From: Patescibacteria group bacterium
GTDB lineage: Bacteria > Patescibacteriota > Patescibacteriia > UBA9934
Length of the DNA stretch: 59,269 bases
Assembly: GCA_018062825.1 (NCBI GenBank)
Contig: JAGORL010000003.1
Span: 138,333 to 197,601, forward strand
Direction: 5' to 3'
The notes beneath the pieces are model-generated. The model was not told where the DNA came from and ran no database searches. It saw only the letters and a program-made list of their open reading frames with translations. The position numbers and the translations under genes are program-made. Within the stretch, counting starts at the first letter, position 1. The number at the start of each line of letters is the position of its first letter. Shown here piece by piece: positions 1 to 59,269 of this stretch.

Positions 1-139
1 CGCCGTCGACGTCCTTCACGGCGATGCGCTTGATCTTCGTGTTGTCCACGATGCCGACGAAGGCCGTGGAGTCGAAGTCCGCGATCGCGAGGAAGAGGGC
101 GAGGGGGGCCTTGAGGAGGCCGAAGAGCTGAGTGCGCAT
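1..139 (-). CDS. Hypothetical protein, N-terminal part only (gene runs off the left edge), G+C-rich
   Basis: ATG at 139-137 (minus), open to the window edge. Translation starts MRTQLFGLLKAPLALFLAIADFDSTAFVGIVDNTKIKRIAVKDVDG. Strong G/C third-position bias unlike neighbouring genes. Confidence 0.5.
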   Translation of the reverse strand, partial: MRTQLFGLLKAPLALFLAIADFDSTAFVGIVDNTKIKRIAVKDVDG

Positions 140-208
140 GGTTGAAGGTACCCTGTGACAGTGGCCTGGTGGCCGTTGGTTTGCGCCCTGCGTGAGCAAA
201 GCCGCGAA

Positions 209-237
209 ATTGTGCCAGGGTTAGCGTAAAGTGTCAA
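209..237 (-). promoter_or_regulatory. Sigma70-like promoter (TTGACA-17-CACAAT) for the edge gene
   Basis: The minus strand reads TTGACA (237-232), a 17 nt spacer, then CACAAT (214-209), about 70 nt upstream of the ATG at 139. Confidence 0.45.
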
Positions 238-275
238 GTGTGAAGGGAGTAGCGAGTAGTAAGTAGGGAGTAGTG

Positions 276-313
276 TAAAAAAAAGAGCACGCGGCGGTTG
301 CCGGTGCTCTTTT
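276..313. terminator. Bidirectional intrinsic terminator
   Basis: A-run, then GAGCAC..CGGC-GGTT-GCCG..GTGCTC hairpin, then T-run. It lies just downstream of the stop of the minus-strand dehydrogenase gene. Confidence 0.7.
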
Positions 314-328
314 TAGCTGTTATTAGCC

Positions 329-1360
329 TTATTTTTTGGTTTTCTTGGCTTTAGTCTTTTTGCTCTTGAAAAGTGACATGTCGACGGCGTTCGGAGCCTT
401 TTTACCTGAGATAAAAGCGAGAATGTTCTCGGCGGCCACGCGGCTCATGGCTTGGCGGGCGCCGACGGTGGCGCTTGCTGTGTGGGGCGTTAGGATGACG
501 TTGGGGAGCTTTCGTAGCTCAAGGGTGTCCGATGGATCGCAATCAATGAGTGGCTCGCATTCAAAGACATCAAGTCCGGCGCCAGCGATTTCATTTTTCA
601 TGAGCGCTTTGATGAGCGCTTTTTCATCAACAATGGGGCCGCGAGCGGTGTTGATGAGTAAGGCAGTCTTTTTCATGCTCGCTAACTCCTTGGTGCTGAT
701 GAGGTGGCGGGTCGAGGGGAGGAGTGGGATGTGCAGGCTAACGATATCGGCGTTTTTTAGAAGTTCAGTCTGTGAGACGCGTTTGGCGCCGTACTTTTGT
801 TCTAAGGTTTTGTTTGGTGAAAGATCGGTATAGATGACGTTTACGCCAAAGCCGTCGTGCATGCGACGAGCAAGGGCGGTGCCGATAGCGCCGGAGCCGA
901 TGATACCGAGCGTTTTTCCATGAATGTCTGAACCAAGTAGTAATTGTGGTCCCCAGCCTTTGTACTTGCCGGCGCGTGCGAATTTATCTGTTTCTACAAC
1001 ACGGTGCGCTAAGGCAAAGATAAGAGCGATAGCGTGCTCCGCGACGGCCTCTGAAACTTCTAGAGCTGGAGTGTTTGTAACAGTAATGCCACGCTCCATA
1101 GCGGCGCGTAGATCGATGTTGTCAAAGCCGACAGCGTAGTTTGCGATGAGCTTCAGGTTTGGTGCGGCGTCCATTACTTCCGCATCTATTTTATCTGTTA
1201 GTAACGAAAGTAAGACGTCTGCATGCGCTACGCCGTTTAAAAGATCTTTACGAGAAATACGATTATCACCTTTTGGAATGGTGATCTTCAGACCCTTTTT
1301 TGCTTTTAGCATTTTTAGGCCTTCGTCGGGAATTTCTCGAGTGACAAAGATATTTTTCAT
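329..1360 (-). CDS. D-isomer-specific 2-hydroxyacid dehydrogenase (glyoxylate/hydroxypyruvate reductase-like)
   Basis: NAD-binding GxGxxG (GIIGSGAIGTALARR) and conserved C-terminal LTPHTASAT motif. The ORF opens at 1387, but the ATG at 1360 (MKNIFVTREIP) is preferred because 1387 abuts the upstream terminator. Confidence 0.8.
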   Translation of the reverse strand: MKNIFVTREIPDEGLKMLKAKKGLKITIPKGDNRISRKDLLNGVAHADVLLSLLTDKIDAEVMDAAPNLKLIANYAVGFDNIDLRAAMERGITVTNTPALEVSEAVAEHAIALIFALAHRVVETDKFARAGKYKGWGPQLLLGSDIHGKTLGIIGSGAIGTALARRMHDGFGVNVIYTDLSPNKTLEQKYGAKRVSQTELLKNADIVSLHIPLLPSTRHLISTKELASMKKTALLINTARGPIVDEKALIKALMKNEIAGAGLDVFECEPLIDCDPSDTLELRKLPNVILTPHTASATVGARQAMSRVAAENILAFISGKKAPNAVDMSLFKSKKTKAKKTKK

Positions 1361-1383
1361 ACGTAGTGATTGTGCAAATTGTA

Positions 1384-1414
1384 ACATAAAACATCGCTGA
1401 CACAGCGATGTTTT
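1384..1414 (-). terminator. Intrinsic terminator after the 1413..2147 gene
   Basis: The minus strand reads CATCGCT-loop-AGCGATG followed by TTTTATG. Confidence 0.6.
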
Positions 1415-2147
1415 ATTCCAGACAAAAGCGTCGAAGTTCTTGATCTGTTAAAAGCGTTTGACGTTCATAGGTTCCGATCCAGATCGTGACGTTGTAGCAG
1501 CGACTATCGGCGTCCCAGTTTCCTGCTTCTAGCGACTGTGGTGATTCGGGATTGCTTACTAGCCATTCTGAACTACTGAGATTTTGACTGACGAGTGATC
1601 GACCGGTGATGAGGTCAAATATTTCGATACGGCCTTGGCCGGTTGGTCGGCCAGAGGAGGTGACGTCATGGACGGTTGTTATTGTTACGTACTCTTCATT
1701 TGGTGATAGCGCGTTTATATCTCCGGCGGTATTTATGACGGATGGACCGATGACTCCTGTTTCAACATTGAGCGGATAGACCTTTAAAAGTGGCAATATT
1801 GAGTCTACAACTGCTTGAACAAATATTGTACCCGTGTAGCGTGATTGGGGGACGGCGTAGGCGCTGAAGTCGGCGACGTCGTCTGTGAGTAGTGATTCGT
1901 AGATGACGCGCGTTGGGTTACCGGAATCGTCTACCTCCACAATTTTGGCGCTTGCTCCTTCAATGATGGTTTGTACTTTGGGTGGGGTAGTGCTTGATGG
2001 CGTTGTTGTAGTGGCGCTCGGCGTTACTTGCGTTACCTCACCTGCAAGAATGGCGCGCAGTGACATGGCGCTTAATGCAAAAAACACGACCAACAGCGCG
2101 GTCGCTCCGATAAAGAGCGCGGCGAGGTAGCCGTGTTTTGCCTCCAT
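1413..2147 (-). CDS. Hypothetical membrane-anchored protein with a Thr/Ser/Pro-rich linker
   Basis: 244 aa ORF with an N-terminal hydrophobic helix (YLAALFIGATALLVVFFALSAMSL) followed by TTTTPSSTTPP. No recognisable catalytic motif. Confidence 0.55.
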   Translation of the reverse strand: MEAKHGYLAALFIGATALLVVFFALSAMSLRAILAGEVTQVTPSATTTTPSSTTPPKVQTIIEGASAKIVEVDDSGNPTRVIYESLLTDDVADFSAYAVPQSRYTGTIFVQAVVDSILPLLKVYPLNVETGVIGPSVINTAGDINALSPNEEYVTITTVHDVTSSGRPTGQGRIEIFDLITGRSLVSQNLSSSEWLVSNPESPQSLEAGNWDADSRCYNVTIWIGTYERQTLLTDQELRRFCLE

Positions 2148-2156
2148 AGTTTCTAC

Positions 2157-3140
2157 TTAGCGAACTTGGCGCACAATGACGCGCTCAAGGGCCTTTTTGT
2201 TTGGCCATGCCTTGAGTATACCAGCCTTCGCACCAAAGTGCTGAATGACATTCTCGGCGTTTAGCGTTCCGATTTTTAATGCGTCACTAAGGGTGAGTCC
2301 TTTCACAAGTCCAGCCACTGTTCCAGAGCCAAAGGCATCACCAGCACCGGTGCGTGAAATTGATTTTTTGCCGGTTGTTTTTACAAAGTAGGTGCCGGTG
2401 TCATCAATGGCGGCAGCGCCATTTGGTCCATCGGTAACAATGACGACTGGTGAAGTGATTTTTTTTAGCGCTTTGGCGAGTTCAACCGGATCTTTCTGTT
2501 TTGATTCAAGTAGCGTTTGAGCTTCCTCGGTATTTACAATGGTGACGGTGGCATTTGCGAGCGCTTCTTTGCAGAGGCGGAGTTGCTTTATTTCACCCAT
2601 CCCTGGGTTTACCGCAATCACGACTTTTTTTGCCTTAGCGCGTTTTGCGATGGTGCTTAGAAGTTCGGCATTTCCACCAAGCGAGGTTACGTAGATTGCG
2701 GTTGTATCAAAACAAGCGGGGGAGAGGTCCGCATTTTTGAAGGAAGCAGAGGCACCGCGATAGGTGAGTACACTTCTTTCTCCGTTTGGAACGGTGAGTA
2801 GCACACTTGTGCCGGTTTGTTCTTTTGAAACTTTTTTAATGAGTCGGGTTTCGATTCGGCGCTTTAAAAGATCGTCAACGATATCTCGACCGATTGCGTC
2901 ATCTCCGATGCGTGCACAAATAGCGGTGGTGTTACCGAGGGCGGCAAAGGTTGCGGCGGCATTGGTGGCGCCACCGCCCGAAGCTATTACGAGTTTTTCA
3001 ACACCGATTTTTGAGCCAAGAGCTACACACTCTCCAAGACCACCGGCGAACTGGGCGCTTCGGATAACTTGAAAAGCTTCTGAGAGCAGGAAGATATCTT
3101 GAACGGCAGCGCCAATTGTAACGACGGAGAATTGAGGCAT
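2157..3140 (-). CDS. PfkB-family carbohydrate kinase (ribokinase-like)
   Basis: C-terminal PfkB signature TGAGDAFGSG and N-terminal GG motif region. The ATG at 3140 (MPQFSVVTIG) lies 5 nt after the upstream stop. Confidence 0.8.
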   Translation of the reverse strand: MPQFSVVTIGAAVQDIFLLSEAFQVIRSAQFAGGLGECVALGSKIGVEKLVIASGGGATNAAATFAALGNTTAICARIGDDAIGRDIVDDLLKRRIETRLIKKVSKEQTGTSVLLTVPNGERSVLTYRGASASFKNADLSPACFDTTAIYVTSLGGNAELLSTIAKRAKAKKVVIAVNPGMGEIKQLRLCKEALANATVTIVNTEEAQTLLESKQKDPVELAKALKKITSPVVIVTDGPNGAAAIDDTGTYFVKTTGKKSISRTGAGDAFGSGTVAGLVKGLTLSDALKIGTLNAENVIQHFGAKAGILKAWPNKKALERVIVRQVR

Positions 3141-3145
3141 AGTGA

Positions 3146-3979
3146 TTACTTTGTTGCACGTTCCCAAAGTTTTACATACTCAAGGAAGTTTTTAGCGATA
3201 GCGGCAACGGTAGCTTTACGATCAGCTTTTTTATTTTGAAATTTCTTGAGCGGCTCAAGAAATACGGTACGACCAACAGCGAAACCATGAACGTGACCGC
3301 TTTCGGCGGCGAGTTTAATCCAACCTTTGACAGTGGCATTTGATTCACCGCGACCAAGAATGATGAGTGGCACTTGGGCGATTTCCTGGACTTTTTTCCA
3401 GCCAGATGATCGAGCGAGTCCTTCTAGTTTCCAAACAGTTGGCCAGACCCCAGCAGCGTGGAATTCTTCAATGGCTTGGCAGATCTGTTTTGTTTTATCA
3501 CCTTTGCCACATACGAGAATCTCTAGCATGAATGGTAGATTTTGATCGATACAGTAATCTGAAAGTTTCTTGAGCTTTGCTCGTTGCCTTTTATTTACTT
3601 TTTCATTTCCTACCTCATAGCGTACCAGCGCCTTTGCAAAATCGGCGTGTAGTTTTTTTAAAGCTGGTCCGAATTTTGTGCCGTGTAAAAAGGTGAAGGC
3701 ATCGGTGCCGCTTGCTTCGGTGGAAACGATAATTGGAATTTTTCGTTTGTGAGCATCTTTTAAAATTGGCAATCCCAGTTCTTCATCAACGAGAACGCAC
3801 CAATTGGCATCTTTTGCGATGTCGCTGCCTTTTGCAAAAAGAAAGGCTTCGTAGATGATTTTTTTAAGTTCGGTGGCGGCTTTTTTATCAGCACCTTTGA
3901 GGGGGAATGTGGTATTGAAGAGTTCTTTTGCAAAGCCGCTGCGGTGATCAAATGGAAGTACGAAGAGGGGGAGTTTCAT
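3146..3979 (-). CDS. TIM-barrel aldolase-like protein (DUF2090 / tagatose-bisphosphate-aldolase-like)
   Basis: N-terminal FVLPFDHRSGF resembles the LacD/IolC-associated aldolase-like domain, and the gene lies between two PfkB kinases. The ATG at 3979 is preferred over the GTG at 4006. Family assignment is from memory only. Confidence 0.5.
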   Translation of the reverse strand: MKLPLFVLPFDHRSGFAKELFNTTFPLKGADKKAATELKKIIYEAFLFAKGSDIAKDANWCVLVDEELGLPILKDAHKRKIPIIVSTEASGTDAFTFLHGTKFGPALKKLHADFAKALVRYEVGNEKVNKRQRAKLKKLSDYCIDQNLPFMLEILVCGKGDKTKQICQAIEEFHAAGVWPTVWKLEGLARSSGWKKVQEIAQVPLIILGRGESNATVKGWIKLAAESGHVHGFAVGRTVFLEPLKKFQNKKADRKATVAAIAKNFLEYVKLWERATK

Positions 3980-4015
3980 AGGGGTGAAGGGAGTAGGAAG
4001 TAGCACGTAGGGTGA

Positions 4016-4990
4016 TTAAAGTTCTTGGGTTTTGTAGGAGGGATGTTTCTTGAGAGCAGTTGAGATTTGAGTTGGGCGTAAGAGTCCGGCCGTTGGTCCG
4101 ACGTGACCCACGACGGATGCGGCGTTTACGGCGCCAAACTTCAACGCTTCGACAGGAGATTTCTTTTTGAGTATGGCTCCGATAAACCCGGCAGAGAAGG
4201 CGTCGCCTGCACCGGTTGACTCCACGAGCTCTCCCGGGAACATGGGGGCGTATGATAGTTGTTTTCCATCAAAGGCGTAGGCGCCGTTTTTGCCATCCGT
4301 GACAACTACGATGCGTGGACCGAGATTTTTTAAGCCTGCCATGAGCGCGTGGATTTCTTCACCGTTTTGCATGCCGATTAATCCTCGGGCTTCGGTCATG
4401 TTGAGAAAGAGGACATCTGTAAAAGCGATCAGTCCCATGAGTTCTTTTTTGCGTTCTTTGAGTTGAATAGCGCCAGGATTGAAGCTGATGAGTGATTTTT
4501 TAGCGACAGCGATTTTTGTAGCTTCAATAAAGAGTTTTTCGTAGCCCTCTCCGAGTTCAGAGATGTGGAGATATTTACTTGCGGGCATCTTTTTTGGTAG
4601 GCGGTACTCAGCCTTGGCGTGCGCGACAAAGAGCGTTGATTCACCTTTGAAGTTTAGGACGACTGAGGTGCTAGAACTAATATTTTTCTGCGTATGAACG
4701 TAGTTTGTGCCTACTTTGTGTTTATTCAAGAAGCGCACGGCATGTTCATAGGTGTCATCCTCTCCCATGATGCTGAAAACGGCCGTGTTCAATCCGTATT
4801 TCGCGACTCCGATTGCGACATTTGGGGCGCTGCCGGCAATTTGGGTGACAAAAGCATCGACAGGAATTTTTTTACCGTAGGAAATGCAAAGTCGGCATTC
4901 CGGCATTTTAAGCTCGCACATGACGCTTGCCTCTGGAATGACGATATAGGAATTTAGTTTGATGTCCCCGATGGTCAAGAGATCAAGCAT
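4016..4990 (-). CDS. PfkB-family carbohydrate kinase
   Basis: TGAGDAFSAGF signature. The ATG at 4990 (MLDLLTIGD) is preferred; the longer ORF to 5170 would overlap the methyltransferase gene. Confidence 0.8.
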   Translation of the reverse strand: MLDLLTIGDIKLNSYIVIPEASVMCELKMPECRLCISYGKKIPVDAFVTQIAGSAPNVAIGVAKYGLNTAVFSIMGEDDTYEHAVRFLNKHKVGTNYVHTQKNISSSTSVVLNFKGESTLFVAHAKAEYRLPKKMPASKYLHISELGEGYEKLFIEATKIAVAKKSLISFNPGAIQLKERKKELMGLIAFTDVLFLNMTEARGLIGMQNGEEIHALMAGLKNLGPRIVVVTDGKNGAYAFDGKQLSYAPMFPGELVESTGAGDAFSAGFIGAILKKKSPVEALKFGAVNAASVVGHVGPTAGLLRPTQISTALKKHPSYKTQEL

Positions 4991-5030
4991 AGAGAGCTTA
5001 TTTCTTGGCCATTGTACTTGCTGCACTCTT

Positions 5031-5585
5031 TTATGCGGAGGCCTTTTGCACATGTTTGCGCAGATCTTGGCCGCTATATAGATAGATTGGGAGTAACCCT
5101 TCTTCTTTGATTGTTTGTGTTGGTTCGATGTTTGGAAATGGCCAGGCTTCAACGATGACCGTAGCTTCATCTTTTAATTCAGTGTTGAATTTTTTGATGA
5201 GTTTTGGATAGGAGTTCGGCAGCAGGAAAACGAAAACTAGATCGGCATCGTTTACTTTGTAGGTGTAGAGGTTTGAAAAGGCGAGTTTAACATGGCGATA
5301 CTTTTTAAAACGAACGATTTTTCTGAGCACGCCAGCAAGAAAGGGGAGGATGTTGATGTCGCAGCCTTTGGCGATTATTTTGGGGTGCTGTTTGGCGATC
5401 GCAAAGAGAACCGATCCATCGCCGCAGCCAAGATCGATGACGGTCTTTGCTTTTGAGAAGTTTATTTTTTCTAGAAGTCGGCGACGTTGGCTCGGCTTAG
5501 TAGGAAGCCAGGGAGCTGCAGAAAGACCGGCGATAGCGGCTGAGAAGATGACAGCAAGAACAATGATCCAAAGGATCCACTGCAT
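5031..5585 (-). CDS. Class I SAM-dependent methyltransferase with N-terminal membrane helix
   Basis: Motif I VIDLGCGDGSVL. N-terminal hydrophobic segment WILWIIVLAVIFSAAIAGL. Confidence 0.7.
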   Translation of the reverse strand: MQWILWIIVLAVIFSAAIAGLSAAPWLPTKPSQRRRLLEKINFSKAKTVIDLGCGDGSVLFAIAKQHPKIIAKGCDINILPFLAGVLRKIVRFKKYRHVKLAFSNLYTYKVNDADLVFVFLLPNSYPKLIKKFNTELKDEATVIVEAWPFPNIEPTQTIKEEGLLPIYLYSGQDLRKHVQKASA

Positions 5586-5588
5586 ACA

Positions 5589-6320
5589 TTATTTGAGGTT
5601 TTTGATGAGGGTATCTTCTTCTTGCTTGGTGAGGTGGCGGAAATGACCTGATGGTAGTTTATCAAGGTGTATGTGCATGATGCGGATACGTTTTAAGGCA
5701 ACGACTTCATATCCAAGTTCTTCACACATGCGGCGAATTTGGCGATTACGACCTTCAACGATGGTGACGGAGAAGCTCGTTGGTGAGATGCGGTAGACGC
5801 GTGCTGGCAAAGTTCTGCGATCATCAAGCATGACGCCGTTACTCATGGCGTATAGAAAGTCTTGTGTGACCGGCTTATGGACTTCTACGACGTACTCTTT
5901 ATCATGTTCACCTTCTGCACGTAGGATTTTGTTGACGATGTCGCCGTCGTTTGTGAGGAGAATGAGTCCGGAAGAGGCGACGTCGAGTCGGCCGATATGG
6001 AAAATACGCTCAGGGTAATTGATGGCATCAATGATGTTATCTTGAGCCTTTGGATCACTGGTACAAATAATGCCTACCGGTTTGTTGTAGGCTAAATAGA
6101 CGCGCTTTGAGCGTTCGGCTACTGCTTTACCGTTTACAGCAACGTGATCGGTGCCGCTTATTTTTTGGCCAAGGACGGCGGTTGTGCCGTTTACCGTGAC
6201 GACACCGTCTTCAATCAGGCGATCGGCTCCCCGGCGTGAAGCGATGCCGTGATCAACGAGAAATTTATTGAGGCGGACATCGCCATTTGGGGTGGGCATA
6301 CGATAAGGAAATGGTTTCAT
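5589..6320 (-). CDS. Pseudouridine synthase, RsuA/RluB family, with S4 domain
   Basis: S4 RNA-binding region (RLNKFLVDHGIASRRGADRLIEDGVVTVNG) and catalytic GRLDVASSGLILLTNDG. Start chosen at the ATG at 6320; 6299 is an alternative. Confidence 0.8.
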   Translation of the reverse strand: MKPFPYRMPTPNGDVRLNKFLVDHGIASRRGADRLIEDGVVTVNGTTAVLGQKISGTDHVAVNGKAVAERSKRVYLAYNKPVGIICTSDPKAQDNIIDAINYPERIFHIGRLDVASSGLILLTNDGDIVNKILRAEGEHDKEYVVEVHKPVTQDFLYAMSNGVMLDDRRTLPARVYRISPTSFSVTIVEGRNRQIRRMCEELGYEVVALKRIRIMHIHLDKLPSGHFRHLTKQEEDTLIKNLK

Positions 6321-6433
6321 TCTACACGAAAGCCGCACTTTATTGTAGTTTTGGGCTTTTATCAAAAAAAGTCTCTTTGGACTTGCCAAAAAGACGTTTT
6401 TTGTATTATATTAGCCATGAAAGGAGGTGTGCT

Positions 6434-6667
6434 TTGGAGAGTGTGCGAAACCTTCGTGAAGAGATTTCTGAGTGCGCGGAGCGGCTCTCGGATCTGGGTC
6501 GGAACATGCAGGATGCCCTCCATGATTTCAATTCCAGGCTGCTCAGCCTGGCGGATCGGGTGGGCAGGCGCAAGGACATGGGTCAGGCGATTTCTCGTAG
6601 CGACTACGGGAAGGTGATGGACCTCCTCAACGAGATCGAGGAGGAACTGGGCGAGGTCGCGGCGTAG
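6434..6667 (+). CDS. Small helical/coiled-coil-like hypothetical protein (about 77 aa), G+C-rich
   Basis: Strong SD AAGGAGG (6421-6427) lies 6 nt before TTG 6434. An intrinsic terminator follows directly. GC3-rich codons contrast with the flanking genes. Confidence 0.55.
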   Translation: MESVRNLREEISECAERLSDLGRNMQDALHDFNSRLLSLADRVGRRKDMGQAISRSDYGKVMDLLNEIEEELGEVAA

Positions 6668-6684
6668 CGGTGCGGTCGTTTCGT

Positions 6685-6715
6685 ACGAGGGGCAGTTGCC
6701 CCTCGTTATTTTTTT
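6685..6715 (+). terminator. Intrinsic terminator of the small ORF
   Basis: ACGAGGGGCA-GT-TGCCCCTCGT hairpin followed by TATTTTTTT. Confidence 0.75.
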
Positions 6716-7695
6716 CGACGAATTACTTTTTGTGCAGCTTTGATGATCCAAGGCGCTGTTAACTTGTAGTGCTCGAGAAGTTCGTTTGGTTCGCCGGATT
6801 GACCAAAGACGTCTGCAAGGCCGATACGCTCCACGGGAACTGGGAAGGTGCTCGTGACGAGCTCCGCAATGGCGCCACCGAGGCCGGCGGCGGCTTGAGC
6901 TTCTTCTACGGTGACGATCGCTCCACATTCTTTCGCGGCTTTGACGATAACTTCTTCATCTAGCGGTTTGACGCTGACGGCGTTGATCACACGAGCTTCA
7001 ATGCCTTTTTTCTTTAATTCGTGTGCAGCCTTGAGTGCTTCGTAGACAAGTGGGCCGCAAGCAACGATGGCGACGTCTGTGCCATTATGAAAGACTTCAG
7101 CTGTACCAATTGCAAAGGGGGTTTTATCAGTGGTGAAGACGGGGGTTTTTTCACGGGCAAAGCGAATATAGACCGGGCCATCATGTTCAACCGCGGCGAT
7201 GGTGGCTTTTTCGGTTTCTTTAGCATCACATGGCACGAGCACTGTCATGTTTGGTAGAACGCGCATGAGAGCGATGTCTTCTACCATTTGGTGGGTTGCG
7301 CCATCGGGACCCACTGAAACGCCAGCGTGGGCGCCAGCGATTTTTACCGGCATTTCTTGCAAGCAGGCGGTAGTGCGAATCTGCTCCCAGTTCCTACCGG
7401 GAGAGAAGCAGGCGTAGCTTGCAATGAAGGGGATTTTTCCTTGAAGTGCCATGCCGGCAGCGATAGCGGCTAGTGCTTGCTCACTGACACCCATTTGAAT
7501 GAAGCGCTCTGGGAAGGCTTTTTTAAAGGCTTCTGTGCGTGTTGACTCGGTAAGATCGGCACAAAGCACAACAACGCGCTCATTTTTTGTGCCAGCAATA
7601 ACAAGACCGCTTCCAAAACCGTCACGGGTAGGAAGTTGGGGGATGGAGTCCATGAATATTTTGCCGGAAAGTTTGGCGGATTTTGGTACGCTCAT
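6706..7695 (-). CDS. Transketolase, C-terminal (pyrimidine-binding plus C-terminal domain) subunit
   Basis: 329 aa. Typical split-transketolase B chain (GFGSGLV..., MGVSEQ, GPDGATHQ). Confidence 0.9.
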   Translation of the reverse strand: MSVPKSAKLSGKIFMDSIPQLPTRDGFGSGLVIAGTKNERVVVLCADLTESTRTEAFKKAFPERFIQMGVSEQALAAIAAGMALQGKIPFIASYACFSPGRNWEQIRTTACLQEMPVKIAGAHAGVSVGPDGATHQMVEDIALMRVLPNMTVLVPCDAKETEKATIAAVEHDGPVYIRFAREKTPVFTTDKTPFAIGTAEVFHNGTDVAIVACGPLVYEALKAAHELKKKGIEARVINAVSVKPLDEEVIVKAAKECGAIVTVEEAQAAAGLGGAIAELVTSTFPVPVERIGLADVFGQSGEPNELLEHYKLTAPWIIKAAQKVIRRKK

Positions 7696-7696
7696 A

Positions 7697-8578
7697 TTAT
7701 TCGCCTTCAGAGGTGATTTTTCCGTTCAACGTACGCAGTTGACGCAGAGCGTCATGTAATTCATCTGGCTTGGGTGCTTTTCCGTGCCAGGCGGGTTCGA
7801 ATTCCATGAAATCCACACCTTTGCCGGGAATGGTGTGCGCAATGATCACTGTTGGTTTTTCCCAAATCGTCTTGGCGTGATCGCAGGCCTCTACGATTTC
7901 TCGCATGTTGTGACCGTCGATTTCAAGTACGGCAAAATTGAAGGCTTCGAATTTTTGGCGCAGTGGCTCCAAAGGCATGATGTCTTCAGTGTAGCCGTCG
8001 ATTTGGATGTTGTTGCGATCAATGATCCAAGTGAGGTTGTTGAGTTTATTTTTTCCAGCAAAGAGCGCGGCCTCCCAAGTGATGCCGGCTGCTAATTCAC
8101 CATCACTCATGACGCAGTAGGTGTGCCATGGTTTGTTATCCATTTTAGCAACGTAGGCGGCGCCAGCTGATTGTGGGGAGCCATCTCCAAGTGGACCGGA
8201 GGTGTTTTCTAGGCCTGGTAAGTGACGAAGCTCTGGGTGTCCTTGGAGGCGAGAGCCAAATTTTCTCAAGGTTTTGAGTTCTTCTTTAGGAAAGTAACCA
8301 GCGTGCGCCATTGTTACATAGCGCACCGGAACAATGTGGCCGTTACTTAGGAGGAGTCGATCGCGGTCTTCCCAGTGTGGGCGGCGTGGATCGTGATTTA
8401 AGACGTGAAAATACAGGGCAGTAAAAATATCAGCCATGCCGAGCGGTCCCGCTGAGTGGCCGCTTTTTACGTGTTCGAGCATGGTTAAGATATCGGCTCG
8501 TACTTTGTTGGCCAGTAGTTCGAGTCCGCGAATTTTTTCATCGGTGATGGCTGGATTATTTCTGCGAACTGTTGGCAT
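7697..8578 (-). CDS. Transketolase, N-terminal (thiamine-diphosphate-binding) subunit
   Basis: 293 aa with GHSAGPLGMADI and DGELAAG motifs. Its stop lies 1 nt before the start of the C-terminal subunit. Confidence 0.9.
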   Translation of the reverse strand: MPTVRRNNPAITDEKIRGLELLANKVRADILTMLEHVKSGHSAGPLGMADIFTALYFHVLNHDPRRPHWEDRDRLLLSNGHIVPVRYVTMAHAGYFPKEELKTLRKFGSRLQGHPELRHLPGLENTSGPLGDGSPQSAGAAYVAKMDNKPWHTYCVMSDGELAAGITWEAALFAGKNKLNNLTWIIDRNNIQIDGYTEDIMPLEPLRQKFEAFNFAVLEIDGHNMREIVEACDHAKTIWEKPTVIIAHTIPGKGVDFMEFEPAWHGKAPKPDELHDALRQLRTLNGKITSEGE

Positions 8579-8581
8579 AGG

Positions 8582-8974
8582 CTAGTGCTTGGCGTCTTCT
8601 AGGTTTACTTGTACGAGTGCAAAAATGGCAACAAAGAGTCCGGTGATAAAGTGTGACCAGGTGAATTCACGCATGGTGAGAAAGAGTGCGAAGGGTGCGG
8701 TTGCGATCCAGACACCGAGTCCGAACTGCATCCAGTGCATGGCGCGTAAACCGGCGGTTTTGATGTTTGGCTGTTCAAGCGTTACGACAAGGAGTGAAAG
8801 TACGCTAATGCTTAAGCCGATAATTAAGTCATCCCATCGTAGGAGTTGCATGAGCTCTTCATCTGTAGCGGTTGCAAGGGAAGGGATAAGGCGAGCAATG
8901 TCATCGCCGATAAATGGGACGAGAATCGTCCAGAAGGCGAGGATGAAGATGATCCAATGAAGGGCGCGAAGCAT
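8582..8974 (-). CDS. Hypothetical integral membrane protein (4 predicted helices)
   Basis: 130 aa, almost entirely hydrophobic segments. Lies 3 nt from the tkt gene. Confidence 0.55.
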   Translation of the reverse strand: MLRALHWIIFILAFWTILVPFIGDDIARLIPSLATATDEELMQLLRWDDLIIGLSISVLSLLVVTLEQPNIKTAGLRAMHWMQFGLGVWIATAPFALFLTMREFTWSHFITGLFVAIFALVQVNLEDAKH

Positions 8975-8991
8975 ATGTATGCAGTATACCT

Positions 8992-9030
8992 AAAATAAAA
9001 ACACCCTACGACTAGCGCAGGGTGTTTTTG
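8992..9030 (-). terminator. Intrinsic terminator after 9034..9831
   Basis: ACACCCT-loop-AGGGTGT followed by TTTTTATTTT on the minus strand. Confidence 0.7.
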
Positions 9031-9033
9031 TGA

Positions 9034-9831
9034 TTACTCGACGTAGATAGCGCCGGAGTTTGAACTGTCGTAACCGTCGTAGAAGGAATAGATACCCTCT
9101 TCTGTGAAGCGCTTTGTGAATGTTTCGCCGTTATTCATTGTTCCGCTACCCCATGAGAAGTCATCTGCGGTTACGGAGTGTGGGGCGGAAGTGTTGTTGA
9201 TGAACTTTACAACCTGACCTTCACTGATGGTGACATCAAGTGGCGAGAAGCCGTCTGTACCGATGTTGATCACCTTTGGAGCTACAAGGTTGCGATCGTT
9301 GTTGATGCTTGAAGCATTCTCCATGGCGGTTGTGACGTTGTAGTCGCCGGTGTCTTCAATGGCTTCACCGATGGTGTAGTTGGAGAAGAAGCCGTCAGCG
9401 ATGTCATCGATCTTCTTGTTCCAGTCTGCGCCGTACAAAGCGATAGCAACAGCCTCTGAGGTTACGTGACGAAGAGTGCTGTTCTCATCAATGGCGTATG
9501 TTTTTGGATCAGTGTTGATCTTTACCATGCGTACGCCTGGTTTGTAGGTAACGTTGCCGCCAATTTGAATCTTGGCAAGTTCTGCGTCTGAGATGGTCTT
9601 AACGGTATTGAAGTTGCTGTACCAGGTGAAGTACGCCTTGTCGTTTGGAAAAACGTAGCGGAAACCGTCGGCACCAACGTAGTACACGGCGGAGAATGAA
9701 GTACCGCGCACAAGATCACCTGAGTTAACGGTTGTAGCAGCCTGTGCTCCTTGTGCTAAGAAGGCGAGGCTTACTGCTGAAGCTGCAAAAGCAACGGCGG
9801 CAATAGAGATAGCAATGCGAGTACGCGTCAT
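9034..9831 (-). CDS. Secreted protein with C-terminal cupredoxin-like beta-sandwich domain
   Basis: Signal peptide (AISIAAVAFAASAVSLAFLAQGAQA). The C-terminus VKFINNTSAPHSVTADD...GIYSFYDGY...GAIYVE resembles plastocyanin/amicyanin-like folds. Confidence 0.55.
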   Translation of the reverse strand: MTRTRIAISIAAVAFAASAVSLAFLAQGAQAATTVNSGDLVRGTSFSAVYYVGADGFRYVFPNDKAYFTWYSNFNTVKTISDAELAKIQIGGNVTYKPGVRMVKINTDPKTYAIDENSTLRHVTSEAVAIALYGADWNKKIDDIADGFFSNYTIGEAIEDTGDYNVTTAMENASSINNDRNLVAPKVINIGTDGFSPLDVTISEGQVVKFINNTSAPHSVTADDFSWGSGTMNNGETFTKRFTEEGIYSFYDGYDSSNSGAIYVE

Positions 9832-9977
9832 AGACTATTTTATGAATTAGTTCAGCACTGACAATAGCACATTTTTGTCTTTTGCAAATGGGGAAATGTG
9901 GATTAGGGAGATTTTAGTATTAAAGAGTAAAGATTAAAGTTAAAAGGGGAGAATAGATAATAGTAGCGTGAAGTATG

Positions 9978-10628
9978 TTAGGAGTTTGCAGTGAGTTTTT
10001 CTTGGAGGGTGAGGTAAGCGTCGTGCGGGTGAGGGTTTCCGAAGATAGCGGAGCTTGCTACGAAGCGAGTGGCCCCGGCTTGTTGGAGTAGCTGTATGTT
10101 TTCAAGACTGACTCCGCCGTCGACACCGATAGTGAGATTCGGGCAAAGCGATCGTAGGCGTTTGATGCGACTCATGACGCTATCGCCAAGAAATGGTTGA
10201 CCAGAAGCGCCCGGCTTTACGCCCATGACGAGCACTTCGTCCATGACGTCACATAGTTCTTGAGCAACATCGATCGCGGTTTCGGGATTGAATGCGAGCC
10301 CCGCTTCTAAGCCGCGCAATTTAATATGCGTGAGAGTTGTGTGAGCGTTTTTTAATGTTTCGTGATGCACGATGGCGCGAACAACAGGTAAGCCGTGAAA
10401 GGTTGAGAGGTGCTCTAGCGGCTCGTTTACCATGAGATGGAGTTCGAGCTTAGGGAGGTTGCTGTGTTTGCGTAAACTACGTGGATCAAACCATGATCGT
10501 TCTTTGGTGAACGTTCCATCCATGACGTCTAGATGAAAGACATCGATGTTTTTGAGATCTGGATGTTTGAGACTGCCGAGGCAGGTGTGTTCGCTATGGG
10601 CGAGAACGGCGGGGAGGATTGATTGCAT
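9978..10628 (-). CDS. rpe: Ribulose-phosphate 3-epimerase
   Basis: FHLDVMDGTF motif and C-terminal GVDGGV motif; 216 aa. Confidence 0.85.
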   Translation of the reverse strand: MQSILPAVLAHSEHTCLGSLKHPDLKNIDVFHLDVMDGTFTKERSWFDPRSLRKHSNLPKLELHLMVNEPLEHLSTFHGLPVVRAIVHHETLKNAHTTLTHIKLRGLEAGLAFNPETAIDVAQELCDVMDEVLVMGVKPGASGQPFLGDSVMSRIKRLRSLCPNLTIGVDGGVSLENIQLLQQAGATRFVASSAIFGNPHPHDAYLTLQEKLTANS

Positions 10629-10764
10629 ATTTTATAAGGCTGATACAAACCTTCTTCTTGAAGGCTCGAGCAATCCTGATCTGCCGACATATATTTGGAT
10701 ATCGGCAGGCATGATTGCTATTCTCGCCTTCTTCGAAAAATGTTTGTATCAGCTATGAGTGAAC

Positions 10765-11223
10765 TCAATTTCTACTTTCGATGTCGCTGACAGCGTTTAG
10801 GCGGCGGTTGTGGCGCTCTTCATTTGAGAAGGGGGTGGTGAGGAAGATGTCGACGATTCCAAGCGGGTCATCATTGGTTGTGATTCGACCTGGCAAGCAG
10901 AGGATGTTGGCGTCGTCATCGGAGCGCATGGTTTTTGCGGCCTCAATAGCGTAACCGATGCCGGCACGGATGCCGTCAAATTTGTTAGCCGCCATACAGA
11001 TGCCTTCGGCGTTGCCACAGAAAAGCAGGCCGACTGAGCCGGGGTGTTGTCGCACGGCTTGAGCGACTTTGGTGGCGTAGACTGGATAATCATCGTTTTT
11101 ATCAAAGGTAAGAGCCCCAAGATCTTCTACGATGTGGCCTTGTAGATTGAGATGTTCTTTGACGACGTTTTTTTGATCAAAGCCGGCGTGATCGGCACCG
11201 AGGTAGATAGTTTTTGCGTCCAT
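10765..11223 (-). CDS. rpiB: Ribose-5-phosphate isomerase B
   Basis: From the ATG at 11223: MDAKTIYLGADHAGF..., CGNAEGICMAANK. About 152 aa, typical RpiB/LacAB size. The longer ORF to 11472 overlaps the ileS start. Confidence 0.85.
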   Translation of the reverse strand: MDAKTIYLGADHAGFDQKNVVKEHLNLQGHIVEDLGALTFDKNDDYPVYATKVAQAVRQHPGSVGLLFCGNAEGICMAANKFDGIRAGIGYAIEAAKTMRSDDDANILCLPGRITTNDDPLGIVDIFLTTPFSNEERHNRRLNAVSDIESRN

Positions 11224-11254
11224 ATGGGAAAAGTATACGATAGAATCGATCTTT

Positions 11255-11283
11255 TTGACTTTCGTCTGCGAAATTTCTACTAT
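11255..11283 (+). promoter_or_regulatory. Promoter of ileS (TTGACT-17-TACTAT), with the ATG 8 nt after the -10
   Basis: TTGACT 11255-11260, 17 nt spacer, TACTAT 11278-11283, then 8 nt, then ATG 11292. No SD, which implies a leaderless mRNA. Confidence 0.6.
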
Positions 11284-11291
11284 CCTCCTAT

Positions 11292-14183
11292 ATGTCCGAG
11301 CCCAAGAAGATGACCCACGCCCAAGCTGAACATGAAGTATTAGCCTATTGGGATGCCCATAAGGTATTTCAGCGTTCAGTCGATGAGCGACCAAAGAGCA
11401 AGCCGTATACGTTTTACGATGGTCCGCCGTTTGCAACGGGCTTGCCGCATTATGGTCATTTGCTGCAATCAATCGTGAAGGACGCGGTGCCGCGCTATTT
11501 TACGATGCGTGGTTACCGAGTTGAGCGTACGTGGGGTTGGGATTGTCATGGCTTACCAATTGAGAATTTGGTTGAGAAGCAGTTTGATTTAAAGAGCCGG
11601 AAAGATATTGAGGAATACGGCGTTGGTGCTTTTAATGATCGTTGTGAGGCGCTTGTGATGGGGTATGCCAAGGAATGGAATACCGTTATTCGCCGCTTGG
11701 GGCGCTGGGTTGATATGGATAACGCCTACAAGACCATGGACACACCGTTCATGGAGTCTATTTGGTGGGCGTTTAAGGAGCTTTATGAGAAGGGCAAGAT
11801 TTATGAGGGGCATAAGGCGATGCAGCTTTGCCCACGCTGCGAAACCACACTTTCTAACTTTGAGGTAACGCAGGGTTACGCTGACGCGACTGATATTTCG
11901 GTAACGGCGAGCGTGGAATTAACTAGTGGGCCATGGAAGGGCGCTAAGGCACTTCTTTGGACAACCACGCCATGGACGCTTCCTGGAAACGTGCTTTTGG
12001 CAGTTGGTGCTGACATGGAATATGCGCTTGTTGAACATGATGGTGTTCGTTACGTGCTCGCTAGTAGTTTGATCGACAAGGTTTTTAAGGGTAAGGAGTA
12101 TTCAATTGTAGAAAAGGCTTCTGGTAGTACGCTCACGGGATCAACGTATGATCCTTTGTTCCCTTACTTTAGAACGCACGCGAATGCTTTCCGAGTAGTT
12201 TCCGCAGACTTTGTAACGGATACTGATGGAACGGGCATTGTGCACATTGCTCCTGGTTTTGGTTCTGATGACATGGCGCTTGGTGAGGCGGAAAATGTAG
12301 CTCCGATCATCCACGTGAAGGAGAATGGTCAGTATGTTGATGAGGTAGCAGTGCCGCTAACTGAAGAGGGGTATGCGGTTACAGGTGTGCCGATGAAAGC
12401 TAAGGGGGAGTACTCCGTGATTGATATTCAAATCATTAAATGGTTGGCGCATAAGGGAAAGTTGTTTGCCAAAGAGAAGTTTACGCATAGCTACCCACAC
12501 TGTTGGCGCTGTGATACGCCGCTTTTGAATTACGGAGCGAGTTCCTGGTTTGTGCGGGTGAGTGAGATGTCTGAGGACCTTGTGAAGAGTAATGAGCTCA
12601 TTCACTGGGTACCGGATTCCGTGAAGCATGGTCGTTTTGGGAAGTGGCTTGAGGGCGCGCGCGATTGGGCGATTTCTCGTTCACGTTTTTGGGGTACGCC
12701 GCTTCCGGTATGGCGTGCGGAAGATGGCGAGATTCTCGTTATTGGGAGCGTTAGCGAGCTTGAAGGGTACGTTGGCCATAAGGTAACGAACTTGCATAAG
12801 CACGTGGTTGATAGTTTGGCGATTGAAAAGAACGGAAAGACATTCCGCCGTATTCCTGAAGTTTTGGATTGTTGGTTTGAGTCTGGCTCTATGCCATATG
12901 CTCAGCTGCATTACCCGTTTGAGAATAAGGAGCTATTTGAGCAGCGCTTGCCGGCGCAGTTTATTGGCGAAGCACAAGATCAGACCCGTGGTTGGTTCTA
13001 TACGCTCCACGTGCTTTCTAATGCGCTTTTCCATAAGCCGGCGTATGAGAATGTGATTGTGAGCGGCATTATTTTGGCGGAAGATGGCAAGAAGATGAGT
13101 AAGCGCCTCAATAACTACCCTGATCCGATGGAGGTGATGGAGAAGTATGGTGCTGATGCGGTGCGCTATTACATTATTTCCTCGCCGGTTGTTCGTGGTG
13201 AGAATCTTCGCTTTAGCGAGGCGGGTGTTGATGAGATTTCAAAGAAGTTTATTGCGATCTTGAAGAATGTCGCCGCTTTCTACTCGCTTTACAGCGAACA
13301 TGATGACGGCCGAAAGCCAAAGGGGGAACATGTGCTTGATGCGTGGATTTTGGCGCGTATGTATGAAACGCTCGCGCAAGAAACGAAGGCAATGGAAGCT
13401 TACGAGCTACCAGACGCGGCACGTGTGCTTCAGCACTTCGTGACAGATCTTTCTACTTGGTACGTGCGTCGCAGTCGTGATCGTATGAAAGAGGCGGGAG
13501 AGGATCGAGCGGAGGCGCTTGCGACTTTACGAACCGTGCTTGAGACTTTTGCAAAGATGCTTGCGCCGTTCATGCCGTTTTTGGCGGAGATGGTATACCG
13601 GGAGATCGGAGATCGGGGATCGGAGGAGAGGGTTTCTGTGCACCTTGAAATGTGGCCGGACGTGAATACAGAACTTGCTCAATCATCTGTCCTTGAGGCG
13701 ATGGGGGAACTACGTGGACTTGTTTCTCGTGGTCTTGAGGCGCGCGAGGCAGCTGGAATGCCAATTAAACAGGTGCTTGCTTCAGCTTCTATTACGTTAC
13801 CAGAGGGTGAGCTCTCAGAGGCGTACGTTTCCGTCTTTAAGGACGAAGTGAACGTAAAAAATGTATTCATCCAGAAGGGTGAGTTAGCGGTTGCCCTTGA
13901 TTTCACGTTGACCCCGGAGCTTATCCGTGAGGGCATGGCGCGTGAGGTAACGCGTAAGGTGAATGGCTTGCGAAAGGAGACGGCGCTCACTATTCAACAC
14001 CGTATCGCACTTTCTATTTGGAGTGATGACGCTGAAGTGCAGAAGATGTTTGAGGAGCATGGTGACGCGATTGCTGCTGACACCTTGAGTGCGTCAATTG
14101 AGTTTGGAAAGATCACTGAACCGGTTGCACAGGCAAGTTTTAGAGTTGCTGAGCATGAGGTGTGGGTGGGGTTTAAGGTGTAG
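11292..14183 (+). CDS. ileS: Isoleucine--tRNA ligase
   Basis: 963 aa with HIGH-type motif (PHYGHLL), KMSKRL, and a WCISRQ-like segment (WAISRSRFWG). Confidence 0.95.
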   Translation: MSEPKKMTHAQAEHEVLAYWDAHKVFQRSVDERPKSKPYTFYDGPPFATGLPHYGHLLQSIVKDAVPRYFTMRGYRVERTWGWDCHGLPIENLVEKQFDLKSRKDIEEYGVGAFNDRCEALVMGYAKEWNTVIRRLGRWVDMDNAYKTMDTPFMESIWWAFKELYEKGKIYEGHKAMQLCPRCETTLSNFEVTQGYADATDISVTASVELTSGPWKGAKALLWTTTPWTLPGNVLLAVGADMEYALVEHDGVRYVLASSLIDKVFKGKEYSIVEKASGSTLTGSTYDPLFPYFRTHANAFRVVSADFVTDTDGTGIVHIAPGFGSDDMALGEAENVAPIIHVKENGQYVDEVAVPLTEEGYAVTGVPMKAKGEYSVIDIQIIKWLAHKGKLFAKEKFTHSYPHCWRCDTPLLNYGASSWFVRVSEMSEDLVKSNELIHWVPDSVKHGRFGKWLEGARDWAISRSRFWGTPLPVWRAEDGEILVIGSVSELEGYVGHKVTNLHKHVVDSLAIEKNGKTFRRIPEVLDCWFESGSMPYAQLHYPFENKELFEQRLPAQFIGEAQDQTRGWFYTLHVLSNALFHKPAYENVIVSGIILAEDGKKMSKRLNNYPDPMEVMEKYGADAVRYYIISSPVVRGENLRFSEAGVDEISKKFIAILKNVAAFYSLYSEHDDGRKPKGEHVLDAWILARMYETLAQETKAMEAYELPDAARVLQHFVTDLSTWYVRRSRDRMKEAGEDRAEALATLRTVLETFAKMLAPFMPFLAEMVYREIGDRGSEERVSVHLEMWPDVNTELAQSSVLEAMGELRGLVSRGLEAREAAGMPIKQVLASASITLPEGELSEAYVSVFKDEVNVKNVFIQKGELAVALDFTLTPELIREGMAREVTRKVNGLRKETALTIQHRIALSIWSDDAEVQKMFEEHGDAIAADTLSASIEFGKITEPVAQASFRVAEHEVWVGFKV

Positions 14184-14195
14184 GGAATAGGGAAT

Positions 14196-14250
14196 AGGCC
14201 CACTTCGTCCGGCAGAGCCGGACTACGTTGGGGCTGTAAGTAGGGAGTAG
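14196..14250 (+). repeat. Dispersed intergenic repeat, copy A (GGCCCACTTCGTCCGG-loop-CCGGACTACGTTGGGGCT..TAGGGAGTAG)
   Basis: Near-identical to 15876-15929, with a degenerate copy at 33102-33153. Contains a 6 bp GTCCGG/CCGGAC hairpin. Confidence 0.8.
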
Positions 14251-14288
14251 AAAAAAAGAGCACGCGATGATGAGTCGGTGCTCTTTTT
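14251..14288. terminator. Bidirectional intrinsic terminator between convergent ileS and the P-loop kinase gene
   Basis: AAAAAAA-GAGCAC...GTGCTC-TTTTT. The sequence module is shared with 276-313. Confidence 0.75.
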
Positions 14289-14724
14289 AGTTATTCTCTA
14301 CAACTTCACAGAACCATTCTTTTGGTAATCGTTCACGCTTGATGAGGGTGTAGATTTTCCAGATATCTTCCCACGGCACATGATGAATATTGCGACGAAG
14401 GGCTACTTTTGGTTCGCAAACCATGGTCACGATGGAGATTTCGTAGCGTCTTGCTAGCCCAACGAGGTAGTACGGTGCGATATCTTCAGCAAGCGGATTA
14501 ATGTTATCAACGACGATGTGTTTGTGGCCGTTTCCTGTGAGTTCAAGGAAGTTTTTAAAACAGGTGCGTTGTGCCTGCGGGAGCTTGGCGGGATCATAAT
14601 CAAAGCCGCCGTGGGGTTTTTCAAAATAATGATCAGCAGAAACAATCACTGCTTCCTCCAGTGTTTTAGCGAACGTCGATTTTCCGGATCCTTGGATGCC
14701 GCGAAGAATCGTAAGTTGGCGCAT
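14287..14724 (-). CDS. P-loop NTPase, polynucleotide-kinase/AAA_33-like
   Basis: From the ATG at 14724: MRQLTILRGIQGSGKSTFAK (Walker A). About 145 aa. TATACT -10 lies 8 nt upstream of the ATG. Confidence 0.65.
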   Translation of the reverse strand: MRQLTILRGIQGSGKSTFAKTLEEAVIVSADHYFEKPHGGFDYDPAKLPQAQRTCFKNFLELTGNGHKHIVVDNINPLAEDIAPYYLVGLARRYEISIVTMVCEPKVALRRNIHHVPWEDIWKIYTLIKRERLPKEWFCEVVENN

Positions 14725-14977
14725 ATGCGTGAAGTATACAGGGAGTGGGCGGTAGTACGTAGGGAGTAGGTGATGTGCATGAAAATAAATCGCCCTCCCG
14801 AGAGTGGGAGGACGACGGGCCGCGGCAGGCACGCTTGTTCTTGACCTTGGTGCGGTCTTGGAAGCGGCCGGTGTGGCGATTCACGATGTTGTCGCGCGTG
14901 CTCTGCTTGGGAGCACGAACGACAATCTTGTTCGGGTCGCGCTTTGGGGGCGCGACGGGTTGAGATTTCTGTTTCAA
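14666..14977 (-). CDS. Small Lys/Arg-rich ORF (TTG start, strong SD) with an intrinsic terminator inside the frame
   Basis: AGGAGG (14989-14984), 6 nt, TTG 14977. Translation MKQKSQPVAPPKRDPNKIVVRAPKQSTRDNIVNRHTGRFQDRTKVKNKRA... The first in-frame stop is at 14666, inside the next gene, and the G+C-rich character ends near 14800. Confidence 0.4.
   Translation of the reverse strand: MKQKSQPVAPPKRDPNKIVVRAPKQSTRDNIVNRHTGRFQDRTKVKNKRACRGPSSSHSREGDLFSCTSPTPYVLPPTPCILHAYAPTYDSSRHPRIRKIDVR
14781..14811 (-). terminator. Intrinsic terminator located within the small basic ORF
   Basis: The minus strand reads CCTCCC-ACTCTC-GGGAGG then GCGATTTATTTTC. Confidence 0.6.
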
Positions 14978-15069
14978 GAGACGCCTCCTGGAAAGATTCT
15001 ATCAGAGATTTGATAGTGTCTTTATGGGAGGCCTGACCGAGTGCTTGCGCAATCGGTCAGGCGAGGCGG

Positions 15070-15657
15070 CTAGCTCAGCTGGAGCTTCACCGCGAGCGAG
15101 TTGATCAGGCGGACCTTGTCGTCGTCGATCACCTCGCCGGCGAGCATCTTCTCGATGTCGGGGGAGAGCTCGGCGGTCTGGCGCGGCGTGATCGGACCGG
15201 GGTACCAGGTCCAGAGCATGCCGTCCTCTTTGCCGACGATCACCCAGATGTCGCTCGTCTTCTCGAGCTCGCCCTGCCACGGCATCACGAGCTCGGGCCC
15301 GTGCGCACCGTCCACGAGACGCACGAGCTTGCGCTCGTTGTCCGTGAGATCGCCGTACAGCTTGACCCCGGTGCGGCCGATGAGGCCGGTGGGGAGCTTG
15401 ACGTGGAAGTAGCGGGCCTTGAAGAAGAAGGCGGTGGGTGGGAGATCGGTCTCGAACTTCTCTTCGAACTCCAGCGTCTCCGTGAGGAGCGCGACGGTGT
15501 CGTCGAGGGTCGAGATGTTCTCCACGTAGCTGCCGCGGTTTCCCGTGACGTCGTTGACGCGCACGAGGCCGTCCAGGTGCTTGGCCTCGGTCTTGCCGTC
15601 GGCGACGCTCTGCTTGAGGCTCTCGATCGCGGCGGACACGGTGGCGGTGGCGGTCAT
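15070..15657 (-). CDS. Hypothetical protein (195 aa), G+C-rich orphan
   Basis: Clean GC3-biased frame (MTATATVSAAIESLKQSVADGK...). The other five frames give Arg/Gly/Pro-rich shadow ORFs. No family recognised. Confidence 0.65.
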   Translation of the reverse strand: MTATATVSAAIESLKQSVADGKTEAKHLDGLVRVNDVTGNRGSYVENISTLDDTVALLTETLEFEEKFETDLPPTAFFFKARYFHVKLPTGLIGRTGVKLYGDLTDNERKLVRLVDGAHGPELVMPWQGELEKTSDIWVIVGKEDGMLWTWYPGPITPRQTAELSPDIEKMLAGEVIDDDKVRLINSLAVKLQLS

Positions 15658-15790
15658 GTGATGAACTCTGCGGTGAATGTCGCACGCTGGCGACCGGTTA
15701 AGGAACGAGTGATTCGCACCTCGCAGATGAGAAGTGATTCTCAGCTATGAGGTGCCCTGCATGACTGTTCATGCAACAACTTAACGATCT

Positions 15791-15819
15791 AGTATAGCAG
15801 AAATTTTGGTTTTTGTCAA
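15791..15819 (-). promoter_or_regulatory. Near-consensus promoter TTGACA-17-(TGC)TATACT
   Basis: The minus strand reads TTGACA (15819-15814), a 17 nt spacer ending in TGC, then TATACT (15796-15791). It drives a roughly 130 nt hairpin-containing leader to the ATG at 15657. Confidence 0.7.
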
Positions 15820-15875
15820 TGATTTTTGATGATTATTTGGCTAATATTAGTGTATAAAAATGGGGGTGGGGTATA

Positions 15876-15929
15876 GGTCCACTTCGTCCGGTAGGTCCGG
15901 ACTACGTTGGGGCTATAGGTAGGGAGTAG
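15876..15929 (+). repeat. Dispersed intergenic repeat, copy B
   Basis: GGTCCACTTCGTCCGGTAGGTCCGGACTACGTTGGGGCTATAGGTAGGGAGTAG; compare copy A. Confidence 0.8.
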
Positions 15930-15930
15930 G

Positions 15931-16626
15931 GGGTGGTCCCTCGATGCTGGTGAATGATCATCGGCATTGAGGGACCCTCGAGCGCGAACACTCGAGGTGA
16001 GAAGGTTGACATACACCCCACGCGGCCGTGGGGACGGTATGTCAGCGTCCGGAAACCTCCGGTAGTTGCTCTGCATGAGCGCGTCGCTGTGTGACCGTAG
16101 TCTTGCCCGTTTTTCGCCTTGATGCGCCGATTGGTCGCGCACGGCACCCCACTTGTGTGGGTAAGGGACTAGCTTAGATTGCTGTTGGGCTAAGCACCCG
16201 CAAGGACTCGGAGTTTAAGGGGGCTACCTTCCAATGTACTCACCCCACTCCACGCCGTCGCGTGGGTTCTCCTTCCTGTCTTGCTCGGGGTATGCCTCCC
16301 CTTTACCCTTTGTCTTTCGACATTGAGATAGACCTGAGCGTGGCCGAACTCTGAGAATCGCCTATGGTTACCCATACTCGACTCAGTGGAGTGCTCAACG
16401 TGCGGCGTTGAGCGAGAGGTGTGCAAACGACTCTGAATCTTCAATAAGCACGGTATTGAAGATTCAGAGCGTCCCTCAATGCATTCTCCGGAAGCATTGA
16501 GCGTGCGTGAACGCCTTGCCTTACCGTCCTCCTGTTGCGGTCCTTATGATGCCCGGTGGGCTTCATGAAAGATGATCGCAAGCCGGATAGGTAACGCGTT
16601 GTCATGCGGCACTGACGCCAACTTGA
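15931..16626 (-). ncRNA. Candidate large structured RNA (unclassified), about 700 nt
   Basis: No credible ORF. There is a dense series of stable hairpins: 15935-15976 (13 bp), 15977-15996, 16007-16044, 16394-16412, 16431-16469 (16 bp perfect) and 16475-16501. A good minus-strand promoter sits at 16633-16661. The strand call rests on that promoter alone. Confidence 0.45.
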
Positions 16627-16632
16627 CGGAGT

Positions 16633-16661
16633 ATCGTAGCACGGCCAGTTGCAATAATCAA
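16633..16661 (-). promoter_or_regulatory. Promoter TTGATT-17-(TGC)TACGAT reading into the ORF-less segment
   Basis: The minus strand reads TTGATT (16661-16656), a 17 nt spacer ending in TGC, then TACGAT (16638-16633). Confidence 0.55.
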
Positions 16662-16743
16662 TGTTTTTACCCTTGCAAAATGTACTTTTTTACACAAATC
16701 TCAGAAAATAGGCATTGTAGGTGATATAATATGTCACAGATTT

Positions 16744-17520
16744 ATGACAAAAGTACTCATCTCACTTTTTGAACAGCTTGGTTTGCGGGCTGAGCATGCG
16801 GAAATTTACGAGATACTTTTAAAACAAGGCCCAGCGGCGGCGGGAATGATTGCTAAGAAGAGCCGTCATCAGCGTACTTATGTTTACAAGCTTCTTGATG
16901 AGCTTGTTGATCATGGCGCTTGCGAAAAGCGGGGCAAGGGCGCAAGATTTGTATTTGCTCCACAGGCGCCGACGGTTTTAAAAGATAAAGCTGAAGAATT
17001 GCTTCGTCAGCGAATTGATGATTTAGCCTCGGTCAAGGACGAAATTCCAAAATTGCAGGTATTTTATGAACACGGATCTGAGAAGCCGGTTGTTCGCTAT
17101 TTTCAAGGTGTTGAGGGGGTGCGGTCTATTTATGACGAGCATCTCCAATTGAAGAATCGTAGTCATTTTTTCTTCAGACCTCAGAAGTCGGATGTCTATA
17201 ATGTGGTTTTTGGTCCGTGGTTTAAGGATTTTTTGAAAAGACAGCGTGAGGCAAATATTCGGGTGTATGGCATTACGCCGGAAGACGGGGTAGTGCATGT
17301 AGATGATGAGAAACGTAACTTTCATCGTACTCTGGTGCGAGCTGATGACTATACGGTGCCGGTTGAGATCGCTTCTTATGGCAACACGGTGACAATTATT
17401 TCGTTTGGTAAGGAGATTTTTGGGCTTGCGATCGATCATGCACCCATTGCCCAAGCTATTAAGGAGATCTTCTTGCTTGCTAAAAGAGGAGCGGATACGA
17501 TTCACGTGCCTAAGAAATAG
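16744..17520 (+). CDS. TrmB-family winged-helix transcriptional regulator-like protein
   Basis: N-terminal wHTH (LGLRAEHAEIYEILLKQGPAAAGMIAKKSRHQRTYVYKLLDELVDHG). An extended -10 TGATATAAT lies at 16722-16730. Confidence 0.65.
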   Translation: MTKVLISLFEQLGLRAEHAEIYEILLKQGPAAAGMIAKKSRHQRTYVYKLLDELVDHGACEKRGKGARFVFAPQAPTVLKDKAEELLRQRIDDLASVKDEIPKLQVFYEHGSEKPVVRYFQGVEGVRSIYDEHLQLKNRSHFFFRPQKSDVYNVVFGPWFKDFLKRQREANIRVYGITPEDGVVHVDDEKRNFHRTLVRADDYTVPVEIASYGNTVTIISFGKEIFGLAIDHAPIAQAIKEIFLLAKRGADTIHVPKK

Positions 17521-17523
17521 CCT

Positions 17524-18378
17524 ATGTTGTCTGACGCTACTGAGTTTGTTGTTGTTTGCGCTCGTAACGATGAAGAATCGCTGCAAATCATTAAAATTAC
17601 CGAAGCTTTTAAGATACCTTGTTTCGTTTCTTTGCAGCCGCACGGGGCGCGTCTTGAAAAAGAACCAGATTTTTTACAACGTCTTGCGGATGATTATTCA
17701 CATGCAAAGCGATTGGTGGTTATTGAAATGCCCGGCGTTGAGATGGAGGCACGTTTAGTGGAGCTTGGTTATGAGGTTTCCATTATTGATCATCACCGAT
17801 ATCCGGGGCTTGATCGAATGAAGCAGGAAAGTTCGCTGGAGCAGTTTTTGTCTTTTTTTGCGATTGAGAACGTTGATCTTGAACGACATGGCTTTGATCC
17901 ACTCCTTGTGAGGTCAGTTGGCGTGATCGATCGAGGATTTTTTTGGGAATTAGCAAAGGAAGGGTTTTCTGAAGAGGATCGGCGTAAGGCGATTGCGTAC
18001 TATTTGGCGCTTCGTGATGAGTTGGCGCTTTTTAATCCGGAGGCTGCAGATGAAGCGCGACGTATTTTTGAAGCACGGGAAGAGCGTGATGGCATTTTGA
18101 TTTTTCAGGGAGCGCAGGCGCGTTTTCGGATTCGTGAAGAGCTATCGTTCCTTCTTGCTGAGCATTATCCTGATCAAGAACCGACTTCCATTATCTTTGA
18201 GCGAGATGGGAAGGTGAGTGTGCAAAATACGTTATTTGCCAATACATTATCTGAACGTTTTGGTGGTTATCAGTTTGGAAAAGGGTTGTGTTGGGGGAAA
18301 ATGCTTGAGGAGCCGACAAGTGGCAGAGATACTCTGCCAACACTTTTTGAGCTTTTAGAGATTATTTCGTCAGTATGA
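17524..18378 (+). CDS. Hypothetical protein (284 aa) containing an IIDHH motif
   Basis: Tightly coupled in the operon. SIIDHHRYPG resembles DHH motif III, but the other DHH motifs were not seen. Confidence 0.5.
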   Translation: MLSDATEFVVVCARNDEESLQIIKITEAFKIPCFVSLQPHGARLEKEPDFLQRLADDYSHAKRLVVIEMPGVEMEARLVELGYEVSIIDHHRYPGLDRMKQESSLEQFLSFFAIENVDLERHGFDPLLVRSVGVIDRGFFWELAKEGFSEEDRRKAIAYYLALRDELALFNPEAADEARRIFEAREERDGILIFQGAQARFRIREELSFLLAEHYPDQEPTSIIFERDGKVSVQNTLFANTLSERFGGYQFGKGLCWGKMLEEPTSGRDTLPTLFELLEIISSV

Positions 18379-19127
18379 GCTTTGATTTACCGGCGCTTTT
18401 GCAGTCGCTTGGTTTGTCGGAGCTCGAATCGCGTTTGTATTTACTGGCGGTGCGACTTGGGCCGAGTTCGGCGAGTGTTTTAGCGCGTGAACTTGGTGTT
18501 TCGCGATCGGCGATTTATGAGGCGGCTGGTTTTTTGAAGGCTAAGCGTCTCATGACGCCGATTATTGAGGGCAAGGTAACGGTTTTTGCAGCTGAAGAAC
18601 CTGATCGCCTTCATGGTCACTTTTCTGTTGACTTTGAACGATATAAGAGTGAGTTTGATGCTTTTTGCCGAGTGTTGCCGCAATTGCGTGTTCTTTATGG
18701 CTCTGGTCCAAAGCCGCGAGTACGTTATTTTTCTGGCCAAGAGGGCATGAAGGCGCTTTTTGATGATGTTGAGTACGTCGCGCCAACTGAGCTGCGTGAA
18801 TTTGTGGATCTTGAGAGCATGCGTGACAATATTCCGCGAGAGATCATGCTTGAGGCTCGCAAAGGAGTTAATTACGATCGAACAAAGGTGCGTATGTTGT
18901 GGCGAGAGCCGGTTGATATGGGCATTAAGCCTCGCGTGAATGTTGAGCAAAAGAAATTATCTTCTGATTTTCCAAGATTTTTTGGTAATGTTTGGATTTA
19001 TGCAAACCGAGTTGTTATGCTCAATATGCGTAATGGCTTTGAGGTTGTGATGATCGATCATCAGATTATTGCTGATACGATGACGCTCATGTTTGATTTA
19101 GCATGGAAGTCGGCTGATGAGGCGTAA
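18375..19127 (+). CDS. TrmB-family winged-helix regulator-like protein (paralog of 16744..17520)
   Basis: LGLSELESRLYLLAVRLGPSSASVLARELGVSRSAIYEAAGFLKAKRL. Shares VRYF.G.EG with the first paralog. ATGA start/stop overlap with the upstream gene. Confidence 0.65.
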   Translation: MSFDLPALLQSLGLSELESRLYLLAVRLGPSSASVLARELGVSRSAIYEAAGFLKAKRLMTPIIEGKVTVFAAEEPDRLHGHFSVDFERYKSEFDAFCRVLPQLRVLYGSGPKPRVRYFSGQEGMKALFDDVEYVAPTELREFVDLESMRDNIPREIMLEARKGVNYDRTKVRMLWREPVDMGIKPRVNVEQKKLSSDFPRFFGNVWIYANRVVMLNMRNGFEVVMIDHQIIADTMTLMFDLAWKSADEA

Positions 19128-19129
19128 AT

Positions 19130-20308
19130 ATGGAGTTTGTTAAGCAGCAAAACAATTCATCACCGATTTTGTTCTCTTGGGCGACATCGGTCCTTTCTTT
19201 GCAGCAGGCACAGGCGTTTTTGCAGCTGCAAAGTTTTTCTGCACGCATTCCCGCTCTATCCGCACTTTTTACAACTCCACAAACGCCCCCTTGGCATGGG
19301 GAAGGTTTAACGGTTGCTGATCACCTGGCTCGCATGATGGCAGCGCTTGAGCTTGTTTGTCATGACCCACAATTTTTGCGCCTTGATGTTTGGCAAGATC
19401 ATGATTTGCAGCTTTTTATTCGTGATGTTCAAGCAACCTGCGTACGTCATAAGGATCTTTTACTAGCGTTTATTTTGACGCATGATCTTGCTAAGGCTGA
19501 GACGGTTGTTTTGCAGGGTGTTTCGGGGAGCGTGGGGGAGCGCGAAGGATTTCTTGGGCAGCATGTAGTTACCATGCCTGAGCGCGAGCGTTATCTGAAG
19601 TTAGCGCGAGCAGTTTCCCTTTCCAAGAACGATTCCGCTACTTTGGCGCGTCAGGCTTTTGTTCAGCTGAATGTGCACGCACACTATCCGCTTCATGATC
19701 GTTTAGGGGCGAGTGCTCATTATGGTGAGGTTCGTTTAGCGATTTTGCGCGAACTTACGCTTGATGATAGTTACGCGCGTTTTCTATCAACGCTTATTCG
19801 ATTACACATTGACGCTTTAAGCGCCTGGACTGATCAGCTGGATGTGCGGCGGTTGCAGGCGTTTGATGCTATTGCGCGGCATGCGGGAATTAATGTTGAG
19901 CTTTTTCATGATGTGTTGCCGGCATGTCTTTTACTTGATGGCGTTCTTGGTATTTTGCAGGTTCGTGATGGTGGTTTTGTGGTTGATGCTTCAGTTATAC
20001 GGCATTATTTTCTTTCCGAGCGTGAAGCGTTTCCTCAGCGCCATGAAAAGCGTTTGGCAGGTGAAAAGCGTGTTATTCGTGAGCGAGTACAGGGTATTTT
20101 AGAGCGTCATGACTTGTCGCCGGTTGTGCTCTTTCGTTTACTGCAGACCCCGGTGGGGCCGCAGCGTGGCGAGGTTATGCATGAGGTGTACCATGCGCTA
20201 CGTGAGGAGGGGTATGTGCCACAACTTGGCGCTCAGACTGAGACTTTACTTCCACGCATCGCCCGGGCACGAGCTGAGATTATTCAGGAGGAATTGCCGT
20301 TTTTATGA
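19130..20308 (+). CDS. HD-domain phosphohydrolase-like protein
   Basis: PPWHGEGLTVADHLARM plus ILTHDLAKAE, the H...HD pattern seen in HD domains of CCA-enzyme-type proteins. Confidence 0.55.
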   Translation: MEFVKQQNNSSPILFSWATSVLSLQQAQAFLQLQSFSARIPALSALFTTPQTPPWHGEGLTVADHLARMMAALELVCHDPQFLRLDVWQDHDLQLFIRDVQATCVRHKDLLLAFILTHDLAKAETVVLQGVSGSVGEREGFLGQHVVTMPERERYLKLARAVSLSKNDSATLARQAFVQLNVHAHYPLHDRLGASAHYGEVRLAILRELTLDDSYARFLSTLIRLHIDALSAWTDQLDVRRLQAFDAIARHAGINVELFHDVLPACLLLDGVLGILQVRDGGFVVDASVIRHYFLSEREAFPQRHEKRLAGEKRVIRERVQGILERHDLSPVVLFRLLQTPVGPQRGEVMHEVYHALREEGYVPQLGAQTETLLPRIARARAEIIQEELPFL

Positions 20309-20856
20309 TTGCATTTTTGCAGGGAATTGTTGCGGAAATTGATATCGATAGTACGATTTTAGATGTGCACGGCGTTGGTTATCGAGTTGCCGTAGCGCGA
20401 CCAACTTTTGAAGTTGGAGAAACGGTGAAGTTATACATTTACGAAATTATTCGTGAAGATAAGCATGATCTTTGTGGCTTTTCTCATAAGGAGGATTTAG
20501 CACTTTTTGAAGCGCTTATTGGTGTTCAAGGAATAGGGCAGAAGGTAGCAATGAAAATTCTTTCAACCGGATCATCTGAAAAGATTATTGAAAGCATTGC
20601 TCGAGAAGACGTTGGATTTTTTGGGGGCATCTCTGGAATTGGTAAGAAAACTGCGCAAAAGATCATACTAGAGCTTAAGGGTGTTTTGGTGTCAGGAGCC
20701 CCGGGCGGTATGATGCGTGATGACGTTACTGAGGCGCTTGAGGGGATCGGTTATAGTAAAGAGGATATTCAAGCGGTACTTGAACATGTGCCAGCGCATG
20801 GGGGAACTGAAGTTCGTTTGAAAGAGGCGCTTAAGATACTTGGAGCGAAGCGGTAG
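20305..20856 (+). CDS. ruvA: Holliday junction branch migration complex subunit RuvA
   Basis: MIAFLQGIVAEI...VHGVGYRV plus HhH motifs (GVQGIGQKVA, ISGIGKKTAQKI). ATGA overlap with the upstream gene. Confidence 0.9.
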   Translation: MIAFLQGIVAEIDIDSTILDVHGVGYRVAVARPTFEVGETVKLYIYEIIREDKHDLCGFSHKEDLALFEALIGVQGIGQKVAMKILSTGSSEKIIESIAREDVGFFGGISGIGKKTAQKIILELKGVLVSGAPGGMMRDDVTEALEGIGYSKEDIQAVLEHVPAHGGTEVRLKEALKILGAKR

Positions 20857-20857
20857 T

Positions 20858-21802
20858 ATGGATCGAGAAAATTGGAACGCACTCGTTCGTAAACATCCGC
20901 CGCTATTCGGGGCATTTTTGCAGTCATTTGCCTGGGGTCAATTTCAGGAGCGACTTGGTTTTCAGGTTAGACGCTTTCATGAGCAAGACGAAGCTGGCAG
21001 GGTGGGTTTTGGTCAGGCTATTCGGTTACCGCTGCCTTTTGATTTTGCTTATTGGTATTTACCAAAAGGACCGCTTGGCGACATGGACGCTACGGCACTT
21101 TATGATATAGCTCGTAAAACGTTTTCTAACGAGGCGTTTTTGACAGTAGAAGGTGGTTTGCCGGTTTTTTCTGGAAAAAAAGTGCATGATCGTCAACCGG
21201 CAGTGACTACAGTACTTGATCTGACAAAGTCCTATGAGTCGCTCCTTGCTGGCATGAAGTCAAAGACTCGCTACAATGTTCGATTAGCTGAGAAAAAAGG
21301 GGTGACTATTAAAGTTGGGGGAGTTGAGCTTTTTACAGAGTTTGCTGAACTCATGAAGGTGACGGCGGAGCGTGATGGGTTTTCTATTCATGAACTACAG
21401 CGCTATAAAACCATGCTTGAGGTTGTAAATGATGAAGATATTCAGTCGTATTTAGCGATTGCTTTTTATAATGATAAGCCGTTAGCTGCGAATTTAATGA
21501 TTGATGCTTTTGATACGCGTACGTATTTGCATGGAGCTTCAAGTAATGACGAGCGGCAGGTGATGGCACCGTACGCGCTTCATGCGTATTTGATTCGAGA
21601 TGCGCAAGAAAAGGGCATGCGCACCTATGATTTTTGGGGAGTGGCGCCAACAGATGACGATGAAAAGCACGCTTGGCACGGCATTACGCGATTTAAGATG
21701 GGCTTTGGAGGAGATCGATTGATCATGCCTGGCACGTACGAAATTCCGATTCAGAGATTTGCGTACTTCCTGTATAGAACGGCCAAGAAATTACGACCTT
21801 AA
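20858..21802 (+). CDS. FemAB-family peptidoglycan bridge-forming aminoacyltransferase
   Basis: 314 aa. Typical FLQS..W..F, KTRYNVR and FK.GFGG motifs. The ATG at 20858 comes directly after the ruvA stop. Confidence 0.75.
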   Translation: MDRENWNALVRKHPPLFGAFLQSFAWGQFQERLGFQVRRFHEQDEAGRVGFGQAIRLPLPFDFAYWYLPKGPLGDMDATALYDIARKTFSNEAFLTVEGGLPVFSGKKVHDRQPAVTTVLDLTKSYESLLAGMKSKTRYNVRLAEKKGVTIKVGGVELFTEFAELMKVTAERDGFSIHELQRYKTMLEVVNDEDIQSYLAIAFYNDKPLAANLMIDAFDTRTYLHGASSNDERQVMAPYALHAYLIRDAQEKGMRTYDFWGVAPTDDDEKHAWHGITRFKMGFGGDRLIMPGTYEIPIQRFAYFLYRTAKKLRP

Positions 21803-21807
21803 AGAAG

Positions 21808-21842
21808 AATGAGGCCTCCCGCGCGGCGGGGGCCTCATTTTA
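21808..21842. terminator. Bidirectional GC-rich hairpin terminator between convergent femAB-like gene and tdk
   Basis: AATGAGGCC-loop-GGCCTCATTTT. Confidence 0.7.
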
Positions 21843-22418
21843 GGTGCCGGGTGGCGTGAAGTGCGCCAGGCACCTAGCGGAGTATTCGGAGTCGCCGACC
21901 TTGATGTGGTTGTCGTCGACGCCGTCTAGCACAAGAAGTTGTGAGTAGTGGGCATCTTGGCCGCAGACGCTGCAGTAGGCGTTCAGCTTGATGACCTTGT
22001 GCGCCATGGCGAGGAGGGCGGCGGTTGTCTCGAACGGCTCGCCCTTGAAAGTGAGGTCGAGTCCAGCGATGTGGACATCGTGTCCGCGGCGCATGAGTGT
22101 GGTGATCACGGTTTCGACGCCATTGCGCGGCGCGAACTGCACCTCATCGATCCCGATGACGGGTCGAACGTCATCGTGCCCGTCTTGTGCATGCACGAGT
22201 TCGAGCAGGTCGGCGAAGGTTGCGAAGGTGAGTGCTTGGAGCTGCGTGCCGGTGCGCGAGCGAGCGAGGGCGCTCGTGCGCGTGTCGCGCTCTGGCTTGA
22301 AGAGCAGGTGGTTGCGTTTTGCGTACTTCAAGCGGCTCAAGCGACGAAGCAGTTCGTCGCTTTTACCCGAGAACATGGGGCCCACGATGAGTGTGAGCGA
22401 CCCGTTTTGATGAGTCAT
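21840..22418 (-). CDS. tdk: Thymidine kinase (G+C-rich)
   Basis: From the ATG at 22418 (GGAGG 6 nt upstream): LIVGPMFSGKSDELLRR (P-loop), IDEVQF, and C-terminal zinc-ribbon cysteines (CSVCG...ARC). Confidence 0.85.
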   Translation of the reverse strand: MTHQNGSLTLIVGPMFSGKSDELLRRLSRLKYAKRNHLLFKPERDTRTSALARSRTGTQLQALTFATFADLLELVHAQDGHDDVRPVIGIDEVQFAPRNGVETVITTLMRRGHDVHIAGLDLTFKGEPFETTAALLAMAHKVIKLNAYCSVCGQDAHYSQLLVLDGVDDNHIKVGDSEYSARCLAHFTPPGT

Positions 22419-22530
22419 GGAAGCCTCCGGGGAGCATGGTAGCGAACTGTATTTTTGTGGCGAGAAAGTTGTGCACACTTAGCGACATTTTACGCACACG
22501 TTATCCACAGAATGGTGCTAAAATAGCACT

Positions 22531-23667
22531 ATGCGTATCGGTATTGACGCACGATTTTTTGGTCCACGTGTTGGGGGCGGCGGCTTAGGCCGCTATGTCT
22601 CGGAATTGGTGAACCATTTGCAGATGCTTGATGAGCGCAATGAGTACGTGATTTTTTTGAAGAAAGAAAATTTTGCTGATTTTAAGGTTACTAAGCCAAA
22701 CATCACGAAGCGTCTCGTTGATGTGGCATGGTACTCATTTGCTGAGCAAACCGTTTTGCCCCGCGAAATTTTGGCAGCAAAGGTGGACATGATGCATTTT
22801 CCGCATTGGAATGTGCCGGTTTTTTGCCAAGTGCCGTTTATTGTTACAATTCACGATCTTATCTTGCTCGATGACCCGTCATCGGCACGAGCCACAACTC
22901 GTGGTCCTATTGTTCACGGAGCTAAGTACTTAGGTTTTCGATTAGTTTTAGAAGCGGCGGTGCGCAGGAGTCGCCATATTATTGCTGTATCTGAGGCTAC
23001 TAAGCGTTCGATTTTGAAGCATTTTTCAGTAGCCCCAAGTAAGATTACGGTTATTCATAACGGTGTTCGAGCGCCGGAGGACGGTAAGGGGGTTTCGCTT
23101 CGGGAACTTGGCGTACTTGAACCGTATATACTGTATGTAGGAAATAGCTATCCGCATAAGAATCTTTTTATGCTCTTGGAAGCTTTTTCTATAGTTCACG
23201 CGCAGTTGCCACGCATGCAGCTTGTTTTTGCCGGGAAGCACGATCAGTTTTCGCGCGCCCTCGAGCAAGAGGCGCGGGATCGAGGTTTTGGTTCGGAGCA
23301 CTTTCGATTTATTAATTTACCAACTGATAACGAGCTTGGCGCTTTGTATCGGCACGCTTCCGTTTTGGCGTACCCCTCAAAGATTGAGGGTTTCGGTATA
23401 CCGCCTCTTGAAGCTATGTGGTGTGGTACTCCGGTTGTTTGTTCAAATACTACGTCACTACCAGAAATTGTGGGCGACGCTGCCCAGACTGTTTCTCCGG
23501 ATGATCCGCAACGTTTTTCTCAGGCCCTTCTTGCGGCTATAGCTCGTAAGCCTGAAGTTGTGCGCATGATCGATCATGGCAAAAAGCGTGTTCATCAGTT
23601 TTTATGGGAGGACGCAGCGGGGAAGACTTTAGAGGCATACTTATCGCATGGCATTCGCCGCTTGTGA
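22531..23667 (+). CDS. Glycosyltransferase family 4
   Basis: GT4 C-terminal EGFGIPPLEAM motif. (TGC)TAAAAT -10 at 22516-22524, only 6 nt from the ATG. Confidence 0.8.
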   Translation: MRIGIDARFFGPRVGGGGLGRYVSELVNHLQMLDERNEYVIFLKKENFADFKVTKPNITKRLVDVAWYSFAEQTVLPREILAAKVDMMHFPHWNVPVFCQVPFIVTIHDLILLDDPSSARATTRGPIVHGAKYLGFRLVLEAAVRRSRHIIAVSEATKRSILKHFSVAPSKITVIHNGVRAPEDGKGVSLRELGVLEPYILYVGNSYPHKNLFMLLEAFSIVHAQLPRMQLVFAGKHDQFSRALEQEARDRGFGSEHFRFINLPTDNELGALYRHASVLAYPSKIEGFGIPPLEAMWCGTPVVCSNTTSLPEIVGDAAQTVSPDDPQRFSQALLAAIARKPEVVRMIDHGKKRVHQFLWEDAAGKTLEAYLSHGIRRL

Positions 23668-26153
23668 TGGATAATAATCTCAATCGATCGCAATCACCGT
23701 CATCTGGCTTTTCTCCAGATATGTTTGCGTCTTCAGATGAGATTTTGTATCCCCGCATTACTATTGGCGAGCCGCTCTTGCCTAGCCCGTACATTATTCG
23801 TTTATACAGAAAGACCGATGAGGCAGTTTTTCAAGCAATTCGTGATTTAGCTCAGCAACTTGAAGATCAGGATTTAATTGATGGTGAGGAGGAGGCTGAT
23901 TTAGCGGTTTTTGATCAGCATGGTTTAGCTATTCGTGCGGATGATGTTACTCATCAACTTCGTGATGAGCAGATGCGTGAAATTGCCCCAGTGCGAGCGG
24001 CGGTGATTGTTCCGCCACGCCAGATGGTTATTGAGCGGCAGGTTGAATACGTTTCTGCGCATCTCGTGCCGCCGGTTGAGGATGTTTATGATGCTATTTT
24101 AACGCGTTTGCATGAGGGTCCTAGCGTATCTTTGACTCAGTATCCGGTCCTTCCTGAAGCGACTCGTGTGCGTCATTCGTCGCCACTACGAGCAACGCTC
24201 GCTTTTTCGGCGCTGGCACTTCTTGTTGCGCTGCCTGTTCAGGGCTTTCAAGCGATTGCGCTTGCTCGGCAAGATGGGGAGGCGGTTCTTGATAAAGGCA
24301 AGGGAGCGCTTGATGCATTTTTACGTGGTGCTACTAGTGCGACCGGTCAGGAATTTGGTTCAGCGCAGGAGGATTTTCAAGGAGCAGCCTCGGCATTTTT
24401 GGAAGCCGAGCAAAGCCTCTCGCAACTTCAGGGTTCAGCGGCGGCGGTTGTAAAGGTCATTCCTCAGACAGATCGCACCGTTTCTACGGTTGAGGGGCTG
24501 GTTGCTGCCGGAGGATCGCTATCTGAAGCGGCGCGTATCATGAGTATGGCTGCGGAAGATATTTCGAGCGGCGCAAGTACAACAGCGGTCGATAAGATTG
24601 AGCTACTGGTGACGTATATTGAAAGCACATTACCTCATATTGAAGCTGCGGAGCGGTCTTTAGAGCGTGTTGACCTTACCGTTGTTCCCGCTGAGTACAG
24701 TGCTTCTGTCCAGGTATTGCGTGAACGCACACCGCAGGTTGCAACGGCGATGCGGGAGTTTATCGTTTTTTCAGACGCTCTTGTAACGATTCTTGGCGCT
24801 GACGCCAAGACGCGTTATTTATTTGCATTTCAAAATAACACGGAAATTCGTCCCACAGGTGGCTTTGTTGGAAGTTTTGCTGAGGTAGATATTCAAGATG
24901 GTGAGATTGTTCGTTTGCATGTGCCTCCTGGTGGCTCATATGCCGTGCAGGGGCAGTTGCAGGCTTTTGTAGCAGCTCCTGGGCCGCTCCAGCTCCTTTC
25001 GGCGCGTTGGGAGTTTCAGGATGCAAATTGGTTCCCAGATTTTCCAACGTCAGCTGAGAAGATGCTGTGGTTTTCAGGTGAGGCAGGTGGCCCAACTATG
25101 GATGGTGTCGTAGCGGTGAACGCTACATTTGTTGAGCGCATGTTGACTGTTTTGGGGCCGGTAGAGCTACCTGAGTACGGCATTACTCTTGATGGCGAGA
25201 ATTTTATTTGGGAAACGCGTCGTATTGTTGATGAAGCTAATGAAGACGGTGGCGACGCTCCCAAGGCGATTCTTTCATCGCTTGCGCCGATTCTTCTTGA
25301 ACGCATGAAAGATGCTGACATGCCCACACTTCTTGCTTCTCTAGACGTCGTTGGTACGGCATTAGAGCAGAAGGATTTACTTGTGTATTTTTCTGACAAT
25401 GAGGTGCAGTCACGCATGGAGCAGCTTGGTTGGACTGGTTCTATCAAGCAGACTGACGGCGACTATCTCATGGTTACTAATACTAACCTTGGTGGCGGTA
25501 AAACAGATACTGTTATCGATCAACGTGTAGACGTTGACGTGCGTATTGCAAGTGATGGATCTGTTGAGAACACCGTTACTATCACTAAGACTCACCGTGG
25601 CATGAAGTCAGCCCTTTTAACGGGCGTTAATAACGTTGATTATTTACGTTTATATGTTCCTCAGGGAAGTGAGCTTTTGGTAGCTGAGGGATTTGAGGTG
25701 CCACTTGATGAAGCTTTTGAAGTTCCTGAGTATCCGCTTGCTATTGATGAAGATCTAGCTCTTCACATGGGTAATCCTCGAAAGCATACTCAAAGTGGCA
25801 GCGATGTTTGGGATGAGCAAGGTAAAACGGTGTTTGGTAATTGGATGCAGACGGCGCCGGGGGAGGTGCAGGTGGTACGCTTTACATATAAGCTTCCGTT
25901 TACGGTTCTTACACCATCGACTGATCCGCAGTGGCTTACGCTTGCTAAGGATAGTCTTGGCGTACGTCAGGCTGATCGTTATACGCTTTTTGTACAGAAG
26001 CAGCCGGGCATTATTTCTCGTTCTACTGCTGTGCGGGTTTCGCTTCCGGAGACGGTGGCGCCTGTTTGGTCATCTCTTGGTGGCGAAACGATGACAACTG
26101 AGATTACTAATGACCGTGATCGTTTATTTGGTTGGTTATTTGAAGCCAAATAA
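23667..26153 (+). CDS. DUF4012-domain surface protein (about 828 aa), membrane-anchored
   Basis: FQNNTEIRPTGGFVGSFAEV...DANWFPDFPTSA is typical of DUF4012 (from memory). ATGA overlap with the GT4 gene. A TM helix lies near LAFSALALLVALPV. Confidence 0.65.
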   Translation: MDNNLNRSQSPSSGFSPDMFASSDEILYPRITIGEPLLPSPYIIRLYRKTDEAVFQAIRDLAQQLEDQDLIDGEEEADLAVFDQHGLAIRADDVTHQLRDEQMREIAPVRAAVIVPPRQMVIERQVEYVSAHLVPPVEDVYDAILTRLHEGPSVSLTQYPVLPEATRVRHSSPLRATLAFSALALLVALPVQGFQAIALARQDGEAVLDKGKGALDAFLRGATSATGQEFGSAQEDFQGAASAFLEAEQSLSQLQGSAAAVVKVIPQTDRTVSTVEGLVAAGGSLSEAARIMSMAAEDISSGASTTAVDKIELLVTYIESTLPHIEAAERSLERVDLTVVPAEYSASVQVLRERTPQVATAMREFIVFSDALVTILGADAKTRYLFAFQNNTEIRPTGGFVGSFAEVDIQDGEIVRLHVPPGGSYAVQGQLQAFVAAPGPLQLLSARWEFQDANWFPDFPTSAEKMLWFSGEAGGPTMDGVVAVNATFVERMLTVLGPVELPEYGITLDGENFIWETRRIVDEANEDGGDAPKAILSSLAPILLERMKDADMPTLLASLDVVGTALEQKDLLVYFSDNEVQSRMEQLGWTGSIKQTDGDYLMVTNTNLGGGKTDTVIDQRVDVDVRIASDGSVENTVTITKTHRGMKSALLTGVNNVDYLRLYVPQGSELLVAEGFEVPLDEAFEVPEYPLAIDEDLALHMGNPRKHTQSGSDVWDEQGKTVFGNWMQTAPGEVQVVRFTYKLPFTVLTPSTDPQWLTLAKDSLGVRQADRYTLFVQKQPGIISRSTAVRVSLPETVAPVWSSLGGETMTTEITNDRDRLFGWLFEAK

Positions 26154-26155
26154 CT

Positions 26156-28030
26156 ATGGCAGTTCATAAGTGGAAAAAACGTCATATAAAACAAGCTCCG
26201 CATGATAAGCGGATTGATGACGTTGATATTCAAGAACTAGCTGCCACGCGTGATGAAGAGATTAGTGAAGGATTGAAGGCGATTTATGGCGAAGAGACAG
26301 ACGATCTTCATACCGTAGAGCGAGGTGAGTCTCGTATTACCACATTTCTTGTTCGACTGGTCGGTTTGCTCGCGTTTCTTACAGTGTGTGTTGTTGGAGG
26401 ATTTTTTGCGTATTATCAATTTTCTCAGACTGGGGCTCCGGAAAGCGCACTTGAGCTACGAGTTGTAGCGGCGCCAGAGGTTCGTAGTGGTGAAGAGGTT
26501 TCCATTGCCGTTACTTATCGCAATGTCAGCGAGACGCCACTTGCTGACTTAACACTTGATATTAATTTGCCGCCAGGATTTTCTTTAACGAGTACAAGCC
26601 TGCAGCCAGCTGACCCTGAAGAGCTCATTTATCGTATTGGTGCACTTGGTCGCAAGTCTGATGCTGAGCTTGTGCTTACTGGCGTATGGCAGGCTAGCGT
26701 GCCCTCCCAGGGCTTGGTGCAGGCTGTTGCAACATATAGACCGGGTAACTTTAATGCTGATTTTTCTAAGATTGCTTCAGCGAGCGTTCAGACACTTTCT
26801 TCAACTGTACAGCTAACAGCCGAGGGGCCGGCACAAAGCACTCCTGGCTCTGAGGCAGTTTATATTTATCATGTTGAACAGATGGGAAGTGCAGTAAGTT
26901 CTTCAATGAAGTTACAGCTTGTGCTACCGGAAGGATATTTTGTAACCGGTACTGATCCGGTTTTGCCAACCGGTGAAGCGCTTGTCTTTGATGTGGCCCC
27001 GCTTGCACCAGGGGAGAAGCGCACGTATATGGTTGCCGGCGCTTACGGGAGCGATATTGAAGATATCCAAAAGGTGCAGGCTCAATTACTTTTACCTCTT
27101 CCTTCTGGTGATTTACCTCAGGGGGAGCTTGCTTATTTTACCGATGTTCAGGGGAGTGATTTACGCATGACGCTTGTTGCAAATGGTTCTTCAAGTACGG
27201 CGTCTGTTACTCCCGGTGGTATTTTGCGGCTTTCACTTCGGTTGGAGAATGTTGGTGATGAGCCATATTCCAATACCTCGCTCCTTCTTGATTTTCAGCC
27301 AGGATCGGGAATTCCGCTTGTTTGGAAAGAGGGTGTCTACGATGTTGGCAAAGTGACGGCGGCCGGTATTTTGTTTGATGCATCGGCTATAGGAATGCTT
27401 GCTCCTGGTATGCGCAAAGCGTATAACATCTCTATTCCTGTTAAAGCCGAACTTTTACCGACGGACTTAACGAATTTTACGGTATTTGCCGTAGCTGAAG
27501 CGGGTGGTGTGCGTGTGCAAACGGCGCCATTAACTCTTGGTGTTAATGCGAATGCGGCACTTGCCACGGAGGCACGTTATTATGCTACTGATGGCACGGT
27601 TGTTGGTGTTGGGCAGTTTCCACCGGTTGTTTCTGAGGAAACATCATACGAAGCTTCCTTTGTAATTTCTTATGCGCCGCATGCACTTGAGGACATTGTG
27701 GTATCTGCGCCACTTGCGCCGGGAGTTTTTTATGCGGGTGGCTGGTCGGCGGATAGCGGAGAGGTGGTGTATGACGAAGCGAATCGCGTTGTAAGATGGA
27801 CGATTCGGGAAACTGCTGATGATAGCGGTACGCTGCGAGCGCGATTTATGGTACGCGCCTTGTCTTCTGCGGCTGATGAGGGGGCGTACATGAAGCTTCT
27901 TGGTAATGCTACGCTACGGGCGACAGATTCGGTTACTAAGGCGCTTGTAGAGGGTGCAGCTGAAGCTGTGACCACTGAACTTCTTGCAGATAGTGTGGCA
28001 AATGGTCGAGGAGTTGTGCAAGGTGAATAA
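26156..28030 (+). CDS. Large membrane-anchored hypothetical surface protein (624 aa), probably beta-sandwich repeats
   Basis: N-terminal TM (LVGLLAFLTVCVVGGFFAYY). Repeated segments of the type 'V.Y.N.G..P...' suggest CARDB/DUF11-like folds. Starts 2 nt after the upstream stop. Confidence 0.55.
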   Translation: MAVHKWKKRHIKQAPHDKRIDDVDIQELAATRDEEISEGLKAIYGEETDDLHTVERGESRITTFLVRLVGLLAFLTVCVVGGFFAYYQFSQTGAPESALELRVVAAPEVRSGEEVSIAVTYRNVSETPLADLTLDINLPPGFSLTSTSLQPADPEELIYRIGALGRKSDAELVLTGVWQASVPSQGLVQAVATYRPGNFNADFSKIASASVQTLSSTVQLTAEGPAQSTPGSEAVYIYHVEQMGSAVSSSMKLQLVLPEGYFVTGTDPVLPTGEALVFDVAPLAPGEKRTYMVAGAYGSDIEDIQKVQAQLLLPLPSGDLPQGELAYFTDVQGSDLRMTLVANGSSSTASVTPGGILRLSLRLENVGDEPYSNTSLLLDFQPGSGIPLVWKEGVYDVGKVTAAGILFDASAIGMLAPGMRKAYNISIPVKAELLPTDLTNFTVFAVAEAGGVRVQTAPLTLGVNANAALATEARYYATDGTVVGVGQFPPVVSEETSYEASFVISYAPHALEDIVVSAPLAPGVFYAGGWSADSGEVVYDEANRVVRWTIRETADDSGTLRARFMVRALSSAADEGAYMKLLGNATLRATDSVTKALVEGAAEAVTTELLADSVANGRGVVQGE

Positions 28031-28031
28031 C

Positions 28032-28062
28032 AAAATCTCCCGCTAGCTTGCGGGAGATTTTT
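28032..28062. terminator. Bidirectional intrinsic terminator
   Basis: AAAATCTCCCGC-TAGCTT-GCGGGAGATTTTTT. It overlaps the last codons of the minus-strand GT4 gene. Confidence 0.7.
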
Positions 28063-29215
28063 TATTTGCATCCTCGATGGCGTTTTTGATTGCGATGAGT
28101 GTTTTTTCAGCGGTTTGTTCTTGTGTGAACTGGTGGGCTCGTTTTTTACCGGCCTCTTTAAGAGTACGTATGAGTTCATGGCCATCTTGTTCGTTATACA
28201 GCTCGTGGAGCGCCTGATTGATGTCAGAGACGTTCATCGGGTCAATGAGGATGCCTGCCTCAGCAATGACTTCAGCAACGGCTCCGGTGTAGCTTGCGAT
28301 AACAGGCGTGCCACAGGCCATTGCTTCAAGTGGTGGTAGGCCAAAGCCTTCGTAAAATGAGGGGAAGATAAAGGCGCTAGCTCCCCGGTAGAGCGCAGGT
28401 CGATGGGCGTCGGGCACGTATCCAAGCTTCACAATATCTTTAGCAAAAGGCGAAGCTTTGATTGCTTTAGCGATCGCTTTATTTTTCCAGCCAGCGGCGC
28501 CGGCTAGTACGAGTGGGGGAGCGATTGGTTTTTTGAGTCTAAATAGGTTGTATGCCTCAATAATGGCCAGGAAGTTTTTTCTTGGTTCTTGTGAGGCGAG
28601 AGCGAAGATATATGGTCGATTGAGGTCGTGAACAGCACGAACTCGCACATCTTCTTTTGAAGGAATTTCAGAGAATATTTTGTGATCGACGCTTAAGGGT
28701 GTTACCGATATTTTATTTCCAGGGATGCTCCAAAGTTCCGTGAGATCGCGTTTAGTGGCGTGAGAGACGCTTAATAGATGCGCGGCATTTCTTGCTAGAC
28801 GGCGAATATTTGCATACTTCATTTTTGCTGTTGCCTTAAACGTGAAAAACTCGGGAAATATTTCAAAAGAGAGGTCGTGTATGGTGAGAATGTATGGAGT
28901 TTTTACTCGTACAACGTCCCAGTTGGGTAGAAGCCAGGCGTCAGCTTTTTCTGGCAGGTAGTCGTCGATTGCTTTTAGCTTTAGGCTGAAAAGTAGCGAT
29001 AAGAGACGATTTGGAATTTTTGCCTCAACGATACGTACATTAGGTAGTGAGAAATGCGGCACCATGTTTCTTGTGGATTTTGTTCCGGCAACAAACAGTG
29101 TGAACATGCTTTCCGGATCCTGTTTTGCGAGAGCCTCAATAAGGGATCGGGTGTATTGCGGAATACCGGTCGTTTGTCCTCCTGTTAGACAGCGAATATC
29201 GATAGCAAGATGCAC
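28043..29215 (-). CDS. Glycosyltransferase family 4
   Basis: EGFGLPPLEAMACGTPVI motif; 390 aa. Confidence 0.8.
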   Translation of the reverse strand: MHLAIDIRCLTGGQTTGIPQYTRSLIEALAKQDPESMFTLFVAGTKSTRNMVPHFSLPNVRIVEAKIPNRLLSLLFSLKLKAIDDYLPEKADAWLLPNWDVVRVKTPYILTIHDLSFEIFPEFFTFKATAKMKYANIRRLARNAAHLLSVSHATKRDLTELWSIPGNKISVTPLSVDHKIFSEIPSKEDVRVRAVHDLNRPYIFALASQEPRKNFLAIIEAYNLFRLKKPIAPPLVLAGAAGWKNKAIAKAIKASPFAKDIVKLGYVPDAHRPALYRGASAFIFPSFYEGFGLPPLEAMACGTPVIASYTGAVAEVIAEAGILIDPMNVSDINQALHELYNEQDGHELIRTLKEAGKKRAHQFTQEQTAEKTLIAIKNAIEDANKKSPAS

Positions 29216-29219
29216 ACGT

Positions 29220-30335
29220 CTATTGTTCGAGCATTTTTTGATGCTCTTCGTACTTATTTTTTACGTATGTTTGCAGCTCTTTTTGAAAACGTGCTACCGA
29301 GAACTTTTCGGCATGCGTTTTTATCTGTGCTGGATCCCAGGTGGTTTGTTGGAGGGTTTCAATGGCTTGTGCGAGTGCGTCGGCGTTTTGATCGTTGAAA
29401 AAGATGCCGGTTTTATTTTCTACAACCGTTTCAAGCGCACCGCCACTACGAAAAGCGATAACTGGTCGACCGGCGGCCATTGACTCTACGGCGGTAATAC
29501 CAAAATCCTCTTCATGTGGGTGAAGGAAGGCGATGGCATTTTCGTAGAGCTTTGTACGCTCGGAGTCACTAACGCGACCTAGGAATTCAACAGTTGGTCC
29601 GGACATTTTCTTGAGTTCAGCTTCCATTGGACCGGTGCCAAAGATTTTTAATGGTATTTTTAGCTTGTTAGCCGCTTGAATGGCAAGATCAAAACGTTTG
29701 TAACTGACAAGACGGCCTCCGATCAAAAGATAGGCTTTTTCACCGGTTTGAATCTGGAATTTGTGTGTTTCAACGGGAGGGTAGATTACCGTACTGTTTT
29801 TTTGGTAATACTTCTTGATACGACGTTCAACGTTTTTTGAATTGGCAACAAAAAAATCTACACGTTGTGCGGCGTGCCAGTCCCATGAACGCAATCGACT
29901 TAAGAAGAGGGGAAGTAGCGCCTTTATGAAGTTAGGAAGGCGTAGTTCAGAAACGTAGGAGTGGGTATCTGACCAGAGGTAGCGTGTTGGGGTGTGGCAG
30001 TAGCAGATAGAAATCGCACTTTGTGCTGGAATGGCGCCTTTAGCAAAGGCGCTTGAGGAGGATAATACTACGTCAAAGTCGGAAAGATCGTAGCCCTCGG
30101 TTGCTGCTGGCATGAGGGGTAGAAGCCAACGCAAGAAACGTGGAGCGAAGGGAATTTTTTGGAGAAATGAGCTGACAACTGTGGCATCTTTAAAATCTGG
30201 ACCGATGGAGTTCTCATCGTATACCAAGGTAAAGATTGGTGCCTTTTCATATGCCTCGTGCATGGCTAAAAGAACGCGTTCTGCGCCGCCGTGTTGGACA
30301 AGATGATCATGGATGAGCGCGACACGCATATTCAC
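29220..30335 (-). CDS. Glycosyltransferase family 4
   Basis: EDFGITAVESMAAGRPVIA motif; 371 aa. Confidence 0.8.
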   Translation of the reverse strand: MNMRVALIHDHLVQHGGAERVLLAMHEAYEKAPIFTLVYDENSIGPDFKDATVVSSFLQKIPFAPRFLRWLLPLMPAATEGYDLSDFDVVLSSSSAFAKGAIPAQSAISICYCHTPTRYLWSDTHSYVSELRLPNFIKALLPLFLSRLRSWDWHAAQRVDFFVANSKNVERRIKKYYQKNSTVIYPPVETHKFQIQTGEKAYLLIGGRLVSYKRFDLAIQAANKLKIPLKIFGTGPMEAELKKMSGPTVEFLGRVSDSERTKLYENAIAFLHPHEEDFGITAVESMAAGRPVIAFRSGGALETVVENKTGIFFNDQNADALAQAIETLQQTTWDPAQIKTHAEKFSVARFQKELQTYVKNKYEEHQKMLEQ

Positions 30336-30353
30336 TGAATCGACAGGGGGTCT

Positions 30354-31775
30354 TTAGTAGGCTCCTTTACGTAAGAGTACCGCAATTGGGGTTTTTACGA
30401 GAATAATGAGGTCGAGCCAGGGGCTCCAGTTCTCAATATAGTGCATATCAAGCTTTACCTCATCTTCAAAGGCAAGATTAGCGCGCCCACTGATTTGTGC
30501 AAGCCCAGTAATCCCCGGTTTGATGGTGAGGACTCGACGTTCGTGTGGTTGGTACTTTGCTACCTCCTCAGGCAAATGTGGCCGAGGGCCCACAAGGCTC
30601 ATTGAGCCAATGAGGACAAGATAGAACTCCGGTAGCTCGTCAATGGAGTATTTTCGAATAAATTTACCGATACGAGTTACGCGCGGATCATCCTTGAGTT
30701 TAAAAAGCGGGGTTCCAGAGCGATCGTTGCCATGTTCTTCTATGAATTTTGGATCAAAGCGCTTTTGGTGGGCGTTTTTGATCATGGAGCGAAATTTGAA
30801 ATAGGAAAATGGTTTTCCTCCTTGGCCTACGCGTGTTACTGGTTGGCCGTCTGGAAGGGTACGGAAAAGTATTCCGCCTGGTTGCTCGATGAATAAGGCG
30901 ATTGCGGTAACGATTTGAATTGGTAAGGTAATGATAATGAGGACAAGCGAGATGATGATGTCAAAAGCGCGTTTGTAAATAGCACCCCAGCCATCAAGTG
31001 GGGTTTTGGGTACTTCAATGATCGGTCGGCCGCCGAAATTATGGACAATTGGTTTTAGCGTGCTACCGGGAAAGAGGTCTGGGGCATAGTAAAACGCAAT
31101 GTGTTCGGTGTCGGCGAACATTTTCATTTTTGCTACCTCAAATTTATCAGCGTGCGTATTGGCAAGAAAAATACCATCTAGCCCACGTGTTTTTTTGAGG
31201 TGTTGGAGTTTTTCAGCGGTTTCTTCGGTAAAGTGAGCTGTTTGTAAATGTACGCGATACCCCAGGGTTGGGTTTTGTAAAAACCATGTTGCAAGATCGT
31301 TGCCGATGTTTGTTTTGCCGATGATAACTACGTTGTTTACGTTGAGGCCAAAGGTTTTTAATAGGCGCTGACAGTAGCGAATACTTAAACGACCGGCAGT
31401 GATGTAGGCGATTGATAGGCCCCAAACTGCTAAGACGATAAAACGAGAATCAAAGAGCTCTCGGGAAAAGAAGGCGATCGCAAGGACGCAGGCGATGCCG
31501 GCAGAGTTTGCGAGGAAGATACGGGATAGTTCGGTTGCTACTTTTGGTGGACGCACTGAGTAAAGACCAGCGATTGCAAAGACACCCACGTATACGATGG
31601 CTAGACCAAGAACTATTGGTAAAAAATCTCCGAAAGGGAGGTTGAATTGCACAGGCTTTACGTTTGTTGAGAGCGGAGCAAAGCGAATGGCGTAGGCGGT
31701 AACAGCGGCAGCCACGAGGAGGAGATAGTCTAGCGGGACAAGAGCGCCCGTAAACATGAGATCGATTCGCTTCAT
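30354..31775 (-). CDS. Polyprenyl-phosphate sugar-phosphate transferase (WbaP/EpsB-type bacterial sugar transferase)
   Basis: Multi-TM N-terminus, then C-terminal KRAFDIIISL...KFRSM...DELP...GSMSLVGPRP, the bacterial sugar transferase signature. Confidence 0.8.
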   Translation of the reverse strand: MKRIDLMFTGALVPLDYLLLVAAAVTAYAIRFAPLSTNVKPVQFNLPFGDFLPIVLGLAIVYVGVFAIAGLYSVRPPKVATELSRIFLANSAGIACVLAIAFFSRELFDSRFIVLAVWGLSIAYITAGRLSIRYCQRLLKTFGLNVNNVVIIGKTNIGNDLATWFLQNPTLGYRVHLQTAHFTEETAEKLQHLKKTRGLDGIFLANTHADKFEVAKMKMFADTEHIAFYYAPDLFPGSTLKPIVHNFGGRPIIEVPKTPLDGWGAIYKRAFDIIISLVLIIITLPIQIVTAIALFIEQPGGILFRTLPDGQPVTRVGQGGKPFSYFKFRSMIKNAHQKRFDPKFIEEHGNDRSGTPLFKLKDDPRVTRIGKFIRKYSIDELPEFYLVLIGSMSLVGPRPHLPEEVAKYQPHERRVLTIKPGITGLAQISGRANLAFEDEVKLDMHYIENWSPWLDLIILVKTPIAVLLRKGAY

Positions 31776-31810
31776 ACTTTGCTGATTGTAGCACGATTGT
31801 TAGGGCGAGA

Positions 31811-31841
31811 AAATGAAAAACCCCGTAGAAACGGGGTTTTT
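31811..31841 (-). terminator. Intrinsic terminator of rnpB
   Basis: The minus strand reads AAAAACCCCGT-TTCT-ACGGGGTTTTTC. Confidence 0.8.
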
Positions 31842-31843
31842 CA

Positions 31844-32361
31844 GCAGGCGGTGCCGATAAGCCGAATTTTGTCTCACTTCTTATTGCGACGCAATGAGAA
31901 GTCAGGACGACCATCTCTCTTGTTCTTGTATTGCTACAAGACTTTAGCGAGCGACCGAATCTTGCTCTTGCACCAAAACGGGTTTGCCGCCACTGCATGT
32001 CACCATGCAGGGAGTGTGGTTGCACGCTAGTTACCTAGCGCACCTTCCGCACACGTTTCACTTTTCTTCACCTTGCTTACGCGAGGGTGAATAGTCTGTC
32101 TCTGTTGCGTACTACGTTACCGTTTCCAGTAGGCAGTACCCCGAAAATTCTTTCGTTTTCTCGAGACTTTCCCTAGGTTTGCCTCGAAAGTGAGGGATAG
32201 CTGCGTGCAGCCAATCCAATCCCTCACCACCGAAGGTATGCCTGGTCGCCGTTAGCGACGTTTTTTCTCATTGTGCCGTTGCCGACACACGGGTGTTCGG
32301 ACTTTCCTCACCTTTTCACCCTTTTTCAAGGATGGAGGGCGCGGTCGTCTGGCACGCCTGC
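31844..32361 (-). ncRNA. rnpB: RNase P RNA (bacterial type), unusually long at about 518 nt
   Basis: The minus strand contains GAGGAAAGTCCGAACAC (P4 5' strand) and GACAAAATTCGGCTTATCGG (P4 3' strand, ACAGAA..CGGCTTA-like). P1 pairs GCAGGCGTGCC with GGCACCGCCTGC. The -10 TGCTAATAT sits exactly 7 nt upstream of the 5' G. Confidence 0.85.
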
Positions 32362-32368
32362 GGGTTTT

Positions 32369-32400
32369 ATATTAGCAGAAAAAGAGGGGAAAGTAAAGAC
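32369..32400 (-). promoter_or_regulatory. rnpB promoter (TTTACT-17-(TGC)TAATAT)
   Basis: TAATAT at 32374-32369 (minus), TGC at 32377-32375, and a -35-like TTTACT 17 nt upstream. Confidence 0.65.
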
Positions 32401-32532
32401 AAACGCCCTAGTCCGAAGACGAGGGCGTCGAGTGTCACCCAGCAGTCGCACGAGGGCGTTGCTGGCACGTATATTTTGGCCGGGCGGCCAATGTGGAGGT
32501 AGTGATGTAGGAACAGTCGACCGGGCGGTCGA

Positions 32533-33012
32533 CTAGCTGATGGCGGCGCCGATGAAGCGCGCGAGCGCCTCGGTGCTGATCTGGTTCGTGATCTGGTCCT
32601 GGAGCTCGATGAACGCGTTGTTCACCGAGTCGCGCTTCGCTTCGCTCGACACACAGTAGAACATCACGCTGCGAGCGCGACGCACGAGCTGGCTCGCTTC
32701 GCTTGCGGAGAGCGTGTCGTGATTCGGGCACTCCTCGGGGTAGCAGAGGCGCGTGGCCTCGACGAGCATCTTGCCCTTCGGCAGGGCGTCGATGCCGTTG
32801 CGCTTCAGCGAGTCCGTGAGAACCTGGAACCGATCACGGTCCGCCTGACTGGTCAGGTTGTTGGCCGGGCTGTTCTTCTTGAACGCTTCCTGGGACTTGC
32901 GCGCGCGCTCCTGCTCTGCGAAGAGCATGGGCGGTTGCGACTTGCTCGTGCGGGCCGGGCGGCGTTCACGAGGCACGGGGGTGGCGGTGGGGGTGACAGA
33001 ACGGAGTTCCAA
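32533..33012 (-). CDS. Hypothetical protein (159 aa), G+C-rich orphan with basic disordered N-terminus
   Basis: TTG start with GAGGT 5 nt upstream and a GC3-biased frame. Promoter TTGCTA-16-(TGC)TATACT at 33061-33088. Confidence 0.55.
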   Translation of the reverse strand: MELRSVTPTATPVPRERRPARTSKSQPPMLFAEQERARKSQEAFKKNSPANNLTSQADRDRFQVLTDSLKRNGIDALPKGKMLVEATRLCYPEECPNHDTLSASEASQLVRRARSVMFYCVSSEAKRDSVNNAFIELQDQITNQISTEALARFIGAAIS

Positions 33013-33060
33013 GGTTGACCTCTGATTGGACGTGACGCACCCGGGAGTGGATGCGTACGA

Positions 33061-33088
33061 AGTATAGCAGAATGGCTTAAATTAGCAA
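33061..33088 (-). promoter_or_regulatory. Promoter TTGCTA-16-(TGC)TATACT
   Basis: The minus strand has TTGCTA (33088-33083) and TATACT (33066-33061). Confidence 0.6.
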
Positions 33089-33101
33089 GAAAAGGGGTTA
33101 G

Positions 33102-33153
33102 GGCCCACTTCATCCTAGCGGACTACGTTAGGACTGGAAAGTAGGAAGTAGGG
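33102..33153 (+). repeat. Dispersed intergenic repeat, degenerate copy C
   Basis: GGCCCACTTCATCCTAGCGGACTACGTTAGGACTGGAAAGTAGGAAGTAGGG aligns with copies A and B. Confidence 0.65.
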
Positions 33154-33196
33154 TGAAAAGAAGACCGCCCCAGTTCCGTGAGAGGAATGGGGCGGT
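33153..33196 (-). terminator. Intrinsic terminator after 33225..33884
   Basis: The minus strand reads ACCGCCCCA-loop-TGGGGCGGT then CTTCTTTTC. Confidence 0.65.
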
Positions 33197-33224
33197 GCGG
33201 GTGGTGCTGTCTTGAGGACGCTGT

Positions 33225-33884
33225 CTACTTGGCGGAGGCGACCATCTCCGCCGGTTCCGGCGAGAGGAAGTCCTGCCGGCGGGCGGCGAGCTCCTTCTCG
33301 CGGCTCGAGCGGGCGTTCACGCCGCAGAAGCAGTCGGCGAAGAGGAGGATGTCGCCGTCCTGGAGGTGGCGCTGCAGCATGACATCGTCGCTCGAGAGCC
33401 GGACGAGGTCACCGCGGATCAGGGTCTGGGTGATCTGCTCGACGACCGCGAGGGTCATGGCCTTGTTGATCGAGGTGGCGGTGCAGAACTTGGCCCACTG
33501 AGTGCGCCAAGCGTTGTGCGCCTTGAGCTTCTCGCCATCCATGCGGACGGCGCGCTCGGTGGCACCGATGATGTCGCGGATGCGCGAGTCCAGGAAGAGC
33601 TCGGGCGAGTTCTCGATCACGCACTTGATGGTGATCATGGCGCAGATGGCGGGGTGAGGCCGCATGACGTGCGCGACGATCGCGTTCTTCGCGGCGTCGA
33701 AGCCGCGGGCCACGCGCTTCTTGACGGTGGAGGTGCGGACCCGGGTGGTGACCTGGGTCGTCTCCGGTGCCGGGCGGCGCTCGGAGGGGGTGCGGCTCGG
33801 GCCGCGGTGGCCGTGCGGGAAGGAGCGGGCGTGGGCGGCGTGGTGCGATGCAGTCTGCAAGGGACTCTCCTTGTTGAGTTTCAC
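33225..33884 (-). CDS. Hypothetical protein (about 211-219 aa), G+C-rich orphan with basic His/Arg/Pro-rich N-terminus
   Basis: Very strong GC3 bias in this frame only. The likely true start is TTG 33860, preceded by AAGGAG. The -10 (TGC)TAATGT lies at 33913-33921. Confidence 0.6.
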   Translation of the reverse strand: MKLNKESPLQTASHHAAHARSFPHGHRGPSRTPSERRPAPETTQVTTRVRTSTVKKRVARGFDAAKNAIVAHVMRPHPAICAMITIKCVIENSPELFLDSRIRDIIGATERAVRMDGEKLKAHNAWRTQWAKFCTATSINKAMTLAVVEQITQTLIRGDLVRLSSDDVMLQRHLQDGDILLFADCFCGVNARSSREKELAARRQDFLSPEPAEMVASAK

Positions 33885-33928
33885 GCTTCACCAACCACGG
33901 TAAAGCTCGCGAACATTAGCAGAATATT

Positions 33929-33965
33929 AAAAAAAGAGCAACTCGTGCCGGCGTGGCACGAGTTG
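33929..33965 (-). terminator. Intrinsic terminator after 33971..34249
   Basis: The minus strand reads CAACTCGTGCC-loop-GGCACGAGTTG then CTCTTTTTTT. Confidence 0.75.
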
Positions 33966-33970
33966 GAGCC

Positions 33971-34249
33971 CTATTCGGGGGCGACGGGGGACGATTCAGC
34001 GATCGACCCGAGAGTGGCGCACAGTAGGTAAGCGCCTACGACGCTGAAGCCGAGGATGTTCTGGGTGTTCAGGCTGGCGAGGTCGGCTTGGTGGCAGGCC
34101 AGAAGGATGATGAGTCCGATCGGTGCACCACCAAGTGAACCGAACGTGAAAGCCTTCATGATGGCCTTGTGAGGGACGGGCTGGTCTGCGTGCATTGCTT
34201 CTCGTTGGCGCAAGCGCCGCAAGAATGGATCCATCATGGACGTGATCAC
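33971..34249 (-). CDS. Small membrane protein (92 aa), G+C-rich
   Basis: Two hydrophobic helices (FGSLGGAPIGLIILLAC, ILGFSVVGAYLLCATLG). GAGGTGA SD upstream. Confidence 0.5.
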   Translation of the reverse strand: MITSMMDPFLRRLRQREAMHADQPVPHKAIMKAFTFGSLGGAPIGLIILLACHQADLASLNTQNILGFSVVGAYLLCATLGSIAESSPVAPE

Positions 34250-34263
34250 CTCGTTGTTGTGGG

Positions 34264-34299
34264 AATAAAAACAACCGGACTAGTATGCCCGGTTGTTTT
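34264..34299 (-). terminator. Intrinsic terminator of trpS
   Basis: The minus strand reads AACAACCGG-loop-CCGGTTGTT then TTTATT. Confidence 0.7.
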
Positions 34300-34310
34300 G
34301 TTTTGGTCAA

Positions 34311-35288
34311 TTAGCGTAGACCAAGACGCTCTTTTGCAAGATCGATCGTTTTTTGACTAGCGTGAACGGCTTTTTGTGAGCCTTCGGTGATTATTCTATC
34401 GAGTTCTTCCGGGTGCGTCATTAGTCCCTTGATCTCAGCTTGCATGGGAGTTAAATGCACGATGAGCGCTTCTGCGACGTCGTCTTTTAGGTCTTTCATG
34501 CCCTTGCCTTCATAGCTTGTAGCGATTTTTTCCAGCGATTCACCGGTTATGAGATGGTGAATGGTCAGAAGATTTTTTACGCCAGGGCGATTGTCATCTA
34601 CGGTGATGATTGGTTGAGAATCGGTGACGGCTGAGCGGATTTTCTTACGAATAACATCCGCTTCATCAAGAAGGGCGATGTAGTTTTTGGCGCTACTTGC
34701 GCTTTTGCTCATCTTCTTTTCTGGGTCATCGAGGCCCATGATGCGAGCGCCGACTTTTCCAATCAGGGGTTTTGGTACGGTAAAAGTTTCGCCAAAGTCG
34801 CGATTGAAGCGCTCTGCGAGATCACGGGTAAGTTCTAGATGCTGTTTTTGATCTTCACCGACCGGTACTGCCTCGGTTTGATAAGCGAGAATATCGGCAG
34901 CCATCAGGATTGGGTAGGTGAAGAGGCCAACTGAGACGTTTTCACCTTTGCCCTTTGCTTTATCTTTGAACTGCGTCATGCGTTCAAGTTCTCCGATGCG
35001 AGTTCCTGTTTGTAAGATCCAAGCGAGTTCAGTATGAGATGCTACTTGTGACTGTTGGAACAATACGGTTTTTTTTGGATCGATGCCGGCTGCAAGATAT
35101 GTGGCAGCGACAAAGCGAATATTCTCACGAAGTTTTTTTGGATCTTGCGGCACCGTAATAGCATGAAGGTCAGGGATCATCATGAAAAGTTCATGCTCTT
35201 CTTGCAGGGCGACGGCTGGTAAGAGTGCCCCGAAGTAGTTGCCGATGTGGAGGATGTTTGTTGGTTGAATTCCGGTGAGGACGCGCAT
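34311..35288 (-). CDS. trpS: Tryptophan--tRNA ligase
   Basis: From the ATG at 35288: MRVLTGIQPTNILHIGNYFGA (HIGH-type) and KMSKS (KKMSKSA). Confidence 0.93.
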   Translation of the reverse strand: MRVLTGIQPTNILHIGNYFGALLPAVALQEEHELFMMIPDLHAITVPQDPKKLRENIRFVAATYLAAGIDPKKTVLFQQSQVASHTELAWILQTGTRIGELERMTQFKDKAKGKGENVSVGLFTYPILMAADILAYQTEAVPVGEDQKQHLELTRDLAERFNRDFGETFTVPKPLIGKVGARIMGLDDPEKKMSKSASSAKNYIALLDEADVIRKKIRSAVTDSQPIITVDDNRPGVKNLLTIHHLITGESLEKIATSYEGKGMKDLKDDVAEALIVHLTPMQAEIKGLMTHPEELDRIITEGSQKAVHASQKTIDLAKERLGLR

Positions 35289-35358
35289 ATGGCTCCTATT
35301 GTAGTAGATTTTCTTATGGAAAAGCAAAACACCCCGTGATGAGGTGTTTTTGCTCGCT

Positions 35359-37212
35359 TTAGACTTCAATGAGTACTGGAAGAATCATTGGTCGGCGTTC
35401 TGTTTTCTGGAAGAGGAACTTACCGAGTTCGTCACGGATAATGCCTTTAACATTATCTGGATCAAGTGGGGAGCCTGTGGCTTTATCCATCAAGAGCTTT
35501 TCCAAGTGACGACGCGTGAGACCGATGAATTCTTTATTGTCTTTCATGTGGAGGAAGCCGCGGCTAACGATATCCGGTTGGGTGATAAGCTTGCCAGTTT
35601 TCTTTTCAAACTGAGCAATCACCACGACCATGCCATCTTCAGCGAGTGCCTGACGATCACGCAAGACAACTTGCGAAACGTCACCAACGCCGAGACCGTC
35701 AACGAAGACGTATTCGGTTGGGACTTTTTCTTTGGTAAGAACGCCGCCTGTTGTGCCGTCTGAGAGTTTGGTGAACTCCATCACCTGACCGTTGTCGGCA
35801 ACATAGACGTTTTCATCTTTCCATCCCATCGAGTACGCCACCTCAGCGTTTTCACGCAAAAGGAAGTGGTTGCCTTCAATTGGGGCGTAGTACTTTGGTT
35901 TGAAGAGGGAAAGCATGAGCTTGATATCCTCCTTCATGGCGTGACCACCGGCGTGAACGTCCATGATGTCTTTGTGCAAGACACGAGCGCGCTTGCGGTA
36001 GAACGTATCTTTCAAGCGCTGTACTGAAGCTTCGTTACCCGGAATGACAGAACTTGAGAAGATGATTGTGTCATCACGATCGATCTTTACAAAGCGATGT
36101 TCGTCGCTTGCGATACGCGCAAGAGCGGCGCGCTTTTCACCCTGCGCACCGGTACAGATGATGGTGACTTTATCCGCTGGGTAATTATTCACCTGTTCGA
36201 TCGGGATGATCGATTTTTCACTTACTTTGATATAGCCAAGCTCCTTAGCGATTTCAACGTTCGCTTTCATGGAGTAGCCTTCAAGCGCGATCTTGCGACC
36301 AAGACGCTCTGAGATTTCCATGATTTGCTTTACACGTGAAAGTAGGGAAGCGAAGGTTCCAACGATCACGCGACCGCGAGCCTTTTCAATGATTGAAGCG
36401 AGTTCATCGCCGATCACTTTTTCTGACTTTTGGCTTCCAGCACGATCAGCATTTGTGGAATCTCCCATGAGGAGAAGTACGCCAGCCTCACCAAGGCGAG
36501 CCATTTTGTGGAAGTCAGCAGGTGGGGCGCCTACTGGGTGGAAGTCGTATTTCCAGTCACCCGTGTGACACACGGTACCGACCGGGGTTTCGATCACGAT
36601 ACCAGCAGAGTCTGGGATGTTGTGGTTGATGTGGAAGAAGTGCACTTTGAAAACTCCAAGCTGCAATTCTGTATCAATCGCGATTGTTTTGACGTTTACA
36701 CGGGATGATGGGAAGTCAGTTTGACGCTTTTTGATAATGCCGGCAGCAAGAGGTAGAGCGTAAACTGTTGGGTTGCCGATTTCTGAAACGACGTGCGGAA
36801 TAGCGCCGATGTGGTCATAGTGACCGTGGGTGATAACAACGCCGCGAACGTTTTTCTCTTTACCTTTGAGGTACGAGGTGTTCGGGATGATGTAATCAAC
36901 GCCTGGCATGTCTTCATCTGGGAACTGCAAGCCGAGGTCTACGATTACGATATCGTTTTCGTATTCAATAAGCGTACAGTTGCGGCCGACTTCTTCAAGT
37001 CCGCCAAGAACGATTACACGCAGTTTGCCGGCGTGAAAAGTCTGCTCTGAGATAACTCCCGGAGTAAGAGTATTGATAGCCGTTTCTGGTTTACGAAACG
37101 GGGCGCCATGACTAGCTGGGCGTGGGCGACGTGGGCCGCCTGCGCGTGGGGGTCGTGGACTACTTTGGGGTTTGAAATTACCCATAACAAAACTGTCTAA
37201 ATCTTCATTCAA
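35359..37212 (-). CDS. rnj: Ribonuclease J
   Basis: Metallo-beta-lactamase HGHYDHIG, beta-CASP and C-terminal domain; 617 aa. Includes a roughly 45 aa Pro/Arg-rich N-terminal extension. Confidence 0.9.
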   Translation of the reverse strand: MNEDLDSFVMGNFKPQSSPRPPRAGGPRRPRPASHGAPFRKPETAINTLTPGVISEQTFHAGKLRVIVLGGLEEVGRNCTLIEYENDIVIVDLGLQFPDEDMPGVDYIIPNTSYLKGKEKNVRGVVITHGHYDHIGAIPHVVSEIGNPTVYALPLAAGIIKKRQTDFPSSRVNVKTIAIDTELQLGVFKVHFFHINHNIPDSAGIVIETPVGTVCHTGDWKYDFHPVGAPPADFHKMARLGEAGVLLLMGDSTNADRAGSQKSEKVIGDELASIIEKARGRVIVGTFASLLSRVKQIMEISERLGRKIALEGYSMKANVEIAKELGYIKVSEKSIIPIEQVNNYPADKVTIICTGAQGEKRAALARIASDEHRFVKIDRDDTIIFSSSVIPGNEASVQRLKDTFYRKRARVLHKDIMDVHAGGHAMKEDIKLMLSLFKPKYYAPIEGNHFLLRENAEVAYSMGWKDENVYVADNGQVMEFTKLSDGTTGGVLTKEKVPTEYVFVDGLGVGDVSQVVLRDRQALAEDGMVVVIAQFEKKTGKLITQPDIVSRGFLHMKDNKEFIGLTRRHLEKLLMDKATGSPLDPDNVKGIIRDELGKFLFQKTERRPMILPVLIEV

Positions 37213-37293
37213 TTTTAAGAGTCACAGAATGATCCTGACAGTCGTTTGACGTTGATGTTTGGTATCAACATAAAGCGACTAGCAAAATCTGTT

Positions 37294-37378
37294 TGGTGCG
37301 GATGGGGAGACTCGAACTCCCAAGTCTTGCAACATACGCTTCTGAGACGTACGCGTATACCAGTTCCGCCACATCCGC
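37294..37378 (-). tRNA. tRNA-Leu (anticodon CAG), CCA encoded
   Basis: Manual cloverleaf: acceptor GCGGATG/CATCCGC, anticodon loop CTCAGAA, long variable arm, T-arm GGGAG-TTCGAGT-CTCCC. Confidence 0.9.
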
Positions 37379-37434
37379 ATGGTTGATGCAGGGCTAACAA
37401 TCAGCTGCTAGGGTAGCACGGATGGTGCCTTTGG

Positions 37435-39150
37435 TCAACGTAGCTTAAGGCGTGGCTTAGTGCGAGCATACCACGATTCTATGTCTGCAAAGCGATCGGA
37501 TGGCGTAATGATGCTTGGAATATTTTCACCGTTAATGCTTGCAGAGAGGGCGTAGGTGAAGGTTGGCTGATAGAGGATGATGGCGGCAGCTTGTTCTTCA
37601 ATATTTTGCATGATTACTTCCCACTGAGCTTTTGTTTCTTCTGGGGTAGTGGCTGTTTTGAGTGCATCAAGAGCAGCGTCCGCTTCTGGGTCGCTAAATT
37701 GAGCGATATTGAGTCCAGGATAGGCGCCTTGGCTTGAATGCCAGTAGAGGTATGGGTTTGGGGTAGCGCCGTAGGAGGTTGTTGCTAAAAGTAGATCAAA
37801 TGATCGACTGGCAAGAATATCCGGCTGTAGGCGAGACGGGGCAATTGGTGTGATATTTACGGTTACACCAAGGGGCGACCATTGTTCTTTGAGGGTCTGG
37901 GCAACGCGTAGGAGTTCTGGATCATCAATTGTTACCAGATTGAGGACGAGCTCAACGCTGTCTTTACTGCGAACGCCATTTTCACCCATTTTCCAACCGG
38001 CCAGTTCTAGGGTGGTAGCGGCTTGGGCTGGATTTGCGACGCCAGGATTAGCGGCTTGATCGAACATTCCAGGAAGAATGATAGAAGCGTGTGCGGTGGC
38101 TTGCCCGTCTTTTGCTTGCGTTACCAGGGCAGTTCTATCGGTAGCAAGAGTAAGAGCTTTGCGTACATCAAGTTCCTTGAGGGCGCTTGTTGTTTTAAGG
38201 TTTATGAAAGCTGCTACGTAACGAGACGTTGGTACGTTAATAAGCGTAACGTTTTTATCGTTTTGGAATTTGAGGCTTTCTAGTTGCTCTAAACCGGCAG
38301 CACCTTCAATGTTGCGATTACGTAGAGCGTCGGCTAGCTCTGTGGAATCAAAGAAGAACTTAAAGGTGAGATTTGAGATGTTTGTTTCTTTAACGGCGTT
38401 TGGATTGCGCTTCAGGGTGATGGCCCGAATATTGCCCTTGGAATCGGTAGTAATTTTTTCAAACATGTATGGACCGTTTCCAACGGGTTTCAAGTTTAAT
38501 GCTACGCGCGTAGCATTTTGTGCTGGAATATCACTCCAAAGGTGAGCGGGTAGTAAGCCGGAAGTAAGAGCGTTTAAGAAGTCAGCTCTTGGTTCAGGGA
38601 GAGTGAACGTGACGATGCGATCAGCGGTTGCTTCAACGGTTACTCCCGTGAACTGTGTGATGAGAGGAGAGTTGTATGCTGGGTTTTGGGCGGCGGTGAC
38701 TGTGAAGTACACGTCGTTCGCGGTGATTGGTTCGCCATCGTGCCAGGTGGCGTCTTGGCGAATGGTGGTGGTGTAGATTTTGCCGTCTTCGCTTACCGAG
38801 ACGCTTTCCGCGATATCAGGTACAACGCCCACTCCTGGCTCATAGGCCATGAGTCCTGAGAACACGAGACGAGTGAGATCTGCATCTACATCATTTAGTG
38901 AGGCGTAGAGTGGATTTACAAGGCGAGGAGTGCCTGCTAGGCCTTCCGTGTAGCTTCCGCCAGCGGCTGGGGTCCAGGAGATTTTTTGGCTTCCCTCATG
39001 TAGCGCTGCGCTGACGCCTGTGGTGAGTGCAATAAGAAGCGCGATGCTCACCAGGCGTTTTTCTCCGGTGCTCATGAAGCGCGGAAGTTCTTTCCACTGT
39101 GCAAGTGAGGGTATTTTTCTGCCAGATTTCATGGAGATCACTTGCTGCAT
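37435..39150 (-). CDS. ABC transporter substrate-binding protein, family 5 (peptide/nickel type)
   Basis: About 570 aa with an N-terminal anchor (LVSIALLIALTTGVSAAL) and SBP_bac_5-like length and composition. Start is uncertain: the TTG at 39198 abuts the secG terminator, so the ATG at 39150 is given. Confidence 0.7.
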   Translation of the reverse strand: MQQVISMKSGRKIPSLAQWKELPRFMSTGEKRLVSIALLIALTTGVSAALHEGSQKISWTPAAGGSYTEGLAGTPRLVNPLYASLNDVDADLTRLVFSGLMAYEPGVGVVPDIAESVSVSEDGKIYTTTIRQDATWHDGEPITANDVYFTVTAAQNPAYNSPLITQFTGVTVEATADRIVTFTLPEPRADFLNALTSGLLPAHLWSDIPAQNATRVALNLKPVGNGPYMFEKITTDSKGNIRAITLKRNPNAVKETNISNLTFKFFFDSTELADALRNRNIEGAAGLEQLESLKFQNDKNVTLINVPTSRYVAAFINLKTTSALKELDVRKALTLATDRTALVTQAKDGQATAHASIILPGMFDQAANPGVANPAQAATTLELAGWKMGENGVRSKDSVELVLNLVTIDDPELLRVAQTLKEQWSPLGVTVNITPIAPSRLQPDILASRSFDLLLATTSYGATPNPYLYWHSSQGAYPGLNIAQFSDPEADAALDALKTATTPEETKAQWEVIMQNIEEQAAAIILYQPTFTYALSASINGENIPSIITPSDRFADIESWYARTKPRLKLR

Positions 39151-39305
39151 GGCAAGGTGTGTACCCTGTGGTCGCCCAGTTTCTTTTGTTTTACGCAAAG
39201 TACGAACCGGAGGGGTTCGTTTTTTAAAACTACCTAGGAAGTCTGCAAAGCTTTTTTTAGGTATAGCGTCAAAATCAAACGTGAATCAACATTCACGTTA
39301 TTGAT

Positions 39306-39530
39306 TTAGAAAGTATACAACGTGTTGAGAAGTGCAACGCAGAAAAAGAGGATAGCAACAACAACCGTGAGGCCATGCAGCTTTTTCTCAATGCCACGGC
39401 GCGTGCGGTATACGTTGCCGTCTCCACCAAGGGCAAATCCTGCTCCGCTACCGCGAGCCTGGAGTAATACTGCACCGCAGAGAATAGCGGCAAGGACGAG
39501 TTGGAGAATTGTGAGAATCATAGATATCAC
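39306..39530 (-). CDS. secG: Preprotein translocase subunit SecG
   Basis: 74 aa, two TM helices flanking LLQARGSGAGFALGG...RRGIEKKL, a typical SecG pattern. Confidence 0.8.
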   Translation of the reverse strand: MISMILTILQLVLAAILCGAVLLQARGSGAGFALGGDGNVYRTRRGIEKKLHGLTVVVAILFFCVALLNTLYTF

Positions 39531-39593
39531 GAGCGTATCAGAATACGGGCTATTCGTAAAGGTTTTTGTCTATTTGATACACTGTAGGTAGTT

Positions 39594-40394
39594 ATGGATT
39601 TTTTGGAGGACATTGAGCGAAAATCAGAGGCATTGCCGACTGCTACAAAGCAGGCTTCCGCGCCTATTCAGCGAGCACCTTTTAACGTAGCCGCGCTTTT
39701 TACTGGTTTTATTTTTGTTCTTTTTCTTATCATTGTTATTGGTTTTAGTTGGCAGGTTTTTAGTTATTATCAAAAACTTCAGAAAGGGGCAGTGGTTTTT
39801 GCGCCGGGTACTTACTCTTCTACGGTTGCTTCAACTGATCGCTTAGAGGCGCTTGTTCAAGGGGCTCCTGGTTCTGGCGCCTTGGCAACCACCGATGATC
39901 CGCATATCGGGTCACCGGACGCCGCTATTACCATTGTGGAGTTTGCGGATTTTGGTTGCCCGTACTGCGCTGAGGAGCGATTTGTTCTTGATGCACTTGT
40001 GAAGAAGTATCCGGACGATGTGCGTCTTATTTATCGAGATTTTCCATTAACTGATGTACATCCTGGCGCTGAACTTGCGGCCATGGCGGGGGAGTGCGCT
40101 CAAGAACAAGGGAAGTTCTGGGAGTTTCACGAAGCGCTTTTTGCCGATCAAGGAGTTTTTACACTCGATTCACTTGTAGTCACTGCGCAAGAGGCTGGTT
40201 TGCGAGTATCATTGTATGAGCAGTGCATGACTAGCGGCATTTATGAGGATGAAGTCATGCAGGATTTGGCCGATGGCGTTCAAGCTGGTGTCACCGGTAC
40301 TCCCACCTTTTTTATCAATGGACTTAAAGTAGAAGGAGCGATCCCTTATGGCGTTTTCGACGAACTCATCAAAGCTTTCTTGGCTCAAGAATAG
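39594..40394 (+). CDS. DsbA-family thiol:disulfide oxidoreductase, membrane-anchored
   Basis: Thioredoxin-fold CxxC (FADFGCPYCAEE) and an N-terminal TM helix. Confidence 0.8.
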   Translation: MDFLEDIERKSEALPTATKQASAPIQRAPFNVAALFTGFIFVLFLIIVIGFSWQVFSYYQKLQKGAVVFAPGTYSSTVASTDRLEALVQGAPGSGALATTDDPHIGSPDAAITIVEFADFGCPYCAEERFVLDALVKKYPDDVRLIYRDFPLTDVHPGAELAAMAGECAQEQGKFWEFHEALFADQGVFTLDSLVVTAQEAGLRVSLYEQCMTSGIYEDEVMQDLADGVQAGVTGTPTFFINGLKVEGAIPYGVFDELIKAFLAQE

Positions 40395-41844
40395 TTTTTT
40401 ACTGGTTTTCAGCTTAATCGTTGGCTTGTTTTTTCTTACTTTTTCGGTATCAGCACAGGAGAAAAATTCCTGTACGTGTTTTTGCGGTGATGAAACATTA
40501 GGTGCTCTTAAAACAGATAGTGTTGAGTTTTCTAGCGATCCTGCCACCTGTCAGGAGACTTGTAATGAAGTTGGCACTATCTATATTGGTTGTTATACCC
40601 AACAGGAGCAGTATCCAACGGCTAACAATCTGTGTTGGACGCAAAGTCAGTGTAATAGTTATTCAAAAGAGCGAGCGGGCGTTACGAGTGGCGCTAGTTT
40701 TGGTGGGCAAAGCCCATACTGTGTGCGGCAAGCTGGATCTGGGGCGCCTACTGGGTATTGTTATGCTGATCCGCTGCCTTTAACGCTGAACGTGCCGATT
40801 TTAGGTGTTACCCAGATAGCAAATTTAGCAACCTACGTTAACTTGGTTTATCAGTGGCTTTTGCCGGCGGGTGCCATTATGGCCGTTGTTATGGTCATGA
40901 TTGCGGGTTTTCAGTATGCAACCGCGGGAGGTAATGCCGGGCAGGTGGGTGCTGCTAAGGAGCGTATCTTTCAGGCGCTCATGGGACTTGTGCTTTTGAT
41001 GGGTGCGTACACGATTTTGCGCTTTATTAGTCCTGATCTTGTGAAGCTTGATTTGGCGCGCGTGCCAATGATTAAAGAAGCAGAGGTTATTGATCCAAGT
41101 CTTTCATGCGAGGTCCTTAAGGAGCAGTATGGTTTTAGTGTTACTCCAAGTGGTGGTCAGGAGTGCGGTAATAAGGGGACTATTCAAGCTATACCTGAGG
41201 ATACGAACTCGACATCCTGGAAAGTGGGGGATGAGTGTCAGTATTTAGCTTGCGGTACACCTGGTCAGGCATGCGTTGTGGCAGCTGATGGTACGGGAAC
41301 ATGTGTTTCTTGTGACAATGTAAATGGTATTTGGGGAGAGCTTACACCTTCTGAAACTATTTGTTCTTCTATAGAGTCAACGCTCACGCAACTTGATAAG
41401 AAGAATCAGATTGTTTCTGATCCAAACATGAGAAATGTTTACATGTGTGAGTATTCTTCAGCTTTTGTTACCGCAGATACTTCTTGCATTGCAGTTTACA
41501 GTGACAGCACTACCAAGGCGTTGAATTGTCAGCAGTTGACAACTAACGCTGCTCAGAATCCTGATAACCCTTGCGCGGTTTACGATAAAGTTGTTGTTTC
41601 ACCGGGTAATGGCTTGGCTGTTTCTGTAGAGTTTTCTAATGTCTATGATTTAATTACGGATGTTTGTAATAATGATCCATGTCAGATCGCTGCCAAGTTT
41701 AATAAAGCCGGCTGCGAAATGCAGGAGGCCTCGCAGTCACTTCTGAGTGCGTATGTTGAGGCGAGTACCGGTTATGACTTTGTGCAGTGGTGGAATGGGA
41801 CGGGTTCTGAAGATACGATCTACAATGCTTGCAAGACGAAATAA
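40348..41844 (+). CDS. Cysteine-rich secreted/membrane protein with central TrbC/VirB2-like pilin segment
   Basis: Signal peptide, a CxCxC-containing N-terminal domain, two hydrophobic helices (LLPAGAIMAVVMVMIAGFQY...GLVLLMGAYTILRF) as in VirB2/TrbC pilins, then a Cys-rich C-terminal domain. About 26 Cys by my count. Confidence 0.6.
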   Translation: MAFSTNSSKLSWLKNSFLLVFSLIVGLFFLTFSVSAQEKNSCTCFCGDETLGALKTDSVEFSSDPATCQETCNEVGTIYIGCYTQQEQYPTANNLCWTQSQCNSYSKERAGVTSGASFGGQSPYCVRQAGSGAPTGYCYADPLPLTLNVPILGVTQIANLATYVNLVYQWLLPAGAIMAVVMVMIAGFQYATAGGNAGQVGAAKERIFQALMGLVLLMGAYTILRFISPDLVKLDLARVPMIKEAEVIDPSLSCEVLKEQYGFSVTPSGGQECGNKGTIQAIPEDTNSTSWKVGDECQYLACGTPGQACVVAADGTGTCVSCDNVNGIWGELTPSETICSSIESTLTQLDKKNQIVSDPNMRNVYMCEYSSAFVTADTSCIAVYSDSTTKALNCQQLTTNAAQNPDNPCAVYDKVVVSPGNGLAVSVEFSNVYDLITDVCNNDPCQIAAKFNKAGCEMQEASQSLLSAYVEASTGYDFVQWWNGTGSEDTIYNACKTK

Positions 41845-41845
41845 C

Positions 41846-41877
41846 AAAACTCCCGAGCAATGAAGCTCGGGAGTTTT
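41846..41877. terminator. Bidirectional intrinsic terminator
   Basis: AAAACTCCCGAGC-loop-GCTCGGGAGTTTT between convergent genes. Confidence 0.8.
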
Positions 41878-41880
41878 ATT

Positions 41881-42225
41881 TTACTTAGCAGCGATGAGCT
41901 CTTTGAGCTTGCGGCCGAAGTCTTTGATGAAACCGAGTTTGGCGCGGCGTACTTTGTACACCTTCACGAGCTCGAGTTTCGAAATGGCTGGAGAAGTAAC
42001 AGGGAAGATCTTTTCAACACCGTAGCCGTTTGATTCTTTGCGAATCGTGAAGCTGCGGGAGGCGCCAGCGCCGCGAACGGCGGTGATCATGCCCTCAAAG
42101 ATCTGAACACGCTCGCGTGGCTCACCTTTGGCACTAAGATCCTGAATCTTCTCGTGAAGACGTACGATCATGCCTGGCTTGAGCTCGGCAGCGGTTGTGA
42201 GAGTAGCGTTCATTTGCTCGGTCAT
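41881..42225 (-). CDS. rplS: 50S ribosomal protein L19
   Basis: 114 aa; RVQIFEGMITAVRGAG...FTIRK...GVEKIFP..SP.I..LELV...KVRRAKL. Confidence 0.92.
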   Translation of the reverse strand: MTEQMNATLTTAAELKPGMIVRLHEKIQDLSAKGEPRERVQIFEGMITAVRGAGASRSFTIRKESNGYGVEKIFPVTSPAISKLELVKVYKVRRAKLGFIKDFGRKLKELIAAK

Positions 42226-42280
42226 ACCTTAAAATAGGCTTTACAAGATGGGCGAAGTGTAGCGGAGTTTTATAGACAGG

Positions 42281-42841
42281 TCAAGCTGTGGCTGGGGTAG
42301 GGAGGTTTTTGAGGATTTGTTCGGTTACTTCAGTTGGGGTGAGGTTTGCTGTATCAATAACAAGGTCGTAATGACCAAGATCGGAGAAATCAGCGTTATA
42401 CCACTTTTTATAGCGTTCTTTACTCTGATTTACCCGATTTTCAAGGGCTTTTTGTGCTTCCTCTACTGTTGCGTATGCCCGCTCATCTTCGCGATTGTTC
42501 GTTTGTTGGCGCTCAGCGAGGATGCGTTTTGCACCTATTGCTGGATCGATATTCAAGAAAACCTTGAAACTTTGGGGAATGAAGTGCCACGATAGCCAGC
42601 CGTCAATGATGAAGTTGTCTTCGGCTTTCGCGAGCTCTATTTGAAAGGCGTCGGCATCTTTGTCGGTGGAGGGGTCTTGCATCCCGATTTCGTTCAACTC
42701 ATCTATGGTGATTCCGCGTGAAATCGCCATTTTTCCTCGTAAATCACCCATTGAATAACTTTTGTATCCAAGGCGTTTCGCTAAGATGTCCTTCACCGTG
42801 GTTTTTCCGGCGCCAGGGTATCCTGCCAGGGTGATGATCAT
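42281..42841 (-). CDS. cmk: Cytidylate kinase-like P-loop kinase (archaeal-type CMP kinase family)
   Basis: MIITLAGYPGAGKTT Walker A; 186 aa; layout like short (d)CMP kinases. Confidence 0.6.
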   Translation of the reverse strand: MIITLAGYPGAGKTTVKDILAKRLGYKSYSMGDLRGKMAISRGITIDELNEIGMQDPSTDKDADAFQIELAKAEDNFIIDGWLSWHFIPQSFKVFLNIDPAIGAKRILAERQQTNNREDERAYATVEEAQKALENRVNQSKERYKKWYNADFSDLGHYDLVIDTANLTPTEVTEQILKNLPTPATA

Positions 42842-42845
42842 AGGA

Positions 42846-43751
42846 TTAGGAGAGTTTGTGGAGAGTCGTTAGAGCTTCCTCAAGTTCCTGGGGTAAAGGT
42901 GCGCTAAAGGTTTGGGTGGTGCCGTCTGGCAGGGGGATAGTTAGCTGCGTAGCATGAAGGAAGATGCGGCCAAAATTGAATGGCTTTAGATCTTTGCGGT
43001 TGTAGACGGTGTCGCCAGCTACTGGGTGGCCAAAGGCGAACATATGGGCACGAATTTGGTGAGTTCGGCCGGTTTCGATGCGAACGCGCAGGAGGGTGGC
43101 GTTTGCGTACCTTGTTACAACATCAAAGTGGGTGATCGCTTCCTTTCCTTCTTGTGAGGTTGGGCGAGCAGCCATGCGGGCACGCGTTTTTGAGCGAGCG
43201 ATTGGGAAATTGATCGTTTCGGCGTCATCTTTCACGATATCGTGGACGAGGACGGTGTAGATCTTTTCAGCGTGACGATTCTTGAATTGGTCCTTTAAAA
43301 AGGCGTGGGCACGATCGTTTTTAGCGGCAATAAGGACGCCTGAAGCATCTTTATCTAAGCGATGCACGATACCCGAGCGGGTTTTATCTCCTCCAACGCC
43401 CTCTATGGCTGGGTAGTGTGCAAGCAGTGTGTCTGCCACGGTCCAGGTTTTGCTTGTTGCGGTAGGGTGAACAAGTAGGCCAGCGGGCTTGTTTACGACG
43501 ATAACATCATCATTTTCAAAGAGAATCGGCACCGTTACCACCTCTTTTTTAACCTTTTTCTCAATTTTTTTATCAAAAGTGATCACGTCCTCGTTATTGG
43601 CAATAACGTGAGGTGTTACTTCTATGCCATTCATCTTTACCTCGCCACTTTTAATGAGGCGCTGTGCTTGAACGCGGCTAACCTTAAGCGCGGCCGCAAG
43701 GGCGACATCGAGACGCTTTGGTTCAGTAATAGCGAGGTTTACGGTTTTCAT
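42846..43751 (-). CDS. RluA-family pseudouridine synthase (RluD-like) with S4 domain
   Basis: HRLDKDASGVLIAAK catalytic motif, a GRTHQIRAH motif, and an N-terminal S4 domain. Confidence 0.85.
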   Translation of the reverse strand: MKTVNLAITEPKRLDVALAAALKVSRVQAQRLIKSGEVKMNGIEVTPHVIANNEDVITFDKKIEKKVKKEVVTVPILFENDDVIVVNKPAGLLVHPTATSKTWTVADTLLAHYPAIEGVGGDKTRSGIVHRLDKDASGVLIAAKNDRAHAFLKDQFKNRHAEKIYTVLVHDIVKDDAETINFPIARSKTRARMAARPTSQEGKEAITHFDVVTRYANATLLRVRIETGRTHQIRAHMFAFGHPVAGDTVYNRKDLKPFNFGRIFLHATQLTIPLPDGTTQTFSAPLPQELEEALTTLHKLS

Positions 43752-43800
43752 GGGGGGAGTATGGCATTCTTTCGGTTTTTTTGCTAGTCTTGGCGGGCGT

Positions 43801-43877
43801 GGGCGTGTAGCTCAGTCGGTTAGAGCTCCGAGCTTATACCTCGGTGGTCCTTGGTTCGAATCCAAGCACGCCTACCA
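43801..43877 (+). tRNA. tRNA-Ile (anticodon UAU), CCA encoded
   Basis: Manual cloverleaf: acceptor GGGCGTG/CACGCCT, D-arm GCTC/GAGC, anticodon stem CCGAG/CTCGG with loop CTTATAC, T-arm CTTGG-TTCGAAT-CCAAG. Confidence 0.85.
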
Positions 43878-43880
43878 CAC

Positions 43881-44006
43881 GAGAAACGCTTTAAAATTTT
43901 CCATGACTGTGTCGACGGCTTGCGCTCCGGCCTCAACGTACGTTTGTAGTACGTCTCGGTCGGTGCTCGCCGTCTCCTTGTCCTGAAAAATTTTAAAGCG
44001 TTTCTC
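43881..44006 (+). repeat. tRNA-linked hairpin-bracketed element, copy E1
   Basis: The outer 21 bp inverted repeat GAGAAACGCTTTAAAATTTTC / GAAAATTTTAAAGCGTTTCTC encloses a core with a central ACGTAC-GTTTGTA-GTACGT hairpin. Confidence 0.75.
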
Positions 44007-44010
44007 CGGT

Positions 44011-44131
44011 GAGATGTTCTTCATGACTGGCGGTGTCGTCGGCCTTGGGCTCGGACTCAACGTACATTTGTAGTACGTTTCGTCCTGTGCCAGGCCATCT
44101 CCTAGCCAGCGAAAATTATAGAACATTTCTC
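44011..44131 (+). repeat. tRNA-linked hairpin-bracketed element, copy E2 (tandem to E1)
   Basis: Outer inverted repeat GAGATGTTCT / AGAACATTTCTC. The core is about 85-90 percent identical by eye to the copy at 59155-59269. Confidence 0.75.
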
Positions 44132-44218
44132 TATACAGGTTTTGTCGCGTAATAAGATGCGATAATTGTTCGTGAGAATTTCCGTTTGATCTGTCTGCGG
44201 TACAATAGAGATGTTTCT

Positions 44219-44380
44219 ATGATATTCATCCCATTCTTACTTCTTGGGCTTTCGATCGCATTTTTCTACCTGGCTCACGTGCAGGAGAACAGTCAGATGC
44301 GTTCGTTTGGTTTCATTTTGCTTATAGCGTCACTTGGGTCGGGATTTATTACGTACATTGCACTAAGTGCCTTGGGCTAA
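44219..44380 (+). CDS. Small membrane protein (53 aa)
   Basis: Two hydrophobic helices. TACAAT -10 at 44201-44206, 12 nt before the ATG. Confidence 0.4.
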   Translation: MIFIPFLLLGLSIAFFYLAHVQENSQMRSFGFILLIASLGSGFITYIALSALG

Positions 44381-44381
44381 T

Positions 44382-44783
44382 ATGCTTGCGAATCTTTTTT
44401 CTTCTTTAACTTTTTCCCTCTTTCTCCTGTGGTTTCTGACGTATTGGATTTTAGGCGGAATTTTATTTGCAACCGTGGCGGCCTCTAAGTTCATTCGAGT
44501 TAACAAAGCTATTTTCAGCTGTTTGTTCGCGCTTTGTGCAATGGTTACGGCATATGCAGCTGCCTGGATGGGGCCCTTGGCTGTACGCTCCACCCACCTT
44601 CGTTGTTTACTTGATTCACGAAGCGGTGGCTCAAGTTTGCAGGCCCTCTTTTCTTGCGGTCCCTTTGAGATGATTTTTTCCGGTGTTGTATGGTTCTTTT
44701 TGTTACTCGGGCTTGGGTCTGCTGTCATGGCAGTCAGTGTTCAGCGTCGTGATAAACGCCGTCCGGTTGCAGCGGTAAGTTGA
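44382..44783 (+). CDS. Hypothetical membrane protein (133 aa)
   Basis: TAATATG junction with the upstream small ORF. Four hydrophobic segments and a basic C-terminus. Confidence 0.45.
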   Translation: MLANLFSSLTFSLFLLWFLTYWILGGILFATVAASKFIRVNKAIFSCLFALCAMVTAYAAAWMGPLAVRSTHLRCLLDSRSGGSSLQALFSCGPFEMIFSGVVWFFLLLGLGSAVMAVSVQRRDKRRPVAAVS

Positions 44784-44838
44784 TTGACATGGTGTAACTT
44801 CGGACGTATAGTTTTACCGCTTTTTTCAAATTCGGTGC

Positions 44839-44915
44839 GGGCGTATAGCTCAGTTGGTTAGAGCGTCACATTGACATTGTGAAGGTCTCTGGTTCGAATC
44901 CAGATACGCCCACCA
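44839..44915 (+). tRNA. tRNA-Val (anticodon GAC), CCA encoded
   Basis: Acceptor GGGCGTA/TACGCCC, anticodon stem TCACA/TGTGA with loop TTGACAT, T-arm TCTGG-TTCGAAT-CCAGA. Confidence 0.9.
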
Positions 44916-44918
44916 TAC

Positions 44919-45047
44919 AAAAAAATCTCTTAAAATAAGCCCCAGCTGTGTCAGAATGACTGGCTTCGGCCTCTCCGTACTCTATCGGTACGGTTCGGCC
45001 TGCAGTGTCATTCTTCCTTGCTGGAACATGTTTTAAGAGATTTTTTT
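44919..45047 (+). repeat. tRNA-linked hairpin-bracketed element, copy E3 (divergent core)
   Basis: Outer inverted repeat AAAAAAATCTCTTAAAA / TTTTAAGAGATTTTTTT. Inner long imperfect hairpin GAATGACTGGCTTCGGCC...GGCCTGCAGTGTCATTC. A partial extra right end (CTAGCCAGCGAAAATCATATGAGG, CTTTTAAGAGATT) follows to about 45163. Confidence 0.65.
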
Positions 45048-45164
45048 ATACAAACATTGCATTGTGCAACCGATTTGTTGCGGACTGTTTGCTAGCCAGC
45101 GAAAATCATATGAGGTTTTTCGTTCGCAAGATTGCATCGCCGAAAATTCTTTTAAGAGATTAGA

Positions 45165-46217
45165 CTATTCTTTTTCAATAATAATCATGCCGTTTGGCAT
45201 AGGGGTAACTGGGGTGTGGTTACCTGAGGGATAGTCCATGAGGGAGTCAGCAATGATGGCTTCTGTATATGGGTAGTTGGCGCCATTTTGTGTGCCCGGG
45301 TCGTGCGTAAGGAATGTTTGTGTGCCGGGATCGTAGCCGACGATAAGCGCCATGTGGCGAAGCGGTCCGCCGCCTATGAAGTTTGGATTTTGTAGTTTAA
45401 TGCCGTTGACGGCGACGATGACGATATTGCCCTTGGCTAGCTCATTTTTAATGTCTTCGGTAGTGATATTTTTTTGCACTGTGAAATTTGTGAAGTTGAG
45501 ATAGCTACCGAGAAGGTTGTTTGCAGTGTCATCAATAGAGCTATCCATAAAGTATCCGAACTGCTCATTTTGCCAGTCGGACATGCTTGTTATGAGTTCT
45601 AGCGCTCGTTCTTTTGATAGATCTTCACCGCGCGCCCAGGCGACGGCCATGATCGCCGATGATTCTTCGCAGCCATCTTGTTGACGTGGATCGCTCCAGT
45701 CGCCGAGCGGTGCCTGGGCGATAAATGGAACGACATTTGTGATTTTGGCATTCTCATCAGTCGCTATCGAGATTTGAGTCAGGTTAGCGTTTGTTATGCC
45801 GAGTCCGTACGTACGCATCACTTCTAGGGCGTCGGTTGGTCGGCCTAGATAGATGCGCTTTAGCGAGACAGGGTCCACGTACCACGCTTCACCTTTTGAT
45901 TCGACCGCAAGCAGAATTTTGCCGGATACGCGTTTGCTTAATTCTTGATCCCCAGTGAATGTTTGTACAGCTGTTGGGATCTTGGCGAGATTTTGATTGG
46001 AAATTCCGAGCGCTTGTTCTCGCATTATATTCCAGGCATCCTCTGGTTTTCCGAGAGAGAATCTGGTTTTGGTATCCGGATTTATGTACCAAGCTTCGCC
46101 GCGTGATTCTACTTGCAGCAAAATGCGACCAGCGAGACGTTCGCTCAATGTTTCCCCTTGGGCTTGGTAGGGGATGGTTAATGCCAGTGCTGTCAGTGCA
46201 AGAAGTGATTTTTTCAT
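45165..46217 (-). CDS. Secreted peptidase C39-like (papain-fold) protein with two N-terminal tandem repeats
   Basis: Signal peptide, two roughly 55 aa repeats (ILLQVESRGEAWYINP... and ILLAVESKGEAWYVDP...), and a C-terminal domain VPFIAQAP...QDGCEESS...HMALIVGYD (Cys/His pattern). Confidence 0.6.
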   Translation of the reverse strand: MKKSLLALTALALTIPYQAQGETLSERLAGRILLQVESRGEAWYINPDTKTRFSLGKPEDAWNIMREQALGISNQNLAKIPTAVQTFTGDQELSKRVSGKILLAVESKGEAWYVDPVSLKRIYLGRPTDALEVMRTYGLGITNANLTQISIATDENAKITNVVPFIAQAPLGDWSDPRQQDGCEESSAIMAVAWARGEDLSKERALELITSMSDWQNEQFGYFMDSSIDDTANNLLGSYLNFTNFTVQKNITTEDIKNELAKGNIVIVAVNGIKLQNPNFIGGGPLRHMALIVGYDPGTQTFLTHDPGTQNGANYPYTEAIIADSLMDYPSGNHTPVTPMPNGMIIIEKE

Positions 46218-46244
46218 ACGACAAGTTTATTGCACCATAGCAAG

Positions 46245-46271
46245 CATAAAAATCCCCGTGAAGGGATTTTT
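46245..46271 (-). terminator. Intrinsic terminator of the cca gene
   Basis: AAAAATCCC-loop-GGGATTTTT overlapping the stop codon. Confidence 0.7.
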
Positions 46272-47634
46272 AGGCAAGTGCGTTATACAGTGAACGAGCA
46301 AAGCTCAACGCTTCATCTTTATCTGAGATGTCGCCGGTAAGCTGGGCGCTACGAATACGTTTTAATAATGTACGGACGTGTGGGCCAGGTGGAATTTTGA
46401 GGGCAATGAGGTCACGGCCCCGCATGAGTTTTACCGGGTTTACAAGCTGCAGCTCTTCTTTGTGACGACGAAGTGCATGAAGACGTTCTTTGAAGGTGCT
46501 ATTTGTAGGATGCGCGAGGGAGTGGGCATGGGCAAGCGCAAGAAGTTCGTCGGCATGGTCGCTTGCGAGAAGGTGTGTTATTTCGTGGTTACCGTGCGAG
46601 GGAAGATTGTGCAAGCTCCTGAGGTCTTTGAGTAGCTTTGCTACGACAAGATGTGAGAATCCGTGCGCACCATGTTCATGGGCTTGGTGAAGGTGTAGTC
46701 CTGCCATGGCTTTGCGGGCGAATTTTTCTCCGGCGTCATCAAGGTGCGTGAATAGCGCAGCAAAAACCATGGATGGAGAGGCGCTTTTTAAGCGGTGTAA
46801 GCGCAGGAAGTCTTGATCGGCAAGATGCGCAAGCTGCTTTTCCGTTGCTTCTTCAGCTGCGTTGTTGAGATTGATAGTTTCCGCAAATACGCCGCTTTTA
46901 CTGAGCATTGAAAAGGCATATCGCGGGTTGGCTGTGATGGCGCGTGATATTTCTGCGCCGACCTTGGCGCGAGGGATTTGAAATTCCGTTTCACCCAGAT
47001 CGTTTTGATGCGTGGCTGATAATCTCGGAACTGCTTGGCTTGCGGCGTTCCAGGTTTTTGTATCAATAGTAAATCCTAGCTCTGATGCGAGTCTTATGAG
47101 GCGTAGCGTGCGTAGTGGATCTTTGGCGAATCGTTCTTTTGGTGCACCGATTGTTTTGAGTTTCTTTGCGTGAATGTCCTCTAGACCTTTCCAAGGATCA
47201 TGCAGGATGCCATCTTTTAGGGAGTAGGCGAGCGCGTTAGCGGTAAAGTCACGGCGGGCGAGATCTTGTTGTAGGGATGCCGTGTGGTGGGCGATTGCGC
47301 TTTTTCTTGTTTCTACTTGCGGCAACTCTACGTTAAGTGATCCGCCCGTTGTTTGTACTTTAATAAGGCCTTGTCCGTGTGCGGTGAATTGGTCGCCATT
47401 TTTATTAAAATGAGCGGTGAGCGCTTGGGGTGTTACACCGCGTACGAGAATGTGGGTATTTTTTGGTATACGACCAATGATGGCGTCGCGAGCTGAGCCG
47501 CCGGTGAGTAGTGCATCGGCGTTTGGATTGTTTCTGAGTAACGAAAAAATAGCGCGCATGCGCTCGTCATCGGCAACGGCGCGGCCAAGCCGAGCGGTTG
47601 CAGGAACGTGGTTGGCATACATTGAGGCCAGCAT
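46270..47634 (-). CDS. cca: CCA-adding enzyme / poly(A) polymerase-family tRNA nucleotidyltransferase
   Basis: LTGGSARDAIIGR (GGxVRD-type) and RRDFTANALAY (RDFTxNA) motifs. -10 TGCTATACT lies 6 nt from the ATG. Confidence 0.8.
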   Translation of the reverse strand: MLASMYANHVPATARLGRAVADDERMRAIFSLLRNNPNADALLTGGSARDAIIGRIPKNTHILVRGVTPQALTAHFNKNGDQFTAHGQGLIKVQTTGGSLNVELPQVETRKSAIAHHTASLQQDLARRDFTANALAYSLKDGILHDPWKGLEDIHAKKLKTIGAPKERFAKDPLRTLRLIRLASELGFTIDTKTWNAASQAVPRLSATHQNDLGETEFQIPRAKVGAEISRAITANPRYAFSMLSKSGVFAETINLNNAAEEATEKQLAHLADQDFLRLHRLKSASPSMVFAALFTHLDDAGEKFARKAMAGLHLHQAHEHGAHGFSHLVVAKLLKDLRSLHNLPSHGNHEITHLLASDHADELLALAHAHSLAHPTNSTFKERLHALRRHKEELQLVNPVKLMRGRDLIALKIPPGPHVRTLLKRIRSAQLTGDISDKDEALSFARSLYNALA

Positions 47635-47766
47635 GTTTATAGTATAGCAGGCGGGAGTAGGAAGTAGTTAGTGGGAGTAGACGGAAATTAGTGAGTGAGA
47701 GGATAAAGTATTGAAGTAAAAAGTGTGAAAGTTTCGAGTTAGGATATTGGATTTAAAAAGACACTG

Positions 47767-48900
47767 CTAGCGCAGTGCTTTTTTTAAATGCTCGATAGTG
47801 ACACGTTCGGCATCGGCTGGAGATTTTTCTGGGAAGAGGAGCGTGGCGATTTCTCTTGTGCCAGCGGCCTTGAATGGTGAGCCGAGCATGAGCGCGTCAT
47901 GTGGTCTTTCCGCAAAGAGATAGGCGGCAGTGAGGCCATCTACTCTTTCAAAGAAGATGACGACTACACGGGCGTTTGGTGTTTGTGAGAGGGCTTCATC
48001 TACGATGTCGTGTAGAGATTCTTCTTTGGCGCCGGAGAGGGTGAAGTCTTGGCGAGTGAGCACTGTCCAGACGAGGCCACGCTCTTCATCTGCCTTGAGG
48101 CGAGAGAGGGCTCTACCCCAAAGACGGAGTGTTTCCACGGATTTTGTACGGTAGAGATTTTCAATGATGATGTCGCGTTTAGCGCCCGCGTCCATAAGGG
48201 TGCTTGCGGCGGTGAGTGTGCGTGGTGTGACGTTTGGCGTTTTGAAACTCTTTGTTTTAGCGATCATGCCGGTCAAAATAGCGGTCGCTACTTCTTCGGT
48301 GATGGCGTCGGCGTCTTCGTTTTTTAAAATGCTGTAGAGCACCTCTGCACATGATGTTGCCTGTGGGTCAACGATGTTGATTGAGGCGTATAGTTCGTTT
48401 GCGGCTGAATGATCGACAGCGATCGTTGGCGTATCAAAGAAGAAGTCTGGATACTGCTTGGTAAGAGAACCGAGACTGTGTAGATCAGGAGCGCCAATTA
48501 AGAAGATGACGTCGTAGCGATAGCTTGAGGTTGCGACTTTGATATCTTGTGACCCCCAGGCGCCGAGTTTTGGCATGACATGAATGCGCATTTCGTCGCC
48601 ATGCATGCTATATGAGAGTTCGCCAACTTTTGCCTTCTCAACATTGATATGAATGGTGAGAGAGCGAAGGTTTGCGAGATCTCCTTGAATATTTTTTGGT
48701 CCTGATAGGAAGGAGAGGGCGGCTGGTAGGCGGCCACCGGCACAGACGATATCGGCGGCTTTATTGTGGCGCCTGAGGTATGACTGTAGGGCAATGGCGG
48801 TAGCAAAGTCGTCGAGCGTTGCGAGCTCTTTAAGCGCAATAAGCGGTCGTTCCGACTGCTTGGCGTATTTGAGAAATTGCTGGTTTGGGGTAAGCGCCAT
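47767..48900 (-). CDS. DHH/DHHA1-family (NrnA-like) protein with degenerate catalytic motifs
   Basis: Overall NrnA-like layout, but motif I reads LDD and motif III reads VDHS instead of DHH; no GGGH seen. ATG at 48900. Confidence 0.55.
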   Translation of the reverse strand: MALTPNQQFLKYAKQSERPLIALKELATLDDFATAIALQSYLRRHNKAADIVCAGGRLPAALSFLSGPKNIQGDLANLRSLTIHINVEKAKVGELSYSMHGDEMRIHVMPKLGAWGSQDIKVATSSYRYDVIFLIGAPDLHSLGSLTKQYPDFFFDTPTIAVDHSAANELYASINIVDPQATSCAEVLYSILKNEDADAITEEVATAILTGMIAKTKSFKTPNVTPRTLTAASTLMDAGAKRDIIIENLYRTKSVETLRLWGRALSRLKADEERGLVWTVLTRQDFTLSGAKEESLHDIVDEALSQTPNARVVVIFFERVDGLTAAYLFAERPHDALMLGSPFKAAGTREIATLLFPEKSPADAERVTIEHLKKALR

Positions 48901-48991
48901 GGATGCAAGTGAAGGTCTGAATGTAGCGGGGTACGGGAAAAGCGTCAAGATGATTGCCTCTTTATCTATTATTCTTTACTCTTTACACCAT

Positions 48992-51583
48992 ATGTCTGAG
49001 ATGCCAAAGGCCTACGAACCACAACAGGTTGAAGATGCGTTGTATCAAGCATGGCTTGCGAGTGGTTATTTCAATCCTGATAATTTGCCGAATTTAGAGG
49101 AGCGTACTGAGGCCTTTAGCATTGTGCTGCCACCGCCAAACGTGACAGGCACCCTTCACCTTGGTCACGCCACCATGCTTGCGATTGAGGATGCGATGGT
49201 TCGTTTTGCGCGTTTGCGTGGTAAGCGCGCACTTTGGCTCCCGGGCACCGATCACGCGGCGATTGCTACGCAGTCTAAGGTTGAGAGTATTTTGCATAAG
49301 GAGACCGGCAAGAGTCGGCATGACCTTGGACGTGAAGCGTTTTTAGAGAAGGTCCGAGCGTTTGCTCAAGAGAGTCACGATACGATCGTGAATCAGTGTA
49401 AGAAGATGGGAGCCTCACTTGATTGGAGCCGCGAAGCGTATACGCTTGATGAGGCGCGTAATACAGCGGTTAATACAGCGTTTAAGCGCATGTATGACGA
49501 TGGTTTGATTTATCGTGGGTACCGGGTTGTTAACTGGGATCCGATTGGTCAGACAACGATCGCTGACGACGAGATTGTTTATAAAGATGTTACCGCTACG
49601 CTTTATACATTCCAGTACGCTAAGAATATTCCGATTGTCATTGCGACTACGCGACCTGAGACCAAGGTTGGTGATACGGCAATTGCGGTGCACCCGGAAG
49701 GGAAGTGGAAAGAGTACATTGGGCAGACGTTTGAGAATGTTGCTTTTGCTGGAGCTACGATTACTCTTCGGGTTATTAGTGATGAGGCGGTTGATCCGGA
49801 GTTTGGAACGGGAGCGCTTGGTGTTACTCCGGCGCACAGCTCGATCGACTTTGATATGAGCAAGCGTCATAATTTGCCGCTTGTGCAGGTGATCGGTGAA
49901 GATGGCAAGATGATGCAAGAGGTGGGTACGGTTGTTAGCGGCTTGAACACAAAAGATGCTCGCGAAAAGATTGCGCAGTGGTTGCGTGATCAGGGACTCA
50001 TGCAATCTGAGGAAGAAATGCAGCAATCACTCTCAACTGCTGAGCGAACTGGGGGAGTTATCGAACCGCTTCCTAAGCTTCAGTGGTTTATTGACGTGAA
50101 TAAACCATTTGTTCGTGATGGGCAAGAAACAAGTTTGAAGAAACTCATGCAAGACGCAGTCCGCTCAAAGGCGATCGAGATTTTGCCAGATCGTTTTGAG
50201 AAAACATACTTCCATTGGATTGATAATCTTCGCGATTGGAATATTAGTCGTCAGATTTGGTTTGGTCACCAGGTGCCTGTTTGGTACAAAGGTGAGGAAA
50301 TTGTGGTTGGCGCTAAGCCTGAGGGCGATGATTGGGTTCAGGATGAAGATACGCTTGATACTTGGTTTTCATCCGGACTTTGGACCTTTTCAACGCTTGG
50401 CTGGCCAGAAGAGACGGTTGATTTTAAAACATTCCATCCAACGACTGTTCTTGAAACGGGATACGATATTTTGTTCTTCTGGGTAGCGCGCATGGTGCTC
50501 ATGTCTACCTATCTTGTGAATGACGTGCCGTTTAAGACGGTGTATTTGCATGGACTTGTTCGTGATGAGCAGGGAAGAAAGATGAGTAAGTCGCTTGGCA
50601 ACATCATCAATCCGCTCGATATGATTGAGAAGTACGGTGCAGACGCGACGCGTTTAGCGCTTGTTGTTGGCAATACTCCTGGAAATGATTTGCGATTATC
50701 TGAGGAGAAGATTGCGGGATACCGTAATTTCACGAACAAACTTTGGAATATTTCGCGTTTCATTGGCATGAAAGCGGGTGGGTTGCGGCACGTTGCAAAC
50801 GTTACCCCGGTGACTCTTTCTGACCGGTATATTCTTGGACGCTTGTCTGAGATCACTACTAAGATGACCGCGCTTCATGAGGCGTATGACCTTTCGCTCG
50901 CTGGTGAACTCCTTCGTGATTTTACGTGGAGTGAGTTTGCTGACTGGTATCTTGAGATAGCCAAGGCTGAGGAGGGTAAAGAGGATATTTTGCTCTATGT
51001 TTTGGAGCGTCTCCTCATTTTGTGGCATCCGTTTATGCCATTTGTGACTGAGGAGATTTATAAGGGCTTTGATCAGGGGATGATCGTTGTTGCTACGTGG
51101 CCGAATGCTGAACATGCGCTTATTGAGGCTGATCGAGTGGCTTTTGAGCGCTTCCAAGAGATAGTGGCGGCGGTTCGCAATGTGCGAGCGACGTATAAGA
51201 TTGCGCCGAGCACGCGCATGCACGTACGTCTTGTTGGGGGACAGACTGGTGAGGCGCTATTGCCGGTACTTTCGCACTTAACGCGTGCTGATGTTGTTCG
51301 TGCTCCTGAAGCATTTCCTGAGGCGGCTAACGTTGTTGCTGGTGGAGAGACGGTTAGTGTAGATTTGGCTGGTCTTGTTGATTTTGGCAAAGAGCGTGAA
51401 CGACTCACTAAAGAGATCGCTAGCGTTTCAACCTATGTTCATACGCAAGAAGGGAAGCTTGCGAATACAGAGTTTGTGAAGAACGCCCCCGAAAAAGTGA
51501 TCACGATGGAACGCGCTAAGCTTACCGATGCGCAAGCTCGGTTAGCTGCACTTGAAGGGGAGCTCGCTGCGTTAGCGAAATAA
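48992..51583 (+). CDS. valS: Valine--tRNA ligase
   Basis: From the ATG at 48992: PPPNVTGTLHLGHA (HIGH), KMSKSLGN, and a C-terminal coiled coil. The upstream part of the ORF overlaps the divergent gene and is rejected. Confidence 0.95.
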   Translation: MSEMPKAYEPQQVEDALYQAWLASGYFNPDNLPNLEERTEAFSIVLPPPNVTGTLHLGHATMLAIEDAMVRFARLRGKRALWLPGTDHAAIATQSKVESILHKETGKSRHDLGREAFLEKVRAFAQESHDTIVNQCKKMGASLDWSREAYTLDEARNTAVNTAFKRMYDDGLIYRGYRVVNWDPIGQTTIADDEIVYKDVTATLYTFQYAKNIPIVIATTRPETKVGDTAIAVHPEGKWKEYIGQTFENVAFAGATITLRVISDEAVDPEFGTGALGVTPAHSSIDFDMSKRHNLPLVQVIGEDGKMMQEVGTVVSGLNTKDAREKIAQWLRDQGLMQSEEEMQQSLSTAERTGGVIEPLPKLQWFIDVNKPFVRDGQETSLKKLMQDAVRSKAIEILPDRFEKTYFHWIDNLRDWNISRQIWFGHQVPVWYKGEEIVVGAKPEGDDWVQDEDTLDTWFSSGLWTFSTLGWPEETVDFKTFHPTTVLETGYDILFFWVARMVLMSTYLVNDVPFKTVYLHGLVRDEQGRKMSKSLGNIINPLDMIEKYGADATRLALVVGNTPGNDLRLSEEKIAGYRNFTNKLWNISRFIGMKAGGLRHVANVTPVTLSDRYILGRLSEITTKMTALHEAYDLSLAGELLRDFTWSEFADWYLEIAKAEEGKEDILLYVLERLLILWHPFMPFVTEEIYKGFDQGMIVVATWPNAEHALIEADRVAFERFQEIVAAVRNVRATYKIAPSTRMHVRLVGGQTGEALLPVLSHLTRADVVRAPEAFPEAANVVAGGETVSVDLAGLVDFGKERERLTKEIASVSTYVHTQEGKLANTEFVKNAPEKVITMERAKLTDAQARLAALEGELAALAK

Positions 51584-51594
51584 GAATATTTAGT

Positions 51595-51625
51595 AAAAAG
51601 CACACGGAGAAATCCGGTGCTTTTT
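51595..51625 (+). terminator. Intrinsic terminator of valS
   Basis: AAAAAGCAC-CGGA-GAAA-TCCG-GTGCTTTTT. Confidence 0.8.
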
Positions 51626-51694
51626 GTTTACGGGGTTTCGTTGAATCTTTAGGGGGTCCGTGGTAGGGTAGGCGGTGAATGTTCGCTTTTTCTT

Positions 51695-52897
51695 TTGATT
51701 ATGACCCCTGCATCCAGTCAGATTGATCACTTGTTAGCGCATGGCGTAAGTGAGGTGTATCCGACGCCTGGAGCACTTGCTGAGGCACTTTCTAGTGGTC
51801 GTAGATTGCGTATTTACGTTGGTGTTGATCCGACTTCGCCTTCGCTGCATATTGGTCATGCGATGCAGTTTCGTAAGCTTCGAGAATTTCAGGATCTTGG
51901 TCATGAGGTTATTCTTTTGATTGGATCGTTCACGGCCATGATCGGAGACCCGACAGACAAGCTTGCGGTGCGTAAGCAGTTAACCTCGGAAGAGGTGGTG
52001 GCAAACGCTAAGACCTATAAAAAGCAGGCTGCTAAGATTTTGCGCTTTACCGGGGAGAATCCTGCAAAACTCATGTTTAACCACAAGTGGTTATCCAAGA
52101 TGAGTTTTTCTCAGGTGGTTGATCTAGCGAGTCATTTTACGGTGCAGCAAATGATGGAGCGTGACATGTTTGAGAAGCGCCTTCTTGAAGGTAAGCCGAT
52201 TCATTTGCACGAGTTTTTTTACCCGCTTATGCAGGGGTATGATTCCGTTGCCATGGATGTTGATGTAGAAATTGGTGGCTCTGATCAGATTTTCAATATG
52301 CTTGCTGGCAGAACGCTCATGAAAGCCATGAAGGGCAAGGAGAAATTTGTGTTGGCGGTAAAGCTACTCACAAATGATGAAGGTAAGAAGATGAGTAAGT
52401 CTGAAGGTGGGTTTATTGCTCTTACGGATGCACCTGAGGACATGTTCGGAAAGCTGATGGCTATGGGTGACTCCATGATCTTGCCGTACTTCGAGCTTGT
52501 GGTTGGTTTGCCTTCCTCGGAACTCGATCAGATTCGTACTGAGCTATCAAGTGGAGTTAATCCTCGTGATATTAAATTACGTTTAGCAGAAACAATTACG
52601 AGCATGTACCACACGGTGGCAGCAGCGAAACGTGCAAAAAAGCATTTTATTAGCGTCTTCTCACAAAAAGAGATGCCTACTGAGATTGTTGACGTTCAGG
52701 TGCCGGTTGGCGTGAGTGTTATTCAGGCGCTTGTTAGCGCTTCGTTTGCAACGTCGAATGGCGAGGCTCGTCGTTTGATTGAGCAAGGGGGAGTGAAGCT
52801 CGGGGATGCTGTTGTTACCGATGTGCAGGCGGTTGTTTCTAGTCTTCCGGTGATTCTTCAGAAGGGAAAGCGTCATTTTGCTCGTCTTGTTGTTTAA
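51695..52897 (+). CDS. tyrS: Tyrosine--tRNA ligase
   Basis: PSLHIGHAM (HIGH), KMSKSEG, and a C-terminal S4-like domain. The start is either TTG 51695 or ATG 51701. Confidence 0.92.
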   Translation: MIMTPASSQIDHLLAHGVSEVYPTPGALAEALSSGRRLRIYVGVDPTSPSLHIGHAMQFRKLREFQDLGHEVILLIGSFTAMIGDPTDKLAVRKQLTSEEVVANAKTYKKQAAKILRFTGENPAKLMFNHKWLSKMSFSQVVDLASHFTVQQMMERDMFEKRLLEGKPIHLHEFFYPLMQGYDSVAMDVDVEIGGSDQIFNMLAGRTLMKAMKGKEKFVLAVKLLTNDEGKKMSKSEGGFIALTDAPEDMFGKLMAMGDSMILPYFELVVGLPSSELDQIRTELSSGVNPRDIKLRLAETITSMYHTVAAAKRAKKHFISVFSQKEMPTEIVDVQVPVGVSVIQALVSASFATSNGEARRLIEQGGVKLGDAVVTDVQAVVSSLPVILQKGKRHFARLVV

Positions 52898-52899
52898 GT

Positions 52900-54603
52900 A
52901 TGTACGCATTAACACGAGTTAAAAAGGAGGCACTGACCAGTTTGAAGAAAGCGATCGGTAAGAAGTACCCCGTTTCAATCGACATGCTTGGTGAACCCCC
53001 GGATGCTAAAATGGGAGATATTAGTTTTCCGTGTTTTGCGTTAGCAAAGGGCATGGCGCGCAATCCAGCGGAGATTGCTACGGAGATTGCAGCAAAGATT
53101 GGACCGTCATCACTTATTGCACGCGTGGTTGCTGTTGGTCCTTACGTCAATTTCACCGTAGATGGCGCGGCTTTTGTTGGTGCTGTTTTGACGGATGTTG
53201 TGAAGGATGGGAAGCGTTATGGCAAATCAACAACTGGTCGCGGTAAGAAGGTTTTAGTTGAGTACGCGAATTTAAATACGCATAAGGAGATCCACATTGG
53301 TCACGTTCGTAATTTAGCGTTAGGTAAATCGCTTGTGGAGCTTTTGCGCCGTACTGGCTATGGCGTTACGCCGGTTGCTTATATTAATGATCTTGGCAAT
53401 AACGTTGCGCGAGCTTTGTGGGGAGTAATGAAGCTTCACCCAGGTGAAGAGCCGCCGGAAGATGCGCTTAATTGGCTTGGCTCTATTTACGCCGAGGCAA
53501 CAGCGGCGCTTGAAGCTGATGAGGAGCGCAAGGCAGAGGTTTCTCAGATTCAGCGTGACCTTGAGAATATGGAAGGGGAGGTGGTACCACTTTGGAAGAA
53601 GAGTCAGAAGTGGTCGATGGATGCGCTTAAGGCTGCTTATGCTGAGCTTGGACTGGAGCTTGATCATATTTACGAGGAGCACGATTTGATTGATGAAACT
53701 CATGAGATCGTTAAAAAGCTTTTGACGCAGGGGATCGCTAAGATGAGCCAGGGCGCTGCGATTGTTGATTTAGAGAGTGAGGGGCTTGGTGTAAATTTAC
53801 TGCGTAAGAGTGACGGCACGCTTTTGTATAACGCAAAGGATTTGGCGCTTGCCTATCGCAAGGAAGCTGACTATGCGGCTGATCGATCGCTTATCGTCGT
53901 TGATACAAGACAGTCACTGGCTTTTAAGCAATTAGCAGAGACTTTGGACCGCATGGGATTTCCACGTGAGGTTTTGCATATTCCGTATGACTTTGTAACC
54001 CTTCCTGAAGGGGCCATGAGCTCACGTAAGGGGAATATTGTGCGCTGGACCGATGTGCGTGACGCCATGATTGAGAAGCTGTCGCAAGCAACTCGAGAGC
54101 GCCATGCTGATTGGAGTGATCGTAAAGTTCGTGACAATGCGCGTGCCTTAGCGTTTGCAAGCGTGCAGTTTATGATGCTTCGTCAGGATCCGGAGAAAAC
54201 GTTAGTTTTCGATATGGATGAAGCGATGTCGACCGATGGTTTTTCTGCGCCCTATATTTTGTATACACTTGCACGTATTGAGAGCATGAAGCGCAAAGCT
54301 GAGGTTATTCCTGAGATTGTTCCTGAGAAGCTTGCGCACCCGGTTGAGATTGCACTTGCTCGAGAGATGGCACGTTATCCGGGGGTTATTCAAGCGGCAG
54401 CGGCCCAATATAAGCCGAGCATTGTTGCGCATTACGCTTTTTCGCTTGCGCAGATATTTGCAAGGTATTACGAAGAGGTTCGTATTCTTGATGCGAATGA
54501 ATTACAATTTGCATCAGCGCGTTTGGCACTTTGTGATGCTGTTCGACAGACACTTGAGAATGCCCTTTTGTCGCTAGGTATTCCACTTGTTAAAGAGATG
54601 TAG
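52900..54603 (+). CDS. argS: Arginine--tRNA ligase
   Basis: NTHKEIHIGHVRN (HIGH) and a C-terminal DALR anticodon-binding domain; 567 aa. Confidence 0.92.
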   Translation: MYALTRVKKEALTSLKKAIGKKYPVSIDMLGEPPDAKMGDISFPCFALAKGMARNPAEIATEIAAKIGPSSLIARVVAVGPYVNFTVDGAAFVGAVLTDVVKDGKRYGKSTTGRGKKVLVEYANLNTHKEIHIGHVRNLALGKSLVELLRRTGYGVTPVAYINDLGNNVARALWGVMKLHPGEEPPEDALNWLGSIYAEATAALEADEERKAEVSQIQRDLENMEGEVVPLWKKSQKWSMDALKAAYAELGLELDHIYEEHDLIDETHEIVKKLLTQGIAKMSQGAAIVDLESEGLGVNLLRKSDGTLLYNAKDLALAYRKEADYAADRSLIVVDTRQSLAFKQLAETLDRMGFPREVLHIPYDFVTLPEGAMSSRKGNIVRWTDVRDAMIEKLSQATRERHADWSDRKVRDNARALAFASVQFMMLRQDPEKTLVFDMDEAMSTDGFSAPYILYTLARIESMKRKAEVIPEIVPEKLAHPVEIALAREMARYPGVIQAAAAQYKPSIVAHYAFSLAQIFARYYEEVRILDANELQFASARLALCDAVRQTLENALLSLGIPLVKEM

Positions 54604-54684
54604 TAAGTAGGGAATAGGGGTTAGGGTATGGGGAATGGTTGTGAGGTTTTGTGAAGGGGGATTTATGAGTAATGAATTATAACT

Positions 54685-55068
54685 GTGGCATTTTCTATGG
54701 CAAAATCCGGTGGAGGAGAAACGATCATCGCCCATGGCGTGCGTGTTGAGGGTGATTTCTTAGCGCAGGGAGATATCGTTATTGAGGGTGAGGTTCGGGG
54801 TACGATTGTGACTGCGGGTAATTTGCGTATTGGCGAACTTGCTCGTATTGATGCAGATATTAAGGCTGAAAATGCGGTTATTGCTGGAGAGATTCACGGC
54901 AATCTTCGGATTAATGGAACGCTTGAGCTTTTACCATCATCAAAGTTTTCTGGTGATTTGGTTGTTACCACGCTTTCTGTTGGTGCTGGCGCGCAGGTAA
55001 ACGGCACCGTTCACATGGGTGCTGATGATGTTTCTGCTAAGCGACCTAAGAAGGGGGCAGCGGAGTAG
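54685..55068 (+). CDS. Bactofilin-family polymer-forming protein
   Basis: Repetitive beta-helix pattern (VEGDF..GDIVIEGEVRGTI..GNLRIGE.ARIDADIKAENAVIAGEIHGNL). The start is either GTG 54685 or ATG 54697. Confidence 0.7.
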   Translation: MAFSMAKSGGGETIIAHGVRVEGDFLAQGDIVIEGEVRGTIVTAGNLRIGELARIDADIKAENAVIAGEIHGNLRINGTLELLPSSKFSGDLVVTTLSVGAGAQVNGTVHMGADDVSAKRPKKGAAE

Positions 55069-55070
55069 GT

Positions 55071-55814
55071 GTGTATTGCTACGTGTACGATGAGCTTTTG
55101 CAGGACAAGCGGTACGAGCGTGAGGTTGATCTTCTTGAAACACGTTTAACCGACTTGGGAATCATGGGTAAGGTAGTGCGCCTTGCTCTTTTTCGTGATG
55201 CTCTGCAGGTTATTCGTGATGAGATTAAACATGGCATCACCACGTTTGTTGCTGTTGGCACTGATCAAACCTTGAAAAAAGTTTTACAAGCAACGGCTGA
55301 TACCAAAGTCACTGTTGGTTATTTGCCAGTTGGTTCTGCTGCGCAACCGATGGCTGATTTGCTTGGTATTCCTCAGGGGGTGGTGGCGTGCGATGTGCTT
55401 TCGGCACGCCTTGTTGAAGAGATTGATGTTGGTGAGGTTAATGGGCGGCGGTTTTTACACAGTGCCACCATGGATGGCACGGGTGTTACGATATTTTGTG
55501 AAGATTCGTATACGGTTACTCCACTTAAGCGGTGTTCGCTTGAATTGCGTAATTTAACGGCCCCTGACGCCGCTGGTGAGGTCAGCCCGACCGATGGCAA
55601 GGTTACTCTTATCCTTCGTCATCCTAAGTTTTCTCTTTTCTCTCGTAAGGAGACTTTTTCTAAAATTCCACTCACCAAGATGCGTATTTTCGTTCCAAAA
55701 CAAGGCACCATGATTGCTGATGGTGAGAAGATTGTTGCTCAGGAGTTTGAGGTTCGAGCGCTTGCTGGTCGCTTGCGAGTTATCTCTGGCAAAGGGAGGA
55801 AGTTTGGAGTTTAG
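55071..55814 (+). CDS. Diacylglycerol-kinase-catalytic-domain (YegS/NAD-kinase-fold) protein
   Basis: 247 aa. FVAVGTDQTLKKVL sits in the position of the GGDGT motif. Weak assignment. Confidence 0.4.
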   Translation: MYCYVYDELLQDKRYEREVDLLETRLTDLGIMGKVVRLALFRDALQVIRDEIKHGITTFVAVGTDQTLKKVLQATADTKVTVGYLPVGSAAQPMADLLGIPQGVVACDVLSARLVEEIDVGEVNGRRFLHSATMDGTGVTIFCEDSYTVTPLKRCSLELRNLTAPDAAGEVSPTDGKVTLILRHPKFSLFSRKETFSKIPLTKMRIFVPKQGTMIADGEKIVAQEFEVRALAGRLRVISGKGRKFGV

Positions 55815-55842
55815 TGCAATCCTTAGGTGAGAAGTGACAAAT

Positions 55843-55873
55843 AAAAAACACCGATTTTTACTCGGTGTTTTTT
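55843..55873. terminator. Bidirectional intrinsic terminator
   Basis: AAAAAACACCGA-loop-TCGGTGTTTTTT between convergent genes. Confidence 0.8.
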
Positions 55874-55878
55874 ATTGC

Positions 55879-56352
55879 TTACTTTTTTAAGTGCTCCTTG
55901 ATGAGTGTGCCGTACCCGATGACGAATAGGGCGGTTGAGGTTATGGCAGAGGCTATACAGTAGTAGCAGACGGCATGCAGGATGCCGAACATGACGATCA
56001 TGAAATACGTTGAGACACCTAGGCCGATGATAGTTGCGATGCTTAGGTACTTTTTAAGTGTATATGATCGAAATTCTGAGGCGATAAGTGAGCCGAAGAA
56101 TATTCCGAGATAGTAGAGGGTGCCAAAAAGTGCGATTGGTGTTCCGTAAAAGTAAGCGTATACGCTCGTTGTTACCGTTTCGCAGCTATTTGACCCTCCG
56201 CACTGCAGTGGCACTCCGAAGTAGTGATTAGCAGTGAGGTACATTGCATCAAGAAAGCCAAGGAATGCAAAAAGCATGAAGGCTCGCGTTTGCCAGAAGG
56301 GAAACTTAGGCGTTTCGTTTACTGAGGTAGGAATCGATGCTTCCATAGCCAC
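55879..56352 (-). CDS. Vitamin K epoxide reductase (VKOR) family protein
   Basis: Four TM helices, a loop cysteine pair (CGGSNSC) and CYYC in the last helix. Confidence 0.75.
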   Translation of the reverse strand: MAMEASIPTSVNETPKFPFWQTRAFMLFAFLGFLDAMYLTANHYFGVPLQCGGSNSCETVTTSVYAYFYGTPIALFGTLYYLGIFFGSLIASEFRSYTLKKYLSIATIIGLGVSTYFMIVMFGILHAVCYYCIASAITSTALFVIGYGTLIKEHLKK

Positions 56353-57244
56353 CTGAGGTTATCATGAGAACAGATAGGACGCCAAACAGCGTGACGTGTG
56401 CGGCGACATCTTCTCCAAAGAAGAAGAAGGTAGTTGAGAGTACGGCAAAGGCCACGGCGGCATTTAGGCGAGTGTGGAAGCCGATTGCAAGACAGAAGCC
56501 GACGGTAAATTCGATAATGCCGGCGCTTAGTACCCACATGCCCACCGAAACTGGTATGACATTTTGAAGATCGAAGATCGTTACTACTGCGGCGCTCATG
56601 TGCGGATTGAGGAACTTCTCTACGACCGCTAGGTACATCATGGCACCACCAATACCGATACGAAGGATGAGTGGCGCTAGCATTTTGAGGCGATCATCCG
56701 GCTGTGGAAGCTGAATGCCGAGCAGGTCATCAATGCCGGGTTTAGCATTTCCAAGAATGAGAAAAGCGAGTAGGGCGGCCGCGATTTCCAGATTTCCGAG
56801 GAGTTCTGGATGAATAAGGATTGCTCCTAGTGATAGCCCGAACGCGAGGATGATAGTTGGCGTTAATAGTCCACCAACAAGCAGTAGGAAGCCGAGGAGA
56901 ATTTCAATGGTAGCTACCGTTGTTGAGGCTTCAATGGCAGGAGAGAGTAGGTGCCCGCCACTGCCAGCTCCAATGAATCCTATACCAAGTGAGATGCGAA
57001 GCATCCAGGGAATGAGTTCTGTGTATGTGCGAGCCTTTGCTCGAAAATAACGAATTTTTTGTACCGACACTTTCCAGGTGGTGAGTAGATGATAGCCAAT
57101 GAGAACCACGGTTATCGTGGCGATCATGAGGCCGATGTAGAGCGGGGAGGTTAGCGGCTCAAGGAGCATTCCTGGATCCGCTCCAGCGACATCGGCCGCA
57201 ACCTCTTGAGGAATGACGTAGCTTACGTGCGCAAGGCGCGTCAT
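56306..57244 (-). CDS. DoxX-family integral membrane protein
   Basis: 312 aa, polytopic. The LILRIGIGGAMMY...KF region resembles DoxX. Overlaps the VKOR start by 47 nt. Confidence 0.55.
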   Translation of the reverse strand: MTRLAHVSYVIPQEVAADVAGADPGMLLEPLTSPLYIGLMIATITVVLIGYHLLTTWKVSVQKIRYFRAKARTYTELIPWMLRISLGIGFIGAGSGGHLLSPAIEASTTVATIEILLGFLLLVGGLLTPTIILAFGLSLGAILIHPELLGNLEIAAALLAFLILGNAKPGIDDLLGIQLPQPDDRLKMLAPLILRIGIGGAMMYLAVVEKFLNPHMSAAVVTIFDLQNVIPVSVGMWVLSAGIIEFTVGFCLAIGFHTRLNAAVAFAVLSTTFFFFGEDVAAHVTLFGVLSVLMITSGGYGSIDSYLSKRNA

Positions 57245-57247
57245 AGA

Positions 57248-57982
57248 TTAGCGACCGAGGGCTTTCTCAATTTCGGTTATGAAGCCATCGAGTCCGCGTG
57301 GGCTATTGATTGGTGTGCCGTTGATGAAGAAAGTTGGAGTTCCGGTGACGTTAGCGCGAATGCCGCTTTCGACATCGGCTTGCACGCGAGCTCGTACTTC
57401 ACCAGATGAGAAGTCGGCTTGGTATTTATCCATGTCTAGCCCAAGTGACAGAGCGTATTCTTCAAAGGTGCTCGTTGGGTTTGGCAGATTGCTCCAACGT
57501 GTTTGGTTGTTGAACAGTAGATCGTGCATTTCAAAGAACTTTCCTTGATTACCTGCGGCTTCTGCGGCACGTGAAGCGCCTTCAGCGTTTGGGTGAATGG
57601 TGCGCAGTGGGAAGTGGCGGAAAACAACACGAACATCTTCTGGATATTGCGCGAGCACCTGTTTTATCACTGGGTGATATGAAGCACAGGCTGGGCACTG
57701 GAAGTCGGCGTACTCAAAGATAGTGACGCTAGCATTCTCGTTACCGATGACGTGGTCGGCGGCGGTTACTTCGCCGGAGAGTGGGGATGGCTGATCGACG
57801 TCGTTTCTTTCAGCGAGATAGATGAGTCCACCGATTGCAATAACGACACCAAGTACAGCGGCGCCAATGCGGGCGATGCGGCCAAATTTTGCTTTCATGG
57901 CGCGTGCGCGATCGGCTTTACGCTGAGCCTCTTTACGAGCCTCTTTTTCTGCCTGTGGATTGACGATGTTTTGTTCTTCCAT
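57248..57982 (-). CDS. DsbA-family thiol:disulfide oxidoreductase, membrane-anchored
   Basis: YADFQCPACASYHP CxxC motif, an N-terminal TM helix, and a C-terminal GTPTFFINGT. Confidence 0.8.
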   Translation of the reverse strand: MEEQNIVNPQAEKEARKEAQRKADRARAMKAKFGRIARIGAAVLGVVIAIGGLIYLAERNDVDQPSPLSGEVTAADHVIGNENASVTIFEYADFQCPACASYHPVIKQVLAQYPEDVRVVFRHFPLRTIHPNAEGASRAAEAAGNQGKFFEMHDLLFNNQTRWSNLPNPTSTFEEYALSLGLDMDKYQADFSSGEVRARVQADVESGIRANVTGTPTFFINGTPINSPRGLDGFITEIEKALGR

Positions 57983-58066
57983 AGTGGAGGAAAGATAGCA
58001 TGTTTAACTTCATTTGACTATGCTTTACTAAAATCACCCCTTGCTGAGCTTGGGGTGATTTTTTGC

Positions 58067-58639
58067 CTAGAGATTGAAATTTAGTGCAGCAAATGGGTCT
58101 ATGAACGTTACGTTTGCCGGTGGAGTGAAGACGCTTTCATTTTCGATTCCAGCTACACAATTAACTTCGGCGTCAACTTGTAGTTCTTCTGCTAGCGCTT
58201 GGGCGTTTGGTGAAGTGGCTTCTGTTTCTGCACCTGCTGTTACAGATCCGTTAAGCTCGGTTGCCAGCTCATCGAGGTTACACATTTTGATACCCTCGGT
58301 GCCGCCCATTTCCCAGGTGTATATACAGTCATCGGTGCCGATCATGCTTGACTTACGACCGTCGATTGTTGTGATCATTGCGAATTTTTCTCCATCAATG
58401 TAGGCGGTGCCCATGCCTTCCTCTGCCGACCAGGTACACGTCATTTTTTGGCTTAGGGCTAAAGCGCCGGATAGGCTTCCGGTAAAGAGACTACTGCTTG
58501 ATTCCTCGGTCGGGGTCGATACTTCTGTTGAGGTTTCAATGGTTACTTCTGATGATTGCTCGGTAGTACCCAGGCAACCTGCTCCAAGAAGAGCTGTGAG
58601 CGATAGGGTGCCAAGGAATATTTGTAGCGGCTTATTCAT
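58067..58639 (-). CDS. Putative lipoprotein (190 aa)
   Basis: Lipobox-like LLGAGC after the signal peptide, followed by a Ser/Thr/Glu-rich linker. Confidence 0.55.
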   Translation of the reverse strand: MNKPLQIFLGTLSLTALLGAGCLGTTEQSSEVTIETSTEVSTPTEESSSSLFTGSLSGALALSQKMTCTWSAEEGMGTAYIDGEKFAMITTIDGRKSSMIGTDDCIYTWEMGGTEGIKMCNLDELATELNGSVTAGAETEATSPNAQALAEELQVDAEVNCVAGIENESVFTPPANVTFIDPFAALNFNL

Positions 58640-58725
58640 AGATTTGTCTTGAATGATTGAAGTGCGACATCAGGAGTTTAGCACATTAGCTAAACAAAAA
58701 GACCTCCGCATGGGAGATCGTTTTG

Positions 58726-58802
58726 TGGTGGACGCTAAGGGACTCGAACCCCTGACCTACTCGGTGTAAACGAGTCGCTCTAACCAACTGAGCTAAGCGT
58801 CC
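58726..58802 (-). tRNA. tRNA-Val (anticodon UAC), CCA encoded
   Basis: The minus strand reads GGACGCT-TA-GCTC..GAGC-G-ACTCG-TTTACAC-CGAGT-..-AGGGG-TTCGAGT-CCCTT-AGCGTCC-ACCA. Confidence 0.9.
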
Positions 58803-58892
58803 TTAAGTTTTGAACAAGGGGTAGAGTACACAACTCTTCCTAACTTGCCAAGAGTCAAAAACCCCTCTATAATCTCCCCGCATGTTTCCATG

Positions 58893-58980
58893 CGCGCGGA
58901 TGGTGGAATTGGTAGACACGCTACTTTGAGGGGGTAGTGGCAGCAATGCCGTGGAGGTTCGAGTCCTCTTCCGCGCACCA
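58893..58980 (+). tRNA. tRNA-Leu (anticodon GAG), CCA encoded
   Basis: Acceptor GCGCGGA/TCCGCGC, anticodon stem CTACT/GGTAG with loop TTGAGGG, long variable arm, T-arm GGAGG-TTCGAGT-CCTCT. Confidence 0.88.
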
Positions 58981-59072
58981 TAAGGCAGAAACCGTAAGGT
59001 TTCTGTTTTATATTTCCACTTGCGCATTCGTTTTGTTTTGCGTAAACTGCACCCGTTCCGTAGCCCGATTGA

Positions 59073-59148
59073 GGGCCTTTAGCTCAGCTGGTAGAGCGCT
59101 TCCATGGCATGGAAGAGGTCAGCGGTTCGATCCCGCTAAGGTCCACCA
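59073..59148 (+). tRNA. tRNA-Ala (anticodon GGC), CCA encoded
   Basis: Acceptor GGGCCTT/AAGGTCC with the G3:U70 identity pair, anticodon loop ATGGCAT, T-arm AGCGG-TTCGATC-CCGCT. Confidence 0.9.
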
Positions 59149-59154
59149 TAAAAA

Positions 59155-59269
59155 CTTCATATAATTTCCTCTGGCAGTGTCGTCAGCCTTGGGCACGGAT
59201 TCAACGTACATTTGCAGTACGTTTCGTCCTGCGCGAGACCGTCTCCTGGCTAGTGAAAATTATATGAGG
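59155..59269 (+). repeat. tRNA-linked hairpin-bracketed element, copy E4 (reaches the window end)
   Basis: Outer inverted repeat CTTCATATAATTTCC / GAAAATTATATGAGG. The core is near-identical to E2 (GTGTCGTC.GCCTTGGGC.CGGA.TCAACGTACATTTG.AGTACGTTTCGTCCTG). Confidence 0.75.

Follow-up and report, generated by a model that had tools for sequence, protein, structure and literature searches.

Long hairpin repeats beside tRNA genes in a Patescibacteria contig belong to an apparently mobile palindromic family at gene ends in several bacterial phyla

The window analyzed here, a 59,269-nucleotide stretch of a contig from a Patescibacteria group bacterium, carries four homologous long imperfect hairpins of ~125 nt, E1 to E4, located 1 to 3 nt 3' of the CCA of tRNA-Ile, tRNA-Val, and tRNA-Ala genes (Table 1). 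A family of hairpins directly 3' of tRNA genes had been proposed in an initial annotation of this DNA, and tRNA positions, core alignment, folding, and a covariance model agree that it is real. The promoter-like site ahead of tRNA-Val, a candidate by consensus match only, would imply an independent tRNA-Val-E3 transcript.

Table 1. tRNA genes, hairpin elements, and associated features in the window
Feature	Position	Strand	Remarks
tRNA-Ile(TAT)	43801..43877	+	ARAGORN; Rfam tRNA 71.5 bits; E1 starts 3 nt past CCA
E1, full copy	43881..44006	+	
E2, second copy in tandem, 5' outer arm damaged	44011..44131	+	
Promoter-like site TTGACA-17-TATAGT	44784..44812	+	~26 nt upstream of tRNA-Val; 11/12 consensus positions, consensus match only
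tRNA-Val(GAC)	44839..44915	+	ARAGORN; Rfam 75 bits; E3 starts 3 nt past CCA
E3, full copy	44919..45047	+	
Orphan 3' end, E2/E4-type (CTAGCCAGCGAAAATCATATGAGGTTTTTCG)	45092..45122	+	repeat family D6, 80% to E2 3' end; box search
Orphan 3' end, E3-type (GAAAATTCTTTTAAGAGATT)	45142..45161	+	read from sequence
tRNA-Ala(GGC)	59073..59148	+	ARAGORN; Rfam 63.3 bits; E4 starts 1 nt past CCA
E4, full copy cut by window end	59150..59269	+	final bases and T7 tail just beyond the window

The outer helix of E1 comprises 20 bp (GAGAAACGCTTTAAAATTTTC / GAAAAATTTTAAAGCGTTTCTC), and its interior consists of an internal loop (TGTGTC/TCCTT), a TC/TC loop, and the apical stem ACGTAC-N7-GTACGT (minimum free energy [MFE], -62.8 kcal/mol; z-score, -9.6). 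E3 (MFE, -57.6 kcal/mol; z-score, -8.4) has an outer helix of 19 bp with A7 and T7 on either side (AAAAAAATCTCTTAAAA...TTTTAAGAGATTTTTTT), the shape of a bidirectional terminator. The earlier description of the outer repeats as perfectly complementary does not hold for the other two copies: in E2 (MFE, -47.7 kcal/mol; z-score, -3.5) the 3' box GAAAATTATA is unpaired, its partner being missing from the 5' arm, and the outermost stem has a 2-nt bulge, while the outer helix of E4 (MFE, -43.8 kcal/mol; z-score, -5.2) includes one G.T and one C.A. In the near-identical contig L119, E4 continues past the window as ...ATATGAGGTTTTTTT, with the completion ...ATATGAGGTTTTTTTG, so that A5/T7 tracts lengthen its helix. 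Rather than being different and specific to each copy, as had been supposed, the outer helices are diverged forms of common terminal boxes, namely, (G)AAAAC..., CTCTTAAAAT/ATTTTAAGAG, and TATAATTTC/GAAAATTATA, which recur in other genomes.

The 94-nt cores of the four copies (43903-43996, 44027-44120, 44942-45035, and 59171-59264) align with one 1-nt gap and 78% mean column identity, and the only matches to a 31-nt core pattern in the window fall in these four copies (0.02 expected). With a covariance model seeded with E2, E3, E4, and three foreign copies, the seed member E2 scores 99.6 bits, E4 scores 88.5 bits, and E1, though absent from the seed, scores 63.3 bits (E value, 2e-17). E3, which had been regarded as merely analogous, is a true homolog (92.3 bits). 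Beyond E1 to E4, the model found no match above 21 bits in the window with filters off, and no further copy exists there. The stretch after E3, noted earlier as a partial extra end, holds two orphan 3' halves; 45048-45170 does not fold (z-score, +0.5). The first half lacks a 5' partner. The second lies directly against the stop codon of a C39-peptidase gene (Pfam) that runs toward it on the minus strand (45165-46217), and a similar remnant occurs in a close relative (L127). The only open reading frame (ORF) across E1 and E2 (43872-44126, minus strand) was rejected as coding, since its region is rearranged in another close relative (L117) and the ORF is thus not conserved.

The family extends well beyond this contig. 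The 31-nt core pattern retrieved structured copies from an Acidobacteriota chromosome (12 loci), Nitrospira, two Uhrbacteria, a Kapaibacterium, and a Patescibacteria-like metagenome-assembled genome, as well as dozens more from soil metagenomes, and the covariance model gave 76 matches in 72 sources. The copies are 115 to 215 bp long, noncoding, and paired from end to end. Like the four in the window and the 12 Acidobacteriota loci, the 4 copies in Nitrospira NFB02 are dispersed, with unique flanks; these 215-bp copies are 94 to 100% identical to one another, and members of a 196-bp subfamily in one metagenome are 90 to 97% identical. Copies from Nitrospira and Ga0247727 end in C-TA-G...C-TA-G, a copy in L024 ends in TTAA...TTAA, and one in L073 ends in TTA...TAG. 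Judged from sequence, such TA-type ends could reflect duplication of TA within an NTAN target, but also a palindromic terminus. No consistent flanking repeat was found at E1 to E4 or at other Patescibacteria copies, although ATAC stands on either side of E3.

The earlier statement that no described family matches these elements holds for Rfam and the literature searched. At the gathering score, Rfam 15 gave no match in the window or in any of 16 loci, and over 43700-45300 it gave none up to an E value of 10; a literature search yielded no description of the hairpin-repeat family, and the element motif does not appear in the REP tables of PMC6006769. BLAST of a plasmid collection with one window copy and one Acidobacteriota copy returned no match, and a single match in viral contigs, lying within coding sequence, was set aside as apparently due to chance. 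None of the 128 loci examined contained an autonomous copy or a transposase partner. Clustering of 1,817 ORFs from 8 to 20 kb around the copies produced only housekeeping families, spurious GC-rich ORFs, and synteny, with no recurrent transposase-like neighbor and no recombinase gene near the copies.

Pairing is conserved across the family. Across 69 distinct copies, the share of cells that pair is 87.9%, whereas shuffles give 65.8% and slid partners give 27 to 37%; doubly changed cells number 344, compared with 115 in shuffles. Base pairing is maintained through compensatory changes, as the proposal of selection on the hairpin had anticipated, and compensated outer-helix changes are also seen between orthologous copies of relatives. 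That the outer helices stay perfectly paired despite many substitutions requires either that selection act on the fold or that hairpins recombine as entire units. The core shared across phyla comprises a 5- to 6-bp apical stem, a TC/TC mismatch loop beneath it, and a second internal loop with GTGTC opposite TCCTT; it is more conserved than the termini, whose boxes vary by subfamily (GAAAAC..., GAGAAAC..., GGCGCGG..., and (C)TAGCCC...). The two strands are not equivalent. The complement of the tRNA-sense strand is the better folder in 64 of 66 copies, with a mean advantage of 13.5 kcal/mol, and with DNA folding parameters one strand is likewise better in 63 of 66. On the pattern strand, Y.Y mismatches outnumber R.R mismatches by 119 to 13, and the two conserved loops, read on the complementary strand, form tandem G.A/A.G pairs. 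G.U counts in the core helices, a further strand test, are near balance (34 versus 26) after removal of one conserved A.C position. The asymmetry stems mainly from pyrimidine-pyrimidine mismatches and loops.

The elements are also strictly oriented with respect to genes. At 8 tRNA or transfer-messenger RNA (tmRNA) sites the element lies downstream on the tRNA strand, and at 12 it lies upstream on the complementary strand, so that the same element end faces the gene at all 20 sites. The upstream copies, found in other Uhrbacteria, stand in the opposite orientation 2 to 10 nt before tRNA or tmRNA genes; a tRNA transcript running through them would carry the complementary strand. Reading of their tRNA-side arms revealed no credible -35/-10 pair. 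In Acidobacteriota, copies lie 2 to 10 nt past the stop codon of a codirectional gene (Pfam-confirmed in L093, L018, and L041); these upstream genes are large housekeeping genes, and each 8-kb locus holds one or two copies. Neither the Acidobacteriota nor the Nitrospira copies have a neighboring tRNA.

At the window's own sites, occupancy differs among relatives. In a close relative with a neighboring protein 90% identical to that of the window, copies are rearranged, swapped, and truncated at the same two sites. In L117, whose flanks are ~95% identical to the window, the tRNA-Ile site carries an intact E2/E4-type copy in the place of E1, along with only the 3' half of E1; in L127, the E3 site carries an E1-type interior within the same outer stem. 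An element occupies the site 3' of tRNA-Ile in the window, L117, and L035, whereas L019, L120, L122, L123, and L125 have an empty site; more distant Uhrbacteria likewise have nothing after this tRNA. The site 3' of tRNA-Val is filled in the window and L127 and elsewhere holds a plain terminator, which in the orthologous tRNA-Val genes of more distant Uhrbacteria has the form A4-5/stem/T4-5. Sites upstream of tRNAs, too, are filled in some genomes only. [quoted passage not shown] The alternatives listed in that annotation, a MITE-like foldback element and a terminator of elaborate form, fit better than an RNA gene.

Taking together the observed family membership, covariation, distribution, polymorphism among relatives, and polarity rule, we consider it probable, at roughly 0.6, that E1 to E4 are copies of a nonautonomous, dispersed palindromic DNA repeat resembling MITEs, ERIC elements, and REPINs, cotranscribed as a tRNA trailer, with E3 and E4 as probable terminators. 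The family occurs at gene ends in several bacterial phyla and is apparently mobile; it is not a tRNA-specific RNA gene. Insertion or survival of copies would be limited to the outer edges of genes, that is, after the CCA of a tRNA or tmRNA, before its 5' end, or after a stop codon. They would multiply, decay into half-copies, and swap interiors with copies of the same genome by recombination. Movement might depend on a transposase acting in trans, perhaps an IS630-like enzyme, to which the TA/CTAG flanks seen in the Nitrospira subfamily would point.

In the window, the elements would be transcribed as 3' trailers of tRNA-Ile, tRNA-Val, and tRNA-Ala. The gap that separates the CCA from the element is too short to hold a terminator, which makes cotranscription with the tRNA likely; to this extent an earlier suggestion is upheld, but the tRNA-linked RNA gene built upon it is not supported. 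E3 and E4, each a hairpin followed by T7 directly after a tRNA, probably act as terminators, to judge from their sequence, and may replace the plain intrinsic terminators of related genomes: in the same slot, other tRNAs of the window and orthologous tRNA-Val genes carry short terminators made of a hairpin and a T tract. E1 lacks a T tract, and the only one near E2 is a T4 at a distance of 12 nt. A consensus terminator scan of the window did not flag E1 to E4; their stems exceed its loop limit, and their helix base is A/T-rich. Upstream copies cannot be efficient terminators, since the tRNA behind them would then not be made.

Bacterial MITEs are described as shorter than 200 bp, with terminal inverted repeats and long stem-loops, and as often located at gene 3' ends and cotranscribed (PMC3184786). 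Among them, ERIC/IRU of Enterobacteriaceae and Correia/NEMIS of Neisseria are the closest parallels: like the family described here, they are imperfect palindromes of ~100 to 160 bp that form one long hairpin, are multicopy, intergenic, often 3' of genes, cotranscribed, and noncoding, and are gained and lost between related strains (PMC3184786). ERIC and Correia elements have TA at both flanks (PMC3184786), comparable to the C-TA-G ends of the Nitrospira subfamily. However, each is confined to one bacterial family, which the present elements are not. Furthermore, in contrast to ERIC and Correia, our family has an internal core conserved across phyla and termini that differ by subfamily, no visible target duplication at the window copies, one end that always faces the gene, and one strand that folds better in nearly all copies. 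SPRITE, a terminator-like dispersed repeat of ~105 bp downstream of genes (PMC3184786), resembles E3 and E4 with their hairpin and T7 in terminator slots, but its sequence is unrelated, and some copies of our family lack T tracts, while others precede tRNAs, a position in which termination would do harm. REP/REPIN elements, which RAYT (TnpA-REP) mobilizes, share with our family long extragenic hairpins kept paired over time, within-genome populations, tandem clusters, and proximity to stop codons (PMC3116915, PMC6006769). They are defined by a GT[AG]G or CGTC tetranucleotide at the hairpin foot (PMC6006769, PMC3733652), which is absent from the termini that we examined; moreover, our element is not composed of two inverted short REPs, and its conserved part is the hairpin tip, not the ends.

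Some features sit uneasily with simple transposition. Conservation of the core rather than the termini is the opposite of what a transposase-driven MITE predicts, and strict polarity and strand asymmetry are not accounted for. The cross-phylum internal core, the gene-facing polarity, and the consistent strand asymmetry set the family apart from ERIC, Correia, and REP and, together, point to a partner protein or function. One possibility, which we hold only tentatively, is that the ~60-nt core (apical stem, TC/TC=GA/AG loop, and GTGTC/TCCTT=AAGGA/GACAC loop) is the functional unit, a structured nucleic-acid module that is conserved across at least four phyla and recognized by a conserved protein, with mobile hairpins as its vehicles. 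If so, its active form, whether RNA or single-stranded DNA, would come from the strand opposite to that of the neighboring gene, and it would act with fixed polarity at tRNA, tmRNA, and protein gene boundaries, for example, as a polar transcription barrier or a recombination site.

Could the elements nevertheless be a family of structured small RNA genes, made with the neighboring tRNA and cut loose by RNase P or by processing at the 3' end, with functional or protein-binding loops? Strong covariation in four helices and the two conserved internal loops would suit such a role, and so would placement, given that copies start 1 to 6 nt past a CCA or end 2 to 10 nt before a tRNA 5' end and would thus be released by this processing. 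The tandem G.A/A.G loops and better folding of the complementary strand also speak for it, and upstream copies would be transcribed on exactly that strand, where the outer helix reads with U.G pairs. The transcribed strand is not constant, however: copies that follow tRNAs or Acidobacteriota ORFs would be transcribed on the tRNA-sense (pattern) strand, and those that precede tRNAs on its complement. For each of the four window copies, the transcript would thus come from the strand that folds less well. Close relatives gain, lose, truncate, and swap copies, most copies outside Patescibacteria lack tRNA linkage, and the Rfam searches of the window and 16 loci are negative. We therefore regard this explanation as unlikely. 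Conservation of pairing rather than sequence is insufficient to call an RNA gene, as mobile palindromes that recombine as whole hairpins mimic the same signal.

Folded single-stranded DNA offers another explanation. Integron attC sites are imperfect palindromes of 60 to 140 nt that directly follow ORFs in a fixed orientation, with structure conserved above sequence and the strand complementary to the ORF folding better. By this general likeness, the present elements could be sites for a recombinase or an HUH enzyme, with the strand complementary to the upstream gene as the active one: they, too, are imperfect palindromes (115 to 140 nt) of fixed orientation just past ORF stop codons, their structure outlasts their sequence, the strand difference holds with DNA parameters, and the excess of Y.Y over R.R mismatches falls on the pattern strand. 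Unlike attC, though, their termini lack the RYYYAAC (R'') and GTTRRRY (R') boxes, they form no cassette arrays and have no integrase, the upstream genes are large housekeeping genes, and conservation is found at the apex instead of the base. For REP/RAYT-type processing, the hairpins lack a GTAG foot. An IS200/IS605-like mechanism with orientation linked to lagging-strand replication was rejected, as element orientation relative to flank GC skew splits 26 versus 23 and opposite orientations flank one tmRNA, 500 bp apart. In Acidobacteria and Planctomycetes, atypical hairpins that number in the hundreds reportedly flank class 3 Y1 HUH genes (PMC6006769), a precedent for such sites, but the motif is missing from the REP tables of that study and no recombinase gene was seen near any copy. 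This explanation, too, appears improbable.

Least probable is the view that the elements are lengthened but otherwise normal intrinsic terminators of the host, which resemble one another by common descent or convergence without mobility, because, although E3 and E4 present an A-tract, hairpin, and T7 in the tRNA terminator slot, Acidobacteriota copies directly follow stop codons, and stems evolve by compensatory change as in the tRNA-Val terminators of relatives, convergence cannot yield a 30-nt core common to several phyla, copies at unrelated loci are 90 to 100% identical, E1 has no T tract, upstream copies lie between promoter and tRNA, and tandem copies and half-copies exist. A related idea, that the core was inserted into the loop of a resident terminator whose stem of local DNA became the outer helix, is attractive for E3 but was mostly rejected, since the outer box AAAACCTCTTAAAAT recurs at unrelated sites (in L022 after tmRNA and in L127 after tRNA-Val) and GAAAACCTACCCAAGTTT recurs in five genomes.

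As a mobile palindromic repeat, the family would alter the sequence on either side of tRNA and tmRNA genes and supplant their terminators in the very small genomes of Patescibacteria. It may also drive local rearrangements there; the orientation of tRNA-Val differs among relatives, in which the gene is found inverted.

We found that E1 to E4, the hairpin elements lying 3' of tRNA genes in the window, belong to a single family: their 94-nt cores align with 78% mean column identity and a single 1-nt gap, and each folds as one long imperfect hairpin that is much more stable than shuffled sequence (z of -3.5 to -9.6). E3, presented in the initial annotation as merely an analogous hairpin, is a true homologue of the other three, and the outer pairing of E2, described there as perfect, is damaged. 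The stretch reported as a partial extra end after E3 holds two orphan 3' halves. E4 runs on just beyond the window end as ...ATATGAGGTTTTTTT. A 31-nt core pattern matches the window only at the E1-E4 sites (0.02 matches expected by chance), and a covariance model of an 83-nt core recovered E1 with 63 bits although E1 was absent from its seed. Run without filters, the model scored nothing above 21 bits in the whole window besides E1-E4. One weak match of the model lies in a GC-rich island and folds no better than shuffles. Another, at 17 bits, is a 107-nt near-perfect hairpin (-56 kcal/mol, z -3.6) that lacks the family core sequence and sits inside an ORF with no Pfam hits. Best named hits and synteny point to an Uhrbacteria-like member of the Patescibacteria as the source of the window.

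Positions of the features discussed, in the window or in loci of other genomes
Feature	Sequence	Position	Strand	Remark
tRNA-Ile(TAT)	window	43801-43877		ARAGORN
E1	window	43881-44006		directly 3' of tRNA-Ile(TAT)
E2	window	44011-44131		after E1, downstream of tRNA-Ile(TAT)
tRNA-Val(GAC)	window	44839-44915		ARAGORN
E3	window	44919-45047		directly 3' of tRNA-Val(GAC)
Orphan 3' halves	window	45092-45161		
tRNA-Ala(GGC)	window	59073-59148		ARAGORN
E4	window	59150 to window end		directly 3' of tRNA-Ala(GGC)
Near-perfect hairpin	window	15150-15256	+	
ORF around hairpin	window	15002-15685	-	
RNase P RNA match	window	31841-32360	-	bacterial class A
GC-rich island	window	32000-34050		beside RNase P gene
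ORFs of island	window	32533-33012, 33225-33884, 33366-34031	both	overlapping
Weak match in island	window	33457-33538		
Second repeat family	window	14183-14250 and 15862-15929; also 219-273, 3977-4017, 14729-14769		
Diverged copy	L123	~14965-15034		directly upstream of tRNA-Leu(CAG)
Diverged copy	L125	~16620-16688		directly upstream of tRNA-Leu(CAG)
551-aa ORF	L125/L126	4968-6623		
No called genes, ~2.6 kb	L125/L126	6624-9193		between 551-aa ORF and tRNA-Val

Rfam 15 has no family for these elements, and we found no description of them in Rfam or the literature, of which coverage was limited. Among species-representative genomes, the core pattern located 47 loci, about 28 with the same hairpin type; hairpin loci occur on one Acidobacteriota chromosome (12), in Nitrospira (7), Uhrbacteria (2) and Kapaibacterium (2), and in MAGs labelled Gammaproteobacteria (6). 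One such MAG, CAZREA01 (L022, L035, L038; labelled 'uncultured Gammaproteobacteria'), has the cmk-rluD-tRNA-Ile(TAT)-tRNA-Val-cca order of the window and an RluD 57% identical to that of the window, and it is therefore probably a Patescibacterium. The same pattern found dozens of further copies in metagenomes, chiefly of soil Acidobacteria-like subfamilies, and the covariance model gave 76 matches in 72 sources, some of them missed by the pattern. More diverged copies in two other loci (L123 and L125), carrying the core 3' half ...GGTGA..GCAAC.CCGCAG.TGG, were not recovered by the model at E<=0.01, so the counts above understate the size of the family.

All copies share one plan. An outer helix at the base leads through a second, short one to an internal loop, in which GTGTC stands opposite TCCTT in Patescibacteria and CGTTATACG opposite GTCTTCC in Acidobacteriota. 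Above it come two to three variable helices, then a mismatch loop (TC/TC) and, at the tip, an apical stem of 5-6 bp whose loop of 5-7 nt varies. Across 69 distinct copies, 87.9% of cells were paired, compared with 65.8% after shuffling and 27-37% when partners were slid, and 344 were doubly changed, versus 115 in shuffles; these counts are inflated by an alignment fitted to the covariance model, but the margin is still large. The apical stem of L123 covaries, from CGTAC/GTACG to CGTAGG/CCTACG. Pairing is kept partly through selection on the fold and partly by recombination that swaps whole hairpin interiors, both arms together.

Most likely, the family is one of non-autonomous mobile palindromes resembling MITE, ERIC and REPIN elements. 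Nitrospira NFB02 carries 215-bp copies that are 94-100% identical within unrelated flanks, and one metagenome holds a 196-bp subfamily of 90-97% identity; both end in C-TA-G on either side, and the terminal variants TTAA...TTAA and TTA...TAG would fit a TA duplication in an NTAN target. In a close relative of the window (RluD 90% identical, element-site flanks ~95% identical), tRNA-Ile is followed by an intact E2/E4-type copy at the E1 position and then by the E1 3' half only, and tRNA-Val by an E1-type interior within an E3-like outer stem, where one T>C change is compensated by A>G. More distant Uhrbacteria have plain A4-5/stem/T4-5 terminators directly after tRNA-Val and no element 3' of tRNA-Ile, where a small ORF begins 6-20 nt after CCA; some have copies upstream of tRNA-Ile, tRNA-Val or tRNA-Leu(CAG). 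It follows that copies turn over within short times, through gain, loss, truncation and recombination. The orientation of tRNA-Val(GAC) relative to tRNA-Ile is opposite in L019, L035 and L122 and as in the window in L120, L123 and L125, with flanking gene order kept. Inverted copies beside tRNA-Val(GAC) could mediate such flips. Recombination sites resembling attC or REP are an unlikely rival reading of the family. In an Uhrbacteria relative (L125/L126), about 2.6 kb devoid of called genes separate tRNA-Val from a 551-aa ORF that weakly matches the IS110-type Transposase_20; the locus contains no element copy.

The tRNA adjacency that the initial annotation had raised does not extend to every copy, since those of Acidobacteriota and Nitrospira have no tRNA nearby. 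In Acidobacteriota, the outer helix begins 2-10 nt past the stop codon of a same-strand gene, and Pfam backs the preceding gene calls at L093 (GGDEF-EAL), L018 (TonB_C) and L041 (DegV). In Patescibacteria-type genomes, copies lie directly against a tRNA or tmRNA gene, either after or before it: eight (the window's three sites, L015, L020, L022, L038, L035) follow CCA by 1-6 nt on the tRNA strand, and 12 (L019 twice, L035, L021, L047, L026, L034, L065, L022, L122, L123 twice) precede the tRNA/tmRNA 5' end by 2-10 nt on the other strand. The GTGTC-box end faces the gene at 20 of 20 of these phylogenetically non-independent sites. One MAG has inverted copy pairs flanking both tmRNA and tRNA-Ile, with the box CCAAGTTT/AAACTTAGT in upstream copies and TTAAAAT/ATTTTAA in downstream copies. 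The host would tolerate the palindrome, or benefit from it, only at a gene's outer edge. Of nine stop codons marked immediately in front of Acidobacteriota copies, a small sample, eight are TAG or TAA; TGA is usually the dominant stop in genomes of ~70% GC.

Three features are unexpected in an ordinary MITE: conservation across phyla is higher in the core than at the termini, polarity toward the gene is strict, and one strand is consistently favoured. One reading, of low probability, is that a protein recognises the core as a functional module, either RNA or single-stranded DNA. With RNA parameters, the complement of the pattern strand (the tRNA-sense strand of the element) folds better in 64 of the 66 distinct copies, by 13.5 kcal/mol on average, and with DNA parameters in 63 of them; sequences that match the core pattern by chance are unbiased (14/41). 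The complement is stabler because mismatches and loops differ between the strands: the pattern strand has 119 pyrimidine-pyrimidine versus 13 purine-purine and 72 A.C, mostly at one position, versus 26 G.T, and both conserved loops of the complement are tandem G.A/A.G. If transcribed, copies after tRNAs or ORFs would present the weaker strand and those before tRNAs the stronger, so the asymmetry is a family property and not an effect of the transcribed strand. Orientation also shows no link to the direction of replication: the pattern strand lies on the G-rich flank in 26 cases and on the C-rich flank in 23. The plus strand of the window has a strongly positive GC skew of +0.09 to +0.23 and a mostly negative AT skew over all 59 kb, irrespective of gene direction, and a single replichore seems to contain the whole window.

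Within the window, no room is left for a terminator between CCA and element, tRNA-Val is served by a strong promoter-like site of its own, and in E3 and E4 a hairpin is followed by T7 in the slot of simple terminators in relatives. Transcription of E1-E4 as 3' trailers of the tRNAs is thus probable, as is termination at E3 and E4, which may work in both directions. A purely host terminator would account for that slot, and the near-identical Nitrospira copies in unrelated flanks favor the mobile palindrome. A processed small RNA would suit production as trailers, but the rapid turnover of copies is what the initial annotation, in proposing an RNA gene, had itself named as pointing to a MITE instead.

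The tRNA-Ile adjoining rluD keeps its TAT (UAU) anticodon in all Uhrbacteria loci examined (L019, L035, L117, L120-L125); in most bacteria, AUA is decoded by a lysidine-modified CAU tRNA. The RNase P RNA match scores 108.5 bits (gathering score 100) and spans 520 nt on a 367-position model, so it probably contains an extra insert of ~150 nt. The adjacent island has 61.5% GC versus ~48%, and its ORFs have no Pfam match. A second repeat family, unrelated to E1-E4, reads ...CCACTTCGTCCGG-N5-CCGGACTACGTTGGGGCT..GTAGGGAGTAG. Two of its copies share 85% identity, one of them beginning directly after the IleRS stop codon, and shorter GTAGGGAGTAG-type fragments occur elsewhere.
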